In this document: positions 1 through 64,000 of the stretch, in pieces
Layout of the letters: each line of letters begins with the position of its first letter
Position numbering within the stretch: the first letter of the stretch is position 1
DNA from: an uncultured Acidobacteriaceae bacterium
GTDB lineage: Bacteria; Acidobacteriota; Terriglobia; Terriglobales; Acidobacteriaceae
NCBI GenBank assembly: GCA_963842095.1
Contig: CAWJEY010000007.1
Coordinates: 137,602 to 201,601 of the forward strand
DNA: 64,000 nt
Reading direction: 5' to 3'
Translations under genes and position numbers: made by a program
Notes under the pieces: model-generated
What the model saw: the letters and a program-made list of their open reading frames with translations, nothing else
Database searches by the model: none
Told to the model about the DNA's origin: nothing

Positions 1-279
1 GACGCGCGAGCGCGGGCCGCCCAGGGAGAATGGAGGGACGCAGTCCACTTCGGCTATTGGGCAGCGGTCTCGCGCCTGGAGTCAGAGGGTGTGTGGAAGC
101 CCGACAAGACGCGCACTCCGCGGGAGTATCTCAACGCAATTCCGGGCTCCAGCTTGTCGAAGGAACCGTTTGCGGCGATGACGGGGAAGTTTGAGGCGAG
201 CTGGTACGGAAGCCGTCCCGCAACGGAAGCGGACTTTGCGCAATTCGCCGCTCACCTGGAAAGACTGGGATGCCGGTAA
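1..279 (+). CDS. DUF4129-like protein, C-terminal part (5' end lies outside the window)
   Basis: Frame 1 is open from the window edge to the stop at 277-279. The tail ...PREYLNAIPGSS...FEASWYGSRPATEADF resembles the DUF4129 C-terminus that accompanies MoxR/DUF58 clusters. It overlaps the next gene by 10 nt. Confidence 0.5.
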   Translation, partial: DARARAAQGEWRDAVHFGYWAAVSRLESEGVWKPDKTRTPREYLNAIPGSSLSKEPFAAMTGKFEASWYGSRPATEADFAQFAAHLERLGCR

Positions 280-1457
280 CCGCAGGCGAGCAGCGCGGCT
301 TTATCGGGTTCGGCATCGGGCTGGTGCTGGTGATGACGTTGGTGGCCTGGCTGAGTTCGAACCAAAAAGACCAAGGGGTAGGCTCGCCCTCAAGCTACAA
401 CGTGCAGCGTAACGGGGCGAAGGCCGCCTATCTTCTTCTGCAACAGAGTGGATATGCGGTGGAACGCTGGAAGCAGCCGCCGTCGCAGCTTCCGGCGGAC
501 GCGGCTGGCGTGATGCTGGTGCTGGCGGGTCCGGAGTCCTATCCGCAGGCGGAAGAAATGAGCGGCATCATTCGCTTCTTGCTCCATGGGGGCAGCGTGC
601 TGATTGCGGGTGTGCGGCCTGACTCGTTTGTTCCTCAGGCTTCTGCCGAGGATGGAGATTTTCGCGTCGGTTTTGCAGAATGCAAGCCGGTTGCACCTAC
701 ACAGCTCACGCGTGGCGGAGCGATCTCCCAGGATGGCGATCTCGCCTGGGAGTCCAGCAAAGACGCGGCAGTCGTTCACTTTAAAGACAAGAACGGGAAG
801 CCCGTAGTCGTCTCCTACACTTTGGGCCAGGGGCGGGTGATCTGGTGGGCCAGCGCGTTGCCGCTGACCAACGCCGGGATTCGTAACCGGGGCAATCTCG
901 ATCTGCTGCTAAATTCAGTGGGCGACCGCCAGCGCATCCTTTGGGACGAGTACTACCATGAAGAGCATGCCACGGCTTCGGCGCATCCGTCGAACCCCGC
1001 GCAGATGTGGGCGCTGGCGCAGGCCGGATTTCTCGGGCTGCTGGTAATCCTAACGTTCTCCCGGCGCAGCGGGCCGGTGGTACCGTTGGTACGCGAGTCG
1101 CGCTTGTCTCCTTTGGAATTCGTGGAGACGCTGGGTAGCGTTTTCCATCGGGCACGCGGCACGCAGGTTGCGGTGGAAATTGCCTTCAGCCGCTTTCAGC
1201 AGATTGCCGCGCGGCGCCTTGGAATTCGCGGAACCGCCGGTGCAAACGATATTCTCGTAGCCATGGCGCAACGCGGGCTCAAGATTCCACCGGATGTGGC
1301 TGCTCTGGTGGGCCGCAGCGAAGAGGCCGCGGGAGATACGGAGTTGTCGGAAAAGCGGGCGCTCGAACACGTTCAGGCCCTTAGCCGGGCAACCCGGCTG
1401 CTCGACCCGACCGTATCCACGGCGCGCGGAACAAAGACAGAGAAAGAGAAGGAATAG
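270..1457 (+). CDS. DUF4350-like membrane-anchored protein
   Basis: 395-aa ORF with an N-terminal TM helix (FGIGLVLVMTLVAWL) and a second hydrophobic segment near residue 250. Its position between DUF4129 and MoxR is typical of DUF4350. The family call is from memory and not HMM-verified. Confidence 0.55.
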   Translation: MPVTAGEQRGFIGFGIGLVLVMTLVAWLSSNQKDQGVGSPSSYNVQRNGAKAAYLLLQQSGYAVERWKQPPSQLPADAAGVMLVLAGPESYPQAEEMSGIIRFLLHGGSVLIAGVRPDSFVPQASAEDGDFRVGFAECKPVAPTQLTRGGAISQDGDLAWESSKDAAVVHFKDKNGKPVVVSYTLGQGRVIWWASALPLTNAGIRNRGNLDLLLNSVGDRQRILWDEYYHEEHATASAHPSNPAQMWALAQAGFLGLLVILTFSRRSGPVVPLVRESRLSPLEFVETLGSVFHRARGTQVAVEIAFSRFQQIAARRLGIRGTAGANDILVAMAQRGLKIPPDVAALVGRSEEAAGDTELSEKRALEHVQALSRATRLLDPTVSTARGTKTEKEKE

Positions 1458-1464
1458 ACGCTCC

Positions 1465-2409
1465 ATGCAGGCAATCACGAAACTGGTAACCCACGGCCGC
1501 GCCGAACTGGCGAAAGTAATCGTCGGTCAAAATGAACTCATTGACGGCACGCTGACTGCCCTGCTTTGCGGCGGCCACGCGTTGATCGAAGGCGTCCCGG
1601 GCTTGGGCAAGACGCTCAGCGTGAAGGTGCTCGCCCGCGCCCTGAACGTGACGTTTCAGCGCGTGCAGTGTACCTCAGACCTGATGCCCGCCGATCTGCT
1701 GGGCAGCAACATTCTCAACCTGCAGAACGGAACGTTTTCCCTGCACCAGGGCCCGATGTTCACCGATCTGCTGCTGGTCGACGAAGTCAACCGTATGCCG
1801 CCACGCACGCAAGCGTCACTGCTGGAATCGATGGAAGAACGCCAGGTCACCATCGACGGCGTGCGCCATTCCCTCTCGCAATTGTTCACCGTGTTGGCTA
1901 CCCAGAATCCAGTGGAGTTCGAGGGCACCTACCCGCTGCCCGAAGCGCAACTGGATCGTTTTCTGTTGAAGATCAAGATCGGATATCCATCGGCGCAGGA
2001 AGAGCTGGAGATTCTGGCGAGGCACAACAACCAGACTCCGGCCCCAGGCGAACAGGCGGAGATCGCACCCATCGAACCGGAGGTGCTGTTGCAGGCGCGC
2101 ACCGAGCTTCGTCAACTTACAGTGGAGCAGTCGCTGCTGGGCTATATCTCTGAAATCGCGCGGCGGACGCGCAGTTGGCCGTCGGTATCTCTCGGCGCCA
2201 GCCCGCGAGCCGGGATCAGTCTGATGCTTGTAGCGAAGGCACTTGCAGCGCTCGCCGACCGTGACTACGTGATTCCCGATGACGTGAAGGCTGCAGTGCT
2301 TCCCGCGCTTCGCCACCGCATTGTGTTGCGTCCGGAGGCGGAACTCGAAGGTCTGGATGCGGACCGCGTGTTGACTGACGTGCTGGCCGCGGTCGAGGTT
2401 CCGAAGTGA
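1465..2409 (+). CDS. MoxR-family AAA+ ATPase
   Basis: Walker A GVPGLGKT, Walker B LLLVDEVNR, and MoxR-type length. I chose the ATG at 1465 because the in-frame start at 1294 adds 57 Arg-rich codons that overlap the preceding gene. Confidence 0.9.
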   Translation: MQAITKLVTHGRAELAKVIVGQNELIDGTLTALLCGGHALIEGVPGLGKTLSVKVLARALNVTFQRVQCTSDLMPADLLGSNILNLQNGTFSLHQGPMFTDLLLVDEVNRMPPRTQASLLESMEERQVTIDGVRHSLSQLFTVLATQNPVEFEGTYPLPEAQLDRFLLKIKIGYPSAQEELEILARHNNQTPAPGEQAEIAPIEPEVLLQARTELRQLTVEQSLLGYISEIARRTRSWPSVSLGASPRAGISLMLVAKALAALADRDYVIPDDVKAAVLPALRHRIVLRPEAELEGLDADRVLTDVLAAVEVPK

Positions 2410-3785
2410 GTATTCCCCGCCCACTCGAGCCGCCGCCGGTGGAGATGCCGGCGCAGCCTCACGGCCGGTTCGGCGGGGGCGCGGGGCCCCGGCTGTTGCT
2501 GCTGGCCGGCGTCGGCCTGGCGTGGATTATTCCCTCGTTGTGGAATCGGACATTTCTGTGGGCGATGCTGCTCTGGGATTTGCTTTTGTTGCTGGCTTTC
2601 CTGGGGGATTGGCTGCAGCTTCCGCACCCTAAGCAAATTAGCGTGCGCCGGGAATGGCGCAGTCCACTTTCGATTGGAGTGGCTGCATCGGTGAACCTCT
2701 CGGTGGCGAATCAATCTTCAGTTGATGTGTGGGTGAGCACCTACGACGAGCTGCCGCCGTCGAGCTGGCACACGGGTAAAGCTATCGTGCTGAAGGTGCT
2801 CGCGCGCGCCAGTCGGTCCGTCAATTACGAATACACGCCGGGCATGAGGGGCGACTTGCGCACCGGAAAGGTCTTTCTGCGCTACTGGTCTCGATTCCTG
2901 ATGGCGGAGCGCTGGGCGATTGCCGATCTCGGGCAAACAGTTCGCGTCTATCCTAATTTTGAACACGCACGCAAGCATTCCGTCTATCTCGCACGCAGCC
3001 GCCAGATCGAGTTGCAGATGCGAATGATGCGCCTGCGCGGGATGGGTTCCGACTTCGAGAGTCTGCGGGAACATCGGGAAGGGGATGAACTGCGCAACGT
3101 GTGCTGGACGGCGACGGCGCGCCGCGGGAAACTAGTTTCGAAGACTTTTCGCGTGGAACGCAGCCAGGCAGTTTGGATCGTTCTCGATTGCGGCCGCCTG
3201 ATGCGCGCCCGCACCGACGGCTACAGCAAACTCGATCGCGCAGTGGATGCGGCTCTCTGCCTGGCGCAACTCGCCATCTATTCGGGAGACCGCGTTGGCT
3301 TGCTAGCATACGGTCGGACGGTGAAACAAAGAGTGCTCCCCGGTCGCGGCGCGGCTCAGATGCGACACATCGTGGAGCAACTTGCTGTAGTCCGCGAGGA
3401 AGTACCGGAAGCTGACCATGTGCGCGCTGCCGCCAGCCTGCTCACTTTGCAGAAACAACGCGGGCTGATCATCTGGATTTCCGATCTGGCCGAGAGCGCG
3501 ATGACTCCCGAGGTAATTGAAGCTGCCGGGCAAATGCTTTCGCGGCATCTGCTGCTGTTCATTGCGATTGCCCAACCAGAACTGAAGCTGCGGGCCCGGC
3601 AAAGCCCCGCATCTGCGTCAGCCATGTATGAAGTGGTCGCGGCGCAGGAGATGGTTTACCGCCGCGAATTGCTTCTGGGACGTTTGCGCGAGCGCGGGGC
3701 GCTCTGCATGGAAGTGGAACCGTCTCGCATCTCGGCGGCGGTGCTCAACCAGTACCTTACGGTGAAAGAACGGAATCTGGTGTAG
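2406..3785 (+). CDS. DUF58 (vWA-like) protein, MoxR partner
   Basis: Two N-terminal TM helices followed by DUF58-type motifs (SDFESLREHREGDELRNVCW, VWIVLDCGRLM). The GTGA start/stop overlap with moxR at 2406-2409 suggests translational coupling. Confidence 0.85.
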   Translation: MSIPRPLEPPPVEMPAQPHGRFGGGAGPRLLLLAGVGLAWIIPSLWNRTFLWAMLLWDLLLLLAFLGDWLQLPHPKQISVRREWRSPLSIGVAASVNLSVANQSSVDVWVSTYDELPPSSWHTGKAIVLKVLARASRSVNYEYTPGMRGDLRTGKVFLRYWSRFLMAERWAIADLGQTVRVYPNFEHARKHSVYLARSRQIELQMRMMRLRGMGSDFESLREHREGDELRNVCWTATARRGKLVSKTFRVERSQAVWIVLDCGRLMRARTDGYSKLDRAVDAALCLAQLAIYSGDRVGLLAYGRTVKQRVLPGRGAAQMRHIVEQLAVVREEVPEADHVRAAASLLTLQKQRGLIIWISDLAESAMTPEVIEAAGQMLSRHLLLFIAIAQPELKLRARQSPASASAMYEVVAAQEMVYRRELLLGRLRERGALCMEVEPSRISAAVLNQYLTVKERNLV

Positions 3786-3837
3786 AGCCGGCGGTCTGCG
3801 GCGTTGGTCTTTGCTTCTTTCTATCAGTTCGTCTACA

Positions 3838-4803
3838 TCACGGCGCTTGTGGGGCTTTCGCTCGCGCACCGCTCCACAGATAAAAGATCAGCAGCATGAA
3901 GAGCGCCGCTGCGGCCGCGAATTTCAGAGGTGCAGGCACCGACGACGGCGAGAAGAAAGCCTCGATTGTGCCCGCCACGATCAGCATAGGAATCACGCCC
4001 ACCAGCAGACGAACCGCCTCGGTGCCGCCTACGGCCAGCGAATCCCGCCGCGATAGCATTCCCGGAAAGAGCAGGGCGCGGGCGAGACGCAGGCCGGCGC
4101 CTCCAGCGATGAAGATGGCGGGAAGCTCCAGAACTCCGTGTGGCGATACGAAGCTCCACAGGGGAACGCTCATGCCGTAATTGGCGCAGGCCGTGCCAAT
4201 TACTCCGATCATGATTCCGTTGAAGAAGAGCAGGTACAGCGTTCCGATCCCTCCTGTTATGCCCGAGGCAAAAGCCATGAAAGACACCGACAAATTGTTG
4301 GTCATGATGGCGCTGGATGCCTGGGGTTTTATGGAGACGATGGAATGCGTCCACATCTCATGGCGTTCGATGCTCTCCACCAGTTGCGGCGGGAGAAATT
4401 CGCGCATGTAATCCGGGTGGGCGAGCACGAAAAACATCCCCGCCAGCGCGCCTACCCAGAAGATTGCCGTGGCGACTGCAGTGTAAGGCAGGAATTGGCG
4501 GAAGATTCGCGGATAATCACGGCGGTAAAACTGCCAAATGCCGCCCACCGTTTTCTTTTGGCCCGAGTAGATTGCGTTGTGTGCCCGGCCCAGCAGTTGA
4601 TTCAAATAGCGGGATTGCTGCACACTGCTGGGGTCGCCCCGCACTGCGGAGAGGTCGGTGGCGGTTTGGCGGTAGAGCAATCCCAGTTCGCGCAGCTCGC
4701 TGCGGCTCAATCCATGCAGGCCTTGCTCTTTCACCCGCGTGAGCAGAGACTCTAACCGCGACCAGTAAATCTGGCGCTTGTTGAGCCAGGAAACGGAGAT
4801 CAT
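3838..4803 (-). CDS. SpoIIM/DUF95-type integral membrane protein
   Basis: The C-terminal 321 aa of the 528-aa track ORF start at MISVSWLNKRQIYWSRLE (ATG at 4803). The protein has a soluble N-domain followed by about 5 TM helices. The upstream 207 codons run antisense through the RDD gene and look non-coding. Confidence 0.75.
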   Translation of the reverse strand: MISVSWLNKRQIYWSRLESLLTRVKEQGLHGLSRSELRELGLLYRQTATDLSAVRGDPSSVQQSRYLNQLLGRAHNAIYSGQKKTVGGIWQFYRRDYPRIFRQFLPYTAVATAIFWVGALAGMFFVLAHPDYMREFLPPQLVESIERHEMWTHSIVSIKPQASSAIMTNNLSVSFMAFASGITGGIGTLYLLFFNGIMIGVIGTACANYGMSVPLWSFVSPHGVLELPAIFIAGGAGLRLARALLFPGMLSRRDSLAVGGTEAVRLLVGVIPMLIVAGTIEAFFSPSSVPAPLKFAAAAALFMLLIFYLWSGARAKAPQAP

Positions 4804-4806
4804 AAT

Positions 4807-4854
4807 TTGGACCCCAGTCTGGACCCCAGTTTGAGTCCCAGTTCGGACCCGACG
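4807..4854. repeat. 12-nt tandem repeat x4 at the back-to-back start codons of the SpoIIM-like and RDD genes
   Basis: The units are ttggaccccagt, ctggaccccagt, ttgagtcccagt and tcggacccgacg, read directly from the sequence. They encode (L/M)DPS-LDPS-LSPS-SDPT if the RDD gene starts at 4807. Confidence 0.8.
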
Positions 4855-5607
4855 GAAAAGCTTACCATCGAAACCCCGGAACAGATCTCCCTGGAGTTTC
4901 CTTTGGCCGGAGTGGGGAGCCGCGGCTACGCCCTTTGCATCGACACATTGATCCAGGTCATCGCTGCGGTGGTAGTCGTGCTGGTGGTCGCGTTCACGAC
5001 TCCGGATCTGGGACGCTCCTGGGTGCAGGCTCGAAACTGGGAGGTCGCCATCGCAATCTTCGTGCTCTTCTGCCTCTACTGGGGTTACTTTGCCATCTTC
5101 GAGATCCTGTGGAGCGGCCAGACGCCGGGCAAGCGGCAGGCAAGAATCAGGGTGATCAGCGCCAGCGGCCGACCCATCACCGTGTTTGAAGGTATCGGGC
5201 GAAATTTCATGCGGGCAATCGATTCCATTGGTTTCTACCTTGTGGGCAGCGTTGCCTGCGCAATCGACAAACAGAATCGCAGGCTGGGGGACATGGTTGC
5301 CGGGACGGTGGTTGTTCACGAGGTCGAGGAACAGGGCCTCTTCTATTGGTATGGACAGGGGAAATCGGCTTCGGCTCCATCGGTGAGCCAGGAGGTGGCA
5401 GCAATGACCAACCAGGAGTTCCAACTGGTCGAGGCATTTCTGGCGCGACGGCTGGATATTCCCAACCTGCAGCGACTAGAGTCAGGGCGAGCCATCGCGG
5501 ACCGAATGGGAGAGAAGCTGCATATCCCGAAAGAGCAGCGGCCTTCCGACGAAGAGTTTCTCGAAGAAATTTCGCGGCGCTATCGCGACGTTGTGCGGCG
5601 GAGTTAG
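4807..5607 (+). CDS. RDD-family membrane protein
   Basis: RDD-type core (GSRGYALCIDTLIQ..., three TM helices, ...NRRLGDMVAGTVVV). The start is uncertain: TTG at 4807, or CTG/TTG at 4819/4831 inside the tandem repeat. Confidence 0.75.
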   Translation: MDPSLDPSLSPSSDPTEKLTIETPEQISLEFPLAGVGSRGYALCIDTLIQVIAAVVVVLVVAFTTPDLGRSWVQARNWEVAIAIFVLFCLYWGYFAIFEILWSGQTPGKRQARIRVISASGRPITVFEGIGRNFMRAIDSIGFYLVGSVACAIDKQNRRLGDMVAGTVVVHEVEEQGLFYWYGQGKSASAPSVSQEVAAMTNQEFQLVEAFLARRLDIPNLQRLESGRAIADRMGEKLHIPKEQRPSDEEFLEEISRRYRDVVRRS

Positions 5608-5640
5608 GGACTGGGGCCGAAACGGCTCGCTGCGCTCGCT

Positions 5641-5661
5641 GGACAGCCGAGGCGGCTGTCC
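5641..5661. terminator. GC-rich hairpin between the convergent RDD and ilvA genes
   Basis: GGACAGCCG-agg-CGGCTGTCC forms a perfect 9-bp stem. There is no strong U-tract on either side, so it may be a REP-like element rather than a classical terminator. Confidence 0.4.
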
Positions 5662-5678
5662 CTACGCGATCTTTCCGT

Positions 5679-6944
5679 CTACAGGATTCTTTCGTGCGTG
5701 TAGCCGTTAGCGCCGAGGGCTGAAATCATCTCAGCAATGTGGTCGGGACCGCGCGTTTCCATGGTGATGTCGATGGCCGTGTCTCCTAGATTTACGTTGT
5801 GGTAAGCGCGATCGTACGACGTCTCGACGATGTTGGCGCGGTGCTGGGCGAGAATGCCTGTGAGGCGGTGCAGCGCTCCGGGGTAATCGGGAAGGTGCAC
5901 GCGCAGGCGAACCAGGCGTCCATCTTTGACCAGGCCGCGTTCGATGATGCGCGCCAAAAGAGTCACATCGATATTTCCGCCACTCACGATGGCGATGACC
6001 TTCTTGCCCGTTTTGTCCCGCGCCGTTGAATCGCGGATCGCTGAAGCGGGAATCGTTGAATCGGGAATCATTGGAACGCGGCGATTGACCAGCGCTGCCA
6101 CCGCAGCCGCACCTGCTCCTTCTGCCAGCATCTTCTCTCTTTCCAATAGCAGCAGAACGGCGTTCGCGATCTCCTCTTCCTCAACCGTGACGATGTCGTC
6201 CACATATTTCTGGATGAGCGGCAGCGTGCGCTCGCCCACGCGCCGCACTGCGATCCCATCTGCAATAGTTACCGCGGAAGGCAGGGTCACGGGTTTCCCT
6301 TCTGACAGGGCGACCTTTACCGATGGGATTCGCGCCGGTTGAACTCCAATGACCTGAATGCGGGGATTGGTTTCTTTCAAGGCGCAAGCGATGCCGGCGA
6401 TCAGGCCACCTCCGCCGATGGGCACCACGACCGCCTCCAGATCGGGATGCTGCTCGAGCAATTCCAGCCCCAGAGTTCCCTGCCCGGCGATGACTGCGTC
6501 ATCGTCGAAAGCATGGACGAAGGTCAGGTGATCCTGCGCGCCGAGGCGCAACGCTTCGGCGTAGGCCTCGTCGTAATTCGCCCCGTGCAGCACGACGTCG
6601 CCACCGTAGCCGCGCGTGGCTGACACTTTGATTAACGGAGTCGCCAGAGGCATGACGATTCTTGCCCGGATGCCCAGGTTGGAAGCATGGTAGGCAACGG
6701 CTTGCGCATGGTTCCCCGCCGAGGCTGCGATCACACCCTGGGAGCGTTCCTCCGCAGTCAGGGACAGCAGCTTGTTCAGCGCGCCCCGTTCTTTATAGGC
6801 GCCAGTTCTCTGTCGGTTCTCCAGTTTCAAGTAGATGGAGTTGCCGGTGAGTTCGGAGAACGTTTCTGACCGCGTGCAGGGGGACACGTAGATCGACTTT
6901 CGAACCCGGCCGAGGGCAGATTGAATGTGGGCGAGATTGACCAT
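5679..6944 (-). CDS. ilvA: threonine ammonia-lyase (threonine dehydratase) with a C-terminal ACT-like domain
   Basis: PLP-fold motifs (YLKLENRQRTGAYKERGA, AASAGNHAQAVAYHA, GGGGLIAG). The 421-aa length leaves room for a C-terminal regulatory domain. Confidence 0.9.
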   Translation of the reverse strand: MVNLAHIQSALGRVRKSIYVSPCTRSETFSELTGNSIYLKLENRQRTGAYKERGALNKLLSLTAEERSQGVIAASAGNHAQAVAYHASNLGIRARIVMPLATPLIKVSATRGYGGDVVLHGANYDEAYAEALRLGAQDHLTFVHAFDDDAVIAGQGTLGLELLEQHPDLEAVVVPIGGGGLIAGIACALKETNPRIQVIGVQPARIPSVKVALSEGKPVTLPSAVTIADGIAVRRVGERTLPLIQKYVDDIVTVEEEEIANAVLLLLEREKMLAEGAGAAAVAALVNRRVPMIPDSTIPASAIRDSTARDKTGKKVIAIVSGGNIDVTLLARIIERGLVKDGRLVRLRVHLPDYPGALHRLTGILAQHRANIVETSYDRAYHNVNLGDTAIDITMETRGPDHIAEMISALGANGYTHERIL

Positions 6945-7121
6945 TCGAGCGCTAATAGCGGCAGGATCGCCATTTAAACTGTCGAGAATCTACACCCTTC
7001 ACGATACAGGAGGCTCAACCGACCCCTCTGGAAATAGCCTTCTTGAGCGATGCAGAAAATCCATGCGCCGCATCGAAATTCACGATTGTACTTTAACGAA
7101 TTTTCCGGTTAGACAAGTAGT

Positions 7122-10100
7122 ATGGGGGAGAGTCGCCTCACATTCTCGGCGGATCATGATGCGTGCGGCGTGGGGTTCATCGCACAACTGGGCGGACCCG
7201 CGTCGCATGGGTTGGTCGAACGAGGGCTCGGTGCACTGAAGCGCCTGGCCCACCGCGGGGGTGTGGATGCCGACGGCCGCAGCGGAGACGGCGCCGGGCT
7301 GCTGGTTGGCCTTCCGAAGGCTTTCTTCCGCAAGGCCGCAGGTGCTGATGGAATCGACCTGCCTCACCAGTTTGGCGTCGCCATGGTGTTTCTTCAGCCG
7401 GGCCAGGAAGCTGTGGCGGAGGATGCGATTCGGGACGCGGTTGCGAAATTCGATTTGTCGTTTGCCGGCTGGCGCAAAGTGCCTACGGATCCTTCCATCC
7501 TCGGACCGCGCTCGAGAGATTCTCTGCCCACGGTACGGCAATGCTTTCTTGCGCCGCGAAGCAGTCCTTTCGGTCTAAGATCGTCCTCTCGGAGTTCGTC
7601 CACTCGAAGCTCGTCGGGGCTCGAATCCTCCGACTTCGAGTTGCAGCTCTACCGGCTGCGCCAGGAACTTGAAGTCAATTCCGACTCCGGCTATTACTGC
7701 TCATTATCGTCAAGAACCATCGTTTACAAAGGACTGCTCACTCCGGAGCAGTTGGCGCCCTTTTATCTCGACCTGAACGACCCTGAGTTCGCCAGCGCGT
7801 TTGTGGTTTTCCACCAACGATACTCGACCAACACGCAGCCTAGCTGGTCACTGGCCCAACCCTTTCGCTTCGTGGCGCACAACGGTGAGATCAACACCAT
7901 CAGCAGCAACCGGCGCTGGTTCCAGGCGCGCGGAGCTACATTGCGGAATCAGCTCAGACTGCCGGTCAGGGCAAAACTGTTGCAGCCCGGGATGAGCGAT
8001 TCTGCGAGTTTTGATAATGCGCTCGAAGCGTTGGTGCGGCGTGGTTCCAGCATTGCCGAATCGGCTTTGCGGCTGGTGCCACCGGCTTGGGAACACGATG
8101 AGCATCTCGACCCTGGGTTGCGTCAATTCCTCGCCGGCAGCGCTCCTGAACAGGAACCCTGGGACGGCCCGGCTGCCTTGATCTTCACCGATGGACTTTT
8201 TATAGGCGCGAAACTTGACCGCAACGGCCTGCGGCCGTTGCGTTATACGCTGACTTCGGATGGGCTGTTGATCGTCGGTTCGGAAGTCGGCATCACGGAT
8301 CTTTCCGGTAAGCAGGTGGTGGAGCGGCAGCGGCTGGGCCCGGGAGAGATGCTGATTGCCGATCCGGCCAGCGGAACATTTTTCCGGCCGAGCGAAGTAG
8401 CGCGGCTCGTGCCCACAGAGGATGGCCGGTCGAGCCTGACGGTGATCACACCGAAACATCAAGCCGAGCCGACCATCCTCGACGCCAACCGTTTGCTGGC
8501 GGCCTTTGGGTGGACTGAAGACCAGTTCCGCTTGCTCTTCCATCCTCTGGCGGAACAGGGGCAGGAAGCACTTTGGAGCATGGGTGATGACACCCCACCG
8601 GCTTTCCTCTCCACGCTTCCGCGCCCACTCTGGGATTACTGCAAGCAGCGCTTTGCTCAGGTGACCAACCCTCCCATCGATCCGCTGCGCGAGAATCACG
8701 TGATGTCGCTGGACGCGTATCTCGGCAAGAACGCGAAGCTGAGTTCCCCGGTACTCGATGTCGGACAAATGGATGTGATTGCAGATGCGCTGTCACCCAT
8801 GCCTTGCATCGACTTCACTTTCGAGGCTGCGGGAGGGGTTGAGGCAGCTCTTGAAGTATTGGCCAGAATCCGTGACGAGGCCAGAACGATGGCGATCCAC
8901 GCCGGCGCGATCCTGCTGACCGACCGTGGACTCAGTGACCGGCGGGCCGCCCTGCCGGCGCTGTTGGCTGCTTCGACAGTGTGGCGAGCCATGACGGAAA
9001 CCGGAGCCTGGAAGGTTCCGCTGATTGTGGAAACCGGCCAGGTTGTCGATACCCATCACGTTGCCCTGCTGATCGCAGTGGGCGCGAGCGCGGTACATCC
9101 CCATCTGGCCATGAGCATGGCTGCCCGTGCCGACGTCAACGGTCCCGCTCGATATCGAACCGGCGTTGAGAAGGGCTTGCGCAAGGTGCTGGCGCGCATG
9201 GGCATCTCCACGATCAGCAGTTACCGCAACGGCCAGTTGTTCGAAACCATCGGCCTGGATGCGGAAGTCTGCGAGGAATTCTTTGCCGATGCCGGGCGAA
9301 CCTTGGGCGGCAAACAACTGCGCGATCTTTTGCAAGACTGCATCACCTGCCACGCGTCGGGTTTTGGGTCCGCTGCGGCAGAGTTCCGCGATTCCGGTCT
9401 ATATCGCTTCCGCCACAACGGCGAGCAACACGCGAGTTCGCCGGAACTGGTGAGGCGAATGCACCGCTACATTAAGTCCCCAACCCCGCAGAATCACGCG
9501 GCGTTGTCTGTGCTATCGGAGGAAAGGAAGAACGTTGCGGTGCGGGACTTGCTCGATGTCCGTCCCGCGCAGCCTTTGTCTCTGGAGGAAGTCGAGAGTG
9601 AAGTTTCGCTGCTCAGCCGCTTCAGTACGCAGGCCATGTCGTTGGGTGCAATCTCGCCGGAAGCCCACCAGACTCTGGCCATAGCCATGAACCGCCTGGG
9701 AGGACGCAGCAATACCGGCGAGGGCGGTGAAGATCCGAGCATTTATTACGACCGCCCGGAAGCGAACAACCGGGTCAAGCAGGTGGCGTCGGCGCGATTT
9801 GGCGTGACGGCGGAATATCTGGTGCATGCCGATGAAATCGAGATCAAGATGGCGCAAGGCTCCAAGCCCGGCGAAGGCGGCCAGTTGCCGTCCTCCAAAG
9901 TCACGCCCTACATCGCGCGCCTACGGCACGCAGTACCCGGAACCTCACTGATTTCGCCGCCGCCGCACCATGACATCTACAGCATTGAAGACCTGGCGCA
10001 GTTGATCTACGACCTGCGCGCCGTCAATCCCAACGCGCGCATCGGGGTCAAGCTGGTTTCGAGTTCCGGAGTCGGCGTGATCGCGACCGGCGTAGCCAAG

Positions 10101-11531
10101 GCCGGCGCGGACGTGATTACGATCAGCGGTCACGATGGCGGCACGGGAGCATCGCCGCTCACTTCCATCAAAAACACTGGCCTGCCCTGGGAAATTGGTT
10201 TGCGGGATGCACACACTGCGCTGGTGCGCGCCGGCTTGCGCGCCCGCGTCAGATTGCGTGTGGATGGCGGCCTCAAGTTTGCCCGAGACGTGGTTGTCGC
10301 CGCTGTGCTGGGCGCTGAAGAATTCGGCTTTGGAACCGCCGCGCTGCTGGCCATCGGCTGCGTCATGGCCCGGCAGTGCCACCTCAACACTTGTCCCGTC
10401 GGCATCGCGACCCAGGATGAAACCTTGCGCGCGCGCTTTGCCGGCAATCCGGAGATGGTGGAAACATTTTTTCGCGCGCTGGCAGCCGACGTCCGCCAAC
10501 TGCTGGCGGAAATGGGTGCAGGATCGATCGACGAAGTCCTGGGCGCGATTGACCGGCTGCGTCCGCGCTCGCCGGAAGCGGAACAAAGCGTAGCTTCGCT
10601 CTTGCAACCCATATCTAATCCGCCCGCGCAATTTCCCTGTCCTCATGAGGACAGCAGCGCACTTCACGTCGAACTGAATCGCGTGGTGGACGATCTGGAG
10701 TCGCTCTCCATCCGTCCCTATCGCTTTGAAATCACCAATGAGGATCGAGCCGTGGGCGCGCACTTCAGCGGCGAAGTGCTGCGCCGGATCAGGCCTTCGT
10801 TCGGACTTTCGAATCTGGAGATGAGTGGCGTTGATTGCGAGTTTGTGGGCACCGCGGGCCAGAGCTTCGGCGCTTTCTTGATTTCCGGCGCGAACTTCCG
10901 TCTGACGGGGGAGGCAAACGACTACGTCGGCAAAGGCCTGTGCGGGGGCAGCATTGCCATTACCGCGCAAGCGGAAGCATCGCAACGCGGCGACGTTCTG
11001 GTGGGAAATACCGTGCTCTACGGCGCAACCTCCGGCGAGTTATTTGTCGCGGGGCGTGCGGGAGAACGGTTTGCGGTCCGCAACAGCGGCGCTCTCGCAG
11101 TGGTCGAGGGCGTGGGCCGCCACGGATGCGAATACATGACCGCCGGCGTTGTCGTCATTCTCGGTTCGGCGGGCGAGAATCTGGGAGCGGGGATGACCGG
11201 CGGCCTGACGTATTTGTCGCGCGCCGACGTCAATGACTACTTTAACGACGACCATCTAAACCGCGACTCTGTGCGCTTTGCGACGCTCGAACCGCAGGAA
11301 GAGCAATGGCTGCGCCGCATTCTTCGCCGGCACATGCAGCTCACGGGCAGCCCCCGCGCCGCCGAACTGCTCGCCTGCTCCGCTCTGCCGCTGAATCGGG
11401 TTGAGCCTCTTGCTCCTCCCTGTCCGATCGAAGATACGTGGGCGTCGATTCTGGCGCGCCTCGCCGCCGAGGAAGCGCGCAGTTACGGACGCGACAAACT
11501 TCTCACTTCCGAAAGACCCGTCGTGCAATGA
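7122..11531 (+). CDS. gltB: glutamate synthase large subunit (GOGAT)
   Basis: 1469 aa. The N-terminal amidotransferase domain has Cys after a short propeptide (HDACGVGFIAQ). FMN and 3Fe-4S regions are present (LISPPPHHDIYSIEDL, CHLNTCPVGIATQ), as is the C-terminal GXGXG beta-helix. No gltD gene is adjacent. Confidence 0.95.
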   Translation: MGESRLTFSADHDACGVGFIAQLGGPASHGLVERGLGALKRLAHRGGVDADGRSGDGAGLLVGLPKAFFRKAAGADGIDLPHQFGVAMVFLQPGQEAVAEDAIRDAVAKFDLSFAGWRKVPTDPSILGPRSRDSLPTVRQCFLAPRSSPFGLRSSSRSSSTRSSSGLESSDFELQLYRLRQELEVNSDSGYYCSLSSRTIVYKGLLTPEQLAPFYLDLNDPEFASAFVVFHQRYSTNTQPSWSLAQPFRFVAHNGEINTISSNRRWFQARGATLRNQLRLPVRAKLLQPGMSDSASFDNALEALVRRGSSIAESALRLVPPAWEHDEHLDPGLRQFLAGSAPEQEPWDGPAALIFTDGLFIGAKLDRNGLRPLRYTLTSDGLLIVGSEVGITDLSGKQVVERQRLGPGEMLIADPASGTFFRPSEVARLVPTEDGRSSLTVITPKHQAEPTILDANRLLAAFGWTEDQFRLLFHPLAEQGQEALWSMGDDTPPAFLSTLPRPLWDYCKQRFAQVTNPPIDPLRENHVMSLDAYLGKNAKLSSPVLDVGQMDVIADALSPMPCIDFTFEAAGGVEAALEVLARIRDEARTMAIHAGAILLTDRGLSDRRAALPALLAASTVWRAMTETGAWKVPLIVETGQVVDTHHVALLIAVGASAVHPHLAMSMAARADVNGPARYRTGVEKGLRKVLARMGISTISSYRNGQLFETIGLDAEVCEEFFADAGRTLGGKQLRDLLQDCITCHASGFGSAAAEFRDSGLYRFRHNGEQHASSPELVRRMHRYIKSPTPQNHAALSVLSEERKNVAVRDLLDVRPAQPLSLEEVESEVSLLSRFSTQAMSLGAISPEAHQTLAIAMNRLGGRSNTGEGGEDPSIYYDRPEANNRVKQVASARFGVTAEYLVHADEIEIKMAQGSKPGEGGQLPSSKVTPYIARLRHAVPGTSLISPPPHHDIYSIEDLAQLIYDLRAVNPNARIGVKLVSSSGVGVIATGVAKAGADVITISGHDGGTGASPLTSIKNTGLPWEIGLRDAHTALVRAGLRARVRLRVDGGLKFARDVVVAAVLGAEEFGFGTAALLAIGCVMARQCHLNTCPVGIATQDETLRARFAGNPEMVETFFRALAADVRQLLAEMGAGSIDEVLGAIDRLRPRSPEAEQSVASLLQPISNPPAQFPCPHEDSSALHVELNRVVDDLESLSIRPYRFEITNEDRAVGAHFSGEVLRRIRPSFGLSNLEMSGVDCEFVGTAGQSFGAFLISGANFRLTGEANDYVGKGLCGGSIAITAQAEASQRGDVLVGNTVLYGATSGELFVAGRAGERFAVRNSGALAVVEGVGRHGCEYMTAGVVVILGSAGENLGAGMTGGLTYLSRADVNDYFNDDHLNRDSVRFATLEPQEEQWLRRILRRHMQLTGSPRAAELLACSALPLNRVEPLAPPCPIEDTWASILARLAAEEARSYGRDKLLTSERPVVQ

Positions 11532-11607
11532 GCCGGCTCGCCGGCCGGGCCAGGGCCCGCCGAAACCACATCGAAGCGAAGTTCGCTATAATCTGCTAAC
11601 CAACTGC

Positions 11608-12519
11608 ATGGATTTCGATCAGCTCATCACATTTCTTGAAGTCGCCCGGCAAGGCAGTTTTTCGCGTGCCGGCGAGAAAGTCTTCCGCTCGCAATCGGCG
11701 GTCAGCGCACAGATTCGCCAACTAGAGCAGGAATACGGCGATCGCCTCCTGGACCGCTCGGGTAAAACTGTTAAGTTGACCCCCGCCGGACAGGTCTTCC
11801 ACGAATACGCGTTGCGCATGAAGAAGCTGCGCGACGAATCGCTGGTGGCCGTGGCCGACCACGGCCATACCCCGCGCGGCACACTCCTCGTCGGAGCCAA
11901 CGAAGCCACGTGCCTGTATGTTCTGCCAGAAGTCTTCGGAGAATATTGCCGCAAGTATCCCGATGTTCAGATCAGCATCTATCGCAATTTCACCTACAAG
12001 ATTGTCGAAAAACTGGAGAATGGATCTCTCGATGTGGGCGTGCTCAGCCTGCCGGTTCAGTCTGCGAGCTTGAAGGTTCAGGCTATTTACCGCGACCGGT
12101 TGATGCTGATGGTGAGCCCCAAGAATCCTTTGGCCAAGCTGAAATCGGCGCACATCAGCGACGTGGTGAAACACCCTCTGCTGCTCCCCAAGACCGGTCA
12201 CACGCGCAGGTTGCTGGATAAGCTGTTCCGCGAATACAACACCGAGCTGAAGGTCAGAATGGAGCTGCCCAGCATCGGAATGATCAAGAGCTTCGTGGCC
12301 GCCGATCTTGGCATTTCGCTCATCAGCGCGGCCTTCGCGCGCGACGAAGTCGCGGCCGGCCGGGTGAAGCTGGTTGAACTGGAAGGCCCTGAACTGTGGC
12401 GCGAACTCGGCCTTGCCTATCGACGCGACCGCACGCTCTCAGTCGCCACGAAGACATTCGTCAGCGTGGTGCGGCAGCTCTCCGACTATCTTAAGAAAAC
12501 GGATCCTCCATCGCACTGA
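11608..12519 (+). CDS. LysR-family transcriptional regulator
   Basis: The HTH region MDFDQLITFLEVARQGSFSRAGEKVFRSQSAVSAQIRQLE starts at the ATG at 11608. The track ORF start at 11401 overlaps the gltB 3' end. Confidence 0.9.
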   Translation: MDFDQLITFLEVARQGSFSRAGEKVFRSQSAVSAQIRQLEQEYGDRLLDRSGKTVKLTPAGQVFHEYALRMKKLRDESLVAVADHGHTPRGTLLVGANEATCLYVLPEVFGEYCRKYPDVQISIYRNFTYKIVEKLENGSLDVGVLSLPVQSASLKVQAIYRDRLMLMVSPKNPLAKLKSAHISDVVKHPLLLPKTGHTRRLLDKLFREYNTELKVRMELPSIGMIKSFVAADLGISLISAAFARDEVAAGRVKLVELEGPELWRELGLAYRRDRTLSVATKTFVSVVRQLSDYLKKTDPPSH

Positions 12520-12525
12520 GTGTTT

Positions 12526-13254
12526 TCATGCGTCCGCTTCCGGGGGATTAGTCAGCGACTGGGGCTGCGGCTGAATAATGTGCAGTCCGCACTCCGTCTT
12601 CGCCGATCCTGCCCAGCGCCCTGCCCGTGGGTCTTCTCCCGGCCGCACCGCCCGCGTGCAGTGCGTGCACCCGATGCTGGGGTAATTGCGTTCATGCAGC
12701 GCGTTGCAGGGCACATCATTCTCGCGGATGTATTGCCACACCTGCTTTGAACTCCAGTCGGCGAGCGGATTAATCTTCACCAGGGCGAATTTCTTGTCCC
12801 ACTCGACTTTACCTGCGGACGCGCGGGCCACGGTCTGATCGCGGCGAATGCTGGTGATCCACGCTCGCAGTTCGCCCAGCTTGCGCCGCAGCGGCTCGAC
12901 CTTTCGCAGATAGCAGCATTGATCCGGGTTACGCTGCCAGAGCGCCGGGCCATGGACCCGCTCTTGTTCCTCGGGCGAGTTCAGCGGAAACACTTTTTCG
13001 ATCGTGATGCTGTATTTCTGCTCGACCTGGTCCATCAGGTTGTAGGTTTCGGGAAACAAGAATTCCGTATCCAGCGTGAAGAGGCGGAAATTCTGGCGCA
13101 CGCGGGAAGCGATGTCGATCAGCACCATGCCCTCTGCGCCGAAAGCGGAGGAGATCGCCACCGCTTCCCCGAAAGTATCGAACGCCCATTCGAGGACCCG
13201 CTCGGGTTTCCAGGCCTCCGCGGCGATCTGCAAATTGCCAACTTCTTCTTTCAT
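12526..13254 (-). CDS. cysH: phosphoadenylyl-sulfate / adenylyl-sulfate reductase (thioredoxin-dependent)
   Basis: PAPS-reductase fold. The C-terminal Cys motifs (IGCTHCTR and ECGLH) suggest the Fe-S-containing APS-reductase type. Its ATG overlaps the cobA stop (ATGA at 13251-13254). Confidence 0.9.
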   Translation of the reverse strand: MKEEVGNLQIAAEAWKPERVLEWAFDTFGEAVAISSAFGAEGMVLIDIASRVRQNFRLFTLDTEFLFPETYNLMDQVEQKYSITIEKVFPLNSPEEQERVHGPALWQRNPDQCCYLRKVEPLRRKLGELRAWITSIRRDQTVARASAGKVEWDKKFALVKINPLADWSSKQVWQYIRENDVPCNALHERNYPSIGCTHCTRAVRPGEDPRAGRWAGSAKTECGLHIIQPQPQSLTNPPEADA

Positions 13255-14081
13255 GCTAACGGCTCCTCTTGTCTCAAACTAAAATCATCAACCACCCTTC
13301 GACTTCGCTCAGGGCAGGCAGAGGACACAGAGTCACATAGGGGATAGCCCGTTGCTTCCTCGACCAAACTACGTTCGGCGAACCTCACTACCTCGCCAAC
13401 CACCAGCAGTGTTGGAGATGCGAGCGTCGGCGACCGGTGAAGATCCGAAACCGTGGTGCGGTGGATGCACTGCTCGGGTGTTGTGGCCCGCGAAATAATT
13501 GCGCAGGGGGTTTCCGCTGCGAATCCGGCGGCCTTGAGCCTGCTGGAAAGCTCGACATAGTTGTGCCCGGGCATGTAGATGACAAGCGTCGACTGGGATG
13601 CGGCAAATTCACTCCAACCCGCATCGTCGTTGCCGGAAGCGCGATGGCCAGCCGTCAGCACCAGAGTTGAAGATACTTTCCGATGTGTCAGCGGAATACC
13701 GGCCGCGGCGGCGGCTCCCAGGGCTGAGGTCACGCCGGGAACAATCTCATACTCGATGTCCGCCCGTCGCAGAGCCTCGACCTCTTCTCCGGCCCGGCCA
13801 AAGATCAGCGGGTCTCCGCTCTTCAGCCGGATCACTTGCAATCCTGACGCAGCCCGCGTCACCATCAGAAAATTAATCTCTTCCCGCCGGATGGTCTTGC
13901 CCCCGCAGCGCTTGCCCACGTTCTGAACTTCGGCAGATGGAGAAATCAGTTTCAGAATTTCCGGCGTGACCAGATCGTCATGAAGCACAACGTCGGCCGC
14001 CCGCAGCAGTCGCAGAGCCTTCACTGTCAGCAACTCCGGGTCGCCCGGTCGTGCGCCCACCAGATACACTTTGCCGTTCAT
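13251..14081 (-). CDS. cobA: uroporphyrinogen-III C-methyltransferase (SUMT)
   Basis: VYLVGARPGDPELLTVKALRLLRAADVVLHDDLV and GKRCGG motifs. The last ~35 codons run through a dispersed repeat (see findings). Confidence 0.9.
   Translation of the reverse strand: MNGKVYLVGARPGDPELLTVKALRLLRAADVVLHDDLVTPEILKLISPSAEVQNVGKRCGGKTIRREEINFLMVTRAASGLQVIRLKSGDPLIFGRAGEEVEALRRADIEYEIVPGVTSALGAAAAAGIPLTHRKVSSTLVLTAGHRASGNDDAGWSEFAASQSTLVIYMPGHNYVELSSRLKAAGFAAETPCAIISRATTPEQCIHRTTVSDLHRSPTLASPTLLVVGEVVRFAERSLVEEATGYPLCDSVSSACPERSRRVVDDFSLRQEEPLA
13294..13319. repeat. dispersed 26-nt repeat, copy 1 (inverted relative to copy 2 at 48485-48510)
   Basis: The reverse complement of acccttcgacttcgctcagggcaggc matches gcctgccctgagcgaagccgaagggt at 25 of 26 positions in my hand alignment. 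Confidence 0.8.
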
Positions 14082-14749
14082 GCCGTAACCCTCCTGTCGT
14101 CCTCGTTCTTCGCCAACTCTTCCTTCGCGGATTCTTCCCCCGTCGCCTGCTTCTTCGTTAAATCTTCCGCCAACGCCACCTTCAGGGCCTCGCGGCTCGC
14201 CAGCGAGTGCAGCAGATCGCTCTTCCGTTGCGGGTCAAGATCGCTGGCCAGCACAAGCTTTCGTGTCTCTCCCAGTTCTGCGACCCATCGGGCATATCCC
14301 GGACCAAATTGCCGCTCAAGCTGTTGCCGAAGCTTTTGCGCCAGCGAAGGACTCTGCCCATTGGTTGAAATTGCAATCTGGAGATCGCCCCGGCGCACCA
14401 CCGCGGGATAGTAAAAGTCGCAATACTCGGGAACGTCCACTATGTTGCACAAGATTCCACGCCGCCGCGCTTCGCCGTATATCGAAGCATTGAGGCCGCG
14501 CGACGCCGTGGCTACCACGGCCAGAAACGTTCCATCGAGATCGCTGGCGACGAACGCGCGAAGTTCGAGCGTGATCTTCCCGGCGTTCGCCCATGCATGC
14601 ACTGCCTCGGTTGCTTCCAGGGCCACCACGTGCACTCGCGCACCGGTGTCGATGAGGCCGCCAATTTTAGGTTCGCCGACCTTGCCGGCGCCAACCACCA
14701 GGCAGCGTTTGCCTTCGAGCTTCACGAACATTGGAAATAAGCTGCTCAT
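14078..14749 (-). CDS. precorrin-2 dehydrogenase / sirohydrochlorin ferrochelatase (siroheme synthase N-terminal-domain type)
   Basis: Rossmann motif MFVKLEGKRCLVVGAGKVG. The ATG at 14749 leaves a 16-nt gap after the sir stop, whereas the longer track ORF overlaps sir. There is a 4-nt overlap with cobA. Confidence 0.8.
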   Translation of the reverse strand: MSSLFPMFVKLEGKRCLVVGAGKVGEPKIGGLIDTGARVHVVALEATEAVHAWANAGKITLELRAFVASDLDGTFLAVVATASRGLNASIYGEARRRGILCNIVDVPEYCDFYYPAVVRRGDLQIAISTNGQSPSLAQKLRQQLERQFGPGYARWVAELGETRKLVLASDLDPQRKSDLLHSLASREALKVALAEDLTKKQATGEESAKEELAKNEDDRRVTA

Positions 14750-14765
14750 AGTTTTCTCCAACTGC

Positions 14766-16484
14766 TCAACCTTCGACGCCGCTCGGCACACGTCCCTCAG
14801 GCAGATCGCGGGCAACCGCCTCGACGAATTCCCCGGCCAGGAATCCGCGCAAGTCGGTATCGCTGTGACGAGCAAAAAAACGGCGCAGATTCTCGCCCGG
14901 CTGCCCATCGGCGAGGTAGCGGCGCAACAGGCGCTCGATGGCTTCCGGAACCTCGGTCGCTGGGCAGCGATACCCCACCGGCCTCGCGATGGCCTGATTC
15001 AGGCCGAGCGCTCCGCCCAGGCAGAAGTAGTAGGCATCCACCATTTGCCCGTTCACCTTGATCTTCTTGCCCTCGATTCCGATGTCGGCGATCCAGTGTT
15101 GTCCGCAACTGTTCGGGCAACCGGTAACGTGGAGCTTCAGGTGCTGATCGAAGCCGGGCAAGCGCTCTTCGAGTTCCTCCACCAGCCAGCGGGAGAAGCT
15201 TTTCGTCTCGGTGATGGCAAGCTTGCAAAACTCCGTGCCGCTGCAGGCAACGGCCCCGCGCCAGAACGGCGACCCACTGACCGGCAGCCCGATCGCGCCC
15301 AGCTCTCTCGCCAACTCGTCCGCCTGAAGACGCGGAACGTTGACGATCAGCAGGTTCTGCATGTTGGTAGTGCGCAATTCACCGCTGGCGAATCGCTCCG
15401 CCAGATCGGCGGCCGCATGCATTTGTTCGGGGGTAATCCTCCCGCGCAGAACCGTGGCCCCCACATAGCAGTAGCCGGGCTGCTTCTGCGCATGGATTCC
15501 GATGTGGTCGCGATAGACGTCTGCCGGTGGTTGCTCCGGCTCGGCAGGATCGAGTTGAAATCCGATCCGCCTCTCTAGCTCTCGTTGGAAGTCCTGCGGC
15601 GTCCAACCATGCCGCAGGAAGAGAAACTTCAGCCGCGCCCGTTCGCGGTGTTCGCGCAATTGGTCGGAGTCGCGAAACAACTCGGCGACTCCCTTGATCA
15701 CCGGCAGAACCTGGTTCCAGCGCACGAAGGCGTTCAGCGGAGCACCCAGGTAAGGCTCAGTGGAAAGTCCACCGCCCACGCGCAACGCGAAACCAATCTC
15801 AGGTTTTCCCTGAACCACCCGCTCGTTTGCCGTCAGGCCAACGTCGTTAATCTCTGGATAAGGGCACCAGACGCGGCATCCGGTGATGGAGATCTTGAAC
15901 TTGCGCGGCAAGTTATAGAACTCCGCGTTTCCCGCCAGCATCCTGTCTGCTTCCAGCGCGAGCGGCGAAGCGTCGCATATCTCGTCCGCATCCACGCCGG
16001 CAACAGGGCAGCCCGTAATGTTCCGAGTTACATCGCCGCAGGAACCAGTCGTGTTCAGGCCGACGCGCCAGAGTTCCTCCAGCACTTCGGGCAGCGTCTC
16101 GATCGTGACCCAGTGCAACTGAATATTCTGCCGCACGGTGAGATCGGCGATGCCGCGGGCGTATCGACTGGTCAGGCCGGCGATGGCTCGTAGTTGGTTC
16201 GATCGCAATAAGCCGTTCGGAATTCGAATCCGCACCATGAAGAACGGCAGCGCCAGCCCTTGGCCGTCTTTCCCGCCAACAACGCCTGCTCCGTCGCCCT
16301 GCGTGTAAACTCCCCACCAGCGGAAATACGTGCCAATCCACTCTGGCGGAATCGAATGAAAGCCTTCTCGCGCGAAGCGGCGAATCTCGGAGAGACCGTC
16401 CCACGGATTCATCGCGCGCTTCAGGCGTTCCGACTTTTGCGCTTTGGTTTCTTTGCCCGAACTGGCCATAAACGGACTTGCCAT
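14766..16484 (-). CDS. assimilatory sulfite reductase hemoprotein (ferredoxin-type nitrite/sulfite reductase family)
   Basis: 572 aa. Siroheme/4Fe-4S cysteine motifs are present (ACSGTEFCKLAITETK, VTGCPNSCGQH). It is the first gene of the operon that also carries the siroheme synthesis genes and cysH. Confidence 0.85.
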   Translation of the reverse strand: MASPFMASSGKETKAQKSERLKRAMNPWDGLSEIRRFAREGFHSIPPEWIGTYFRWWGVYTQGDGAGVVGGKDGQGLALPFFMVRIRIPNGLLRSNQLRAIAGLTSRYARGIADLTVRQNIQLHWVTIETLPEVLEELWRVGLNTTGSCGDVTRNITGCPVAGVDADEICDASPLALEADRMLAGNAEFYNLPRKFKISITGCRVWCPYPEINDVGLTANERVVQGKPEIGFALRVGGGLSTEPYLGAPLNAFVRWNQVLPVIKGVAELFRDSDQLREHRERARLKFLFLRHGWTPQDFQRELERRIGFQLDPAEPEQPPADVYRDHIGIHAQKQPGYCYVGATVLRGRITPEQMHAAADLAERFASGELRTTNMQNLLIVNVPRLQADELARELGAIGLPVSGSPFWRGAVACSGTEFCKLAITETKSFSRWLVEELEERLPGFDQHLKLHVTGCPNSCGQHWIADIGIEGKKIKVNGQMVDAYYFCLGGALGLNQAIARPVGYRCPATEVPEAIERLLRRYLADGQPGENLRRFFARHSDTDLRGFLAGEFVEAVARDLPEGRVPSGVEG

Positions 16485-16528
16485 AAAATTGATTTCCCCA
16501 AACTTGTTTACCCGGCTGATTTGCCCAC

Positions 16529-16564
16529 AAAAAAACCCACCGCCAGATGCTCTCTGGCGGTGGG
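16529..16564 (-). terminator. intrinsic terminator in the sir leader
   Basis: On the minus strand, CCCACCGCCAGA-gagca-TCTGGCGGTGGG forms a perfect 12-bp stem, followed by TTTTTTT. It lies 44 nt upstream of the sir ATG. Confidence 0.8.
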
Positions 16565-16593
16565 TGATAAGTGCTGATGATGCTACGAAACTC

Positions 16594-16686
16594 TTAAGTC
16601 AGCAGCCTCCCTGCGCCAGAACACACGTATGCACAACAACAACATGCACACATACTGGTCTGGCGAAGATTGCTGAAACTGGTCAT
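16594..16686 (-). CDS. candidate Cys-rich leader peptide (30 aa, below the ORF-track cutoff)
   Basis: My hand translation gives MTSFSNLRQTSMCACCCCAYVCSGAGRLLT*. All 6 Cys codons are TGT. There is no SD, but the ATG lies 9 nt after a -10-like hexamer. Confidence 0.5.
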   Translation of the reverse strand: MTSFSNLRQTSMCACCCCAYVCSGAGRLLT

Positions 16687-16695
16687 GCTTTTTGG

Positions 16696-16725
16696 ATACT
16701 AGGCTGAGCCTGGCGAACGGGTCAA
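16696..16725 (-). promoter_or_regulatory. sigma70-like promoter for the sir leader
   Basis: On the minus strand, TTGACC (16725-16720), an 18-nt spacer, then TAGTAT (16701-16696). The predicted TSS is about 16689, 3 nt before the uORF ATG. Confidence 0.5.
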
Positions 16726-16827
16726 GTTACTGCCGGCTTTATTGGATGAATAATTTCGATCCGGCGCATCAGAAATTTTGGTCGGCGGGCAAGGCCTCGC
16801 CGGAGGGCCCTCCATCGGACGATGATG

Positions 16828-17076
16828 TCAGGCCGCGCTTCTGCCTCGCCCTCTCACACTCTGCAGAACCGTTGCAGGAAGCTGCAGCACCCGGACTCGC
16901 GAATCTTTTTTCGTTGTGACGTGTACTGCGATGCCATCGGCTTCCGGGAACGGGTCCGAAACAACATCAAACTCCTCACCGTAAAGGCGAACCCGCCCAG
17001 AGGTGGCATATCCAAGATGTCGAACGCGGGCACAGACTTCTGATAGTGAGGGAGGTTCAATATGATGACTGGTCAT
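16828..17076 (-). CDS. hypothetical small protein (82 aa)
   Basis: This is the internal start MTSHHIEPPSLSEV... of the 143-aa track ORF. The longer version runs through the tRNA gene. The SD is weak and I recognise no family. Confidence 0.3.
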   Translation of the reverse strand: MTSHHIEPPSLSEVCARVRHLGYATSGRVRLYGEEFDVVSDPFPEADGIAVHVTTKKDSRVRVLQLPATVLQSVRGRGRSAA

Positions 17077-17180
17077 GATAAGACCATTATAACCTTCCCA
17101 CTGAGAGCGTGCCGACATCAGTTTAACAGCCTCTGAGGCGGCTGACCGGGGTCTCGCTACCGCGTAAGCTGTTGAAAAGA

Positions 17181-17255
17181 TGGAGCGGGAGACGGGGATC
17201 GAACCCGTGACATCCAGCTTGGGAAGCTGGCGTTCTACCGCTGAACTACTCCCGC
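17181..17255 (-). tRNA. tRNA-Gly (anticodon CCC), CCA encoded
   Basis: The reverse complement is GCGGGAGTAGTTCAGCGGTAGAACGCCAGCTTCCCAAGCTGGATGTCACGGGTTCGATCCCCGTCTCCCGCTCCA. It folds as a cloverleaf: 7-bp acceptor stem, D arm GTTC/GAAC, anticodon stem CCAGC/GCTGG with loop TTCCCAA, and T arm ACGGG/CCCGT with loop TTCGATC. Confidence 0.92.
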
Positions 17256-17302
17256 TCACTGGCCCTGCGCACTGGCCTGCTCACTGGCCTGCTCACTGGC
17301 TA
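17256..17302. repeat. 12-nt tandem repeat (about 4 units) abutting the 5' end of tRNA-Gly
   Basis: tcactggccctgcg / cactggcctgc / tcactggcctgc / tcactggct, read directly from the sequence. Confidence 0.75.
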
Positions 17303-17418
17303 AGATGGGCAGGTATCCGCCCGAGCCAACCAAAGTCTAGCACTCCCCGCCGCGGGAAACAATCTGCTGGCGATCGCGCGCGCCGCAGTCGTCGTGCACC
17401 GGTAGCCTGTTAGACTCC

Positions 17419-18228
17419 ATGAAGAGAACAATTGTGTCTTCCACGTCCAGCAGAAAACACGCAGGAGGTGCGGCCAGCGATCAGGTCGTAGTGCCCGAGC
17501 CTTCATTCTCGGAGCGGGCGCGGACCTTAGTGTACCTGGGCCGCATTGGCAGCCTCTCGACTCTTTCCCGCAAGCAGCCGGGCTTCCCCTTCGGATCCGT
17601 GATGCCCTACGCGCTGGACGGACGCGGGCGTCCCATCTTCCTCATCAGCACCATGGCGATGCACACCCAGAACCTGCAAGCGGATCAGCGCGCCAGCCTG
17701 CTCGTGACCCAGCCGGACGCCAGCGGCGATCCGCTGGGCGCCTCCAGAGTCACAGTGATGGGAAATGTTCTGACCATCCCGGATCCCGAGATCGCCGACG
17801 CGCGCCAGCTTTACCTGGAGCGTTACGCCAACAGCAAGTACTGGGTGGACTTTGAAGACTTTTCTTTTTATCGAATGGATGTGCTGGATGTTTACTACGT
17901 GGGAGGCTTCGGGGTCATGGGCTGGGTGACGGCGCCGTACTACGGCCTGGCGCAACCCGATCCCCTGGCCGATGCCGCGGCCGGGATTATTGAACACATG
18001 AATGCCGACCACAAGGATGCGGTCATCCTGCTGGCGCGCGTGTTTGCCGGCATCGAGTGTCAGGAGGCGGCGATGACGGCCGTGGACCGGCTCGGTTTTC
18101 AGGTGCGCCTGAAAACCTCAGACGGGATAAAGGGTGCTCGCATCGCGTTCCTGCAGGAAGTGAGCAATCCAGTGGAAACCAGAAAAATCCTAGTGGAGAT
18201 GGTGCAGCAGGCGCGGCAACGGCCTTGA
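17419..18228 (+). CDS. HugZ-like / pyridoxamine-5'-phosphate-oxidase-fold protein with a DUF2470-type C-terminal domain
   Basis: The N-terminal half (FPFGSVMPYALDGRGRPIFLISTMAMHTQNL...SLLV) has a split-barrel FMN-binding-like fold. The C-terminal half carries HMNADHKDAV. Confidence 0.75.
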   Translation: MKRTIVSSTSSRKHAGGAASDQVVVPEPSFSERARTLVYLGRIGSLSTLSRKQPGFPFGSVMPYALDGRGRPIFLISTMAMHTQNLQADQRASLLVTQPDASGDPLGASRVTVMGNVLTIPDPEIADARQLYLERYANSKYWVDFEDFSFYRMDVLDVYYVGGFGVMGWVTAPYYGLAQPDPLADAAAGIIEHMNADHKDAVILLARVFAGIECQEAAMTAVDRLGFQVRLKTSDGIKGARIAFLQEVSNPVETRKILVEMVQQARQRP

Positions 18229-18281
18229 TATTCAAACCACGGTGCAGAGCCACACCCGCCGGGGGCTGGCTCGCAAACGCA

Positions 18282-18317
18282 AAGATGCCCGCAATTCTTG
18301 TGAATTGCGGGCATCTT
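18282..18317. terminator. bidirectional intrinsic terminator between the HugZ-like gene and cspA
   Basis: aAGATGCCCGCAATTC-ttgt-GAATTGCGGGCATCTt forms a 15-16-bp perfect stem, followed by a T-rich run (TGTTGTT) on the plus strand. Confidence 0.75.
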
Positions 18318-18340
18318 GTTGTTACTTCAGAAGCGGTCGC

Positions 18341-18544
18341 CTAGACAGCCTGGACGTTCTCCGCTTGCCAGCCCTTGGGGCCCTTGGTCACGTCGAACTG
18401 CACGGTTTGGCCTTCTTGCAGGCTGCGGAAGCCGCCGGCCTGAATCGCGGAGAAATGCACGAAAACGTCTTCGCCATTCTGACGGCTGATAAAGCCATAG
18501 CCCTTAGCGTCGTTAAACCACTTCACTGTTCCTTGTTCTGCCAT
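18341..18544 (-). CDS. cspA: cold-shock protein, CspA family
   Basis: 67 aa, with RNP1 KGYGFI and RNP2 VFVHF motifs. Confidence 0.95.
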
Positions 18545-18666
18545 TGTTGGTAGTCCTATTCTTGTTTCTTTGGATTGTGCTGAGAAGATTCGCTGCTAGT
18601 GAGGGGGTGACGCTGGTTGGCGATACCGACCTTCAATTGCTCGTGAGTCAAACTTAGCTGGGTTTA

Positions 18667-18672
18667 ATTATA
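18667..18672 (-). promoter_or_regulatory. candidate -10 box (TATAAT) for cspA, implying a 5' UTR of about 115 nt
   Basis: A perfect TATAAT on the minus strand. The -35 is poor. Long 5' UTRs are typical of csp genes. Confidence 0.3.
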
Positions 18673-18756
18673 CACAACAGGTCAAGAAATTGCTCGAAAT
18701 GTTCGACCTACCCCATTTTATCGGGGAAAGAGCCCCTCCAAGATCCGACGACACGT

Positions 18757-18936
18757 TCACTCCGAATATCCGTCGGAGTTTCCCTCACTGTCGTCAGCGT
18801 CTTCTTCTTCTTCGTCGTCTTCATCATCCTCTTCTTCTTCATCCTCTTCGCCTGGCTCTTGTCGAGCCCTGGCGTCCCCTTCCCTGGAGCGATAGGCAGG
18901 GCTGGAACCGACGAATTCTAGAAGTGTTCGGCTCAT
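18757..18936 (-). CDS. candidate 59-aa highly acidic peptide (below the ORF-track cutoff)
   Basis: My hand translation gives MSRTLLEFVGSSPAYRSREGDARARQEPGEEDEEEEDDEDDEEEEDADDSEGNSDGYSE*. There is no convincing SD, so it may just be a GAA/GAC-rich low-complexity tract. Confidence 0.2.
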   Translation of the reverse strand: MSRTLLEFVGSSPAYRSREGDARARQEPGEEDEEEEDDEDDEEEEDADDSEGNSDGYSE

Positions 18937-19328
18937 CCGCTAATCGTACGCCTCGCCCGCCACGGGAGCGCGGGCGTGTAGGAATTGGGGGAGGGACGCG
19001 CCGGGAGTTCGTAGGACCGAACGCGGGATTCATCCGGCGCGCCACCTTGAGCCGCTGCCTCTCAACTGCGACTCGGTACAAATCTGCCAGCCATGCTAGC
19101 GCCCTGCGGATCCGGCGTCTGTTCAACTTTATACACTTTCGCCGCATGATCGCATGCTCGCCCATTTGCGGCCATCTGCAAACGACACCGCCCAATTCCC
19201 ATTTTGGAAAACAATGCCGGTTTTGACAACTCCTCTCCAAGTTTCTACCTCATGTCGACCTGTTTCGTGATTAGCTTAAGCCATTTACAGACAGCTCGCG
19301 TTACGTCAACACACTCGGAGGTATTTTT

Positions 19329-19913
19329 GTGGGGAACTTCTACACCAACGTGATCTCCAAGGACCCGCGCTTTGCCTCAACAACCCGCATCGGCGACCCC
19401 TCCCTGCTCGAACCGCTGACTCGGCAACTCGTGGAAGGGCTGGTCGCGTCCGCCCACCAAATGGGAATTGAGGTGATGATCTACGAGACCTATCGCAGCC
19501 AGGACCGCCAGCAGGCCCTGTTCAACAACGGCGCCACCAAGCTTCGGACCGTGGGCGTGCATCACTACGGCCTGGCCTGTGACATCGTTCGGGTTGTGGG
19601 CGGCGAACCTTCGTGGAAAGGTGATTTCTCGTTCCTTGGACAACTAGCGCACAGCAGCGGGCTTATCTGGGGCGGCGACTGGGGCGACCCCAATCTCAAG
19701 CACAGCTTCGTCGACAGCGTGCATGTGCAACGCTGCACCGTCGCCAGGCAAGGGAACCTCTTTGCCGGCGCTTGGTATCCCGAGGACACTTACAATCCTT
19801 ACGACGACGGGCAACTTCTGTTTGCCGCCGCGCTTACGGCCGGTGCTCTCAAGCAACCGGCGCAGACTGAAGCCGGAACGCGTAGATCACGCACCGGCAA
19901 GAAACAGGCATAG
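19329..19913 (+). CDS. M15-family zinc peptidase (VanY / D-Ala-D-Ala carboxypeptidase-like)
   Basis: Zn ligands appear in the right spacing (VHHYGLACDIV ... DSVHVQ), with YRSQDRQ nearby. GTG start, no signal peptide. Confidence 0.8.
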   Translation: MGNFYTNVISKDPRFASTTRIGDPSLLEPLTRQLVEGLVASAHQMGIEVMIYETYRSQDRQQALFNNGATKLRTVGVHHYGLACDIVRVVGGEPSWKGDFSFLGQLAHSSGLIWGGDWGDPNLKHSFVDSVHVQRCTVARQGNLFAGAWYPEDTYNPYDDGQLLFAAALTAGALKQPAQTEAGTRRSRTGKKQA

Positions 19914-20045
19914 CCAGGCCTTACGCGGCCAGCCTTGGTCCGGTCGCGTTTCCGGACGCTGATTCTGCACCGTTCCACCGCATGGATTAGTATGTTCGGT
20001 TGCGATTTGCCAAATTCTCACTCGCCACCAAGTGACCTGCCAACC

Positions 20046-21725
20046 ATGCCGCGACCGATCATGCCGCAAGAAGATGCGAAGCTTGCCCCCAACCGCCGCT
20101 CATTTCTCAAGGCCACACTGATTGGCAGTGCGGCCGCGACCCTGACTCCGCTCTACCCCGCGCTGGGCGCGGCGCGCGAGCTTGCCCCGGCCAGCCCCGT
20201 CCCCGACATCAAGCCTTTCGAGCTCGATGAAATCACCGTCTCCGGCTTGCAGGATGGCATGAAGTCCGGCAAGTTTACTGCCCGTTCCCTGGTGGAAAAA
20301 TATTCCGCCCGCATCCAGGAGATTGATAAAGACAAGAGCGGTCCGGCGATCAACAGCGTCCTCGAACTCAATCCCGACGCTCTCTCCATCGCCGATGCCC
20401 TCGATCAGGAGCGGAAGGCCAAAGGCGCGCGCGGCCCCATGCACGGCGTACCCGTGCTGATCAAAGACAACATCGATACCGCGGACAAAATGATGACCAC
20501 TGCCGGTTCACTGGCTCTGGTCGGTTCCAAGCCAGCACAAGACTCTTATGTGGCGCAAAAGCTGCGCAGCGCCGGCGCCGTCATCCTGGGCAAGACCAAT
20601 CTCAGCGAGTGGGCCAATATTCGCTCCAGCCACTCCACCAGCGGATGGAGCGGCCGCGGCGGTCTCACCAAGAACCCCTACGCGCTCGACCGCAATCCCT
20701 GCGGATCCAGTTCCGGCACCGGTGCAGGCATATCCGCAAACCTGTGCGCAGTGGGGATCGGCACCGAAACCGATGGTTCCATCGTCTGCCCTTCCTCTTC
20801 GAACGGACTGGCGGGAATCAAACCCACCGTGGGTCTCGTGAGCCGGAGCGGCATCATTCCCATTTCTCACACTCAAGACGGCGCTGGCCCCATGTGCCGA
20901 TCGGTGCGCGACGCTGCTACCCTGCTTGGCATTCTGACCGGTGTCGACCCCGCCGATGCGGCGACCGCCGCGAGTGCAGGCAAGTCCTACTCCGACTACA
21001 CCCAGTTCTGCGATCCCAACGGCCTGAAAGGCGCCCGCATCGGCGTGGCCAGGAAGTACTTCGGCTTTAGCGATGCAGTCGATGCTCTGATGGAACAGTC
21101 CCTCGATGCCATGAAGAAGCAGGGAGCCACGCTGGTTGATCCCGCGGACATTGAAACTCTGGGTAAGTTCGACGATACCGAACTGCTGGTTTTCATGTAT
21201 GAACTCAAGGCCGATCTCAATGCCTATCTCGCGCGTCTCGGCCCTGACGCTCCCGTCCGCACGTTGAAAGACATCATCGAATTCAACGACCGCAACCGCC
21301 AGAAAGAAATGCCCTACTTCGGCCAGGACCTATTTCTGAAAGCCGAAGCCAAAGGTCCACTAACGGAGAAGGCCTACCTCGACGCGCTCGACAAGAACCA
21401 CCAGTTCGCGCGCACCGAGGGCATTGACGCCACCATGGATAAGTACCACCTTGACGCCATCGTCGCGCCCACCGGCGGTCCGGCGTGGCTCACTGACTTG
21501 GTCAACGGCGACCACGTGGCGGGCGGAAGCTCGAATGCCGCCGCCGTCGCGGGCTATCCGAATATCAACGTAACTGCCGGATTTATCTCGGGCTTGCCGG
21601 TCGGGATTTCTTTCTTCGGGCGGGCCTGGAGCGAACCAGCTTTGATCCGGCTGGCATTCGCTTTTGAACAGGCGACCAAGGCTCGTCAGGCTCCACGATT
21701 CCTATCCACTATCGGCGCTGGGTAA
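20046..21725 (+). CDS. amidase-signature family amidase, Tat-exported
   Basis: Twin-arginine signal (NRRSFLKATLIGSAAATL) and amidase signature (GGLTKNPYALDRNPCGSSSGTGAGISA). I chose the ATG at 20046 over the track start at 19935. Confidence 0.9.
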   Translation: MPRPIMPQEDAKLAPNRRSFLKATLIGSAAATLTPLYPALGAARELAPASPVPDIKPFELDEITVSGLQDGMKSGKFTARSLVEKYSARIQEIDKDKSGPAINSVLELNPDALSIADALDQERKAKGARGPMHGVPVLIKDNIDTADKMMTTAGSLALVGSKPAQDSYVAQKLRSAGAVILGKTNLSEWANIRSSHSTSGWSGRGGLTKNPYALDRNPCGSSSGTGAGISANLCAVGIGTETDGSIVCPSSSNGLAGIKPTVGLVSRSGIIPISHTQDGAGPMCRSVRDAATLLGILTGVDPADAATAASAGKSYSDYTQFCDPNGLKGARIGVARKYFGFSDAVDALMEQSLDAMKKQGATLVDPADIETLGKFDDTELLVFMYELKADLNAYLARLGPDAPVRTLKDIIEFNDRNRQKEMPYFGQDLFLKAEAKGPLTEKAYLDALDKNHQFARTEGIDATMDKYHLDAIVAPTGGPAWLTDLVNGDHVAGGSSNAAAVAGYPNINVTAGFISGLPVGISFFGRAWSEPALIRLAFAFEQATKARQAPRFLSTIGAG

Positions 21726-21866
21726 GTGGCGCCGCCGAACTATCTGTCCCAAATAGCTGGACCGTCCCGGATAGGATCGGGATCGAGTGGGCTGACTTAC
21801 TTTTTAGCTCTAAGAAATCCCACTCCAACGTCTTCCCGTGTTAGCCTTACCTGCAAGGGGGTATTA

Positions 21867-22094
21867 ATGATGATGAACAAAGTGGTTACTTCCCTGCAAA
21901 AGGAGTACTCTCGTCTCGAAACAGAGATGGGGAGGGTGGGGAAAGCGCTGGACGCTCTCGGCCATGCCGGCGGGAAGAGGCTCAAGAAGACAGGCCGTAC
22001 CTTGAGCAAGGATGCCCGCAGGCGAATCGCCGAGGCGCAAAGACTACGCTGGGCGAAAGTCCGAAAGGCCGCCGCCAAGCTAGTTAAGTCGTAA
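21867..22094 (+). CDS. hypothetical small basic coiled-coil protein (75 aa)
   Basis: MMMNKVVTSLQKEYSRLETEMG... is preceded by the SD AAGGGGG about 6 nt upstream. The upstream part of the track ORF lacks coding character. Confidence 0.5.
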   Translation: MMMNKVVTSLQKEYSRLETEMGRVGKALDALGHAGGKRLKKTGRTLSKDARRRIAEAQRLRWAKVRKAAAKLVKS

Positions 22095-22257
22095 GTAAGT
22101 AGTGCTTTCGCAAGCACCGCAGCCGGCCTCGTTCGTAACTTCTGCCAAGAAAAATTGCGGACGAGGCCCAAGCTTCGGAAACCACTTTGATAGAACGCCA
22201 CCTACGTGGCTTAGTTCTTCGACTTCAGAGCGTAGTATCCGCGGCGAGCCTGTACGC

Positions 22258-24516
22258 TCAGTTTTTCGGACCCTGCAAAGTGACCTGCAGCTTGTGAAGT
22301 TTGCCATCGAGTTTCTGCGGCGAGAACCCAAGAATGTAGAAAATCTCAGGCAGCGCCGTGTTCTGAAATCCTTCGTCCATATCGTTGCGATTATGAAAGA
22401 AAGTACCGCCCGTGCCGCTGGTAAGGTCGACCAGCACGTCCCACGATCCTGAAGCAGTTCCGTACTGAACCCGATCGCTCATTGACAGCCCGCTCGGGTC
22501 CACAATGTTGATGATCACGTCCCCTCTCAGAGCGTCGTCGATGATCCCCTCCAACTCCTGCTGCATTTCCGCGGTAGGAAACCCAGGCGAGACGAGAACG
22601 ATGCTTCGCTGACCCGGCAATCGGGAGATTCCACGAACCACTTCCCTTAAAACCTTGACAGAGATCTGGCTCTCCGATCGCCCCGCGATCAGTACCTGAG
22701 CCGCGGTAGCTTCGGCCATCCGTCGCGCTGGCCCACCAGCTTTGGAGTCGTCGGCAAAGGCGCAGTGCAAGGCGTCCGCGGTCGCCTCCGCCAGAGCAAT
22801 GGCATCGTTCTTGTTCTGGATCAGGTCCGCCTGCTCGTAACTGACATCCGGGCAGGGATGTGGCCCGGTCGCGGTTAGCGGATGTGGCCGAATGTGGTCC
22901 AAGGCCGCGTTCAGTCTGGCCCCGTCATTGGTGAAATCCAGCATTACGCTGCCGGACAAAGAGAAGATTGCAGCGCGATCCGCGGGCAGCAGCGCTCGAA
23001 GATGGCGCTTAGCCGCCTCAGTGGCGTTCATCAGATCATTGAAGGTGGCATGAATATCGTCGAACACATAGGCCGCATGGCGCACCGCTGCTGGGCTCGT
23101 GGGCTGCACGGGCCCCACTACGCCAGATCCCGTTGGCGCCTCTGGCACGCTGCCCGGGCGCTCCAGCGAGAACTGCGTGATCAGTTGCGGTTTACGCTCG
23201 TCGAGCAGCCGGAAGTCAGTTCTTTGAAGATTGTCCACCGTGCGCCCCTGCGCATCGCGCACCACCGTGGGCACCAGCACCAGCCTGACGCTGGTCTTAA
23301 AGACCGGCACTTGCTCACCCGGCAATTCCGTTGGCCCGCTTGCGGCGGCGGGCAGTGGAGCCCGCACCGCCGGTTCACTTGCCGGAACCTTGCCGGCCCC
23401 GACGCGCGCAGCCGCAGCAGCTTCCGCTTCTTTTTGCCGGCGCTCGATTTCGGCAATCTGGGCGTTCAGAATCTCCGCCGTAATACTGACGCCCCGGCGC
23501 AGGTCCATCGGCACAGGCTCACCTACCTCGAGCGGAACGGTCTTGGCCGACACGGATGACGCTCCAGCCGGCTGCTCCGTAGGCGGCTCTTCTTCGCCGG
23601 TCAACACACGGGCCCGGGCCGCGAACTTGTGCCAGTGTTTGAAGGTCAATTGATTGTGCCAGCAATGGATAGGATTAACCGTTGGGCAGCTCAAGTTGAC
23701 GGCTTCCGCGGGCAGCACAAACTCAGTTCCATCCGCTAAATCCACGTCGCGATAGTCGATTACCAAGTCCGCCCGCTGAATTGGAAAGTCTACGTTGACG
23801 TCGTCCACTGTCCGTTCCAACCGTATTAAATGCGAATTTGATTTGTCGATCCATAGTCGGCCGTGATAGCCGGGGAACGACCTCTCCCCCGACGGCGACT
23901 GGAGATACCGCAAGCGATTATTCTTTCTTTTCACCTTGAACTCGAAAATCAGGACCTGGGTCGAATTCAATACATCTTTCTTGGTGAACTTGAACTCAGC
24001 AGAACTTTGCGGCTGGAAGACAGCCAGCAAATCCTGCGCGAACTCCCCTTCCGACCAACTTACCGAAGAACCCAGCATCGCGGGTTGAGCCGGTTTTCCA
24101 TTGATTGTGACTTGGGTGTATTGTTCCTGCCCGTCTTCATATCGGACCTTCGCCGTGATACTAGCCTTTTGCACTTCATCGCCAAGTTCGTCCTCCTGGT
24201 ACCGGGTTCTCTCTTCGTCACAAATAACATTGGGAAGTTTGCGCGGCAGAAACAGAGCAAACTCACACACCGCTTCCAATGCGGCAGCTTCTCCCTTCCC
24301 CCGCGACAGATTTTCACAATATGCGGGGACAGTGGACGGGTTGTTGCTCGAGTTGCCACCAGCGTCTGTTTGTGCATCGTGTTGAACCGCGACGGATGGG
24401 CTGGTTTGCGAGCTTGCCAATCCACCAGCCGCAAGAATCGTGACGAGTGCGAAGCAGAACAAACTTCGTGCCGGAAACTTGCGCCATGCTCTCATGGGAA
24501 CCTGCACTGTTCTCAA
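22258..24516 (-). CDS. secreted VWA-domain protein (VWFA-related Acidobacterial-domain type) with a large N-terminal extension
   Basis: Signal peptide present. The central stretch VFKTSVRLVLVPTVVRDAQGRTVDNLQRTDFRLLDERKPQ plus a VWA-like C-terminal half matches what I remember of the TIGR03436 family. Confidence 0.8.
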   Translation of the reverse strand: MRTVQVPMRAWRKFPARSLFCFALVTILAAGGLASSQTSPSVAVQHDAQTDAGGNSSNNPSTVPAYCENLSRGKGEAAALEAVCEFALFLPRKLPNVICDEERTRYQEDELGDEVQKASITAKVRYEDGQEQYTQVTINGKPAQPAMLGSSVSWSEGEFAQDLLAVFQPQSSAEFKFTKKDVLNSTQVLIFEFKVKRKNNRLRYLQSPSGERSFPGYHGRLWIDKSNSHLIRLERTVDDVNVDFPIQRADLVIDYRDVDLADGTEFVLPAEAVNLSCPTVNPIHCWHNQLTFKHWHKFAARARVLTGEEEPPTEQPAGASSVSAKTVPLEVGEPVPMDLRRGVSITAEILNAQIAEIERRQKEAEAAAAARVGAGKVPASEPAVRAPLPAAASGPTELPGEQVPVFKTSVRLVLVPTVVRDAQGRTVDNLQRTDFRLLDERKPQLITQFSLERPGSVPEAPTGSGVVGPVQPTSPAAVRHAAYVFDDIHATFNDLMNATEAAKRHLRALLPADRAAIFSLSGSVMLDFTNDGARLNAALDHIRPHPLTATGPHPCPDVSYEQADLIQNKNDAIALAEATADALHCAFADDSKAGGPARRMAEATAAQVLIAGRSESQISVKVLREVVRGISRLPGQRSIVLVSPGFPTAEMQQELEGIIDDALRGDVIINIVDPSGLSMSDRVQYGTASGSWDVLVDLTSGTGGTFFHNRNDMDEGFQNTALPEIFYILGFSPQKLDGKLHKLQVTLQGPKN

Positions 24517-24552
24517 CTCAAGTTCGTCGGGGCACCCTCACGTCTCACACCC

Positions 24553-25668
24553 CTAAGTCCACCGGAACCACCTTAGCGCCAGCGCGAACGAAACTCCTCC
24601 CCACGCGCCCATCACCAACAGCCGCGGCCACTGCTGGATCAGCGGCGTGCCTTCCAGAATGCTTGCCCGCAGCGCATCGTTCAAGGCCGTGAGCGGCAGG
24701 GCCTTGATTAACGGCTGAATCACCGCAGGGAAGCGTTCATAGGAAAAGAAGACACCGGAAAAAATCCACATGGGCATCATCACAAGATTCATAAGCCCGC
24801 TCACGCTCTCGATCTTCTGCGCCCGGCTCGCCGTCAGCAATCCCACGCCGCCGAAGCACATGGCACCCACGGCGCCCAGCAGCACAATGGCGAACACCGA
24901 TCCCAGCACCTTCATGTGGAACACGATGACCCCAAGCGTCAGCAAGAGTCCGATTTCGATGATCATGAGCACCAGGCGGCTCGAGAGCAGGGCCAGCAGA
25001 AAATCGCCGCGCCGCATGGGCGTACCCACGAAGCGCTTGAGCAGCTTGCGTTGCCGCATGTCAACCAGCGCAAACCCAATGCCCCACATGCCCGAGTTCA
25101 TCAGGTTCATGCCCAGCAATCCCGGAATCAGGTAGTCGATGTAGCGCGAACCCGGCTCAGAAGAAGTGGTCACGCTGGTCGCGACCACATCTTTGCGCCC
25201 GGCCGCCGTCTGCAGCGCATCGTTTACCTCGGACCGGGCCAGCACGCTTTCCGGCCGCGCCGGGTCGTAGCGATACTGCAGCCCTCCGGCGCCGTCCGGC
25301 TCGATCACCAGATCGTATTTCCCCAGACGAAAGCCCTTCCGCGCCGCTTCACCATCCAGCAGATCAACTTTGAAGGAATCATGCTGAGGAGAACCCTGCA
25401 GCCGCCCCTCGGCCTGCTGCGCTCCGGCTCCGGACACAATTGCAACCGAGGATGCATCGGCCGGCTTGTTGCGGAAAGCGATCCCGAGCCCCGTCGCCAG
25501 CAACAGGGGAAATACGAATACCCAGAACACAACCTCCGGCTCACGCTTCAACTCCAGCATCCGCGCCATCAGGAGATGAAGGTATCCGGCCCAGCGCCCG
25601 TTGCGTCGGGGCGGATATTTCCCCGCGACATTTCGTTCAACGACGGGCGTTTCCTCGGCAACACTCAT
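24553..25668 (-). CDS. ABC-2-type exporter permease
   Basis: 371 aa with a large first extracytoplasmic loop followed by 5 further TM helices. It is the last gene of the operon headed by the ABC ATPase. Confidence 0.85.
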   Translation of the reverse strand: MSVAEETPVVERNVAGKYPPRRNGRWAGYLHLLMARMLELKREPEVVFWVFVFPLLLATGLGIAFRNKPADASSVAIVSGAGAQQAEGRLQGSPQHDSFKVDLLDGEAARKGFRLGKYDLVIEPDGAGGLQYRYDPARPESVLARSEVNDALQTAAGRKDVVATSVTTSSEPGSRYIDYLIPGLLGMNLMNSGMWGIGFALVDMRQRKLLKRFVGTPMRRGDFLLALLSSRLVLMIIEIGLLLTLGVIVFHMKVLGSVFAIVLLGAVGAMCFGGVGLLTASRAQKIESVSGLMNLVMMPMWIFSGVFFSYERFPAVIQPLIKALPLTALNDALRASILEGTPLIQQWPRLLVMGAWGGVSFALALRWFRWT

Positions 25669-25680
25669 AGAACGACCAAT

Positions 25681-26538
25681 CTACCTCGCCTGCGGCTTCC
25701 ACTTATTCAGAAATTCGAGTAGAGCCTCCGGAGTCAGCGCGCGCGCGTCTTCGAATTCGCCGTTCTTCTGGCCGACGACCACCTTGCCATCGCTCTCCAC
25801 CACACCCAGTGCCGGGATCCCTCTATCCAGCGACACATCGAACTGCTTTGCCACGTCGGCATTCTTCTTTCCATCGTCTCCAATATCGACATGCACCACT
25901 TCATAGCCTGCCATTACCGCCGCGAAATCGGGCCGGTGAAACGCCAGGTCCAGCACGTGGCAGTCGTAGCACCAGTTGGCGCCAAACACCAGCAACACGC
26001 GCTTGTGCCCGGTTGCCGCCTTCTCTTCGGCTTCTTTGATCTCTGCCTGCGCATCCGCATTCGCCGGATAAAGATCCTTCTTCATGTCCGACGGCTGCGC
26101 CAGATGCGGCGCATCGGTGCGCTCCGCGCCGACAATGCGCCACTGGTCGCTCTGCTGCCGCCAGCCCTGAGCGTCAGTAACGTTCATTGTTTCCCCACTC
26201 GCCATCCGCACTTCGGCCTTGAAAATCACGCTGGCCGCCCCAGGCCTTTGTTTCAACCGCACGATTTCCAGATTCATGCCCCGTGCCTTCAGCCCAAGCC
26301 AGAAACTTATGTCGGCATCGGCAGCGCGCGTAACACCGTTGACGTCCAACTGAGCTGGCGGGTCGCTGCTATAAAAGTTCTTCAGGACCTCAGCATCTCC
26401 GGCAACAATGGCACCTACCCATCGATCCAGCGGATCAAATCCTGTCGTTTTGCTCGCCGACTGCGTCCCGCCGCTTTGCGCGATCGACGCCAAGAGCAGC
26501 GCACCTGTAAGAAACAAATATCGAAATCCCTTTCTCAT
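25681..26538 (-). CDS. exported SnoaL/DUF4440-like + thioredoxin-fold (WCYDC) protein
   Basis: Signal peptide MRKGFRYLFLTGALLLASIAQ, preceded by the SD GAGGGA. The C-terminal thioredoxin-like domain is RVLLVFGANWCYDCHVLD. An alternative GTG start at 26553 overlaps the ATPase stop. Confidence 0.7.
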   Translation of the reverse strand: MRKGFRYLFLTGALLLASIAQSGGTQSASKTTGFDPLDRWVGAIVAGDAEVLKNFYSSDPPAQLDVNGVTRAADADISFWLGLKARGMNLEIVRLKQRPGAASVIFKAEVRMASGETMNVTDAQGWRQQSDQWRIVGAERTDAPHLAQPSDMKKDLYPANADAQAEIKEAEEKAATGHKRVLLVFGANWCYDCHVLDLAFHRPDFAAVMAGYEVVHVDIGDDGKKNADVAKQFDVSLDRGIPALGVVESDGKVVVGQKNGEFEDARALTPEALLEFLNKWKPQAR

Positions 26539-26549
26539 GCTGCGATCCC

Positions 26550-27482
26550 TCACTCTTCCCTCAAATGCCTTCCTGTCAGCCTAACAAACACATCTTCTAA
26601 ACTTGCTTGTCTCGTGGTCAGATGCTGCAACTCGCTTCCCCGCTTCCCCACCGCATCAAGCAGCGCCGGAATCGTCAGGTGTGGCTCCTTCACACTCAGC
26701 GCTACCATGCCGTCATCATCGCGCACCGACTCGACGCTGGGCAAGGCGCGCCAGGCCGCAAGCGCCGCGCCGTCCGAATTCCCGCTAACCGCAAATTCCA
26801 CCACGTGATGCCCGCCCAGGCGCTCGATCAAATCTGGCGGCGAGCCCTCCGCAATGATCTGCCCGTGATCGACTATTGCCAGCCGGTCGCACAGCCGCTC
26901 GGCCTCATCCATGTAATGCGTGGTCAGCAGCACGGTGCCGCCGGCGCGTTGAAATTCGCGGATAATCTCCCACAACTGCCGCCGGCTCTGCGGATCGAGC
27001 CCCGTCGTCGGCTCATCCAGAAACAGAATCTTCGGATTGCAAACCAGCGCCGTCGCCACTGCCAGCCGCTGCCGCTGCCCGCCAGATAGCTTCCCCACCC
27101 ACGCGTCGGCCTTCTCCGTAAGCTGCAACTGCTCCAGCACTTCATCGGACGAGCGCGGTTCCCGATAGAAGCTGGCAAACAGTTCGACGGTTTCGCGCAC
27201 AGAAAGCTTCTCGGAAAGCCGCGTCTCCTGCAAAGAAATCCCCAGCCACTCCCGCATCTCGCGCGCATTCTCGCGCCAGGAGTGCCCCAGAATCGACACC
27301 TCGCCCGAAGTCGGCTCCAGCAACCCCTCGAGGATTTCAATGGTAGTGGTCTTCCCCGCCCCGTTTGGCCCCAGCAGTCCAAAGCATTCGCCAGTCTGAA
27401 TCTCAAGATTCAGCCCGCACACGGCCTCGACCTTGCCGTCGTAGGTCTTGCGCAAATCCCGGCATTGGATAGCTACAGCCAC
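26550..27482 (-). CDS. ABC transporter ATP-binding protein (DrrA / ABC-2 type)
   Basis: Walker A GPNGAGKTT, signature LSGGQRQR, Walker B ILFLDEPT. Confidence 0.92.
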   Translation of the reverse strand: MAVAIQCRDLRKTYDGKVEAVCGLNLEIQTGECFGLLGPNGAGKTTTIEILEGLLEPTSGEVSILGHSWRENAREMREWLGISLQETRLSEKLSVRETVELFASFYREPRSSDEVLEQLQLTEKADAWVGKLSGGQRQRLAVATALVCNPKILFLDEPTTGLDPQSRRQLWEIIREFQRAGGTVLLTTHYMDEAERLCDRLAIVDHGQIIAEGSPPDLIERLGGHHVVEFAVSGNSDGAALAAWRALPSVESVRDDDGMVALSVKEPHLTIPALLDAVGKRGSELQHLTTRQASLEDVFVRLTGRHLREE

Positions 27483-27524
27483 GCAGAGATTCTACCGAAA
27501 ACTCTTCCCCGTAGTGTGAGGGAG

Positions 27525-27830
27525 TTAGTTGTGGTCGGCGCGTTCCTCAAGCTCAGACGGCAAGAACAGGCGTTCAACATCTGAGCCACCTTTGTAGAGC
27601 CACCGAGACAGAAAGGAGAAACCGACGATCCTGGTAACAAGGAAGCAGAGCGAGACGAGATGTAAGTGCCGCCAATACTGAGCCGCGGCCGACGACCAGG
27701 GCTCTTCGCTGCTGTAGTGGAGAAACGAAAGCGCACTTCCCGGCAAGGAAGAGGCGTCCGACAGCGCCCACACAGCCATAAGCAAGGCCAGCGCCCGGCT
27801 TGCCAACACCGCTGCATCTTTTCTTGACAT
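27525..27830 (-). CDS. hypothetical small membrane protein
   Basis: 101 aa with 2-3 hydrophobic helices. I recognise no family. Confidence 0.4.
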   Translation of the reverse strand: MSRKDAAVLASRALALLMAVWALSDASSLPGSALSFLHYSSEEPWSSAAAQYWRHLHLVSLCFLVTRIVGFSFLSRWLYKGGSDVERLFLPSELEERADHN

Positions 27831-28028
27831 AACGTTCCCTCCCCGGCCAAAGCCGTTTTGCTACAATACCGCATCCCCGGATTCATTTCCGGCATCTCCA
27901 CTCCCATGCGCACACCCAAGCGCGGCTTTACTTGACGGCGTTCCCTCTAAGACGCCCGTGTGTCGTTTCCAACCAGTTCTCAGTTCCCCGTTCTCAGTCT
28001 CAGTTGAGAACCTGAAAGGAAGCCGCCT

Positions 28029-29012
28029 ATGCTGCGCAAGCTTTGCGTGTTGTCGTGCCTGTTTCTCGCCTTCGCTCTGTCCGCCTTCGCCCAGGATTCG
28101 CGCCACTTCACGTTTCATTACGCCTTCACGGTAAGAAATCTCTCCGCCGGAAAGAAGGTCCGCATTTGGATTCCCGCGGCCCAGTCCGACGCCTATCAAG
28201 AAGTAAAGATCATCTCAGCTAAAGGCGATCTGCCGCTGACGAAGACCAGCGACTCGAGATACGGCAATCAGATTTACTATGCCGAGACCACTTCCGCACA
28301 GCCCGAACTGCACTTCGCGGTGGAGTATGACGTAATCCGCCACGAGCGTGTAGCCCTCGGCGAAACCGCCCGTGTGGTCGCCGTCTCACTTTCATCCCAA
28401 GAAAAGCAGCAAGACCTCCAGCCCGACGTCCTTGTTCCCGTCACCGGCCTGCCTGCCGAACTCGCCGCCAAAGTCACGCAAGGCAAGACCCAGTCGCTCG
28501 ACAAAGCCCGCGCCATCTACGACTACGTTTTCACCACCATGCGCTACGACAAGACCGGAACCGGCTGGGGACACGGCGACGTTCTCTACGCCTGCGACGC
28601 CAAAAAGGGCAACTGCACCGACTTCCATTCGCTGTTTATTGCCATGGCGCGGTCCCAAGGCATCCCAGCCCGCTTCGAGATCGGATTCCCCCTGCCGCCT
28701 GACAAGCACTCTGCCGAGATTGCCGGCTACCACTGCTGGTCCGATTTCTGGATTGATTCCAAAGGCTGGATTCCCGTGGACATTTCCGAAGCTTGGAAGC
28801 ATCAGGAAAAACGAGACTATTTTTTCGGATCGCACGACGTGAACCGCATGCAGTTCAGCATGGGCCGCGATCTGCGCTTGAGTCCTCCGCAAGAAGGCAA
28901 GCCGCTCAACTATTTCGTCTATCCTTATGTGGAGGTCGATGGCCAGGACTTTTCGAACGTGGCGCTGGCCTTCTCATTTGCCGACGCAAGCTCCGCAATC
29001 GCCTCGCGATAG
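28029..29012 (+). CDS. transglutaminase-like cysteine-protease-fold protein, secreted
   Basis: Signal peptide present. The Cys-His-Asp triad context is GNCTDFHSLF ... GYHCWSDFW ... WIPVDISE. Confidence 0.85.
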   Translation: MLRKLCVLSCLFLAFALSAFAQDSRHFTFHYAFTVRNLSAGKKVRIWIPAAQSDAYQEVKIISAKGDLPLTKTSDSRYGNQIYYAETTSAQPELHFAVEYDVIRHERVALGETARVVAVSLSSQEKQQDLQPDVLVPVTGLPAELAAKVTQGKTQSLDKARAIYDYVFTTMRYDKTGTGWGHGDVLYACDAKKGNCTDFHSLFIAMARSQGIPARFEIGFPLPPDKHSAEIAGYHCWSDFWIDSKGWIPVDISEAWKHQEKRDYFFGSHDVNRMQFSMGRDLRLSPPQEGKPLNYFVYPYVEVDGQDFSNVALAFSFADASSAIASR

Positions 29013-29037
29013 ACGTCATTCGGTCGTGGTCATGAAG

Positions 29038-30156
29038 CTAATGGCGCGTCGCCACTATCTCCCCCGGCCCCGGATTTCCCGGAGGCTGAGGAATATCCGG
29101 CGGCGGCACGGGCTGCACCGGCGAGGCTCCATTCGCCGGCTTCGGCACCTCTTCGGCATCCTCCCCGGGACGCCGCAGGCTCGGAGCATTCGCCGGACGC
29201 TCTCCCGGCTCTTTCTTCGCTTCCTTATCTCTTTCCCGCTGCGGCAATACGACTTCCTTCTCGGTGCGCACGATTTTTTCGCCGCCTACCTTCATGGTTT
29301 CGACCCGGACAACTTCATCGCCCACAATGCGCACAAAATCGACGTCCGCGGGAGGCTCGCCGTAAATCCATTCTTCATATTCCGTGTCGCCATCGCGCTC
29401 CCGCACCTTCTTTGGCGGCTTGCCTTTGGCATGCAGCACCATCTCCTGATTCATTCCCACCAGCACATGATGCGCCTGAATCGCCTCTTTCACCTTGGGA
29501 GGCACGGTGTCCAGATAAGCTTGCTCTCTACTCCGCGCATTGAAGTCGAGCACTGGATACAGCAGCTCCCGCAACTGCTGCGCCGTCATCTCGGGAACAT
29601 ACTTGCTGAAATAAAGGTTCACATACGAACCGTGCGGGTTCGTTTGAGAGTTGTCTGGCGAACTGGTTTGCACCGGCGTCCCCCCAGTGCCGGAAACCTC
29701 AATGTGCTGATACCATTTCTTGCGATGCACCGGGCCGCCGTTGATCTCGAAATGAATATGGTCGTCCTTGATCTGAACGAATGAGATATGCGCCGGATCG
29801 CCGGGCTTGATCGCCGGCCCCCAAAGGCTGAGTTCCTGCCGCATTTCCTCGCCGTTCGGCGCGATAACGCCCTCCTTCAACCGCAGTCCTTTCCTGCCCA
29901 TGGGAAAAACCGTCCGCGCATACACCAGCTGGGTTTCAAAGTCACGGATGATTTCATAACGCGTCTGTTTGGAGATACGCTGCGCATCAGAGGGTATCGG
30001 GGCGCTCGGTCGTGAGGTCTGATCAGTTTGTGCGGACTGCGACGGTTGAGATGAAGTACTCTGCCTGAGGCCGGAATCGTTCGTCTGGGCGTAAACGAGA
30101 AAAGGGGTCAACCAGAGAAGCAGTGCAGAAAGAGTGGTACTCCGCAAGCGCAACAT
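29038..30156 (-). CDS. hypothetical secreted protein with a Pro-rich C-terminus
   Basis: Signal peptide MLRLRSTTLSALLLWLTPFLVYAQ. It lies downstream of and co-directional with the ECF sigma/anti-sigma pair. Confidence 0.6.
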   Translation of the reverse strand: MLRLRSTTLSALLLWLTPFLVYAQTNDSGLRQSTSSQPSQSAQTDQTSRPSAPIPSDAQRISKQTRYEIIRDFETQLVYARTVFPMGRKGLRLKEGVIAPNGEEMRQELSLWGPAIKPGDPAHISFVQIKDDHIHFEINGGPVHRKKWYQHIEVSGTGGTPVQTSSPDNSQTNPHGSYVNLYFSKYVPEMTAQQLRELLYPVLDFNARSREQAYLDTVPPKVKEAIQAHHVLVGMNQEMVLHAKGKPPKKVRERDGDTEYEEWIYGEPPADVDFVRIVGDEVVRVETMKVGGEKIVRTEKEVVLPQRERDKEAKKEPGERPANAPSLRRPGEDAEEVPKPANGASPVQPVPPPDIPQPPGNPGPGEIVATRH

Positions 30157-30261
30157 GCAACACCCCAGGGCGCGAGATTCATTATATGCGATGGAGTAAA
30201 GACGCGGCGGGTTGCCGCGGCCCGCGGAACCTTGAAACCCTGAAACTTTGGAACCTGGCTC

Positions 30262-30519
30262 CTAAACGCTCTCCGGCCCGCGCTTCTTATGCTGCTGGCA
30301 CTTGGTCATGATGGCCGAACGCAGGCGCGAACGCAGGTCTTCGGGCAGTTCGTAAAGCTGGGAGTCGCGATAGATCTCGATGGTCTTCTTCGTGGTGTCG
30401 CACACCACGTAGCAGTTGTGGCACCAGGAAAGATGGTTCTCCAACTCGACTTTTGTAGGTTCGTCGAGGACGCCGTCCAAATAACTCGTCAGCTCGGTCA
30501 AAAACTCAGAGCATTTCAC
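30262..30519 (-). CDS. zf-HC2-type anti-sigma factor (soluble, 85 aa)
   Basis: The H-x3-C-x2-C motif (NHLSWCHNCYVVC) is present, and there is a 4-nt overlap with the upstream sigma gene. Confidence 0.7.
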   Translation of the reverse strand: MKCSEFLTELTSYLDGVLDEPTKVELENHLSWCHNCYVVCDTTKKTIEIYRDSQLYELPEDLRSRLRSAIMTKCQQHKKRGPESV

Positions 30520-31166
30520 TGTTCGCCATCTCCACTCTTGCCATCTCCGTTTCCATTCCCGCGTTTCTGGAAGAACCTTCCCAACCGCTCGCGCAGTTGC
30601 AGGCGTGCCCGCAACAACCGCGACTTCACCGCGGGCACGCTCAATTCCAGCGCCGCCGCGGTCTCCTCGGTCGAAAGCCCTTCCACGTCTCTCAGCACAA
30701 ACACGGTCCGGAAGCCCGGGGGAAGGCCCTGGATCGTCTTGCTCAAAATCTCACGCAGCTCAGCTTGCGTGTACTGCTGTTCGGGATTGGGGCTCCAATC
30801 CGCAATCTCACGCGGAAGAGAATCATCTTCTGTCTTGATATCTTCGTCGAGTGAGACCGTTCGTTCCGGCTTCTTGCGGCGCAACTTCATCAACGCTTCG
30901 TTGACGGCGATGCGCACCAGCCAGGTATAAAACTTCGACTGCTCCTGAAACTTCGCCAGGTTGCTGTACGCCTTCAGGAACGCTTCCTGCACCACATCTT
31001 CCGCATCCTCGCGGTTCTGGGTGATGTGTTGCGCGATCCGAAAAACGTTGCGGTCATACCGGCGTACCAACTCTTCAAACGCCGAGTCGTCGCCCTTCTT
31101 GGCCGCCTGTACCAGGGTCAGCTCATCAGTAACAGGCCCTTCTAGTTTGTTTTGGATTGCTCCCAT
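30516..31166 (-). CDS. ECF (sigma-70 family group 4) RNA polymerase sigma factor
   Basis: Region 2 (FEELVRRYDRNVFRIAQHITQNREDAEDVVQEAFLKAY) and region 4 (VFVLRDVEGLSTEETAAALELSVPAVKSRL). Confidence 0.9.
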   Translation of the reverse strand: MGAIQNKLEGPVTDELTLVQAAKKGDDSAFEELVRRYDRNVFRIAQHITQNREDAEDVVQEAFLKAYSNLAKFQEQSKFYTWLVRIAVNEALMKLRRKKPERTVSLDEDIKTEDDSLPREIADWSPNPEQQYTQAELREILSKTIQGLPPGFRTVFVLRDVEGLSTEETAAALELSVPAVKSRLLRARLQLRERLGRFFQKRGNGNGDGKSGDGEQ

Positions 31167-31368
31167 TGTCTCGACGATGCAGTATTTTGCCTACGATTCA
31201 CAAATCGCAGCACACGATGGTAACGACCATTCTACTTGCAAGCCAGGGATTTAGGCGAATCGGCAAGGCTCATGTGGGGACGGACGCATTCGTCCGTCCA
31301 GGCGGCCCAGGTGTATCGGGCCGCAGTGCAGCGCCCAAATGCGGATCTTCATGGATTTTGATTTTGAC

Positions 31369-31386
31369 CGGGAAGGGCACGGCTTC
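31369..31386. repeat. 18-nt dispersed repeat cgggaagggcacggcttc, copy 1 (copy 2 at 48462-48479)
   Basis: An exact 18/18 match in the same orientation. It continues into the degenerate palindrome GGCACGGCTTCAGCCG. Confidence 0.8.
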
Positions 31387-31497
31387 AGCCGCAGTGAACG
31401 GCCGACGAGAAATAGTGCCAGCCCCGTCTGTCCCTTCATTTCCAAGTCGTCGGATCGCAAAATTCACACTTGACATTGACAGATAATCCACTACCAT

Positions 31498-31851
31498 ATG
31501 GTTGTGGATAAATTGGATACAACGTTTGCCGCTCTGTCTGATCCAACCCGGCGGGCAATGATCGAACGCCTCTCACATGGGCCTGCCTCTGTGCATGGAT
31601 TGACGGAACCGTTTGCAATTTCGCAGCAGATGATTTCAAAACATATTGCCTACCTCGTGCGGGCGCGGATTGTGATCAAGACAAAGCGTGGACGAGAGAG
31701 TGTGTGCACGCTTAGGCCCGAGGCGATTAAGACAGTCAGGGACTGGGCGATCAGCTATCGCCGCTTCTGGGAAGAGAGTTTCGACAAACTGGATGTAGTT
31801 GTAAATCAAATGAAGAAAGAGGAGGTCAGAGATGACAAAAAGCACGGTTAG
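31498..31851 (+). CDS. ArsR/SmtB-family transcriptional regulator
   Basis: FAALSDPTRRAMIERLSHGPASVHGLTEPFAISQQMISKHIAYL winged-helix region. Confidence 0.88.
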   Translation: MVVDKLDTTFAALSDPTRRAMIERLSHGPASVHGLTEPFAISQQMISKHIAYLVRARIVIKTKRGRESVCTLRPEAIKTVRDWAISYRRFWEESFDKLDVVVNQMKKEEVRDDKKHG

Positions 31852-32341
31852 CGAAATTGAGCGGATGGTTGTCACAAGAGTTTTTGATGCCCCACGCCAG
31901 TTGGTTTGGAAGGCGTGGACAGACCCGAAGTACGTGATGCAGTGGTGGGGACCGAAGGGCTTTACTGCGCCGGTTTGCCGGATGGATTTTCGCGTTGGCG
32001 GAAAATCTCTCCTCTGCATGAGAACGCCGGATGGGCAGGAGTGCTGGAATGCGGTTGAATACCACGAGATTGTTCTGCACGAAAAGATCGTTTCCTCCAT
32101 GTACTTTTCGGACTCGAAGGGAAACAAGGTTGAGCCTGCGGAATTAGGAATAGAACATGAGGCCATCGACGGTGCGTACGACGTGACCATCTTTGAGGAT
32201 CTCGGAAACGGCCAGACGAAACTCACCCACATTGGAAATGAACCCATGGAGAGCGCGAAAAATAGCGGTCAATTGGAGGGCTGGAACCAGATACTCGATA
32301 AAGTTGCCGCAGTTGTTGCGAAGCTGGCGCAGGCGAAATAA
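31832..32341 (+). CDS. SRPBCC / AHSA1-like (START-fold) protein
   Basis: RVFDAPRQLVWKAWTDPKYVMQWWGPKGFT. It overlaps arsR by 20 nt. ArsR-AHSA1 is a common gene pair. Confidence 0.85.
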   Translation: MTKSTVSEIERMVVTRVFDAPRQLVWKAWTDPKYVMQWWGPKGFTAPVCRMDFRVGGKSLLCMRTPDGQECWNAVEYHEIVLHEKIVSSMYFSDSKGNKVEPAELGIEHEAIDGAYDVTIFEDLGNGQTKLTHIGNEPMESAKNSGQLEGWNQILDKVAAVVAKLAQAK

Positions 32342-32421
32342 GAAGTTGGAGTTTTGATGATTGTCATGCGCGTGATCTGAACGTAAAGCAACGCGGTAGG
32401 TTCCGGAAACCTAAGGGTGGG

Positions 32422-32532
32422 CGGGGCTGATGAGATAACCGTGTCGGCTGCTAACGAGCGAGTAGACTTGGAAGCGCTCAAGCGACCAAGGCTCGGAGGC
32501 AAGGAGCCGACACGGTTATCTCATCAGCCCCG
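32422..32532. repeat. perfect 28-bp inverted repeat with a 55-nt spacer
   Basis: The left arm is 32422-32449 (cggggctgatgagataaccgtgtcggct). The right arm is 32505-32532 (agccgacacggttatctcatcagccccg). They are exact reverse complements by hand check. Confidence 0.9.
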
Positions 32533-32545
32533 AGGTCAGACGTCG

Positions 32546-33997
32546 ATGACAAATGATATGGACGAACTCGAATCTGAGGATAAGCGCCTATGTTCTGACT
32601 GTGTCGGTGAGGTCTTCCTTAAGGCAGACATTCAGAAGAACGGGCGCGACGATGCGTGTTCCTATTGTGAAAGTAAAGGCAAGACGTTTTCGATAGCCGA
32701 AATGGCAGACCGAATCGATCATGCTATTGGTCAGCACTTTTATCTCACTTCAACCGAACCTTCTGGTCTGGAATACGCCATGATCAAAGAAGGAGACCTT
32801 GACTGGGAGCGTAAGGGAGAACCCATAGCAGACATCATTCAAGAGTACGCCCACGTGGAGCCCGGGCCAGCAGATGATATTCGCGGTGTGTTGGAGGACC
32901 GCCACTCCGACAGAGACAGTGAGCTCATGGGATATGAGAACCCCTTTGACGAGGAGGCGCACTACGCCGAATCTGAAGTCGATGATAGGGAGTCGCAAGC
33001 CGGTTGGCGGCACTTCGAGGACAGTTTGAAGACCGAGGCTAGGTATTTCAGTCGGACGGCAGAATGGACATTGAAGGATATTTTCGAAGGAATTGCTGAG
33101 CACCGCACGCGCGATGGCCGCCCGATCGTAGTCGAAGCGGGACCAGGCACAAGGATAGACGCGATATATCGTGCGAGGATTTTTCAATCAGCCGACAAGC
33201 TCGAAAAAGCACTGGAAAGACCCGACAAAGAAATTGGCCCACCGCCTTCTAAGACTGCCTTAGGTGGCCGTATGAATGCTTATGGCATCTCAGTGTTCTA
33301 CGGCGCAACTGATCAAGCCGTTGCCTTGGCGGAAGTGCGGCCTCCGGTGGGGAGCAGGGTGGTAGTTGGACGCTTTGAACTCATCAGGCCAATACGCTTG
33401 CTTGATGTCGAAGCTCTGCGATTACTTAATGTGACCGGGAGTATCTTTGACCCGAGCTATCTTTCTCGTCTCCAAAAAGCAAAGTTTCTCGAATGGCTTA
33501 GTCGGCGCATCGCTCTTCCGGTAATGCCCGACGATGAGTCGTATGACTATATTCCGACTCAAGCGATAGCCGACTTCCTTGCATCGAACGCAAATCCGCT
33601 TCTGCACGGAATTCTTTATCCTTCGGTGCAAGGAGGAGAAGGCAGGTCAAACATTGTGCTGTTCCACAAAGCCGCACGTGTGCAGCCATTGGATGTGCCG
33701 GATGGCACCGAGATTTCTGTTTCAACTTATGATGAGACCGACGACGGACGAGAAACTAACTACTGGGTATCCGAGGAAGTTCCACCTTCCAAAACAACGC
33801 CGTCTACGACGGGACTCAACAATTTCCCATTTCGTTCCGAGCGACTCAACGAGCCTTGGGACACCGACACCCGAGAATTTGTGCTGAAACTGAACGTGTC
33901 GAGCGTCGTTGTCCACCATGTAAGGGGACTCATATACAACACCGAGCCGTATAACGTATCTCGACATCGATTTGAAAAGCGCGAAGCGAAATTCTGA
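32546..33997 (+). CDS. RES-domain protein (NAD+-targeting toxin family) with a long Cys-rich N-terminal domain
   Basis: The R-E-S triad context is GGRMNAYGISVFYGATDQAVALAEVRPP ... GILYPSVQGGEGRSNIVLF. The N-terminus carries CSDC...CSYC. The ATG at 32546 has GAGG 10 nt upstream. The track start at 32417 would translate through the inverted repeat. Confidence 0.85.
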   Translation: MTNDMDELESEDKRLCSDCVGEVFLKADIQKNGRDDACSYCESKGKTFSIAEMADRIDHAIGQHFYLTSTEPSGLEYAMIKEGDLDWERKGEPIADIIQEYAHVEPGPADDIRGVLEDRHSDRDSELMGYENPFDEEAHYAESEVDDRESQAGWRHFEDSLKTEARYFSRTAEWTLKDIFEGIAEHRTRDGRPIVVEAGPGTRIDAIYRARIFQSADKLEKALERPDKEIGPPPSKTALGGRMNAYGISVFYGATDQAVALAEVRPPVGSRVVVGRFELIRPIRLLDVEALRLLNVTGSIFDPSYLSRLQKAKFLEWLSRRIALPVMPDDESYDYIPTQAIADFLASNANPLLHGILYPSVQGGEGRSNIVLFHKAARVQPLDVPDGTEISVSTYDETDDGRETNYWVSEEVPPSKTTPSTTGLNNFPFRSERLNEPWDTDTREFVLKLNVSSVVVHHVRGLIYNTEPYNVSRHRFEKREAKF

Positions 33998-34029
33998 AGG
34001 CGGATATACGAGAGCAGCGCTGAAGCGGC

Positions 34030-34106
34030 GGGTGGCCCATCCTTACATTTTCCTGGCACCCATCACGAATGAGGGTGCCCCATCCTTGCGTTCTTTGCAA
34101 GGGTGG
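34030..34106. repeat. pair of REP-like hairpins with a 17-nt direct repeat
   Basis: GGGTGGCCCATCCTTAC (34030-) and GGGTGCCCCATCCTTGC (34073-) are direct repeats. Hairpin 1 is GGCACCC(34055-61)/GGGTGCC(34073-79). Hairpin 2 is CCATCCTTGC(34080-89)/GCAAGGGTGG(34097-106). Confidence 0.6.
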
Positions 34107-34749
34107 GAATTCCAAATGCGAACCCCCTTGGGAGTTTGACTTTCCCCCACTCTAAACCTGACCGGAAAATTTCCACAGCCTACTTGTGACATCTGACCTT
34201 GCGCTCGTTTCCAATTCCTCCCATAATTGTCCAAGCAGTAGCAGCGCCATCTAGATAGAAAAACTCGGAGGAGTCTGGCGAGAGATCGCCCGTAACCCCC
34301 TTGCTTTCTAGATTTTGACCTGTAAGTTCTTTGACATCTAGATTTTACAAGCCAAACCATGCCTAAGCCCATGATTCTAGAGATTGAGGGGGGTGGGGGA
34401 GTGGGGGGGTACCCTGTAATCAAGTAGTAAACCCTACGCACCCAAGCCAAACCCCTGCTGCAAGTTTATTTTCAGGCGGCCCGACAATCTGGGTCGCCTG
34501 CACAGCCGCCAACAACCAGAGAACCCGCGCGACAGAAGCATCCGTCCGTGCAGCCGCACATTCTTCTCCGCGCATCCGCAGAGGAACAATCCTGGGCACC
34601 TCAATCGAGCTTTGATCCCTCCCCAATTTGCGTTACAGTCGAAGCCAACGCCACGACGCGGTTGAACAGGTACCGAAGTACTCTGGGGCATTCCTACAAG
34701 TGCCGTATAATCAGCACTTAGGGCTCGGCTCCGGCCTCGATGTTACCCG

Positions 34750-35925
34750 ATGGGCTACGATTCAGGGGTTACGATTCAAGGATACGGTTCTCTAAGCATG
34801 GTGATGCAGAACGAAAAGCAGAATGAGGTGCAGCACCTTGTGGAGCAGGCCGTGGCGGAGGCTCTTCAGGCGCAGTTGCCGCAACTGCAATCGAAGATTG
34901 TGCAGCAGGTGCTGGGAGCATTGCCCGCGCCATCGAGTGAGCCTGCCGCTCTAGCACAGCCTGATTCCGCCGCTCTGGTGCAAGCCGTCGCCAGCATCCA
35001 TGCGGGTTCCACGCAAAAAGAAATCCTGCGTGCTCTGCTCGATGCCGGCAGCGGATACTGCGCCCGCATCGCACTCTTCGTAGTAAAAGCGGGAGCTGCG
35101 TCTGGATGGCAATCGCGCGGTTTCGGCGATGACGACCCGGTCAAAGATTTTGCCCTCGACTTAACTGCCGGTCCGGTGGCGCACTCGTATCAGAATAGAA
35201 TTGCAACCCCTGGCAACATCACAGAAATGGGTGGTCCATTCGCCGAGCAATTCGGCCGCCCCGCCAACGAGCAGGTGCTGGTGTTGCCGCTCGCTCTCAA
35301 AGACAAAGTCGCGGCCTTGGTTTACGCCGACGGCGGCGACACCGGCAAGCTCGATCCCGGCGCCCTGGAATTGCTGGTAATCGCAACCAGCGCGTGGCTG
35401 GAAGTAACTTCGCTGCGCAAGCAGGCGGCAGCAAAAGAAGACGGCGCCCCGATGGCCCGGATCGAGCCGGCGGCTGCGGCCGTGCAAACTGTTTCTTCGT
35501 TTTCCGATCCCTTCGCCGCCCACGCTCCCAAGCACGTCCCCGCCAGTATTCCCGAGCCCGAGCCTGCCGCTGAAGTTGTGGAAGTGGCAGCGGCCCATGC
35601 CAGCGCGGCAGCAGCCCCGGCCACGGCCACCGATCCCCTGGCCGGACTCTCGCCGGAAGATGCTGACGTCCATCGCAAGGCACAACGCTTCGCACGCCTG
35701 CTGGTGGATGAAATCAAACTCTACAATCAGGCGAAAGTTGCCGAGGGCCGGCGCCACAAAGATTTGTACGACCGTCTCAAGGAAGATATCGACAAGAGCC
35801 GCGGAACATTTCAGAAACGTTACGGCAATACGGCAGCTGCCAGCGGCGACTACTTTCACAACGAATTGCTGCGCAGCCTGGCGGAAGATGACATCTCCAT
35901 TATGGGTTCGAATTTTCGCCGCTAA
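34750..35925 (+). CDS. hypothetical protein (GAF-like middle region, conserved basic C-terminal domain)
   Basis: 391-aa ORF. Alternative starts at 34798 or 34804 (MVMQNEK...) are at least as likely. The C-terminus is RFARLLVDEIKLYNQAKVAEGRRHKDLYDRLKEDIDKSR. I cannot confidently name a family. Confidence 0.6.
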   Translation: MGYDSGVTIQGYGSLSMVMQNEKQNEVQHLVEQAVAEALQAQLPQLQSKIVQQVLGALPAPSSEPAALAQPDSAALVQAVASIHAGSTQKEILRALLDAGSGYCARIALFVVKAGAASGWQSRGFGDDDPVKDFALDLTAGPVAHSYQNRIATPGNITEMGGPFAEQFGRPANEQVLVLPLALKDKVAALVYADGGDTGKLDPGALELLVIATSAWLEVTSLRKQAAAKEDGAPMARIEPAAAAVQTVSSFSDPFAAHAPKHVPASIPEPEPAAEVVEVAAAHASAAAAPATATDPLAGLSPEDADVHRKAQRFARLLVDEIKLYNQAKVAEGRRHKDLYDRLKEDIDKSRGTFQKRYGNTAAASGDYFHNELLRSLAEDDISIMGSNFRR

Positions 35926-35952
35926 TTTTGCGGCAGGGTCTCTGGCAGTACA

Positions 35953-38391
35953 GTGTCTCCGCGAAAAAGAAAAGTAGTGCGATCAGGTTCAATGAAGTGG
36001 TGGGTGCTCGCAGCCGTAGCTCTCTGCGGCTTCTTTGGCGTTCTGCTTCCTGCAGCAGAGGCGTTGCCGCAATCTGCGTCTAGCTCCGCTCAGAACGCTC
36101 CCGCTCAAAGTCAGACCGACACCACTCCGCCCAAGCCCGAGACTCAAACCAAACCGGCCAGCGACAAGCCAGGCACTCCAAACAAGGCTCCAGCCAACAA
36201 GGCAACTGCTCCCAAGAAGCCTGCAACCAGCGCCGCCCAACACCACACCGCGAGCGCCCACAAGTCCCGCGTCGTCTCTCCCCGCGTTCGCCGCATGCGG
36301 CAGGCCTTTGTGGCTTCGGCCAGTTTGCGTCCCATGGCGCAACAGCTTCTGCAGGATCGCTCGCTGGCCGCCTACGCCGGAGTTGATGCATATGCGCGCG
36401 CACATTCCAAAGACGACGCCGGAGCCCTCGCCTGGCTGGTGATCGGCTACGCGCGCGTTCTGGATAAAGACTATGCCCGCGCCATCGATCCGCTGAACCG
36501 CGCCAAAGTAAATGCGGGAGACCTGGGCGACTACGTCGCATACTATCTGGGAACTTCATACGTGGAGACGAGCCGCACAGCCGAGGCTCTGGCAACCCTG
36601 ACCGACTTTGCCAAAGCGCATCCGGATTCGCTGCTGGTGCGGGATGCCCAGATCCGCTATGCCGAGGCGCTCCTGCTTGAAGGTCAGGCGGCGGAAGCGG
36701 CAAGTTTGCTCGAGCAAATCCGCGTCCCGGTGCGCCCCGACGTTGAACTGGCTTTGGGACGGGCATACGCAGCGTCAGGCCAGACCGCGAAGGCCGCCGA
36801 CACTTTTGACAACATCTATTACACGATGCCCGCCAGCGTTGAGGCCGATGCCGCATACGCCGAGTTGAAGAAATTACCGTCCGTGCCGCCGCCGACTGTT
36901 ACGCAGCGCAAAACTCGGGCCGACGCATTGATGAGCAAGCATCGCTATGCCGAAGCGGCGGATGAATATCGCAGCCTGGTCAACCAGGTCAGTCCCATTG
37001 ATCGAGACTTGCCACAGCTTGCCCTGGCGGATGCGCTTCATCGCGGCGGCAAGAACCGGGAGGCCAAACAGGTCCTGGCCTTGCTGGGTGGCGAGGGCGG
37101 CGAAATAAACGCGCATCGCTTGTATTTATTGGGTCAAGTTGCCTGGTCTGCCAACGACAACGACACTTTTTATCGCACCGTCGATGAGCTGCGGCGGGCA
37201 AACCCGGCAAGTCCATGGCTGGAGCAGGCGCTGCTCTCCGCAGCGAATTTGCATTTGGTCCATCATGAATATGACCAGGCCCTCGACGCATTCCGCGAGG
37301 CGCAGCAGCGCTTTCCCAATGGCGCGCGCGCTTCGTATGCGCATTGGAAGGCAGCCTGGCTCACCTTGCGGCAGGGACGCAACGAGGAGGCCAAGAAGGC
37401 CTTCGAGGAACAGATCGCGCTCTATCCTTCCGGTGCGGAAACTCCTTCAGCCCTGTATTGGCGCGCCCGCCTGGCTGAGGAGGACAACCAGCCCCTCATG
37501 GCTCGCGCGTTTTATCAGAAACTTTCGGACCGCTATCGCAACTTCTATTACGCAGAGCTGGGCCGGCAGCGAATGAAGCGTCTTCCAGCAGCCGCTGCCG
37601 ATGCGACGACCCAGTACGCCTTGCTCGACCATATTCCGCCCCTCGACCGCAGTGGCAAGGTGAAGGATTCCGAACCACCGTCCGATGAACTCCACGTCCA
37701 GAAAGCGCAGCTCCTTGGAAATGGCGGGCTCGTCGATTTCGCCGTGCGCGAACTGCAAGCCGCTGCCGCAGCCGATGGCGGCAGTTGGGGCCCGGCGGAA
37801 ACCGCTCAACTCTACGATGAGACCGGACACTACGATCAGGCCATCGAACTCATGAAGCATTCCGCGCCAAATTATTTCGCCCTCGACATTCCCGACCTGC
37901 CGCGCAAGTATTGGGAAGCGCTCTTCCCCAAAGCCTATTGGAGCGACCTGAAGCGCTCTTCCGCAGCCAATGGACTGGATCCTTACCTGGTTGCGTCGCT
38001 CATTCGGCAGGAGTCTGAGTTCAATCCCAACGCGGTTTCGCGGGCCAACGCGGTTGGCCTGATGCAGTTGTTGCCGAAGACCGGCAAAGCCGTGGCCCGG
38101 CAGGTAAAGCTGCAGCGCTACGCCGACAGCCAGTTGTACACGCCTGCGGTAAACCTGCAATTGGGCACGCGCTATTTCCGCGGCATGGTCGACAAGTTCG
38201 GGGGATCGTTTGAATACGCCCTCGCCGCCTACAACGCCGGATCGGACCGTGTCGAAGACTGGCTAAGCCAGGGCAAGTATCGCGACCAGCAGGAGTTCGT
38301 GGAATCGATTCCCTTCACCGAGACCCGCGAGTACGTGCAAGCGATCTTGCGAAATGCCAGCGTGTATAAGCAGCTGTATGGAACACCGTAG
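35953..38391 (+). CDS. soluble lytic murein transglycosylase (Slt70-like: superhelical TPR-like N-domain + SLT domain)
   Basis: SLT catalytic motif LIRQESEFNPNAVSRANAVGLMQLLPKTG ... AAYNAG. The start is either GTG at 35953 or ATG at 35992 (MKWWVLAAVALCGFF signal). Confidence 0.88.
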   Translation: MSPRKRKVVRSGSMKWWVLAAVALCGFFGVLLPAAEALPQSASSSAQNAPAQSQTDTTPPKPETQTKPASDKPGTPNKAPANKATAPKKPATSAAQHHTASAHKSRVVSPRVRRMRQAFVASASLRPMAQQLLQDRSLAAYAGVDAYARAHSKDDAGALAWLVIGYARVLDKDYARAIDPLNRAKVNAGDLGDYVAYYLGTSYVETSRTAEALATLTDFAKAHPDSLLVRDAQIRYAEALLLEGQAAEAASLLEQIRVPVRPDVELALGRAYAASGQTAKAADTFDNIYYTMPASVEADAAYAELKKLPSVPPPTVTQRKTRADALMSKHRYAEAADEYRSLVNQVSPIDRDLPQLALADALHRGGKNREAKQVLALLGGEGGEINAHRLYLLGQVAWSANDNDTFYRTVDELRRANPASPWLEQALLSAANLHLVHHEYDQALDAFREAQQRFPNGARASYAHWKAAWLTLRQGRNEEAKKAFEEQIALYPSGAETPSALYWRARLAEEDNQPLMARAFYQKLSDRYRNFYYAELGRQRMKRLPAAAADATTQYALLDHIPPLDRSGKVKDSEPPSDELHVQKAQLLGNGGLVDFAVRELQAAAAADGGSWGPAETAQLYDETGHYDQAIELMKHSAPNYFALDIPDLPRKYWEALFPKAYWSDLKRSSAANGLDPYLVASLIRQESEFNPNAVSRANAVGLMQLLPKTGKAVARQVKLQRYADSQLYTPAVNLQLGTRYFRGMVDKFGGSFEYALAAYNAGSDRVEDWLSQGKYRDQQEFVESIPFTETREYVQAILRNASVYKQLYGTP

Positions 38392-38808
38392 ATTCAACGC
38401 GGCGAGAGACAGCTTTCGCCTCTTCAAGCAGGCCGTTCAGGTTGTAGGTTAAATCGTCATCCGGATAGTAGGCGACGGCATCGCAGAGCTTCACCAGACC
38501 CGCGCTCGCCGCCAGGACGCAAGCGCACTCATTCATGTCACCGCCCCACCGGAACGAGATGCACCAATCGCGGTCGCCGACGGTCTTGGCCAGATCGGGC
38601 TGGTTTTCTAAAAGGCTCTTTGCGGAGTCGGAATAAATCTCGAAACCTGAATCTAGACCCTTTATTTTCGTGGGGGAGAATCCACTGTCGTGAACTCCAG
38701 GACCGGGTTGAGTTCGAACGGCAGGCCCAAAGACTCGACCGCAGCCTGCCACGAAGACCTGTCGGGAATCCTGCCTTTACTCAGGAATACGTGCATTTCA
38801 AGCGACAT
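38315..38808 (-). pseudogene. hypothetical protein gene split by a 1-nt frameshift at a C5 run (38672-38676)
   Basis: The ATG at 38808 lies 10 nt after the lspA stop and opens a 48-codon ORF (MSLEMHVFLSKGRIPDRSSWQAAVESLGLPFELNPVLEFTTVDSPPRK*). The -1 frame continues as ...SPTKIKGLDSGFEIYSDSAK... (track ORF 38315-38752). Adding one C joins them into about 164 aa. Confidence 0.55.
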
Positions 38809-38818
38809 AATCTGCCCT

Positions 38819-39328
38819 TCAGTTAGGCTGAGGCTCTTCCCGCTTGCCCGATTTGTGAAACAGAATCTCCAGCACCAACAACCCCGCCCCCACCACGATC
38901 GCGCTATCCGCCAGATTAAAGACCGGCCACTGATACCGCTTGAAGTAGAACAGCAGAAAGTCGACTACGCGCCCGCGGGCCAGGCGATCCCAGAGATTCC
39001 CCAAAGCGCCTCCCATAATCAGCGACAGGCCAATGCCGGTGGCCACGTGAGCATGGTGGTTTTTCCAAAGCAAGACCGAGACCACCACCAGCGCGATCCC
39101 GGAAAACGCGATCAGCAAGCCCGTTTTCCAGGGCGCAGTCGAGTCGGCGAACAGGCTGAAAGCCGCGCCAGTGTTCTCAGTATGAGTGAGTTGGAAGAAA
39201 CCGGGGATAATCTGAATATGAGAATAAAGGCGGATGCGCTGCGCCACGATGTGCTTCGTCCAGCGATCAAGCAGGACAACGACGAGAGCGATCAGCAGAT
39301 AAACGGCGCGCGCGGAGTTCTTGGTCAT
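38819..39328 (-). CDS. lspA: lipoprotein signal peptidase (signal peptidase II)
   Basis: 169 aa with 4 TM helices and motifs TENTGAAFS and FNLADSAI. Confidence 0.9.
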   Translation of the reverse strand: MTKNSARAVYLLIALVVVLLDRWTKHIVAQRIRLYSHIQIIPGFFQLTHTENTGAAFSLFADSTAPWKTGLLIAFSGIALVVVSVLLWKNHHAHVATGIGLSLIMGGALGNLWDRLARGRVVDFLLFYFKRYQWPVFNLADSAIVVGAGLLVLEILFHKSGKREEPQPN

Positions 39329-39442
39329 TCGTAGATTTGTTCCAGCAACATCTTAACCGAAAGCGACTCTCGGAATACCGCACCGGCCTCATTGACACGA
39401 CTCAAGCCAACCCCTACGATTCATCGTCCGGAAAATCCGCAC

Positions 39443-41287
39443 ATGACTCTCACAAAGCAATTTACATCGCGCCTGCTCCGGGTCGTTGTCGCGTTCATCG
39501 CTGTAGCGCTCCTGACCGCCGCGGCGACCGCACCTATCACCCATGCCGATCCCGCACGCGTCCTCAACGACATCAAGGCGCTCTCCGCACCCGAGATGGA
39601 AGGACGCGGCGCCGGCACAAAAGGGCTCGCACTCGCCGCGGATCTGATTGTGAAACGCTACAAAGAACTCAAAGTCCAACCCGCCGGAAGCCACGGTTAT
39701 TTGCAAGCCTTCACGCTGATCACCGGAGCGCGGCTGAAGTCGGACAACCGGCTCCTGGTTACAAACGGCGAGACCAAGAAGGAACTGAAGACGAACCAGG
39801 ATTTTGTCCCCTTCAGCTTTTCCTCATCGGCGCGGGCCGCGGGGCCAGTGGTCTTCGCCGGCTATGGAATCACTGCCGACGAATATCAATACGACGATTA
39901 CGCCAACCTCGACGTAAAAGACAAGATCGTTGTCGTCCTCCGATACGAGCCCACCTCCTTCGCCACGAAGAGCGGGAACCAGGGGCTGACTCATCACTCG
40001 CAGATGATCACGAAGGCGATCAACGCCCGCAATCACGGCGCTCTCGCGGTCGTGATGGTCAACGGGAAACTGGGTGATGGCGAGGAAGATCTGCTCACCC
40101 GCATCGGCAGTGTCAGCGGGCCGGAGAACGTCGGCATCGTTTTCGTGCAGGTTAAGAACGACGTGGCAGAAAACTGGTTGCAAGCCGCGGGAAAATCGTT
40201 GAAAGATGTGCAGGAGCAGATCAACGCCGCCACCAAGCCCGCGTCGTTCGCGCTCCCCGACAGTCTGCATCTCTCATTGAACGTGGATATCGAAACCACG
40301 CGGGCCACGGCGAACAACATTCTGGCCTACCTGCCGGGGCAGACGGACGAATACGTCATCGTAGGCGCGCACTACGATCACCTGGGCCGCGGCAACGTCG
40401 ACTCCCTCGCTCCCTCGCAGATTGGACAGATTCATCCCGGCGCCGATGACAACGCGTCCGGGACCGCGGGCGTGTTGGAACTGGCCCGGCTCCTGGCTCC
40501 CGAGCATGGGCAATTGAAGCGCGGAATTCTATTCATGAACTTCGCGGGCGAAGAACTCGGCCTGATGGGGTCGGCTGCGTGGGTCAAGAATCCAACGCGT
40601 CCTCTGGAGAAAGCGGTCGCCATGATCAATATGGACATGATCGGTCGCATCAAGGACGACAAAGTCTACATCGGCGGCGTGGGAACGGGATCAACCTTCA
40701 AGCCGATCCTGGAACAAGCTCAGAAAGAACAATCGCAGGAAGGTTCCGCGTTCAAGATCGAATATTGCGCCGGTGGCTACTCCTCCAGCGATCACACCTC
40801 GTTTGTGTCGAAGAAGATTCCGGTGCTGTTCTTTTTCTCCGGTCTGCACTCGGACTATCACAAGCCCTCCGATACCTGGGAAAAGATCAACGCCCCCTCC
40901 GCGGCCAGGCTGCTGGATATGATCCGAAACGTAACCGTGCAACTGGCCAGTGCCGCCGGCGCACCGGCCTTCCAGACGGTTGTCGAAGAGAAACCGCCGA
41001 GCGGCGAACGCGGCGCCGGATATGGGCCCTACTTTGGATCGATCCCCGACTTCGGAGAGACCGCCAACGGCATGAAGTTTGCCGATGTAAAGCCCGGCTC
41101 CCCCGCGGCAAAGGCGGGTCTGAAGGCGGGGGACGTGCTGATCCAATTCGGCGACAAGCCCATCAAGAACCTCTACGATTTCACCGACGCCCTGCGCCGC
41201 AGCAAGATCGGAGATGTCGTGGAAGTGAAGGTCTTGCGAGACGGGCAGCCGGTGACCGCATCGGTCAAGCTGGAGCAGCGCAAGTAG
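39443..41287 (+). CDS. M28-family aminopeptidase with a PA domain and C-terminal PDZ domain
   Basis: Signal peptide from the ATG at 39443. Zn-ligand motifs are GAHYDHLG, GADDNASG and NFAGEELGLMGS. The PDZ-like tail is GSPAAKAGLKAGDVLIQFGDKPI. Confidence 0.88.
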   Translation: MTLTKQFTSRLLRVVVAFIAVALLTAAATAPITHADPARVLNDIKALSAPEMEGRGAGTKGLALAADLIVKRYKELKVQPAGSHGYLQAFTLITGARLKSDNRLLVTNGETKKELKTNQDFVPFSFSSSARAAGPVVFAGYGITADEYQYDDYANLDVKDKIVVVLRYEPTSFATKSGNQGLTHHSQMITKAINARNHGALAVVMVNGKLGDGEEDLLTRIGSVSGPENVGIVFVQVKNDVAENWLQAAGKSLKDVQEQINAATKPASFALPDSLHLSLNVDIETTRATANNILAYLPGQTDEYVIVGAHYDHLGRGNVDSLAPSQIGQIHPGADDNASGTAGVLELARLLAPEHGQLKRGILFMNFAGEELGLMGSAAWVKNPTRPLEKAVAMINMDMIGRIKDDKVYIGGVGTGSTFKPILEQAQKEQSQEGSAFKIEYCAGGYSSSDHTSFVSKKIPVLFFFSGLHSDYHKPSDTWEKINAPSAARLLDMIRNVTVQLASAAGAPAFQTVVEEKPPSGERGAGYGPYFGSIPDFGETANGMKFADVKPGSPAAKAGLKAGDVLIQFGDKPIKNLYDFTDALRRSKIGDVVEVKVLRDGQPVTASVKLEQRK

Positions 41288-41433
41288 CCGCTTTTTTCTG
41301 CGCAATCTGTCATTTTCATCTATCCCCCGCACGGGCAGTCCATGTATTCTGATGCGGCCTTGAGCCGGACTGCGAGCGCCAACCGCAGAGTGGAGCCGGT
41401 TCCGGGTTGCTTTAATCCCTATGTCGGCGACAT

Positions 41434-42693
41434 GTGCGCATGAGACTTCTGAAGAGATGGAAAGGCAGGACCCTGCTGTTCCTCGCGGTTGTGGAACCGG
41501 GGATCATCACCGCCAACGTCGACAACGATGCTGGCGGCATTCTGACCTATTCGCAGGCTGGCGCGCAGTACGGGTATCTCCTGCTATGGACCATGATCCC
41601 GATCACGCTAGCGCTGATCGTGGTGCAGGAGATGAGCGCCCGCATGGGCGCGGTGACCGGCAAAGGACTGAGCGACCTGATCCGCGAAGAGTTCGGATTG
41701 CGCATCACTTTCTTGATGATGCTGGGCATTCTGATCACCAACTTCGGCAACGTGGTTACAGAATTTATTGGTATCGCCACCAGCCTGGAATTGTTCGGGC
41801 TGCCACGCTACGTGACCGTCCCGGTTTGCGGCGTCATCGTTTGGCTGATCGTGGTGAAGGGCCAATACAAGAGTGTGGAGAAGGTGTTCCTGGCAGCATC
41901 GTTCTTCTATATCACCTACATCTTTGCCGGAGCGCTCGCCCATCCACCGTGGAAGGAAGCGGCGATCGCAACGATTAAGCCGCCCGCGCTGCACGCCTTT
42001 CGTGAACAGGCCTATCTATTCATGGTGATCGGCGTCGTGGGGACGACGATCGCGCCCTGGATGCAGTTCTATCTTCAGTCCTCGATTGTGGAGAAAGGTG
42101 TAACTGCGCGTGGACTCAAAGCTTCGCGTTGGGACGTGATCACCGGCTGCATTTTCACCGACGTAGTGGCCTGGTTCATAATCGTAGCCTGCGCCGCGAC
42201 CCTGTTCGTACACGGCTACCGTGACATCAAATACGCGGCAGATGCGGCTCAGGCCTTGAAGCCGCTGGCCGGGCAATACGCTTACATTCTGTTTGCTGTA
42301 GGACTGTTCAACGCCTCACTGTTTGCCGCGTCGATTCTGCCGCTTTCCACCGCCTATACGGTGTGCGAAGGATTGGGTTTTGAATCCGGCGTAGATAAGA
42401 AGTTCAGCGAGGCCCCGTTTTTTTACTGGCTGTACACGCTGCTCATCGTGGCCGGCGGGGCTGTACTTCTTATCCCCGGCCTGCCGCTGGTGAAGATCGC
42501 AGTCCTGTCGCAGGTGGTCAACGGCATCGTGCTGCCCTTCGTGCTGATTTTCATGTTGTTGCTGATCAACAAGAAAGAATTGATGGGAAAGTACGTGAAC
42601 ACACGCTTGTTCAATGCCGTGGCTTGGCTGACGACGGTGGTAATGATCGGTCTGACCATCGCCTGGTTCTGGACGTTGAAAGGCGGCGGCTAG
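41434..42693 (+). CDS. mntH: NRAMP-family divalent metal (Mn2+/Fe2+) transporter
   Basis: VEPGIITANVDNDAGG (DPGN-like motif region). 419 aa with about 11 TM helices. Confidence 0.9.
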   Translation: MRMRLLKRWKGRTLLFLAVVEPGIITANVDNDAGGILTYSQAGAQYGYLLLWTMIPITLALIVVQEMSARMGAVTGKGLSDLIREEFGLRITFLMMLGILITNFGNVVTEFIGIATSLELFGLPRYVTVPVCGVIVWLIVVKGQYKSVEKVFLAASFFYITYIFAGALAHPPWKEAAIATIKPPALHAFREQAYLFMVIGVVGTTIAPWMQFYLQSSIVEKGVTARGLKASRWDVITGCIFTDVVAWFIIVACAATLFVHGYRDIKYAADAAQALKPLAGQYAYILFAVGLFNASLFAASILPLSTAYTVCEGLGFESGVDKKFSEAPFFYWLYTLLIVAGGAVLLIPGLPLVKIAVLSQVVNGIVLPFVLIFMLLLINKKELMGKYVNTRLFNAVAWLTTVVMIGLTIAWFWTLKGGG

Positions 42694-42706
42694 GGCGAAC
42701 CGGGGC

Positions 42707-43099
42707 TCAAAGCAGCCTTCCCGCCGACAAGTCTTTCACGAGAGACGCGTCCGCTTCGAGAAAATCATACGACCCCAAGTCTTTCGGTGCCGACCACTGC
42801 AGATCGCGGAAGATGCGGTTCTCAATTTCACCGCGGTATTGGCGGACGATGAAGAACCGCAGTTCAACCATGGCGCCACTCGGATACCTGTGCTGCAGGC
42901 GGGCGATCTCGTCGCCAATCGTGGCATCGATTCCTAATTCTTCTTCCAGTTCCCGGCGCAGGGCGTCGCGCGGCTGTTCCCCTTCTTCAATCTTGCCTCC
43001 GGGGAACTCCCATTTGAGCGGCATGGTCTGATGCCGGGTGCGCTGGCAGACCAGCAGCTTGCCATTCTGTTCGATCACCGCAGCGACGACCCGTTTCAT
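42707..43099 (-). CDS. NUDIX hydrolase (MutT-like)
   Basis: Nudix box GGKIEEGEQPRDALRRELEEELGI. ATGA overlap with the upstream redoxin gene. Confidence 0.85.
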   Translation of the reverse strand: MKRVVAAVIEQNGKLLVCQRTRHQTMPLKWEFPGGKIEEGEQPRDALRRELEEELGIDATIGDEIARLQHRYPSGAMVELRFFIVRQYRGEIENRIFRDLQWSAPKDLGSYDFLEADASLVKDLSAGRLL

Positions 43100-44121
43100 A
43101 AATTGACAGCGCTGGTGGCATGCAGGGCGCTGGCGACCGGATCCACACAGCCCGTAAAAGTGAAGGCGAAAGCCGCGATTCCCGGAGAACAGAGAAGTTC
43201 AAGTTCGTGCTCGCCGAATTCGTGGTTGTCCACCAGAGCATACATGCGGGCCGAATCCACCACGACATAGCTTTCACCGTCGCGGAAGCGCATATCTCTC
43301 GTGGCCTGACTGCGGGCGACAGGCTTGCCATCCTGCACCAGTTGAACTTCCGCCGAGAGCCCGCGCGGCGAAGCCATTACCAAATTCACGGCCGAGGCTT
43401 CGTATCTTAATTTCAAAGAGTGCGGCCCCTCTCCGGCGGCTTCGAAGTATTCGGCAGTCGAGGCCCACCGGCCGTTGGCATAGAAGAAATTCTCGTCCGT
43501 CTTGCCGGCAAACTCATAATCGGCAACCTGATCTTCTTTGAAGCCACCTTCGTTGCCGATACGCCCACGCCCATGCCCAAGGTAAAGTTCGCCCGAAGGC
43601 CGGTAGCAGACCGCTCCCGGGTGATCCTCTTCGCGCAACGGCTCCATAATTTCGGGAAGCGTCAGGCCCGGATCGATTTCATGAATCAGTTCCTGAACGG
43701 CCTGCTCGCACTCGGCGTAGGCGCCTTCCCCGAAGTGCCCATAACGCAGATAACCGTCTTTATCGAGTATGTACTTTGTGGGCCAGTAGCGGTTGGCGAA
43801 TGCCTTCCAGATTTCGCGATTGCTGTCCACCACGATGGGATAAGTCAGGCCAAACTCGGGAATGCCCCGCTCCACATTGGACTCGTACCGCGCAAATGTG
43901 AACTCCGGCGTGTGCACCCCAATCACAGTCAGACCCTTGTCCCGGTAGCGCTCGTGCCAGGCCTGCACATAAGGCAGGGTGCGAATGCAGTTGACGCAGG
44001 TATAGTCCCAGAAGTCGACAAGGACGACTCGTCCTCGCAACTGGCGGAAGCTGAGGGGCGTGGAATTCAGCCACACTCGCCCGATCTCGGGCGCCCTCAC
44101 CTTGCCCTTTTCTACCCTCAC
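43096..44121 (-). CDS. thioredoxin-fold redoxin (CxxC = CVNC) with a DipZ-like C-terminal domain
   Basis: VVLVDFWDYTCVNCIRTLPYV ... RYWPTKYILDKDG. The GTG at 44121 overlaps the stop of the GAF gene (GTGA). GTG at 44100 is an alternative start. Confidence 0.72.
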   Translation of the reverse strand: MRVEKGKVRAPEIGRVWLNSTPLSFRQLRGRVVLVDFWDYTCVNCIRTLPYVQAWHERYRDKGLTVIGVHTPEFTFARYESNVERGIPEFGLTYPIVVDSNREIWKAFANRYWPTKYILDKDGYLRYGHFGEGAYAECEQAVQELIHEIDPGLTLPEIMEPLREEDHPGAVCYRPSGELYLGHGRGRIGNEGGFKEDQVADYEFAGKTDENFFYANGRWASTAEYFEAAGEGPHSLKLRYEASAVNLVMASPRGLSAEVQLVQDGKPVARSQATRDMRFRDGESYVVVDSARMYALVDNHEFGEHELELLCSPGIAAFAFTFTGCVDPVASALHATSAVNL

Positions 44122-44600
44122 TGCGACTTCTCCAGCTTTTTCCCCACGGCTTCCGCACAGTACTGGACCAGCGCCTGGTCTTCGGCGCCAAACGCGGCGG
44201 GAAAATGGCTGTCGATGTCGAGTTCGCCGGCGACCTGCTTCTTCACGAAAATCGGCACCACGATTTCCGACTTGGTCTCCAGGGAACAGGCAAGGTAGCG
44301 GGGATCTTTGCTCACATCGTCGACCACGATCGTCTTTCCGCTGGACGCGGCAGCTCCGCAAATGCCCTGATTGAGCGGAATGCGCGTGTGCGGCGTCATC
44401 GCCCCCAGGAAAGCTTCCAGCACCAAGGCTGGCGGCTTGGCGCCGGGCTCAAGCATGTAAAAACCAACCCAGTTGTACTTCAGCATGCGCTCGTGCAAAA
44501 GCTTGCACACACCTTGCATCAGATCCTTCGCGGTTGGCGCCGCTTGCGCGAGCGCCGTGATTTCGTTGCGAACCTCTTCGATTCTGGTAGTGACGGGCAT
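44118..44600 (-). CDS. GAF-domain protein of the free-methionine-(R)-sulfoxide reductase (fRMsr/YebR) type
   Basis: 160 aa with NWVGFYML...LVLEAFLG...IPLNQGICGAAASSGKTIVVDDV...YLACSLETKSEIVVPI. Confidence 0.8.
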   Translation of the reverse strand: MPVTTRIEEVRNEITALAQAAPTAKDLMQGVCKLLHERMLKYNWVGFYMLEPGAKPPALVLEAFLGAMTPHTRIPLNQGICGAAASSGKTIVVDDVSKDPRYLACSLETKSEIVVPIFVKKQVAGELDIDSHFPAAFGAEDQALVQYCAEAVGKKLEKSQ

Positions 44601-44629
44601 GAGCAGAATCTTAACTCAGAGGAGCCGAT

Positions 44630-45466
44630 TCACGCTGTGGAAGACGGAACAGAGGTAATCTGGCGGATTCCTTCCGTGCCACCAAACAGTTCGGGATGAA
44701 TCGCATACGCCAGAGCGTCGAGACCGCGGAGAAGCGTGGGAGCGGGCGTGTTGAGGTGCTCGTCTCGGATGCAATAGACCCGGGATGTTCGAGCCGCGCG
44801 AGTTCCCTCCCAGTTGCGGTCCACAACAATTTTCTCCAAAGGCACGCGGTCGCCCGCTCCGCACCAGGCGGCAATCAAGATATCGGGATCCATGCCGGCC
44901 ACTTCTTCAGGGGAAATCTGCCGCCCCGGTGTACCCAGGAACTCGCCTCCGGCAGCCTCCACCAGTTCCGCGACCCAGGCCTGTGACGCAATCAGCGGCT
45001 TGCCCCATTCTTCGCAGAAAACTCTAGGGCGAAGCGCTCCCGCGACATGGGCCCGCACTTCTTCGATTCGTTGCTGCATGATGGCGATCACGTTGTCGCC
45101 GCGATCACTCGCACCGACCGTCCCGGCGATGAGGGCGATGTCGGCGTAGATATCAGTCAGAGTCTTCGGGGCCAAGCCGAGAAAACGCACGCCCACCTTG
45201 AGTATTTCGATGACCGCCTTCTCCTGGTAGGGCACTGAGGCGATGACGAGGTCGGGGCGCACAGCAATAATCTGCTCGGCGTTGGCAGTCCAGGAGTCGG
45301 CAAGGATAATGCGCGGTTGCGCTGTGATTTCGGGAACGACGTCCGCGCAATACTTTGTGCACGCGACCACGCGGTCAAGTTCGCCCACGGCGGCGAGAAT
45401 CACCGTCGCGCTGGGTTGCAGGCTGGCAATGCGCCGCGGCGTGTGCGAGGAGGGCATTATTCTCAC
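44630..45466 (-). CDS. periplasmic-binding-protein-fold (BtuF / Fe-siderophore-type) protein without an obvious signal peptide
   Basis: IASLQPSATVILAAVGELDRVVACT ... RPDLVIAS ... PDILIAAWCG. Confidence 0.7.
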   Translation of the reverse strand: MRIMPSSHTPRRIASLQPSATVILAAVGELDRVVACTKYCADVVPEITAQPRIILADSWTANAEQIIAVRPDLVIASVPYQEKAVIEILKVGVRFLGLAPKTLTDIYADIALIAGTVGASDRGDNVIAIMQQRIEEVRAHVAGALRPRVFCEEWGKPLIASQAWVAELVEAAGGEFLGTPGRQISPEEVAGMDPDILIAAWCGAGDRVPLEKIVVDRNWEGTRAARTSRVYCIRDEHLNTPAPTLLRGLDALAYAIHPELFGGTEGIRQITSVPSSTA

Positions 45467-45467
45467 G

Positions 45468-45827
45468 CTAAGGCCTGATCAAGCTCAGCGCGGCTGAAAG
45501 TGCGTCCAGGGCCAACTGAGCGGCGTGGGCTGAAGCTTGCGGCAGGCCGCCGACCGCGACACTCACGTCCTCGCGCCGCAGTTTCCGGGCTTCGCTTGGC
45601 ATCTTTCCAACCACCAGTTCCGTCAATGCCGAGGCGCAGGCAATCGCCGCCACGCATCCTCTGGCCTTGAATTGTGCCTGGGTAATTCTTCCAGCGCTGA
45701 TTTTCAGGGTTAGCCGCAAAACGTCTCCGCAAGCGGGATTCTCAATTTCTGCCGAGGCATCTGCGCCGGCAATTTCTCCAGCGTTGCGCGGATTCTGAAA
45801 ATGATCGAGTAACTGCGCAGAATACAT
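45468..45827 (-). CDS. NifU-N / IscU-like Fe-S scaffold-type protein
   Basis: MYSAQLLDHFQNPRNAGE...NPACGDVLRL...ARGCVAAIACAS. The third conserved Cys (HC) position reads HA. I chose the ATG at 45827 over the track start at 46010. Confidence 0.75.
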   Translation of the reverse strand: MYSAQLLDHFQNPRNAGEIAGADASAEIENPACGDVLRLTLKISAGRITQAQFKARGCVAAIACASALTELVVGKMPSEARKLRREDVSVAVGGLPQASAHAAQLALDALSAALSLIRP

Positions 45828-45867
45828 TTGCAGCCCAATTGTAAACGGCGTGCTCCCACCGGCAAAC

Positions 45868-46605
45868 TCAAGTGCGTGGGCCCGTGCCTTCCGGAAAATA
45901 AACCCGCCAGCCCCGCTCCCGCGCCGCGGACTCGAGGTCCGGATTCGGATTGACCGCGAAAGCATGTTTTGCCATGGCCAGCATTTCCGCATCCCAGCGC
46001 GAATTGCCAAACGCAGCCTCGATCTCCTTCTTGACGACTTCGCGCAGAGCCTGTGGCTTGCCGGAGCCGGAAGGCACGCGGATCAGACGATCGGTGACGA
46101 TGCCGTCGTGGCCTTCCACCTTGGCGGCAAGAATGCGGCTTTCGGGTATCCCGAAATGCTTCATCCCGGCGCGGATCACCCATTCGTTGGAGGAAGAGAC
46201 TGCCCAAACCTCGCATCCGTTTTCCTGCAGGCGGCGGACGAGTTCCCGCATCTCGGGAAATATCTGCGCGCCGAAGAACTGATCGAAGAAGCGGCCAGCG
46301 GCGTCCATCATCTTCGCTTCCGAAATACCCCTGTGCATGGTCACCATTTCCCCGCACATCGTGGTTTCATCGACCTCGCCGCGCTTGTAGGCAGCATAAC
46401 GCTCTCGCATCGGACCGACGGGCACGTCAGGAACAATATCGCCCTCTCTCAGTTCCCAATCGAAGAAGCGCTCCCCGGCATCGCCTGCCCACAGCGTTCC
46501 GTCGCAGTCGAACGCGGCGACCCGCAACTTAAGGCGAAGGATCGATTCGAGAAATTCTTTGGTGACGGGAAGAAATCCTTCTGCCTCGGCGGCATTCATC
46601 TTCAT
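45868..46605 (-). CDS. HAD-superfamily (subfamily IB-like) hydrolase
   Basis: The DxD motif VAAFDCDGTLW and a C-terminal GNSRWD. Confidence 0.75.
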   Translation of the reverse strand: MKMNAAEAEGFLPVTKEFLESILRLKLRVAAFDCDGTLWAGDAGERFFDWELREGDIVPDVPVGPMRERYAAYKRGEVDETTMCGEMVTMHRGISEAKMMDAAGRFFDQFFGAQIFPEMRELVRRLQENGCEVWAVSSSNEWVIRAGMKHFGIPESRILAAKVEGHDGIVTDRLIRVPSGSGKPQALREVVKKEIEAAFGNSRWDAEMLAMAKHAFAVNPNPDLESAARERGWRVYFPEGTGPRT

Positions 46606-46654
46606 CTATCGACGATAACGTGCTTCCGGGGAAACACGCAATGGTTTCGCTGGG

Positions 46655-47287
46655 TCATGAGGAGCGCAGGAGTCCCGCATACTCCTCCGGAGTGTTGATG
46701 TTCAACGCAACCAGCGGATCGTCCACTCGAAAGTATTGCATGTGCTCGTGATGCTGATGTTCGATGTCGCGAGCGGTCGAAGTGACGGGGACGCGCAGAA
46801 ACGCCTCGATCATCTCGCGGCCCACAAGGTAGGGATGGCCGTGCTTCCCCGAGAACTCCGGTACGATTGCCCAAACATTCTGCCCGGCAGCTTCGAAAGC
46901 ATCGCGCAGGGTTTGGATGGTTGCGGTTCTCACTGGAGGGCGGTCGACCAGCGTAACCATGGCCGCGTCACGGCCGTGGTTCAGCACTTCATGCAAACCG
47001 ATTTGCAGAGAACTGAACTGTCCACGGCTCGGATCCGGATTAACCACGAGGGACGCGCCGTGAGCAAAGATAATCGGCGCCAGCGCTGCTTCATTATTCC
47101 CCACCACGACCAGGACGAACTCCGTAGCCAGCGAAAGCGATCGAATTGCCGCCGAGAGAAAAGTCTCCGTGGAAGGCGCTTGCCCGCTTACCGGCGGCGG
47201 CCACGGTAGTAAGGCTTTATCCCGGCCCATGCGCGCGGATTCTCCGGCGGCGAGAATCAGGCCGGCAAAGTTGGAGGAGCGGGTCAT
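46655..47287 (-). CDS. MobA/MocA-like nucleotidyltransferase (molybdenum cofactor cytidylyl/guanylyl-transferase family)
   Basis: GLILAAGESARMGRDKALLPW from the ATG at 47287. Confidence 0.8.
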   Translation of the reverse strand: MTRSSNFAGLILAAGESARMGRDKALLPWPPPVSGQAPSTETFLSAAIRSLSLATEFVLVVVGNNEAALAPIIFAHGASLVVNPDPSRGQFSSLQIGLHEVLNHGRDAAMVTLVDRPPVRTATIQTLRDAFEAAGQNVWAIVPEFSGKHGHPYLVGREMIEAFLRVPVTSTARDIEHQHHEHMQYFRVDDPLVALNINTPEEYAGLLRSS

Positions 47288-47328
47288 GCTGCGAAGATAG
47301 CAGGGAACGGCGGGAAATTGTCGATTTT

Positions 47329-47366
47329 TGATTGTTGATTGGAGAGCGGTTCCCAATCAACAATCA
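47329..47366. repeat. 14-bp perfect hairpin built from TTGATTG units between xdhC and the mocA-like gene
   Basis: TGATTGTTGATTGG-agagcggttc-CCAATCAACAATCA. A further partial unit, atcaacaat, lies at 47370-78. Confidence 0.7.
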
Positions 47367-47378
47367 GAAATCAACAAT

Positions 47379-48242
47379 TCACTCGCGTTCCTCGATCGTC
47401 ACGTCTGTGACACCACTGCCGTCGGCCTCTGATTTCTGGGATCGGAACCAACTCATGTGGGGCAGTCCGGCCCCGGCGTGCCGCCGAATCGCGATCAACT
47501 CGGCCGTAATCGCAACCGCAATCTCTTCGGGCGTGATGGCTCCAATGTCGAGTCCGATCGGAGCGTGAACGCGGTCAAACAGATGCGCGGGCACTCCTTC
47601 CTTCTGCAGCGTCCTGAAGATTTCGATCACCTTGCGCTTGGAACCGATCATGCCCACGTAGCGGGCGCGAGTCTGCACCGCCCAGCGCAGGATGCGCATA
47701 TCGTCACGATGACCGCGGGTGACGATGACGATGTAAGAAGCCTCGTTTGGGTCAAGCTTCTTGGTGGCCTCTTCGAAGTCGAGCGCATGCACTTCCCGAG
47801 CCGCTGGGAAACGTTCTTTGGTGGCGTAAGAGGTGCGGTCGTCGGTGACGATCAGGTCAAAACCCGCATTTGCAGCAACCTGGCAAAGGTTTATGGCAAC
47901 ATGACCTGCACCGAACACATAAAGTAACGCTGGAGGTAAGATCGGCTCCACGAAAACTTCCAGCGTGCCGCCGCAGACCAGGCCAGTATCGTACTTCGGA
48001 TCCTGATTCAGATCGAAGCTAAGCGTACGAGGCTTCTCCGATTCCATGACCTCGCGCGCCGCCTGCCACACGTCGGCCTCGACACATCCACCACCGATGG
48101 TGCCGACGATCGAGCCATCGTCGCGTACCAGCATCTTCGCGGTCTTAAAAGAAGGAATCGAACCGCGCACGTTGACGATGGTTGCGACAGCGCCGCGGCG
48201 TCCATCGCGGCGGAGTTGCACGATTTGCTCGTAGATGTCCAT
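47379..48242 (-). CDS. XdhC/CoxI-family molybdoenzyme maturation factor
   Basis: The N-terminal XdhC_CoxI motif is GAVATIVNVRGSIPSFKTAKMLVRDDGSIVGTIGGGCVE. A Rossmann-like C-domain (VFGAGHVA) follows. Confidence 0.85.
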   Translation of the reverse strand: MDIYEQIVQLRRDGRRGAVATIVNVRGSIPSFKTAKMLVRDDGSIVGTIGGGCVEADVWQAAREVMESEKPRTLSFDLNQDPKYDTGLVCGGTLEVFVEPILPPALLYVFGAGHVAINLCQVAANAGFDLIVTDDRTSYATKERFPAAREVHALDFEEATKKLDPNEASYIVIVTRGHRDDMRILRWAVQTRARYVGMIGSKRKVIEIFRTLQKEGVPAHLFDRVHAPIGLDIGAITPEEIAVAITAELIAIRRHAGAGLPHMSWFRSQKSEADGSGVTDVTIEERE

Positions 48243-48308
48243 GCGGCGGCAGACTTGCAGGTTCGATTATCAATCGGTTAGCAGTGGGAGTCAAACCGAA
48301 CAAGCAAA

Positions 48309-48333
48309 AGCCCCAGTTCATTACTCTGGGGCT
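48309..48333. terminator. orphan terminator-like hairpin 66 nt upstream of the xdhC start
   Basis: AGCCCCAG-ttcattact-CTGGGGCT. On the minus strand it is followed by TTTTGCTTGTT, on the plus strand by CTTGCTGTGTTTCTG. No annotated gene ends here on either strand. Confidence 0.4.
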
Positions 48334-48461
48334 CTTGCTGTGTTTCTGTGGACCGGATACGGCTTGCCAAACCACTTCCATGGTTACGCGATTCGATGTC
48401 GGTGTCAATGCCAAGTCTCCTGATAATTAAGTTTGTGTTAGAACTGGTCTCGTAACGGATT

Positions 48462-48546
48462 CGGGAAGGGCACGGCTTCCAAGAGCCTGCCCTGAGCGAA
48501 GCCGAAGGGTGCCGCTAGCAGGGTGTAAGACCGCGGGCTTCAGCCC
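48462..48546. repeat. composite cluster of short dispersed repeats / REP-like hairpins
   Basis: It contains the 18-mer shared with 31369-86, the 26-mer shared (inverted) with 13294-319, and a GGGCTTCAGCCC palindrome. Confidence 0.7.
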
Positions 48547-48565
48547 GGGGACTTGGAGAAACGCT

Positions 48566-49588
48566 ATGAAAGCTGTCCGCATTCATCAATTCGGTGGCCC
48601 GGAAGTTTTAACGTACGAAGATGTCCCCGATCCACAACCGCGCAAAGATCAGGTGCTGGTGCGCGTGCGGGCGTGTTCGCTCAACCATCTCGATGTGTGG
48701 GTGCGCAAGGGATTGCCGGGCGGAAAGCTGCCGCACATTCTCGGCAGCGACGTCGCGGGCGAAGTGGCCGAGGTAGGCGAGTACGTCACCGGATTCAAGG
48801 CCGGCCAGCGCGTGCTGCTGGCGCCCATGCACTATTGCGGGCATTGCGAAAAGTGTGTTGCCGGTCTCCAGAATCAATGCCGCGCATTCACCGTGCTCGG
48901 CAATGGTGTAGACGGAGGAAACTGCGAACTGATCGCGGCCCCAGCGGCCAACGTGATTCCGATCCCCGACTCGCTCGATTTCAATCAGGCGGCCAGCGTG
49001 CCGCTGGTGTTTGTGACGGCGTGGCATATGCTGGTCGGACGAGCCGGCATCCGTCCGGGTCAGACCGTACTCGTGCTGGGCGCAAGTTCCGGCGTGGGCA
49101 TCGCTGCAATTCAGATTGCCAAACTCTTTCACTGCCGGGTGATCACCACTGCCGGTGACGAAGCGAAGCTGGCCAAGGGCCACGAACGGGGCGCAGACCA
49201 CGGCATCAACCATTATCAGCAGAAGATTTCCGAGGAGGTGCGCAAGATCACCAACAAAGAAGGCGTCGACATCGTGGTCGAGCACGTGGGCGCGGCCACC
49301 TGGGACGAAAGCGTGAAGTCTCTCAAGACCGGCGGCACGCTGGTCACTTGCGGCGCAACCACAGGTCCGAACGTAGGCATCGATCTCCGCCATCTTTTCG
49401 CGCGCCAGTTGACCCTGCTGGGCTCCTATATGGGAACCATGGGCGAACTCCATGAAGTGCTCAAGCACGTGTTCGCGGGACGCCTGAAGCCGGTGGTCGA
49501 CCGTACGTTCCCGCTCAGCGAATTACGGGCAGCGCATGAGTATTTGGAGAAGAGCCAGATGTTTGGGAAGATCGTGGTGAATCCGTAA
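48566..49588 (+). CDS. zinc-type medium-chain alcohol dehydrogenase / quinone oxidoreductase
   Basis: MKAVRIHQFGGPEVL..., structural-Zn Cys cluster CGHCEKCVAGLQNQC, and GASSGVG NAD(P)-binding motif. The SD GGAGAA lies upstream of the ATG at 48566. Confidence 0.9.
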   Translation: MKAVRIHQFGGPEVLTYEDVPDPQPRKDQVLVRVRACSLNHLDVWVRKGLPGGKLPHILGSDVAGEVAEVGEYVTGFKAGQRVLLAPMHYCGHCEKCVAGLQNQCRAFTVLGNGVDGGNCELIAAPAANVIPIPDSLDFNQAASVPLVFVTAWHMLVGRAGIRPGQTVLVLGASSGVGIAAIQIAKLFHCRVITTAGDEAKLAKGHERGADHGINHYQQKISEEVRKITNKEGVDIVVEHVGAATWDESVKSLKTGGTLVTCGATTGPNVGIDLRHLFARQLTLLGSYMGTMGELHEVLKHVFAGRLKPVVDRTFPLSELRAAHEYLEKSQMFGKIVVNP

Positions 49589-49599
49589 GGATTTGCTCA

Positions 49600-50106
49600 A
49601 TGACGCCCGCTTCAATTCGATACAGGCAGGCCGAAAGAACTGACATTCCGCGCATGGCCGCCATTTGGAACCTCGAAAGAAGCGAGGGCGGCACGTCGGA
49701 AGAGCGCATGGCCGCCTATTTCGACTGCCAGCACCATCCCCAGCATGCCCTGCTGCCTCGCGTCATTTACGTGGCTTACGAAGGCGAAGCCCTGATCGGC
49801 TATATCGCCGGACATCTTACGCGTCGCTTCGCTTGCGACGGAGAACTGCAATGGCTCTATGTGATTCCGGAGCGTCGGCGATGCGGAGTTGCGTCGGCCT
49901 TGATGCCGTACCTGGCTGCGTGGTTCAGGCAACACAATGCCTCGCGCGTGTGCGTGAACGTGGCACGCCGGAATACGGTCGCAGTTCATTTTTATGCCAA
50001 ACATGGCGCCGAACCAATGAAACTGGGCTGGCTGGTGTGGACTGACTTCCCCAAGGCGGTGGAGAAACCGGCAGCTTCTTCAGCGGAACAGCCGCGAGTG
50101 TTCTAA
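49600..50106 (+). CDS. GNAT-family N-acetyltransferase
   Basis: 168 aa with motif A-like LYVIPERRRCGVASALM. Confidence 0.8.
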   Translation: MTPASIRYRQAERTDIPRMAAIWNLERSEGGTSEERMAAYFDCQHHPQHALLPRVIYVAYEGEALIGYIAGHLTRRFACDGELQWLYVIPERRRCGVASALMPYLAAWFRQHNASRVCVNVARRNTVAVHFYAKHGAEPMKLGWLVWTDFPKAVEKPAASSAEQPRVF

Positions 50107-50115
50107 AATAGAGCT

Positions 50116-50676
50116 ATGTCCCCCGAACTAAATTTCGGTCCCTACATCGACACCGAGAACGGCAAGAAGGTGGTCAAGGACCTGACCTTCGGCAACCCCA
50201 CTCCGGAGGGCGTTGTGCTTTCCACGCTGGATTCGGCCGTCAACTGGATGCGCAAGGGCTCCATCTGGCCCATGACATTCGGCCTGGCCTGCTGCGCGAT
50301 CGAAATGATGTCGATGGGCGCGGCGCGGTTCGACATTGCGCGCTTTGGGGCTGAAGTGTTTCGACCGTCGCCCCGGCAGAGCGATCTCATGATTATTGCC
50401 GGCCGCGTTTCGAACAAAATGGCCCCGGTAATTCGCCAGTTGTGGGAGCAGATGCCGGAACCCAAGTGGGTGATTTCCATGGGCGCCTGTGCCACTTCCG
50501 GCGGCGTCTTCAACAACTATGCCCTAGTGCAGAGCGTCAACCAGGTAATTCCGGTCGACATTTATGTTCCGGGATGCCCGCCGCGCCCGGAGCAACTCAT
50601 CTACGCCATCACGCTGTTGCAGGAAAAGATTCAGAACGAGCGCGGGACCATTAAGAAGGCCCTGAATCTGGCCTAG
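50116..50676 (+). CDS. nuoB: NADH-quinone oxidoreductase subunit B (NuoB / 20-kDa PSST homologue)
   Basis: N2-cluster Cys motifs [17 protein letters not shown] and VPGCPPRPE. No other nuo gene is in the window. Confidence 0.92.
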
Positions 50677-51017
50677 CCTTTGGAGTTTCCGCGGTGCATT
50701 TCCCCGTTTTTCCTCAAGCAGAGGTGACGCCGGTCGCCTCCGCAAGTGACGATTGTCACAGCTTTTGGGCTTCGCATCCCGGAAAATATCGTCTAAGGCA
50801 AGAACAATGCGTTTACCGCCTGCCTGTAACTAGCTTCCAGAGAATCGCTTGGGAGTAGGGTGCCGAAGATCCCAGCTTACGGCGAGGAATACGAAACCAT
50901 TCCCCGCCAGGATGAATCTAATCTTTCGAGTGGTTGCGTATTGAAAGTGGCAGTCGCAGGGGGCCGCACACTCAGAATATCCCAGGGAGAAACGACCCAG
51001 GGTGTGGAAGGTGCTCC

Positions 51018-51254
51018 ATGGTAGCAAAATTGATTGACGTGTTTTTCGGTTGCCGGCACCCCCGGTACAGCTTTCCGGTAACCATTCGCGGAACGGCACG
51101 CCGTCCGCAGGCCGGCGCATTGACCGGCACCTACGTAGCTTGCCTCGATTGCGGAAGAGAATTTCCCTACGACTGGCAGGAGATGAAGGTCATCACTTCG
51201 CAGGCGGAGAGGCGCGAGTACGTAGCTTCGCTGGCACACAAGCAAGCCGCGTAA
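51018..51254 (+). CDS. hypothetical small protein with Cys/His pairs (possible zinc ribbon)
   Basis: MVAKLIDVFFGCRHPRYSFP...YVACLDCGREFPYDWQEM. The SD GGAAGG lies about 8 nt upstream of the ATG at 51018. Confidence 0.5.
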   Translation: MVAKLIDVFFGCRHPRYSFPVTIRGTARRPQAGALTGTYVACLDCGREFPYDWQEMKVITSQAERREYVASLAHKQAA

Positions 51255-51266
51255 GCTTATCCACGT

Positions 51267-51295
51267 TTGTCATCCTGCGAATCGAGGGATGACAA
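51267..51295. terminator. hairpin between the convergent small gene and gltA
   Basis: TTGTCATCC-tgcgaatcgag-GGATGACAA forms a 9-bp perfect stem. Confidence 0.5.
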
Positions 51296-51311
51296 GTGTA
51301 TTAAAACGGCG

Positions 51312-52622
51312 CTAGCGCGCGGGAACGGCAGTTGCAATCCGCTTCCCGATTGGCACAAATTCCCGCTCTTCGTGCCCCGTGTAAATCTGCCGCGGTCGCG
51401 CAATCTTCTGCTCCGGATCGTTCACCAACTCCTGCCACTGCGCCAGCCAGCCTGCCGTGCGCGCAATCGCGAACAGCACGGTGAACATCGCTGGCGGGAA
51501 GCCCATCGCCTGGTACATGATGCCGGAATAGAAGTCGACATTGGGATACAGCTTGCGCTTCACGAAATAGTCGTCTTCCAGAGCGATGCGCTCCAACTCC
51601 AGCGCAATGTCCAGCTTCGGGTTGCGTCCCGTAACCTCAAAAACCTGCTCCGAAGACCATTTGATGATCTTCGCCCGCGGATCGTAATTCTTGTATATGC
51701 GATGTCCGAATCCCATCAGCTTGCCGTGCCCCTCCTTCACCTTCTTGATGTAGGCGGGCACGTTGTCCTTCGAACCAATTTCATCCAGCATCTTCAGGAC
51801 TTCTTCATTGGCTCCGCCATGCAACGGTCCCGCCAGGGCAGACGCCGCCGACGCCAGCGATAAATACGGATCGGTCTGGGCGCTGCCCACAGAGCGCATG
51901 GCATTGGTGCCGCAGTTCTGTTCGTGATCGGCATGCAGAATAAACAGGATGTCGAGGGCGCGCGAGAGGACGGGATTCGCCACATATTTCGGCTCCACCA
52001 TCCTCCACAACATGTTCATGAAATTCTCGGTGTAGCTCAAATCGTTGTCCGGATACACATACGGGAAACCCACGTTGTGCCGGTACGACAGGGCGGCAAT
52101 CGAAGGGACCTTCCCAATCAGACGAACAATCTGGTGCATGCGGTTCTTGGGGTCGTGGATCTCGCGGGCTTCCGGATAAACACTCGACAACGCCGCCACC
52201 GTGCTCACGAACATGCCCATGGGATGGGAATCGTAGCGGAATCCCTCCATGAACTTCTTGATGCTCTCGTGCAACATGGTGTGGTGGGTGATGTCGTGCA
52301 CCCAGGTCTTGAGTTCGGACTCGGTGGGCAAATCACCAAAAAGCAGCAGGTAGGCGACTTCCAGAAAAGTGCAGCGCTCGGCCAGCACTTCGATGGGGTA
52401 TCCGCGGTAGCGCAGGATTCCCCGGTCACCATCAATAAAGGTGATGCTGCTGCGGCACGATGCCGTGTTCATGAACGCCGGATCGTAGGTCATCAGCCCA
52501 AAATCTTCAGGACCCGTCTTGATCTGCCGCAGGTCCATCGCCCGGATCGTGCCATCCGCGATGGGAACGGTATAGGTTTGACGAGTGCGATTGTCCGTGA
52601 TGGTGAGTGTGTTCTCTGGCAT
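51312..52622 (-). CDS. gltA: citrate synthase (type II, hexameric-type length)
   Basis: 436 aa. Catalytic-region motifs are ILHADHEQN, GPLHGGANE and MGFGHRIYKNYDPR. Confidence 0.95.
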   Translation of the reverse strand: MPENTLTITDNRTRQTYTVPIADGTIRAMDLRQIKTGPEDFGLMTYDPAFMNTASCRSSITFIDGDRGILRYRGYPIEVLAERCTFLEVAYLLLFGDLPTESELKTWVHDITHHTMLHESIKKFMEGFRYDSHPMGMFVSTVAALSSVYPEAREIHDPKNRMHQIVRLIGKVPSIAALSYRHNVGFPYVYPDNDLSYTENFMNMLWRMVEPKYVANPVLSRALDILFILHADHEQNCGTNAMRSVGSAQTDPYLSLASAASALAGPLHGGANEEVLKMLDEIGSKDNVPAYIKKVKEGHGKLMGFGHRIYKNYDPRAKIIKWSSEQVFEVTGRNPKLDIALELERIALEDDYFVKRKLYPNVDFYSGIMYQAMGFPPAMFTVLFAIARTAGWLAQWQELVNDPEQKIARPRQIYTGHEEREFVPIGKRIATAVPAR

Positions 52623-52780
52623 ATAAGACCTGTTCCTCTCGCTTGCGGTATAAGCCTAGCGTAGCCTAGGCTAGTTCGTTTCGACAATCTTCCGCTGTGA
52701 CGGCAGTCACCCAGTTGTGTGCTTCACGGCCTTTACGGTCCAAGCAGTGACGGCTTCAACGTCGCCTGGCGCACACACAA

Positions 52781-52804
52781 AACCGGCGGCCGCGGCCGCC
52801 GGTT
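52781..52804 (-). terminator. intrinsic terminator after the M48 peptidase gene
   Basis: The perfect 24-nt palindrome AACCGGCGGCCGCGGCCGCCGGTT is followed on the minus strand by TTGTGTGTG. Confidence 0.55.
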
Positions 52805-52829
52805 CGTTGCTGCCTCAATCGCTCCATCG

Positions 52830-54008
52830 CTAGTTCGACGAATCATCGCGCCGCTTCAAGGTTGGCCGATCATCATCGCTCTTACTGTCCCCGGCGTTGG
52901 GGTCGCTGCTGGTGGAAGTGCGCCGCAAGCTGGGCTTGTTGGCGTCCTTCTGGTCAAGCACCTTGTGGCGGTTCTCGATCGACGCCAACCGCGCCTTGAC
53001 TTCGTCGAATTCCGAGGTGGTCACAATGTATTGCGGCTTCGAAGGCAGGATCTTTCGAATTTCCTCCTGCGACTTTTCGATGCGGTCCGCACTCTGCGGG
53101 TGTGTGTCAAAGGCCTTGGAGATCGTCCCCGGCTTCTTCTTCTCCATCGCCTGAATCTTTTCGAAGAAGGATACAAACGCCGAGGGGTCATATCCGGCGC
53201 GGTACATATACTGCACACCGAGGTAGTCGGCCTGCGCCTCGAACTCGCGAGAGAACTTCAGGAAAGTCATAGGGATCGCCAGCCCCGACGCTTCGTACCC
53301 CGCGTAGCCAATCGCGCCGCCCATAAAGATGAACGGGATCGAAGCCATTTGCAACCACTGCGCGCGCGTCATTTCGCGTCCGTAGTGGCAAGCCGCCACG
53401 TGGGCAATCTCGTGGGCCATTACGCCCGCCATTTCGGCTTCTTCATCGGCCGCCAGGATCAACCCAGAATTCACATAGAAGAATCCGCCGGGCAGAGCCA
53501 TCGCATTCACCACGTCGGAATCAATCACTTTGATTGTAAAGGGCACCTGCGCATCCGAATTCCGCACCAGGTTCTGGCCGATCCGGTTGACGTACTCCGT
53601 GATCACCGGATCGTTCACCAGCTTGATCTGCGACTCGATCTGCTGCGCATATACCCGGCCCCGCGCCACCTGGCCTTCTACCGTGTACCAGTTGCCCATG
53701 CCACGAGCGCAACCGACGTTGCGGTTACCCACTGCGTCCACGTCGGTTATGGTGCCGTCGTGCTTCATCTGGCTGTCATCCTGCGTCGGTAGAGCGGCCG
53801 GCGCCTGCTTCGGCGCGTTTTGGATGTCAGCGGCTTTCGGCCGGCCTTGGTCTGGATCTTGAGTAGGAGTTTGAGTTTGCGGCTGGGTTTGAGTTTGGGT
53901 CTGAGTTGGAGCTTGGGTCTGACCGGGATCCTGCGTCTGCGCCTGCGTCCAGGGCCCTGCGCTGAACGCCGCCATTGCCACCGTGATTGCCAACCAACGG
54001 AATTTCAT
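52830..54008 (-). CDS. M48-family zinc metallopeptidase, secreted, with an N-terminal Q/T/P-rich low-complexity linker
   Basis: HEIAHV (HExxH) motif. The signal peptide MKFRWLAITVAMAAFSA starts at the ATG at 54008, with the SD AAGGAG upstream. Confidence 0.88.
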   Translation of the reverse strand: MKFRWLAITVAMAAFSAGPWTQAQTQDPGQTQAPTQTQTQTQPQTQTPTQDPDQGRPKAADIQNAPKQAPAALPTQDDSQMKHDGTITDVDAVGNRNVGCARGMGNWYTVEGQVARGRVYAQQIESQIKLVNDPVITEYVNRIGQNLVRNSDAQVPFTIKVIDSDVVNAMALPGGFFYVNSGLILAADEEAEMAGVMAHEIAHVAACHYGREMTRAQWLQMASIPFIFMGGAIGYAGYEASGLAIPMTFLKFSREFEAQADYLGVQYMYRAGYDPSAFVSFFEKIQAMEKKKPGTISKAFDTHPQSADRIEKSQEEIRKILPSKPQYIVTTSEFDEVKARLASIENRHKVLDQKDANKPSLRRTSTSSDPNAGDSKSDDDRPTLKRRDDSSN

Positions 54009-54249
54009 GGGAACTCCTTTGCGGCCAGACCTGCTCTGCCTGACATTATACGCCCGGCTGGAAGCACACCAACCCCAAACTTCTTCACCCAATTAGACGC
54101 TCCCCTCCCCGCCGGGGTTATCCAGGGGTGCATGGCCGGGCGTGGATTTTGTCTGCCCCAGCCGGTAAACTTTGCTTGGCGGACTCGCCAGAGTGATAGG
54201 AAACTAACCACTTTGCCGGATGGCCGTCTTTTCCGAGACAGGAGGCCTT

Positions 54250-55101
54250 ATGTCTACGATTCAGCGGCGTGCCCGCAACTGCGGCGCTTTCTGGTGCGTG
54301 CTTCCTTTGCTGGCGGTCTCCACTTTCGCGATGGAACTGCGTCCCCCGGACAAAGCACCCGGCCTTTCGCACGATGCCATCGTCGGTCTCGTGGCTCAGA
54401 TTCAACGAGTCGACTACGAGGGCGATCGCCCAGCTCTGAAGCGTCTCCACGATGACCTCACGCCCATCCCAGAAGACAACAAGCTGGCAGCGCGCGTGCT
54501 CTACTGGCGCGGATTTGCCTTGTGGCGCAGAGCGATTAACGGCTTCAACGAATCCCCCACTCCAACTGATCTCGAAGAGGATCTCACACAGGCGGTCACC
54601 GATTTCAAAGACGCCATTGCCCGAGACCCTGCGTTCGTGGAACCTAAGATTGGAGGCGGCTCTAGTCTGGGCTACCTGATGTACTTGCACAGGAAGGATG
54701 CAACCCGCGTTCAGGAATTGCTCCAACAGTCGAGTCCGCTTTTGAAGGAAGCCATGGCGGCAGCCCCAGACAATCCTCGACTGCTCTGGGTGCTCGGCCC
54801 CATTCGTTGGTCGTCGCCTCCAGAGCGCGGAGGAGGGCAGGACAAGGCGTTTGAGGGTTACAACAAAGGTTTGGAAGCGATTCGCAACCGGAAGCACGAC
54901 GTGAGTGATCCGCTGGAGCCGACATGGGGAGAACCGGAGCTGCTGATGAGTCTCGCCTGGTCGAATTTGAGCCGAACCACGCCTGATCTAGCCGCCGCCG
55001 AGCAGGACGCGCAAGCCGCACTTAAACTCGTCCCCGACTGGCACTATGTTCGCGACATTCTGATGCCGCAGATTCGCGCCGCTCAAGCCAAAGCGCACTG
55101 A
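54250..55101 (+). CDS. hypothetical secreted all-helical (TPR-like) protein
   Basis: The ATG at 54250 has GGAGG 4 nt upstream. A signal-like N-terminus (FWCVLPLLAVSTFA) is present. Confidence 0.55.
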   Translation: MSTIQRRARNCGAFWCVLPLLAVSTFAMELRPPDKAPGLSHDAIVGLVAQIQRVDYEGDRPALKRLHDDLTPIPEDNKLAARVLYWRGFALWRRAINGFNESPTPTDLEEDLTQAVTDFKDAIARDPAFVEPKIGGGSSLGYLMYLHRKDATRVQELLQQSSPLLKEAMAAAPDNPRLLWVLGPIRWSSPPERGGGQDKAFEGYNKGLEAIRNRKHDVSDPLEPTWGEPELLMSLAWSNLSRTTPDLAAAEQDAQAALKLVPDWHYVRDILMPQIRAAQAKAH

Positions 55102-55212
55102 TGTGATTGGATGCCGCCGCGTGAGGGGATGCCAAGCATTCCGCTTGAGGATTCCTGCGCCCGGACGTAACATAGCGCCTTCCTTCATTCGTTCGTGCAG
55201 ACCGGAGGCCTA

Positions 55213-56502
55213 ATGCTCGACCGCCGTCGCTTCCTCACCACCGCCACTACTGGACTAGCCGCTTCCCTAGCCTTCCGCGGGAATCTCTTCGCGCAGCTGG
55301 AAAAAATTCCCCCACTCCCCGACCACTCCCTGCTCGACAAGAACGAAGACGCCTACTGGGCCGAGATGCGCAAGCAGTTCCTCATCCCCGAGGACGAGAT
55401 CTACCTCAACAACGGCACCGTCGGCTCCAGCCCCGCGCCCGTGCTGCGCGCCATCTTCGACGGCTACAACACCACTGAGAAAATGGACCAGCAGGATCCC
55501 GAAGACTACCCCATCTGGGGATACGCCTCGTGGAACGAGTTTCGCGATCCTTTGGCGGATTTCGTCGGCTGCCATCGCGACGAGATCGCCCTGCTTCGTA
55601 ACGCGACCGAGGCGAACAGCTACATCGCCAACGGCCTCGACATGAAGCCAGGTGACGAAGTCCTCATGACCGACCAGGAGCATCCCGGCGGCATTCATCC
55701 CTGGAACCTCAAGGCCAAGCGCTATGGCGTGGTAGTAAAGACCGTCACGCTGCCCCGCCCCGTGAAAGATGCGGCCCAGGTTCTCAATCTCTTCAACGAC
55801 GCCATCACGCCCCGCACGCGCGTCATCTTCTTCAGCCACATCACCACGTTTTCCGGAGTTGTGCTGCCCGCGAAAGAACTCAGCTCGCTCGCCCGGTCGA
55901 AAGGCATCCTCTCCGCCGTCGATGGCGCTCACGTGACCGGCATGATGCGCTTGAACATTCGCGACATCGGCTGCGACATGTATTCCTCCAGCCCGCATAA
56001 GTGGCTGCAGGCCCCGAAGGGTTCTGGCTTTTTGTATGTGCGTGACGAAATCATCGACCGCCTGTGGAACACCATCGTTACCGAAGGCTGGGACGACACC
56101 AAGCTTCGCGCCGAACGCTTCCAGCGCATCGGCAGCTCGAACGTGCCTGCTCTCTGGGGACTGCGCGCCTCGATTAAACTTGCCAACGACATAGGCCTCG
56201 ACCGCATCGAGCGCCGCCATCGCAAGCTCGCCGACTACATTCTCGATGAAATGAAAAAGCGGGGCGCCGAATCCTGGACCTCGCCCGATCCCGCCCTGCG
56301 CTGCGCCATCGTCAGCGTGAACGTCCCGCCCGTGCCGCGCATGGACCTGGAAAACTGGCTGTGGAAGACCCACAAGATCCGCATCCGGGGCGGCGACCCG
56401 AACAAGCTGCGGTTATCGACGCCGTACTACCTGCAGAAGAAGGATATTGACCGGTTCTTGGAGAAGTTTGACGAGTACAAACGGGAGAAGAAGCTGGCAT
56501 AG
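55213..56502 (+). CDS. class-V-fold PLP-dependent aminotransferase / desulfurase-like enzyme with a Tat signal
   Basis: MLDRRRFLTTATTGLAASLAF twin-arginine signal. PLP-Lys context SSPHKWLQAPKGSG. The SD GGAGG lies upstream of the ATG at 55213. Confidence 0.85.
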   Translation: MLDRRRFLTTATTGLAASLAFRGNLFAQLEKIPPLPDHSLLDKNEDAYWAEMRKQFLIPEDEIYLNNGTVGSSPAPVLRAIFDGYNTTEKMDQQDPEDYPIWGYASWNEFRDPLADFVGCHRDEIALLRNATEANSYIANGLDMKPGDEVLMTDQEHPGGIHPWNLKAKRYGVVVKTVTLPRPVKDAAQVLNLFNDAITPRTRVIFFSHITTFSGVVLPAKELSSLARSKGILSAVDGAHVTGMMRLNIRDIGCDMYSSSPHKWLQAPKGSGFLYVRDEIIDRLWNTIVTEGWDDTKLRAERFQRIGSSNVPALWGLRASIKLANDIGLDRIERRHRKLADYILDEMKKRGAESWTSPDPALRCAIVSVNVPPVPRMDLENWLWKTHKIRIRGGDPNKLRLSTPYYLQKKDIDRFLEKFDEYKREKKLA

Positions 56503-56508
56503 CCTACG

Positions 56509-56541
56509 TGGTCATCTTGATATGACCATGTATGTTACAAT
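56509..56541 (+). promoter_or_regulatory. vapBC promoter/operator: 7-bp inverted repeat plus a -10 box
   Basis: TGGTCAT (56509-15), a 6-nt spacer, then ATGACCA (56522-28). TACAAT at 56536-41 ends 6 nt before the antitoxin ATG at 56548, so the mRNA would be leaderless. Confidence 0.5.
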
Positions 56542-56547
56542 GTGTCC

Positions 56548-56781
56548 ATGAAGACGATCGCGGCTGCGGAGTTCAAGGCGCGCTGTCTTACCCTTATGGA
56601 AGACGTGCGCTCCACCAGAGAACCGATAGTGATCACGAAGCGTGGCAAGCCCGTTGCAAAACTGGTGCCCGCAGAACCTCCGAAACGGGAGTTCATCGGC
56701 AGTTTGAAGGGCGTCTTTCGGATCGTCGGTGACATCGAGTCCCCAGCTGTGCCGACAGAAGATTGGGAATCTTCGCTGTGA
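56548..56781 (+). CDS. Phd/YefM-family type II antitoxin
   Basis: MKTIAAAEFKARCLTLMEDVRSTREPIVITKRGKPVAKLVP. The track ORF starts 2 codons earlier at a GTG. Confidence 0.85.
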   Translation: MKTIAAAEFKARCLTLMEDVRSTREPIVITKRGKPVAKLVPAEPPKREFIGSLKGVFRIVGDIESPAVPTEDWESSL

Positions 56782-57167
56782 TTTTGCTCGACACTCACGT
56801 GCTGATTTGGGCGCGAGACGATTCCAAACGGCTCTCGCGGGCAGCAGCGTCCGCCATTCGACGCGCCCGTCACAATGGCGGCCTCGCCATCTCGGCAATC
56901 AGCCTGTGGGAACTCGCATCGCTCTTTGCCAGCGGGAAGATACAGGGGTATGGCACGGTCGAGGCCTCGATTGGTTTATTAATAGAAGATGTCACCGTAC
57001 GGCCTATCACGCCTGAGATCGCGGCTCTCGCCGCGCAATTTCCGGATGACTATTCGCGCGATCCCTCCGATCGTCTCATCGGAGGGACCGCCCGCGCAGA
57101 GGGCCTGACCCTGATTACCCACGACGAGAAAATCCGAAGAAGCCCGCTGCTCAGGACGGTTTGGTAG
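56778..57167 (+). CDS. vapC: PIN-domain VapC-type toxin
   Basis: VILLDTHVLIW ... ISLWELA ... DPSDRLI ... LITHDEKI. The GTG at 56778 overlaps the antitoxin stop (GTGA). Confidence 0.85.
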   Translation: MILLDTHVLIWARDDSKRLSRAAASAIRRARHNGGLAISAISLWELASLFASGKIQGYGTVEASIGLLIEDVTVRPITPEIAALAAQFPDDYSRDPSDRLIGGTARAEGLTLITHDEKIRRSPLLRTVW

Positions 57168-57190
57168 GCTCTGGACCGCCTTTCCCTCCC

Positions 57191-57291
57191 TCAGTCGTAA
57201 TACTCCAGCCCCTAATGCGTGATCAGTTCCTCGCCCTTCAAATGCTGCAGCGTGTTCATCACCTTCATCAACTGAATAAACAGATCATGCT
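57191..57291 (-). pseudogene. relic copy of the last 33 codons plus stop of ino1
   Basis: It is identical to 58188-58288 at 91 of 101 positions in my hand alignment, in the same orientation. It has an in-frame TAG where ino1 has TTG (Leu). The homology starts exactly at the stop codon. Confidence 0.8.
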
Positions 57292-57317
57292 GCCTGAGGG
57301 ATAATCTTGCTGGGTCA

Positions 57318-58064
57318 CTAATGAAAGGGAAACAACACCCCCGCCGAGAATCCGACAGAATCAACCAGTTGCGGGGGCAGAGCGCTCGACCCCACGAAGG
57401 CCTTGCCATAGTCGATGGAACCGCGAAAGCTGATCTGACGCGCGACGCGAAACTCCAGCCCTGCCGCAAAATTCACGGCAAATCCGTTTTCCGCTTCGAT
57501 ACGCGAGAGGTTCAACGCAGGCCCAGCAGTGCTGAACGTCGCATGCGAATGAGCAACCCCGAAAAGGACGTCGGCGAAGGGAGTCACCCGCGTCCGGTTG
57601 CGAAAAGCGACCTCGGGCCCCGCGGTGAACCGGAACAGGCTGGGATCAAGTGCAAAACCCTGCGCCGTACAAGGCGGCTGACTGCAATTGGGAACCAACG
57701 TAAACTGGTTGCTGCCGAGAGGAACAACGCCAAGCGTAAAGCTATTGCTGCTGAAGTGGGCGTCAAACAGACCCACGATTCCAAAATACCGGTTCAGGTT
57801 GCGCACCCCTCCAATTTCGAATCCATGCCCGTTCTCGTCGTAGTCGAATGCGGGCAAGTTGATGTTTGGGTTGAAGTGAAAGTTGTGATTGTTCGTCTCG
57901 ACGGAAGAATAGCCGGCAAAAATCCCCCACTTGGGCGCATCGAATGTTCCGTGTCTGGCCGCACTCGCAGGACCGGCCGACGCCTGATCCGCGGCGGTTT
58001 GCGCCCGCACTCCAACCGCGAGGCCGGCGATCAATACCATAGTCACGACGCGCAGGTTTCGCAT
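57318..58064 (-). CDS. outer-membrane beta-barrel protein (OMP_b-brl / OmpA-N-like)
   Basis: Signal peptide MRNLRVVTMVLIAGLAVGVRAQT, alternating-hydrophobicity strands, an aromatic C-terminus (...GVLFPFH), and the SD AAGGAG. Confidence 0.8.
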   Translation of the reverse strand: MRNLRVVTMVLIAGLAVGVRAQTAADQASAGPASAARHGTFDAPKWGIFAGYSSVETNNHNFHFNPNINLPAFDYDENGHGFEIGGVRNLNRYFGIVGLFDAHFSSNSFTLGVVPLGSNQFTLVPNCSQPPCTAQGFALDPSLFRFTAGPEVAFRNRTRVTPFADVLFGVAHSHATFSTAGPALNLSRIEAENGFAVNFAAGLEFRVARQISFRGSIDYGKAFVGSSALPPQLVDSVGFSAGVLFPFH

Positions 58065-58187
58065 CCGACAATCTCCTTCGGATCGGCTGCCGGTCGCAGC
58101 AGAGCCTTTCTAAGTGGTCTTGGACGCGCGAGGCGACAATCGGGATGCCATCAGTTCGAAGTAAATTATGAGGAGGAGCGAAGAATC

Positions 58188-59600
58188 TTAGTCGTAATAC
58201 TCCAACCCCAAGTGCGTAATCAACTCCTCGCCCTTCAAATGCCGCAGCGTGTTCTTCAGCTTCATCAACTGAATAAACAGATCATGCTCGGGATAGAGCC
58301 CCGGCACCGTCATGGGAGACTTGAAGTAGAAGCTCAACCATTCCTGAATCCCCAGCCCGCGCAACTCTGAACACCGCTTCGCCAGATCGACCAGCAGCAC
58401 CAGGTCCAGCACAATCGGCGCCGCCAGAATCGAGTCGCGGCACAGGAAATCGACCTTGATCTGCATGGGATATCCCAGCCATCCGAAGATGTCGATGTTG
58501 TCCCATCCCTCTTTGTTATCCCCGCGAGGCGGGTAATAGTTGATGCGAACTTTGTGGCACATCTTGCCATACAGGTCCGGGTAGAGCTCGGGCTGCAGAA
58601 TGTGCTCCAGCACTGAAAGCTTCGACTCTTCCTTGGTCTTGAACGACCCCGGATCGTCCAGCACTTCGCCGTCGCGGTTGCCCAGGATGTTGGTGGAGAA
58701 CCATCCGTTCAGGCCCAGCATGCGCGCCTTGAAACCTGGAGCAAGGATCGTCTTCATCAGCGTCTGTCCGGTTTTGAAATCCTTCCCGCAGATCGGCGCT
58801 TCGTTCTGCCGTGAGAGTTCGAGCATCACCGGCAAATCCACAGTCAGGTTCGGCGCGCCGTTGGCGAAGGGCACGCCCTCCATCAGCGACGCGTAGGCAT
58901 AGATCATCGAAGGCGCGATCATCTCGTCGTTCTCGCGCAGCGCTTTCTCAAACGACTTTAGCGACTGGTGCGCCTCGGTCGCCTCGATGTAGGACTCCGT
59001 CGAGCCACACCACATCGTGATCAGCCGGCTCGCGCCGCTGGTCTTCTTAAAGTCGCGGATGTCGTCGCGCAACTGCTCGGCAAGATCCATCTTCGTCTTG
59101 CCCTTCTTCACGTTCGGCCCGTCGATCTTTTTCACGTAATTGTGATCGAACACCGCGGCCCGCGGCGTCACCGACGCAAGAAACGGCTTCAACTGATCGA
59201 GCAGCCTCTGATCGAGCACTCCTGCATTCGATGCCGCTTCGTACATGTTGTCCTCGAAAATATCCCAGCCGGTAAAGACCAAGTCGTCGAGCGTGGCCAG
59301 CGGTACGAACTCCTTGATCTTCGGCGAGCGCCCGTCGGTGCGCTTGCCCAGCCGCACGGTGCCCATCTGCGTAAGCGACCCGATCGGTTTCGCCAGCCCT
59401 TTGCGAATCGCCTCCACGCCTGCGACAAACGTGGTCGCCACCGCGCCCATGCCCGGGATCATCACCCCCAGCTTCCCTTTCGCCGGCTGGATCGTGCCGT
59501 TCGGCTGCGGGTTATTCCGCGCCTTGACGTAGTTTTTCACTTCGATGCGGAGGGCTTTCGATGCTGTCTTCAACTTTGCGGATTTATTCCGTGTCGCCAT
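58188..59600 (-). CDS. ino1: myo-inositol-1-phosphate synthase (inositol-3-phosphate synthase)
   Basis: 470 aa with GVMIPGMGAVATT NAD-binding N-terminus, the ...SYIEATEAHQ... region and the C-terminal LGLEYYD. Confidence 0.92.
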   Translation of the reverse strand: MATRNKSAKLKTASKALRIEVKNYVKARNNPQPNGTIQPAKGKLGVMIPGMGAVATTFVAGVEAIRKGLAKPIGSLTQMGTVRLGKRTDGRSPKIKEFVPLATLDDLVFTGWDIFEDNMYEAASNAGVLDQRLLDQLKPFLASVTPRAAVFDHNYVKKIDGPNVKKGKTKMDLAEQLRDDIRDFKKTSGASRLITMWCGSTESYIEATEAHQSLKSFEKALRENDEMIAPSMIYAYASLMEGVPFANGAPNLTVDLPVMLELSRQNEAPICGKDFKTGQTLMKTILAPGFKARMLGLNGWFSTNILGNRDGEVLDDPGSFKTKEESKLSVLEHILQPELYPDLYGKMCHKVRINYYPPRGDNKEGWDNIDIFGWLGYPMQIKVDFLCRDSILAAPIVLDLVLLVDLAKRCSELRGLGIQEWLSFYFKSPMTVPGLYPEHDLFIQLMKLKNTLRHLKGEELITHLGLEYYD

Positions 59601-59746
59601 ATTTTTGGCCGCTTCCTCAGTAAGAATCTGTAGGGATGTGCAAACCTTGTATGTTCTCGTATCCGGTGGGAGTTTTGCAAACGCGAGCGGCCAAACGCGC
59701 AGAAAATCGGTTCAACGGGCGAGGGAGAACATCGGTTGGAGCGCGC

Positions 59747-60031
59747 CTACCCTCGCATACCGAAAAGTATGGTTGCTAACATCAGAAAAACATAGGCGGG
59801 CATCAGGTTAGCCCATTCGAATTGCCTGCGTCCCTTTCGTCCCCAACTAGCAAGTACAGGTACTAGAACCAAGTACGCAAGCAGGAAACACGCCATGCTC
59901 TTCCCCGCCCAATCCCAGACCTTCCAACGGTGGAGGATCGCAATCAGGACATCTGTTGTAGCTATGGCCGCGAAGATTTTGATTGTCAAGAGGGGTGTCC
60001 CAGGAGTATCCGGCGCGGCTATTGGCTCCAT
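59747..60031 (-). CDS. hypothetical small membrane protein (94 aa)
   Basis: Three hydrophobic helices, with GAGG 9 nt upstream of the ATG at 60031. It competes with overlapping ORFs in other frames (59847-60269 minus, 59895-60158 plus). The region is locally AT-richer. Confidence 0.35.
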   Translation of the reverse strand: MEPIAAPDTPGTPLLTIKIFAAIATTDVLIAILHRWKVWDWAGKSMACFLLAYLVLVPVLASWGRKGRRQFEWANLMPAYVFLMLATILFGMRG

Positions 60032-60326
60032 TGCGGTTAACCTCGTAAACGATTATAGTCCCGTCGCCAAGGCTGCCGTGATTACCTCGAATGACTCCCA
60101 TAAATATTTTGCGTTGGACTCTAGCGCCCGCATCCTTCATAGTGGAATCACTTCGTAAACCAGCTCTGTAGCCGGTCCCGCGAAGCTGATGTTTGCAGGC
60201 CAGCCCTGATGTTGGCAGTGCAATTCTCCTGACCCTGTTGTTCTCCACTTCAATCTGAGCCCACGCCATTCGGCCTCGCGCCGGTAGTGTGCTCTTCAGA
60301 CTAAGAAAAAAAGAACAGGAGATCCC

Positions 60327-60755
60327 ATGAAATCAATTCGCAGATTCGTCTACGCCGCGGTTTTGACCGTGAGCGCTCTGAACTTCGCGCCCAACCTGGC
60401 CTCTGCCCAGGATGCTCGCGGAACCTTCACGCTGACCCACGAAGTCCACTGGCAGAACGCCATCGTGCCCGCGGGCAAATACCGCTTCACCATGGCGGCC
60501 GACGGCCCCTCGGAGCTGCTCACGCTCAGCAAGATTAGCGGCAGCGGCGCAGGCTTCATGATTCTGGTCACCGATACCGAGGCCTCCCAACCCTCTGACC
60601 AGAGCCGGCTGGTGGTGGTCTCCAGGCCAGGGGGAAGCTTTGTCAGCACGATGCAGCTTCCCGAGTTCGGAGTAACACTGCACTTCGCAGTGCCAGCCGA
60701 GCCGCGCGAACTGGCGCAATCGGCCGCGACCGCGACTGCGTCCGCAACTCGCTAG
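60327..60755 (+). CDS. hypothetical secreted protein
   Basis: SD AGGAG, and signal peptide MKSIRRFVYAAVLTVSALNFAPNLASAQ. Confidence 0.6.
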   Translation: MKSIRRFVYAAVLTVSALNFAPNLASAQDARGTFTLTHEVHWQNAIVPAGKYRFTMAADGPSELLTLSKISGSGAGFMILVTDTEASQPSDQSRLVVVSRPGGSFVSTMQLPEFGVTLHFAVPAEPRELAQSAATATASATR

Positions 60756-60768
60756 CCCATCGGCTGCC

Positions 60769-60822
60769 AAGCCCGAGAGCAGATAACCCAGATCTGCTCT
60801 CGGGCTTCTTTGTGTTTGTTTG
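60769..60822 (+). terminator. strong intrinsic terminator
   Basis: AAGCCCGAGAGCAGAT-aacccag-ATCTGCTCTCGGGCTT forms a 16-bp perfect stem, followed by CTTTGTGTTTGTTTG. Confidence 0.85.
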
Positions 60823-60855
60823 ATCCCAGCGGGAAAAGCGTCCTTTGAACTAACC

Positions 60856-61629
60856 TTATGCTGGTTTCGGCGAAGGCGAATTCCCTCTCACCTCGTCGCT
60901 CAGCACAATCGCTTCGGCAATCTCCTTCATCGCCTTGCGCTTCTGCCGGCTCTGCCGCTGCAGCGTCAGGTAGGCCTGCTCTTCGCTCAGTCCCAGATCG
61001 CGCTGCAGGATTCCTTTAGCGCGTTCGACAACTTTGCGAGTCTGTAGTTGTTCCGACAGGTTGGAGTTAGCATCCTCCAGCCGCGCCATCTCGATCTCGG
61101 CACCCACCAGAAATCCGATCGTGGAAATCAACCGAATTTCCCGCCTCCGGTAAACATGCGCCTGGCGATGCTGCAGATTGATCACTCCCATCACGCGCCC
61201 GCGGCACATCAAAGGCACCGACAGAAACGCTTCGTAGGAATCTTCCGGAAGCTCGTGGAAAAACTGGAAGCGCGGATCCTGTGCCGCTTTTTCGGCAACC
61301 GCGACCGGCTCCTGGTGTTCCGCCACCCATCCCGTAATGCCCTGCCCCACGCGCAGTTTCAGGCGGTCCACCACTTCGGGATGGGGATTCTTGGATGCTC
61401 GCAGCACGAGATCATCGCCCTCGAGCACGTAAATCAAGCAGGAGTCGCACTTCACCAGCGCGGCGGCAAACTCGACCACACGAGTCAGCACTTCGTGGAA
61501 GCCGTCCGCCGTCGCCAGCCGGACGCCAATCTCGTGCAGCAAATCAACATGTGAGTCCTCAACTGATAGTAAGGGGTCCATGGTCAAGAGTAAGGCGGTA
61601 TCATGGCCCTGTCTAATTCCAAATTTCAA
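60856..61629 (-). CDS. GAF + ANTAR RNA-binding antitermination regulator
   Basis: The N-terminal GAF domain is followed by the ANTAR helix motif LQTRKVVERAKGILQRDLGLSEEQAYLTLQRQSRQKRKAMKEIAEAI. ATG at 61581 is an alternative start. Confidence 0.85.
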   Translation of the reverse strand: MKFGIRQGHDTALLLTMDPLLSVEDSHVDLLHEIGVRLATADGFHEVLTRVVEFAAALVKCDSCLIYVLEGDDLVLRASKNPHPEVVDRLKLRVGQGITGWVAEHQEPVAVAEKAAQDPRFQFFHELPEDSYEAFLSVPLMCRGRVMGVINLQHRQAHVYRRREIRLISTIGFLVGAEIEMARLEDANSNLSEQLQTRKVVERAKGILQRDLGLSEEQAYLTLQRQSRQKRKAMKEIAEAIVLSDEVRGNSPSPKPA

Positions 61630-61751
61630 TGACTACCATAAAGGATTTCCCGCACGATTGTTACCGCTCATTAACATCTTTTGCGGAAGAAGTGCATCGG
61701 GCAGGGACATCCCTTTGATCGATGTCCTCTACCAGACATCCCGAGGTGCTT

Positions 61752-61886
61752 TCATCTCGCGGGAACAGCCAGCAACCAGACCATCAAGCCAAACAGGATC
61801 ACGGCCGCAACCAGGGAAAACAGGGTGTGCAGCGGATGAAAATGGAAATAGGGATTCCGGGTCAGCCGATTCTTCATCGCCAGCAT
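61752..61886 (-). CDS. candidate 44-aa single-TM peptide (below the ORF-track cutoff)
   Basis: My hand translation gives MLAMKNRLTRNPYFHFHPLHTLFSLVAAVILFGLMVWLLAVPAR*. The SD AAGGAGG ends 4 nt before the ATG. It lies 122 nt upstream of and co-directional with the GAF-ANTAR gene. Confidence 0.5.
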   Translation of the reverse strand: MLAMKNRLTRNPYFHFHPLHTLFSLVAAVILFGLMVWLLAVPAR

Positions 61887-62073
61887 AGAACCTCCTTCGC
61901 CCGCGATGCGCGTGCCAACAGAGCCGCTTGCCTATTCCTATTTTCCCACCGTTAGGCTCGCATGGCGACTGTTTTTTGCACAACCTGGGATTCTAGGCAG
62001 TTCCGCCAAGGCCGCAGGCTCACCCTCGCTTCACGCCCGGCCCCTGTGTTACAACCCTAACGGACTCACTCCC

Positions 62074-62916
62074 ATGCCCGAAAAAATCGCTCTCATTACC
62101 GGTTCCTCCAGCGGCTTCGGATTGCTCACCTCCATCGAACTGGCCAAGGCGGGATTCCGCGTCGTCGCCACCATGCGCGACCTCGGCCGCCGTGAGCGCC
62201 TCGATCAGGCGGCAACCGCCGCGGGTATCGCCGCTCAACTCGATATCCGCGCCCTCGACGTCGCCAACTTCAACTCGCTCCCTGGGTTCGTCGATGCCGT
62301 AGTTCGCGATCATGGCCGCCTCGACGTCCTCGTCAACAACGCTGGGTTCGCCGTCGCCGGATTCGCCGAAGATATCAAGCTGGAAGAACTCCGCTACCAG
62401 TTCGAAACCAATTTCTTCGGCGCCGTCGCCATGACCAAGGCCGTTCTGCCCACCATGCGCCGCCAGCGTTCCGGACACATCATCATGGTCTCTTCCATCG
62501 CCGGCCTGCATGGTTCCGTTACGGTCAGCAGCTATTCCGCGTCCAAACACGCGCTCGAAGGCTGGAGCGAATCCCTGCGCCTCGAGATCAACTCGCTCGG
62601 TATCACAGTAGTGCTGGTCGAGCCTGGAGCTTTCCAAACCGGCATCTGGACCCGCGGCGCAGTCATGGGCGAACAAGCCACCAAGGAGACTTCTCCAAAC
62701 ATTCAGCGCAGCCTGCGCATGCGCGATCGCGTGCAGGCCCTGCCCAAACGCGACCCCATTGAGGTGGCGCGATTGATCGCGGCGATCGCGCAAGACCCCA
62801 ACCCGAAGCTGCGCTACCTGGTCGGCGGTGACGCGAAGATGCAGCTCGCCATGAAGCGCATCCTGCCCTGGAAGTGGCACGAAAAGCTGGTGGCAAATTT
62901 CCTGAAGCTCGACTGA
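62074..62916 (+). CDS. short-chain dehydrogenase/reductase (SDR)
   Basis: The TGSSSGFG cofactor motif starts near the ATG at 62074, NNAG is present, and the catalytic YSASK is present. The track ORF start at 61906 adds a non-coding-looking extension. Confidence 0.9.
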   Translation: MPEKIALITGSSSGFGLLTSIELAKAGFRVVATMRDLGRRERLDQAATAAGIAAQLDIRALDVANFNSLPGFVDAVVRDHGRLDVLVNNAGFAVAGFAEDIKLEELRYQFETNFFGAVAMTKAVLPTMRRQRSGHIIMVSSIAGLHGSVTVSSYSASKHALEGWSESLRLEINSLGITVVLVEPGAFQTGIWTRGAVMGEQATKETSPNIQRSLRMRDRVQALPKRDPIEVARLIAAIAQDPNPKLRYLVGGDAKMQLAMKRILPWKWHEKLVANFLKLD

Positions 62917-62918
62917 AC

Positions 62919-63024
62919 ACATTGAGTCATTGAGTGATTGAGTCATTGAGTCAATTTGTTTTAGCGCGCTGCCGCAGGAAAGGTTTTCAATCACTCAATG
63001 ACTCAATCTCTCAATGGCTCAATC
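62919..63024. repeat. inverted arrays of tandem 8-mers (CATTGAGT x4 facing ACTCAATG x4)
   Basis: The left arm is cattgagtcattgagtgattgagtcattgagtcaat. The right arm is tcaatcactcaatgactcaatctctcaatggctcaat. They form a stem of about 30 bp with 2-3 mismatches and a loop of about 34 nt. The right arm overlaps the stop of the 63019 gene. Confidence 0.85.
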
Positions 63025-63459
63025 CAAATCCACCGTCTTCACCGGCAAATCCCAATGCCCGTCGAGAATTTCAAAGCGCCGCTGCTCTTCGCGCTGGAAC
63101 GTCTCCTGATCGGGATACATCTGCTTCTGCAGCGCCGCTTCATCGAAGGCTTCGTTGGCCACGGTCGCATTCTTGAAGACAATGGTCACGCGGAAATCCC
63201 AACGCCCGTCTTCGGTGGTGTGATAGCGAGGCTGATCCATCCAAACCTTCGCGATCCTCCCCATCTCCATTTCCTTCTTGAGCACGGGATAGTGATTCTT
63301 CTTGAACAGCTTAAGAAATTCGTCCGCGTGCCCCCACTTCGCTTTGTAGTAGTACTCGACGACGAAGGGCTTATCAGAGGCCGCGGGCATAGCCTGAGCG
63401 TGTGAAAAAGTTGGCAGGGCAATGGCGAAGAACAAGAGCGGCGCATAGAGGCGGAACAT
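63019..63459 (-). CDS. hypothetical secreted protein (possibly a dimeric alpha/beta-barrel, NIPSNAP/ABM-like)
   Basis: Signal peptide MFRLYAPLLFFAIALPTFSHAQA from the ATG at 63459, with the SD GAGGAGG upstream. The fold guess is weak. Confidence 0.6.
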   Translation of the reverse strand: MFRLYAPLLFFAIALPTFSHAQAMPAASDKPFVVEYYYKAKWGHADEFLKLFKKNHYPVLKKEMEMGRIAKVWMDQPRYHTTEDGRWDFRVTIVFKNATVANEAFDEAALQKQMYPDQETFQREEQRRFEILDGHWDLPVKTVDLD

Positions 63460-63567
63460 TCGAATCACAAGGACCTCCTCGGTAAATGCCACCTAGTACA
63501 CTACCAAAAAAGCGTCGTAGAGACGTTGCAAGCAACGTCTCTACGGATCTCTAGTTGAAGGAGGCAG

Positions 63568-63951
63568 ATGCATTTGCTAAGCGACGAGCAACAAATCCTG
63601 AAACTCTTCGAAGACGGCGACCGCGCTCTGATGGCCGCCGACCTCGCCGAACTCTCGCGTATCTTTGCCGATGACTACATCCAATACGACGAGTCCGGCG
63701 ACTCCTTCACCAAGCACGAGGTGATCGAGAATCTCAAGACTTGCGCGATCCGCTACCTCTCGATGATTTCGACCGGTCGCCGGATTCGTCTGCTGAGCGG
63801 CGAACTAGCCATCGTCCACGGATCGGAAGAAGATGACGTCGAGCAAGGTGGACGGCGCTTCCCCGTTCGCTACGTGTACATGGATGTCGTTGTGAAGCGC
63901 AATGGCAGATGGCAGATCGTTGGATCACAACTAGCGAAACCGGAAGTGTAG
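63568..63951 (+). CDS. SnoaL-like / DUF4440 (NTF2-fold) protein
   Basis: 127 aa. The C-terminal ...VYMDVVVKRNGRWQIVGSQ is typical of DUF4440. Confidence 0.72.
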   Translation: MHLLSDEQQILKLFEDGDRALMAADLAELSRIFADDYIQYDESGDSFTKHEVIENLKTCAIRYLSMISTGRRIRLLSGELAIVHGSEEDDVEQGGRRFPVRYVYMDVVVKRNGRWQIVGSQLAKPEV

Positions 63952-64000
63952 CGCCGGCCTCCCGCCGGCTGTCGAGTGGGCGTCCCGCCCACTCTCCTGC

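Follow-up and report, generated by a model that had tools for sequence, protein, structure and literature searches.

The window, a 64,000-nucleotide stretch of acidobacterial DNA, carries on its minus strand a sulfite-reductase/sirohaem/cysH operon headed by sir, the rest of which spans 12526..14908 (Table 1). Upstream of sir, the -35 (16725-16720) and -10 (16701-16696) elements of a sigma-70-type promoter are followed after 9 nt by the ATG (16686) of a 30-codon upstream open reading frame (uORF), whose stop codon occupies 16596-16594. A gap of 29 nt separates this stop from a hairpin with a U-tract, and a gap of 44 nt separates the U-tract from the sir ATG (16484). Six of the 30 codons (13, 15-18 and 22) encode cysteine, including a CCCC run, and all six are UGU. 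The promoter, uORF, stop codon and six TGT codons had been proposed in an earlier sequence-only reading of the locus, and all of their coordinates were confirmed on the minus strand. That reading had also held TGC to be the commoner cysteine codon nearby, in agreement with the 146 TGC and 34 TGT codons counted in the long ORFs of the window, and had argued that scant room was left for a separate sir promoter; the interval from the terminator to sir contained no promoter-like site. When all of the window was scanned for ORFs with cysteine runs, no second intergenic case appeared, the other hits being off-frames of long ORFs. Exact-sequence look-ups returned no record for either the 30-residue leader peptide or the Sir protein of the window, and the uORF has not been annotated as a gene.

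Table 1. Features of the sir leader and operon in the window
Feature	Position	Strand	Basis
AT-rich conserved box ATCGAAATTATTCATCCAA	16742..16760	-	Alignment A1 consensus ATCnAAAnTATnnATCnAA, columns about 26-45
Sigma-70-type promoter, TTGACC / 18 nt / TAGTAT	16696..16725	-	Sequence and promoter scan
Predicted near-leaderless 30-codon leader ORF, MTSFSNLRQTSMCACCCCAYVCSGAGRLLT and stop	16594..16686	-	ORF list and conservation
Putative regulatory Cys codons 13, 15-18, 22	16621..16650	-	Codon positions; core TGTTGTTGT invariant family-wide
Segment 1, CUUCGCCAGA, predicted 5' arm of the 1:2 anti-antiterminator enclosing the Cys codons	16659..16668	-	Minimum free energy (MFE) folds
Segment 2, UCUGGCGCAGGG, codons S-G-A-G; predicted partner, segment 1 or segment 3	16609..16620	-	Folds, covariation
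Middle hairpin, UGCUGA ... UCAGCA, across the uORF stop codon	16572..16604	-	Enclosed by the 2:3 helix
Intrinsic terminator: segment 3 ACCCACCGCCAGA, 5-nt loop, segment 4 UCUGGCGGUGGGU, U-tract	16529..16565	-	Terminator scan, covariation
sir, NirA-family sirohaem/4Fe-4S sulfite reductase	14766..16484	-	Pfam NIR_SIR and NIR_SIR_ferr; NCBIfam NirA-family matches below equivalog cut-offs
Sirohaem synthase N-domain	14078-14908	-	Pfam
Uroporphyrinogen-III methyltransferase, TP_methylase	13251-14081	-	Pfam
cysH, PAPS/APS reductase, PAPS_reduct	12526-13254	-	Pfam; NCBIfam phosphoadenylyl-sulfate reductase, 276.9 bits against a cut-off of 154

In an alignment of 78 leaders (alignment A1), the TTGAC and TAnnAT motifs of the promoter were at least 90% conserved, as were the ATG and stop columns of the uORF. 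The AT-rich box, which lies about 16 nt 5' of the -35 element and contains two ATCnAA half-sites 13 nt apart, is possibly a transcription-factor site or an UP-like element. A LysR-family gene neighbours the locus and, together with this box, hints at additional regulators.

The four alternating copies of CGCCAGA and UCUGGCG described in the sequence-only reading were located, counting from the AUG, at offsets 21, 66, about 127 and 139, corresponding to 16665-59, 16620-14 and the two arms of the terminator. The terminator hairpin was likewise present, with a stem spanning 16565-16535, a loop of 5 nt and a U-run extending to 16529; counting the first U, the stem comprises 13 pairs, compared with the 12 bp given previously. 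The 211-nt leader folded with a free energy of -79.2 kcal/mol (z = -3.8 relative to dinucleotide shuffles), and the alternative structures were of comparable energy, at -29.1, -25.2 and -27.1 kcal/mol, of which the first is the 1:2 hairpin and the last the terminator hairpin. In the predicted antiterminator (2:3) of the window, a base helix of 6+3 bp encloses the middle hairpin. The Cys tract pairs inside the 1:2 hairpin.

Ribosome-masking folds were performed with a mask of -18..+14 around the A-site, a footprint size that is general knowledge. The 2:3 helix appeared when the A-site was placed on Cys codons 13-18 and was absent when it was placed on codon 22 or on the stop codon, as expected from the proposal that a ribosome stalled at the Cys codons would free segment 2. 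At thermodynamic equilibrium the terminator outcompeted the antiterminator in every masking scenario, and control must therefore be kinetic. The attenuator model thus requires that folding be kinetic and co-transcriptional and that the ribosome and RNA polymerase be coupled.

Of 80 sir loci in related genomes of Terriglobales-type Acidobacteriota, 77 had the promoter, uORF, complementary segments and terminator ahead of the gene, and the pattern of uORF, segment 2 and segment 3 was also found in at least 120 soil and peat metagenome contigs; the whole arrangement is kept in nearly 200 independent sequences from genomes and metagenomes. The uORFs of this family are predicted to be near-leaderless, are 28-31 codons long and contain 5-11 Cys codons. 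Of 65 leaders in which both ATG and stop were aligned, 64 kept the reading frame across seven lengths, and the distance from segment 2 to the stop codon was 23 nt in 115 of 118 leaders. The gap between the -10 element and the ATG was 9-10 nt in 52 of 71 genome leaders and 9-11 nt in 83 of 110 metagenome leaders. This spacing is compatible with a uORF start that carries a leader of 0-3 nt and no Shine-Dalgarno sequence, and we assume that initiation without a Shine-Dalgarno sequence is efficient in the Acidobacteria carrying the leader.

These data bear on the alternative that the uORF is a chance (TGT)n microsatellite beside the terminator of an upstream tRNA-Gly or small-ORF unit. A tRNA-Gly(CCC) gene (17181-17255) and an 82-codon ORF do lie upstream of the leader on the same strand. 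However, this upstream ORF was found in only 3 of the 80 sir loci in which the leader was so widely conserved, the leader has its own conserved promoter, and the element is associated with different downstream cysteine genes. Further, at one locus, L136, the upstream gene has a separate terminator of its own. The microsatellite interpretation was dropped; the conservation data effectively refute it, and we accord it next to no probability. The leader tracks cysteine-pathway genes, not the upstream gene.

Within the uORF, the N-terminal third is variable, while the C-terminal SGAGRLLT sequence and the CxCCCC core are conserved in amino acids. Such conservation, together with the narrow range of uORF length, is what would be seen if the uORF encoded a functional Cys-rich micropeptide (metal- or redox-binding, or the precursor of a modified peptide), with an ordinary partial terminator behind it and no sensing of cysteine. 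However, the conserved C-terminal codons overlap segment 2 and the middle hairpin and show the same conservation at their synonymous sites, a pattern that selection on the peptide alone does not predict. The core TGTTGTTGT was invariant even at synonymous sites. Third codon positions had entropies (H) of 0.2-0.8 within helices compared with 1.0-1.4 where unpaired, and in segment 2 the synonymous sites engaged in pairs had H of 0.3-0.8 compared with 1.42 at the synonymous site in the internal loop. The freely varying N-terminal third also argues against selection for a peptide, as does the behaviour of paralogous leaders, which retain the helices and differ in their peptide tails (RRFKG, VQEIVS and RRGI). 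Given, in addition, the specific association of the leader with cysteine and sulfur assimilation genes and with tRNA-Cys, a micropeptide function is very unlikely. The codon usage of the leaders was distinctive, TGT accounting for 62% of their Cys codons compared with 19% in the genes of the window and 10% in sir genes.

Covariation across the family was evaluated with explicit structures and per-sequence folds in place of a consensus fold. RNAalifold applied to the full 78-sequence alignment recovered the terminator alone, because indels in loops and spacers break the alignment of the other helices. In the terminator, 94.5% of cells were paired and eight pairs showed compensatory change, a result matched by none of 500 shuffles, a statistic that is inflated by kinship among the sequences. 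Most pairs of the core helices carry no covariation signal, because their sequence varies too little. The 2:3 helix was paired in 88.7% of cells, compared with 34-47% in slid controls, and contained five pairs with compensatory change, including UA/AU and CG/UA exchanges, one column of which sits in the terminator loop. The middle hairpin was paired in 81% of cells, with one pair varying between U-A, U-G and C-G. Paralogous leaders keep a hairpin in this middle position with unrelated sequences, and they keep the 2:3 helix as well. When folded individually, 72 of 78 full leaders adopted the 1:2 and 3:4 structures, and 76 of 78 nascent, ribosome-masked leaders adopted 2:3 as the MFE structure.

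The 1:2 pairing was less uniform. In the register of the window it was paired in 61.6% of cells family-wide, and the register differs between clades; projected onto all sequences this register was weakly supported, and per-sequence folds with a shuffle control were used in its place. In these folds segment 2 was paired upstream in 73 of 78 leaders compared with 63% of shuffles, and native leaders were 5.5 kcal/mol more stable. Segment 1 appears to be the weakest component of the attenuator model, given the degree of pairing in the window's register and the frequency with which shuffled upstream sequence still pairs with segment 2. Of the 1:2 / 2:3 / 3:4 layout put forward in the sequence-only reading, the terminator and the 2:3 helix are supported by covariation, and the 2:3 helix also by the masking folds; the 1:2 register depends on the clade.

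The primary sequences of segments 2, 3 and 4 are more invariant than base pairing alone requires. This unusual invariance could point to an RNA switch that binds a metabolite or protein (for example O-acetylserine, sulfide or a regulatory protein), with the ORF being incidental, and the hints of extra regulators given by the conserved pre-promoter box and the LysR-family gene would be in keeping with it. However, the fixed spacing of the ATG to the -10 element and of the stop codon to segment 2, the near-universal retention of the frame and the invariant in-frame Cys codons argue for translation. Moreover, no conserved multi-helix pocket was evident beyond simple alternative hairpins, and a permissive cmscan search of positions 16000-17500 against Rfam 15 (E up to 10) identified only the tRNA, with nothing better than E = 2 over the leader. 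We therefore regard a ligand-binding switch as extremely unlikely.

The leader was not confined to sir. Leaders of the same architecture and divergent sequence preceded cysG-cobA-cysH, cobA-cysH, cysH-ridA, cysK (TIGR01139, 465 bits), rhodanese and, in one case, tRNA-Cys, giving seven kinds of downstream context, among which cysS never occurred. Further cases of a leader before tRNA-Cys were sought through orthologues of the genes flanking L136 (a histidine kinase and an outer-membrane barrel protein); none was found in contigs with retrievable DNA, and synteny was not conserved. These contexts raise the tentative possibility of a phylum-specific "Cys ribulon" in Terriglobales-type Acidobacteria, in which copies of one modular leaderless poly-Cys switch might govern the majority of the steps that assimilate sulfate and make cysteine (rhodanese, cysK, cysH, sir and the sirohaem genes), and in at least one lineage tRNA-Cys too.

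The same Cys-sensing uORF might instead act mainly at the level of translation, through occlusion of the sir ribosome-binding site as in Ms5788A, or through Rho or mRNA stability, with termination of minor importance. The sole poly-Cys leaderless sORF to have been studied experimentally works translationally (10.1101/834739). In that mycobacterial element the Cys tract sequesters a downstream Shine-Dalgarno sequence, and a conserved terminator had not been found among the Actinobacteria. In contrast, virtually every one of the nearly 200 leaders carries a canonical terminator with a GC-rich stem of 12-15 bp and T4-T9, which a purely translational mechanism would not need. No sequestration of the mycobacterial type was found in the window, where the 44-nt gap separates the U-tract from the ATG and the SD-like GGGGA motif of sir is unpaired, outside every predicted helix. 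Further, one copy of the leader precedes a tRNA gene, where translational control has no meaning. A mainly translational or Rho-dependent mode of action is therefore unlikely. At many of the related loci, just a few nucleotides lie between the U-tract and the estimated sir start, so that a steric effect on initiation, and hence an additional translational effect, is conceivable where the two adjoin.

Collectively, the sequence, conservation and folding data make it highly probable that the leader is a ribosome-mediated transcription attenuator that senses Cys-tRNA(Cys) and gates the sulfite-reductase/sirohaem/cysH operon. For this attenuator we infer the transcription start site, translation of the uORF, ribosome stalling, termination and the response to cysteine. 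The RNA would start 0 to a few nucleotides 5' of the AUG, and the 30-codon ORF would be translated without a Shine-Dalgarno sequence. When cysteine is replete, the ribosome would pass the UGU run and reach the stop codon, where it would cover or abut segment 2 and melt the middle hairpin. Behind this ribosome segment 1 would re-pair with segment 2, leaving segment 3 free for segment 4, and the resulting hairpin and U-tract would stop transcription before sir. When Cys-tRNA is short, the ribosome would stall with its A-site at Cys codons 13-18, covering segment 1 and the Cys tract. Segment 2 would then be exposed and bind newly made segment 3 before segment 4 is made, so that the terminator would be blocked and RNA polymerase would read into sir.

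This proposed architecture shares its main elements with the trp, his, leu, thr, pheA and ilv attenuators of E. coli and Salmonella, namely a short translated leader ORF rich in codons for the end product. As in the trp/his/leu type, four segments are predicted to form mutually exclusive 1:2, 2:3 and 3:4 structures, the terminator lies just 5' of the first gene, the stop codon is sited where a ribosome finishing translation would mask segment 2, and the terminator is stabler than the antiterminator, hence kinetic control. Unlike these systems, the acidobacterial leader uses Cys codons, which are placed in the loop between segments 1 and 2 and not inside segment 1, and it contains an extra conserved hairpin nested in 2:3. 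Its ORF is also predicted to begin no more than about 3 nt from the 5' end of the transcript, without a Shine-Dalgarno sequence, and it belongs to a different phylum, the Acidobacteriota.

Cysteine-rich leaders have been reported in other phyla. Cys-rich leader peptides were predicted earlier in Actinobacteria (PMC1262725), and polycysteine leaderless sORFs forming a "Cys ribulon" were described in mycobacteria (Canestrari et al. 2020, bioRxiv 10.1101/834739). The mycobacterial sORFs, whose transcripts begin at the A or G of the start codon, resemble the acidobacterial leader, which is predicted to be near-leaderless, in being Cys-run ORFs (two or more consecutive Cys codons) at the head of cysteine and sulfur operons, with several loci of one design per genome that would make up a ribosome-mediated regulon. 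In contrast, the acidobacterial leader conserves both a canonical terminator and an antiterminator, has no sequence similarity to the mycobacterial sORFs and occurs in another phylum. In Rhodobacterales, the uORFC-8-2 motif combines a Cys-Cys uORF with a terminator upstream of cysS, the Cys-tRNA synthetase gene (Brewer et al. 2021, PMC8632094). This motif too is predicted to be a ribosome-mediated attenuator, with an intrinsic terminator and a uORF in which two tandem Cys codons, mostly UGC, stand near positions 14-15; its consensus has two stems (PMC8632094). The acidobacterial leaders differ in having 5-11 Cys codons that are mostly UGU, in preceding biosynthetic operons rather than cysS alone, and in lying outside the Alphaproteobacteria; judged by the published description of uORFC-8-2, sequence and structure are unrelated. 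The statement in the sequence-only reading that such uORFs were reported only in mycobacteria thus needs correction, given the actinobacterial predictions and the Rhodobacterales cysS uORF. That reading was aware of no such description for Acidobacteria-type sir/cysH operons, and literature searches on acidobacterial leader-peptide attenuation and on sulfite reductase leader peptides returned nothing relevant. Very probably, the leader is a cysteine-sensing attenuator of Acidobacteria that had not been described before. Judged from its sequence and predicted structure, and with strong comparative support, it would form a new family among the classical ribosome-mediated attenuators.

To our knowledge, cysteine has been a conspicuous gap among the amino-acid operons under leader-peptide transcription attenuation. 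The 2020 mycobacterial study noted that uORF-mediated cysteine attenuation had not been described before, and its own mechanism is translational (10.1101/834739). The acidobacterial leader would be a clear and widespread case of terminator/antiterminator control keyed to Cys codons, and the branch that it would regulate is the supply of sulfide for cysteine synthesis. Acidobacteriota are abundant in soil, and we know of almost no acidobacterial cis-regulatory RNAs with assigned functions. The leader offers a sequence signature with which sulfur-assimilation regulons can readily be annotated in soil metagenomes, and it points to a regulatory use of leaderless or near-leaderless translation outside the Actinobacteria. 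It also raises the question why the sensor has fixed UGU, a codon decoded by wobble. If the proposed mechanism is true, the tRNA-Cys leader would provide the first known example of a tRNA gene under leader-peptide attenuation, and a shortage of charged tRNA would directly raise transcription of that same tRNA.

The promoter-like pair, near-leaderless upstream ORF (uORF) and hairpin with U-run proposed by the sequence-only reading were found in place when the minus strand was re-read, the promoter also by consensus scan, as were its CGCCAGA/UCUGGCG 7-mers. The hairpin lies 29 nt beyond the stop codon, and all six uORF Cys codons are UGU. The 211-nt leader folded at -79.2 kcal/mol (z = -3.8 relative to dinucleotide-shuffled sequences), and a search of Rfam families against it gave no match. 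After sir, the operon continues with genes for a sirohaem-synthase N-domain protein and a uroporphyrinogen methyltransferase, then cysH (Pfam, NCBIfam). The sir product scored highest against ferredoxin-nitrite reductase and NirA-family models, all below cut-offs; its sulfite reductase name follows from the operon context (cysH and sirohaem genes) and the Cys leader, not from family models. For the LysR-family gene at the operon end, the best NCBIfam match was a selenium-metabolism-associated LysR model, below cut-off, with weak CysB/Cbl matches; the layout convergent with cysH recurred in at least 11 related loci with long enough flanks. Upstream of the leader, ATG 17076 opens an 82-codon ORF (region 16828-17115, minus strand) with no family match, whose -10-to-ATG spacing equals that of the Cys leader, hinting that starts lacking a Shine-Dalgarno sequence (SD) may be common in this organism.

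Features of the Cys leaders and neighbouring genes (loci labelled L are individual metagenome contigs)
Feature	Locus	Position	Strand	Basis or remark
LysR-family regulator gene	window	11401-12519	+	convergent with cysH at operon end
sir, 572-aa NIR_SIR/NIR_SIR_ferr protein	window	14766-16484	minus	Pfam; ATG 16484, 44 nt beyond U-run
Terminator hairpin, perfect, 5-nt loop, 13 pairs counting first U	window	16565-16535; U-run to 16529	minus	
30-codon ORF MTSFSNLRQTSMCACCCCAYVCSGAGRLLT	window	ATG 16686; stop 16596-16594	minus	ORF call; ATG 9 nt past -10
Promoter-like pair TTGACC / 18 nt / TAGTAT	window	16725-16720, 16701-16696	minus	sequence reading and consensus scan
Conserved AT-rich box ATCGAAATTATTCATCCAA, with ATCnAA present twice, 13 nt apart	window	16742-16760	minus	~16 nt upstream of -35
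Second promoter-like site TCGGCA / 18 nt / TATAAT	window	17115-17086	minus	9 nt before ATG 17076
Complete Cys leader	L136 (Ga0066665_10013823)	3163-3434	minus	~26 nt upstream of tRNA-Cys(GCA)
Downstream tRNA-Cys(GCA)	L136			
Downstream cysG(N)-cobA-cysH	L101, L135, L140, L174, L119, L122			
Downstream cobA-cysH	L152, L182			
Downstream cysH-ridA	L121, L124			
Downstream cysK	L193			TIGR01139, 465 bits, above cut-off
Downstream rhodanese	L117			

Conservation was examined in 80 loci with Sir relatives (72-93% identity), nearly all labelled as Acidobacteriaceae, Terriglobales or Ca. Sulfotelmatobacter MAGs. A short ORF with a Cys run, followed by a terminator, lay directly upstream of sir in 77 of them; of the remaining three, two were non-acidobacterial contigs and the third was truncated. 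From the 5' end, an alignment of 78 leaders comprised a conserved AT-rich box, a -35 TTGAC and a -10 TAnnAT, with the ATG mostly 9-10 nt past the -10. The coding part had a variable N-terminal portion, the invariant core TGTTGTTGT and then CTGGCGCGGGGAGGCTGCTGAC, which contains RNA segment 2 together with the first (5') arm of a middle hairpin. After the stop codon came the second arm of that hairpin and then a terminator that hardly varied, ACCCACCGCCAG-loop-CTGGCGGTGGGT-T(4-9). A pattern covering the Cys run and segments 2 and 3 matched at least 120 soil and peat metagenome contigs. Two Methylomirabilota-labelled contigs, L070 (2670-2880) and L072, carried sir relatives at 74% identity (longer match ~2.46 kb) and had, instead of a Cys leader, an upstream 69-aa, zinc-ribbon-like ORF with two CxxC pairs. 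Contigs L043, L075 and L051, labelled Eisenbacteria, Vulcanimicrobiota and Ca. Solibacter, carried sir 78-86% identical to acidobacterial sir, with the same leader in L043 and L051 and a truncation upstream of sir in L075; mis-binning is the probable explanation, not a wider taxonomic spread.

Reading frame, spacing and codon choice agree, and from them we infer that the leader ORF is translated. Among the 65 leaders with ATG and stop inside aligned columns, the ATG-to-stop length was a multiple of three in 64, despite seven different lengths, and segment 2 lay 23 nt from the stop codon in 115 of 118 metagenome leaders. TGT made up 62% of Cys codons in leaders, compared with 19% in window genes and 10% in sir genes; the earlier spot check that TGC is commoner in neighbouring genes held across the window's long ORFs (146:34). 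Within the core Cys run, both synonymous sites were T in 78/78 leaders. UGU is decoded by tRNA-Cys(GCA) through G-U wobble, and the fixed preference for it would suit a sensor that relies on slow decoding, although it may also have a structural reason.

The proposed pairings of segments 1-4 as anti-antiterminator (1:2), antiterminator (2:3) and terminator (3:4) were compared across the family. In the terminator, 94.5% of cells were paired, with both-sided changes at 8 of 13 pairs, and no shuffled or slid control came close; because the leaders are related, shuffle statistics overstate independence. The 2:3 helix, a 6+3 bp core with two flanking pairs, was 88.7% paired, compared with 34-47% when slid. 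Core helices were mostly uninformative for covariation because they are nearly invariant. One pair flanking the 2:3 core showed compensatory UA/AU variation (40/10), and another 2:3 pair varied among CG, UA and UG; since its 3' partner sits in the terminator loop, this supports 2:3 independently of 3:4. The middle hairpin (UGCUGA...UCAGCA) was 81% paired, with U-A, U-G and C-G variation. Third-codon positions within helices were conserved (entropy H 0.2-0.8 bits), while unpaired ones were free (H 1.0-1.4). Segment 1 is the weakest of the four: 1:2 in the window register was 61.6% paired across the family, and clades with CGCGCG in place of CGCCAGA paired in a shifted register. Segment 2 was paired upstream in 94% of native folds, compared with 63% when upstream sequence was shuffled. 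In per-sequence folds, 72 of 78 full leaders adopted 1:2 with 3:4, and 76 of 78 adopted 2:3 when the 5' part was masked and segment 4 not yet made.

Hairpin energies in the window were -29.1 (1:2), -25.2 (2:3 with the middle hairpin) and -27.1 kcal/mol (terminator). Ribosome position was modelled by masking -18 to +14 nt around the A-site, a footprint size assumed from what ribosome profiling generally shows. When one of Cys codons 13-18 of the window leader was placed in the A-site, the nascent RNA folded into 2:3; with codon 22 or the stop codon there, it did not. The comparable energies of 2:3 and 3:4, and 2:3 formation at the Cys run, agree with the competition that the sequence-only reading had expected. 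Because the terminator won at equilibrium in every masking case once segment 4 was present, the switch decision would have to be kinetic, as in the trp leader.

Among the 120 metagenome matches listed, sir lay downstream in 99, about 8 were truncated and 13 had other genes. Leaders of non-sir genes diverged in segment 1, the middle hairpin and the tail of the peptide, yet their folds had the same four-segment layout; bases of the terminator loop lengthened 2:3 to 8-10 bp in L136 and L193. The L136 leader contains a promoter, the uORF MNLDAQKTANACCACSCCCAHMSSGARRFKG, 1:2, 2:3 and 3:4 segments and a U-tract, and its gap to the tRNA gene is too short for another promoter. Here a tRNA gene would be under the control of a leader-peptide attenuator, a case seen on one contig only. 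The sequence-only reading had named a competing explanation, that the hairpin is merely the terminator of the upstream unit. This was rejected on three grounds taken together: the association with cysteine genes downstream, the lack of conservation upstream (the window's 82-codon ORF occurred in 3/80 loci) and the separate terminator of the L136 upstream gene.

The Acidobacteria leader would work like the trp/his/leu attenuators, and the sequence-level defining features of that class that were examined were also found in it, least clearly segment 1, whose register varies between clades. It resembles the mycobacterial polycysteine leaderless sORFs in its apparent leaderless start and multi-locus design, but not in their defining mechanism, translational control via a Cys-tract:Shine-Dalgarno duplex with no terminator (10.1101/834739; PMC1262725). 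The sole Cys-codon uORF described with a terminator, uORFC-8-2 of Rhodobacterales, contains only two Cys codons and acts on cysS (PMC8632094); its sequence is unrelated. The literature searched gave nothing on Acidobacteria. We class the Acidobacteria Cys leader as a putative new family in an already known type of regulator, all of its function being read from sequence; its unusual traits are the apparent SD-less initiation and the fixed UGU codon. The AT-rich box is kept across sir leaders and can also be seen in front of cysG-first leaders. Possible roles are those of an activator site or an UP-like element; either would add a further layer of regulation, a transcriptional one.

Follow-up and report, generated by a model that had tools for sequence, protein, structure and literature searches.

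Positions 32546-33997 (forward strand, stop codon included) of the window, that is, the whole stretch of 64,000 nucleotides analysed here, contain an intact ORF of 483 aa that very probably encodes a member of the aRES ("antiphage RES") family, stand-alone anti-phage effectors described by Osterman...Sorek (bioRxiv, 28 Jan 2026; 10.64898/2026.01.28.702374). [quoted passage not shown] In infected cells these enzymes turn NAD+ into nicotinamide and ADPR-1''-phosphate; NAD+ depletion and ADPR-1P were demonstrated both in vivo and in lysates, and point mutants of predicted active-site residues, six of which are listed for UC5 in Table S4 (R182, R184, R215, Y225, E236, S334), abolished defence (10.64898/2026.01.28.702374). 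By analogy, phage defence through NAD+ depletion with ADPR-1P as the product is predicted for the window protein. The first-pass annotation had proposed a one-gene, antitoxin-less, NAD+-depleting system resembling abortive infection, a reading that agrees with the experiments of the preprint on this architecture, while its statement that the family was uncharacterised is superseded by the same preprint.

The assignment is based on domain content, on alignment with the tested members, and on the conservation of the active site. The RES domain is recognised by Pfam PF08808 with an E-value of 3.4e-20 and 73.1 bits against a threshold of 23.2, and the motifs GGRMNAYGISVFYGA, ALAEVRPP, and ILYPSVQ...NIVLF are readable in the protein. 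PF18870 (HEPN_RES_NTD1), the HEPN/RES-NTD1 domain described by Anantharaman et al. 2013 (PMC3710099, Table 2), passes narrowly, with 31.5 bits against 27.4, a Pfam threshold that is not identical to the test of the preprint (HHsearch probability >80%). In BLASTP the window protein and the UC5 aRES sequence of Table S4 share 32% identity (E 6e-57) and are collinear over residues 11-414; the protein aligns with all three tested members, with an overall identity of 32-33%. In particular, R209, R211, R242, Y252, E263, and S360 correspond respectively to the six mutated UC5 residues R182, R184, R215, Y225, E236, and S334, and all six are invariant or nearly so among 108 homologues; the RES triad noticed at first reading in its canonical context is therefore sustained both by the domain model and by the UC5 alignment. 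The length of 483 aa falls inside the aRES size range, and the start codon is backed by the same 108 homologues; a longer ORF of 526 aa from a GTG at 32417 was rejected as an artefact because the extension traverses a palindromic repeat and the homologues begin at the ATG. PADLOC v2 gave no match for the protein, a null result that says nothing because its release (2023) predates aRES.

The N-terminus carries two CxxC pairs, C16/C19 and C38/C41, which, together with the HEPN/RES N-terminal domain, bear out the Cys-rich N-terminal region reported earlier. Among the 108 homologues C38 and C41 never vary, and C16 and C19 are kept in at least 90%; the three tested aRES proteins have all four cysteines, as do plasmid homologues from enterobacteria. 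These cysteines would form a zinc ribbon, with metal binding as the presumed function. At the opposite end, the C-terminal extension contains strands at aa 389-411 and 447-458 in the AlphaFold2 model, and V456, V471, and R473 are conserved in the homologue alignment. Of 180 unique homologue tails, 125 end in Phe, compared with a Phe background of 4.4%. Some tails of the family resemble the tip of SSB (DDFPF, EPDDPF), and the terminal Phe alone is general; the tail as a general mimic of the acidic SSB tip (DDDIPF) was discarded, since the six terminal residues have on average a net charge of about 0. The features of the locus are collected in Table 1.

Table 1. Positions of the aRES-type gene, its predicted domains, and adjoining elements in the window
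Feature	Position	Strand	Basis
Probable aRES-family gene, 483-aa stand-alone predicted RES NAD+ phosphorylase	32546..33997	+	Pfam RES and HEPN_RES_NTD1, UC5 aRES alignment, AlphaFold2 model
Putative zinc ribbon, four N-terminal cysteines (C16, C19, C38, C41)	32591..32668	+	Conservation; model pLDDT 97-98
HEPN/RES N-terminal domain 1 (PF18870), aa 31-170, presumed regulatory/sensor	32636..33055	+	Pfam
Active-site arginines R209 and R211, directly before RES domain	33170-33178	+	UC5 alignment
RES catalytic domain, aa 238-378	33257..33679	+	Pfam PF08808; Foldseek; active-site alignment with UC5
Conserved beta-rich C-terminal extension, aa 385-483, terminal Phe	33698..33994	+	Model strands; conservation
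Probable Shine-Dalgarno GAGG, 10 nt 5' of ATG	32532..32535	+	Sequence reading; function inferred
Single-gene cassette, 1.5 kb	32532..34029	+	Sole DNA common with Terriglobales genome L001, 98% identity, blastn
Palindromic dispersed repeat (REPIN-like), 111 nt, outside system, abuts cassette 5' end	32422..32532		Repeat scan, fold
AHSA1/SRPBCC protein, outside system	31832-32341	+	Pfam, NCBIfam
ArsR/SmtB regulator, outside system	31498-31851	+	Pfam, NCBIfam

The AlphaFold2 model of the protein (pLDDT 88.5, pTM 0.82) matches RES toxin and ParT folds in its C-terminal half; Foldseek places at the top the RES toxin of P. putida (9r35_D and 6gw6_A, probability 0.96-0.97) and ParT (6d0h_C), and the diphtheria-toxin fold is also among the structural matches. 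The comparison by HMM and AlphaFold suggested by the first-pass annotation was thus positive for both Pfam models and for the fold. PDB sequence searches with the single protein and with a profile of 108 sequences reached no RES toxin, and the window protein is joined to the RES toxins of the PDB by structure comparison only. For the PF18870 domain structure comparison found no analogue in the PDB, and Foldseek against a viral structure library returned nothing interpretable.

The significant RES domain, the structural resemblance to the P. putida toxin and ParT, and the NCBI label of the homologues, "RES family NAD+ phosphorylase", would also fit an orphan type II RES-Xre toxin of the MbcT, ParT, or NatT type whose antitoxin is lost or encoded elsewhere, with a role in persistence or addiction. 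The two groups share the RES fold, the R/E/S residues, and probably the chemistry, that is, phosphorolysis of NAD+ to ADPR-1''-P. However, type II toxins consist of one domain and measure about 150-190 aa (145-159 aa in the RES toxin chains compared here) with an Xre/DUF2384 antitoxin encoded upstream, whereas the window protein is multidomain, with about 235 additional N-terminal and about 100 additional C-terminal residues, and is without antitoxin; moreover, the NCBIfam model NF049844 (Res_ParT_toxin) gives 15.5 bits against a cut-off of 110, sequence searches stop short of the PDB toxins, and neither Xre nor any other conserved neighbour occurs in 80 homologue loci. The full-length architecture is conserved across phyla in the homologue alignment, so that the gene is not a decayed toxin-antitoxin locus, and an orphan toxin is considered very improbable.

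A second alternative concerns the chemistry. ParT is an example of a RES fold able to ADP-ribosylate a protein rather than deplete NAD+, and the R-E-S constellation is common to ParT and MbcT, hence to both chemistries; with ParT and the diphtheria-toxin fold among the structural matches, the RES domain could be a protein ADP-ribosyltransferase acting on an essential host or phage target, such as Prs, instead of a bulk phosphorylase. Sequence alone does not separate ParT-like chemistry from NAD+ depletion. This activity is nevertheless judged very improbable, since the ParT family model remains far under its cut-off and since NAD+ depletion with formation of ADPR-1P is known from homologues that agree with the window protein in architecture and in the six residues (10.64898/2026.01.28.702374).

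The survey of 80 homologue loci is in agreement with a stand-alone gene. All-against-all comparison of their ORFs revealed no shared neighbour within 4 kb beyond five syntenic Rhizobiales loci, and the small same-strand ORFs adjoining the gene formed phmmer clusters from closely related loci only. The Pfam families of the immediate neighbours are heterogeneous and include ArdC, integrases, transposases, TnsD/TniQ, TIR, SIR2, and PIN, as well as HamA, nSTAND, pAgo, GajB, and type I specificity subunits; in addition, DUF1156, DUF499/HEPN_Swt1, and Nmad2 are present at locus L129, and an integrase and Tn3 at L126. Homologues are also present on 789 plasmids. The neighbourhood survey proposed at first reading thus yielded no conserved antitoxin and many homologues close to mobile or defence genes.

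The genes upstream in the window are, as had been noticed, an ArsR regulator and an SRPBCC protein and not an Xre antitoxin, on the basis of Pfam and NCBIfam matches. The suggestion that they form with the RES gene a three-gene module on one acquired islet, in which ArsR or SRPBCC neutralises or controls the RES protein, draws on the adjacency of the three genes, their common strand and low GC, and on a possible co-transcription at this locus, since the RES gene has no promoter-like site of its own in front of it. The module is extremely improbable and was rejected because its parts each occur alone: a 98%-identical RES cassette is found in L001 without ArsR-SRPBCC, and the segment ArsR-SRPBCC-hairpin (31452-32529) is contiguous, with about 90% identity, in L095, L106, and L120 without a RES homologue. 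In addition, HTH_5/HTH_20 and AHSA1 are absent from the 25 commonest neighbour Pfam families of the 80 homologues, and the palindromic repeat, contained in the 204 bp that divide the AHSA1/SRPBCC gene from the RES gene, parts the pair from the latter. ArsR-SRPBCC is a separate two-gene module.

The repeat is a hairpin with arms of 31 nt (97% complementarity) and 49 nt between them; the perfect 28-bp inverted repeat noticed before the gene at first reading was located at 32422-32449 and 32505-32532, and folding yields -88 kcal/mol (z = -10.5). The arm is present in 30 metagenome contigs, all of them without a RES gene; the copies are mostly 92-98% identical over 88-113 nt, occur in full and one-arm forms, and in some contigs are two or three in number. 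The hairpin thereby has the feature of REPIN/REP-type elements, namely many dispersed near-identical copies with inverted arms. An integron attC site was considered because the L001 homology begins exactly at the hairpin end; it was rejected, as the 28-bp stem pairs perfectly and lacks extrahelical bases, many contigs carry the element as scattered single copies, and no RYYYAAC/GTTRRRY boxes were seen at its outer ends on reading by eye. A terminator was also excluded, there being no T-run behind the hairpin. No promoter-like site was found between the hairpin and the ATG of the RES gene; the GAGG that precedes this ATG is kept in the L001 copy (GAGGTCAAACATCGATG).

The RES gene is a horizontally acquired, promoter-poor cassette of 1.5 kb placed in a variable slot, as inferred from its GC and GC3 deficit, from the 98%-identical cassette in foreign flanks, and from the other cargo of the slot. 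The AT-richness estimated by eye is borne out by computation: the gene has 51.5% GC against 58.7% for the window, with a GC3 of 52.7% against 65-78% in the flanking genes, and among windows of equal length (sd 2.2% GC) only 0.2% are as low. The L001 copy is embedded in unrelated flanks with ParB, ArdC, and HmaC-like genes. The slot is bounded by an ECF sigma-factor gene on one side and by a conserved gene of 391 aa on the other; in relatives the same position is occupied by a type II restriction-modification pair (L090) and by Y1 transposases (L084-L092). As regards a cognate RAYT (Y1 transposase) for the REPIN-like hairpin, these Y1_Tnp loci are without the hairpin repeat of the window, and a scan of two of them, L084 and L091, detected no inverted repeats beside the transposase genes. 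At the 3' side the cassette junction is within about 3 nt of the point where the backbone common to L091 resumes. L112, L114, and L119, examined as empty sites, share the hairpin and the downstream repeats but are other repeat clusters and not orthologous.

Behind the gene, the first-pass annotation had recorded about 750 bp of repeat-laden non-coding DNA. The 752 bp at 33998-34749 indeed contain no credible gene, but from about 34027-34170 onwards this DNA is conserved backbone, with about 82% identity in relatives, and lies outside the islet; its local repeats are small two-copy families only, although further copies of them are scattered over other contigs of Acidobacteriota. An Rfam search over 31000-35200 (E up to 1) gave two chance matches of snoRNA level only, and no described RNA family matched the hairpin or the downstream non-coding DNA.

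Taken as a whole, the likeness to aRES includes the stand-alone character of the gene, a size within 300-600 aa, the equal order of zinc-ribbon cysteines, PF18870, and PF08808, the collinearity with UC5, the conservation of the six mutated active-site residues, and the C-terminal Phe. The genomic context is mixed with respect to defence islands or mobile elements: the slot is variable, with a restriction-modification pair in L090, the L001 copy lies by ParB, ArdC, and HmaC-like genes, and many homologues adjoin defence or mobile genes, while the neighbours in the window itself are a regulator, an SRPBCC protein, and housekeeping genes. The differences are the origin from Acidobacteriota (Terriglobales), with a sequence divergence of about 68% from the tested members, about 14 extra residues at aa 70-83 and a more extended acidic stretch of the N-terminal domain, both with respect to the tested enterobacterial proteins, and the location of the gene in a small chromosomal slot by housekeeping genes rather than in a large defence island. 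The host is a soil bacterium.

Two other groups of known systems are related in part. The MAE_18760-family HEPN proteins have the same N-terminal domain, HEPN/RES-NTD1, but their effector is a HEPN RNase and not a RES NADase, and they are known by computational prediction only; in the same work some RES fusions are described with an additional N-terminal zinc ribbon, as in the window protein (PMC3710099). The SIR2 proteins DSR1/DSR2 and the TIR and SEFIR effectors resemble the window protein in the presence of sensor and NADase in one polypeptide and in growth arrest upon infection; in contrast, their catalytic fold is unrelated and their product is ADPR, not ADPR-1''-P. In the case of DSR2 the trigger is the phage tail tube protein.

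In the proposed mechanism, the C-terminal RES domain would act as an NAD+ phosphorylase, using inorganic phosphate and NAD+ to form nicotinamide and ADP-ribose-1''-phosphate. In the uninfected cell the enzyme is presumed to be silenced in cis, without an antitoxin, and the zinc ribbon with HEPN/RES-NTD1, possibly helped by the C-terminal tail, is a candidate latch or sensor; that the N-terminal region may sense infection or inhibit the enzyme in cis, as already suggested at first reading, is plausible. Phage infection would activate the enzyme and lead to NAD+ collapse, growth stop, and failure of phage replication, and the common phage pathway of NAD+ rebuilding, NARP1, would be unable to mend the damage because the product is ADPR-1''-P, not ADPR. 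Transcription of the RES gene probably comes from the adjacent ArsR operon, by read-through across the hairpin from a putative ArsR promoter at 31470-31497.

The zinc ribbon/NTD1 and the C-terminal Phe are left unexplained by the aRES preprint (10.64898/2026.01.28.702374). A tentative and rather unlikely reading is that the zinc ribbon with NTD1 and the strongly conserved terminal Phe of a tail of variable length constitute the infection sensor and autoinhibitory latch and, separately, that aRES spreads in Acidobacteriota as a promoter-less single-gene cassette inserted beside REP-like palindromes in a slot associated with Y1 transposases. One possibility is that the terminal Phe may plug a pocket until a phage factor displaces it. 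If true, the latch would supply aRES with a trigger mechanism, and the cassette with one of mobility.

Abortive defence by NAD+ phosphorolysis is already in print, so that the present finding is confirmatory and not surprising; it indicates that a real single-gene immune system can be recovered by a reader of the raw sequence alone. With the assignment, aRES reaches soil Acidobacteriota, for which few phage-host systems are tractable, and the two near-identical copies in unrelated contexts represent a clean natural case in which a defence gene moves on its own as a 1.5-kb cassette. The residues kept at 32% identity provide a shortlist for mutagenesis, namely the zinc-ribbon cysteines, W154, R166, and the C-terminal Phe, whose practical value concerns how aRES senses infection.

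The aRES gene is an intact reading frame taken to start at the ATG at 32546, because the alignments of 25 and of 108 full-length homologues begin there; GAGG lies 10 nt upstream. A longer frame from GTG 32417 was rejected, its 43 added codons crossing the palindromic repeat that precedes the gene. The RES domain and the N-terminal CxxC...CxxC pair noticed in the first-pass annotation were both confirmed: the Pfam models of RES and of HEPN/RES N-terminal domain 1 (NTD1) match above their curated thresholds, and the four cysteines (C16, C19, C38 and C41), which precede and overlap NTD1, are invariant or nearly so across the family. The RES domain is followed by a beta-rich extension, also conserved, of ~100 residues. 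The AlphaFold2 model, obtained with 108 homologues as input, is confident (pLDDT 88.5, pTM 0.82); its C-terminal half resembles the P. putida RES toxin (9r35_D and 6gw6_A; probability 0.96-0.97), ParT (6d0h_C) and, to a lesser degree, diphtheria toxin. For its N-terminal half, neither the PDB nor the viral structure library gave a structural analogue.

Features of the aRES gene, its product and the DNA around it (window coordinates unless marked aa)
Feature	Position	Strand	Description
Variable slot	~31260-34170		between ECF sigma/anti-sigma operon and conserved 391-aa gene
ArsR/SmtB regulator and AHSA1/SRPBCC protein	upstream of aRES gene		coding regions overlap by 20 nt
Promoter-like site	31470-31497		TTGACA-16-TACCAT
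24-bp palindrome	31486-31509		ATCCACTACCATATGGTTGTGGAT, spans ArsR start codon
Hairpin	32422-32532		111-nt near-perfect palindrome; perfect 28-bp arms 32422-32449 / 32505-32532
Cassette	32532-34029		1498 bp, shared with L001
aRES gene	32546-33997	+	intact ORF, 483 codons
NTD1 (PF18870)	aa 31-170		Pfam, 31.5 bits, curated threshold 27.4
RES (PF08808)	aa 238-378		Pfam, E 3.4e-20, 73 bits, above curated threshold
F483	33992-33994		terminal Phe

Long forms of this kind, held in that annotation to be uncharacterised, have since been described as aRES, stand-alone RES-domain proteins of defence islands operationally defined by a length of 300-600 aa and matches to the RES Pfam family and PF18870 (Osterman, ..., Sorek; bioRxiv 28 January 2026; 10.64898/2026.01.28.702374). 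According to the same preprint, aRES are found in ~4% of genomes, an Acidobacteriaceae strain being already in its table, and three enterobacterial members guard E. coli from diverse phages, with growth arrest and NAD+ depletion in infection. The products are nicotinamide and ADPR-1''-phosphate. NARP1, a common phage pathway, can recycle the latter only if the phage also supplies a Macro-domain phosphatase; some phages carry aRad1 inhibitors as an alternative. Point mutations at predicted active-site residues abolished defence, and six mutants of the E. coli member UC5 are listed in Table S4 (R182, R184, R215, Y225, E236 and S334). Computational work by Anantharaman et al. 2013 (PMC3710099, Table 2) had described the architecture earlier, with the added zinc ribbon that some RES fusions carry.

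The protein encoded here has every sequence-level character of aRES. It is collinear with UC5 (Table S4 sequence) over residues 11-414 (32% identity, E 6e-57), has its zinc-ribbon cysteines in common with all three tested proteins, and carries the six mutated UC5 positions as R209, R211, R242, Y252, E263 and S360, each invariant or nearly so in the 108 homologues. The shared architecture and active-site residues support the original proposal of a single-gene NAD+-depleting conflict system: the protein is very probably a stand-alone NAD+ phosphorylase effector of the aRES family, acting in abortive, NAD+-depleting defence, its chemistry and phenotype being transferred from homologues of 32-33% identity.

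The reading of the protein as the toxin of a toxin-antitoxin pair was rejected, the NCBIfam ParT/RES toxin model giving 15.5 bits where its cut-off is 110; PDB sequence searches reached no RES toxin. The absence of an antitoxin gene also held in the neighbourhood survey, in which 80 of the 294 loci found were fetched, spanning Acidobacteriota, Alpha-, Beta- and Gammaproteobacteria, Verrucomicrobiota, Nitrospirota, Myxococcota and one Methanoregulaceae MAG. The largest neighbour cluster common to these loci in an all-against-all comparison of ORFs within 4 kb comprised 5 syntenic Rhizobiales loci, and small same-strand ORFs abutting the gene gave, by phmmer, clusters from closely related loci only.

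Immediate neighbours of the homologues include, by Pfam, ArdC-N, integrases, DDE and Tn3 transposases, TnsD/TniQ, resolvase, HipA, TIR, SIR2, PIN, HamA and nSTAND NTPases and, by PADLOC, pAgo, GajB, PDC candidates, DRT reverse transcriptase, type I specificity subunits and mad5. Among loci with proper gene calls, L126 has an integrase and Tn3 near the homologue, L128 a ParE/Phd pair, and L129 DUF1156, DUF499/HEPN_Swt1 and Nmad2. Plasmids also carry homologues (789 plasmids, including 258 conjugative ones). On K. pneumoniae plasmid pP3_O1 (L125) and E. coli IncI plasmid pEC9-2 (L124) the homologue is surrounded by ParB-like, ArdA/ArdC anti-restriction, umuDC and SOS-peptidase genes, a set that resembles a conjugative-plasmid leading region; the copy in a second Terriglobales genome (L001) likewise adjoins ParB-N and ArdC-N genes. 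Mobile elements may carry aRES to their own benefit. Hma-like defence genes lie a few kb from the homologue in two unrelated loci (L001 14782-17574; L129 333-6605), with HmaC/DUF499 in both and DUF1156 and HEPN_Swt1 also in L129.

The genes upstream are indeed an ArsR/SmtB regulator and an AHSA1/SRPBCC protein; the suggestion that they form a three-gene module with RES is refuted. The ArsR-AHSA1-hairpin block (31452-32529) is present as one piece (~90% identity) in two metagenome contigs, L095 and L106, a third contig (L120) matches 31709-32430 with its hairpin copy at another place, and a RES homologue is absent from all three, while L001 has the RES cassette without the block. The perfect inverted repeat noted upstream (fold energy -88 kcal/mol, z = -10.5) belongs to a dispersed family: exact matches to its 26-nt arm were found in 30 soil-metagenome contigs, never with RES, in full hairpins of 108-113 nt or 88-nt one-arm forms, mostly 92-98% identical and sometimes with 2-3 copies per contig. 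The right end of the hairpin is the exact point at which homology with other genomes stops. The element resembles a REPIN/MITE of Acidobacteriota; an attC site was rejected, the stem being perfect, with no core-site boxes seen at the outer ends and no integrase nearby. Since a scan found no promoter-like site between hairpin and ATG, the aRES gene may be transcribed in this genome by read-through from the ArsR promoter. The promoter-like site there overlaps a 24-bp palindrome, probably the ArsR autoregulatory operator, in which case ArsR-AHSA1 would be a self-contained operon.

The closest relative, with 97% amino-acid identity, is that of the Terriglobales MAG L001, and the only DNA in common is a cassette (98% identity) in which the gene is preceded by 14 bp, the GAGG among them, and followed by 32 bp. 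The L001 cassette is flanked by ParB-like and ArdC-N genes on one side and by a block containing an HmaC-like ATPase (E 7e-123) on the other. Between the two copies (L001 10001-11452) there are 16 non-synonymous and 7 synonymous codon differences (dN/dS ~0.68, on small numbers); the catalytic core accounts for only 2 of the 16 replacements, the other 14 being divided between N-terminal region (aa 29-106) and C-terminal extension (aa 397-482).

The slot that receives the cassette is a variable hotspot, as seen in ten related loci (L088 being the contig of the window itself) retrieved by exact-sequence look-up of the neighbouring ECF sigma factor. Backbone homology (~82-84% identity) stops at ~31260-31350 and restarts at 34027-34172. 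The cargo, here ArsR-AHSA1-aRES, is in L084-L087 a Y1 (IS200/RAYT-type) transposase together with a protein of 426 or 490 aa that belongs to no recognised family (no Pfam or PADLOC match), in L089 a 423-aa protein, and in L090 a type II restriction-modification-like pair (cytosine methyltransferase and HATPase_c_3/SduA_C restriction-like protein); L091 has little else. The 3' end of the cassette, between GCTGAAGC and GGCGGGTGGCCC, lies within ~3 nt of where the backbone shared with L091 restarts.

The AT-richness judged by eye is borne out by computation: the gene has 51.5% GC (GC3 52.7%) against a window mean of 58.7%, flanking genes have GC3 of 65-78%, and an AT content this high is reached in only 0.2% of windows of the same length. 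The non-coding DNA downstream measures 752 bp, with no credible gene and no Rfam match. Its stretch 34030-34420, kept at ~82% identity in relatives, holds several elements recurring in unrelated Acidobacteriota contigs (L112, L114 and L119): a palindrome (GGGTGCCCCATCCTTGCG...GCAAGGGTGGG) in two diverged copies at 34030 and 34073, a tandem pair (CTAGATTTTGAC / CTAGATTTTAC) with promoter-like TTGACC-18-TAGATT, and a G-rich run.

The aRES preprint is silent on the trigger, on any autoinhibition and on what the zinc ribbon, NTD1 and C-terminal extension do; the words zinc, trigger, C-terminal and autoinhib are absent from its text, and a terminal Phe is not mentioned either (10.64898/2026.01.28.702374). 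Phe is the last residue in 125 of 180 unique homologue tails (L001-L080 and P0001-P0120), against a 4.4% Phe background, often with D or E at -4 and P at -3 despite variable tail length; it is present in plasmid homologues and in UC5 (...DLMDF, from the Table S4 insert sequence). The feature seems new, and the terminal Phe might serve as a latch or docking motif. What interest the locus keeps lies in the sensing mechanism of aRES and in a clean case of cassette-like mobility.
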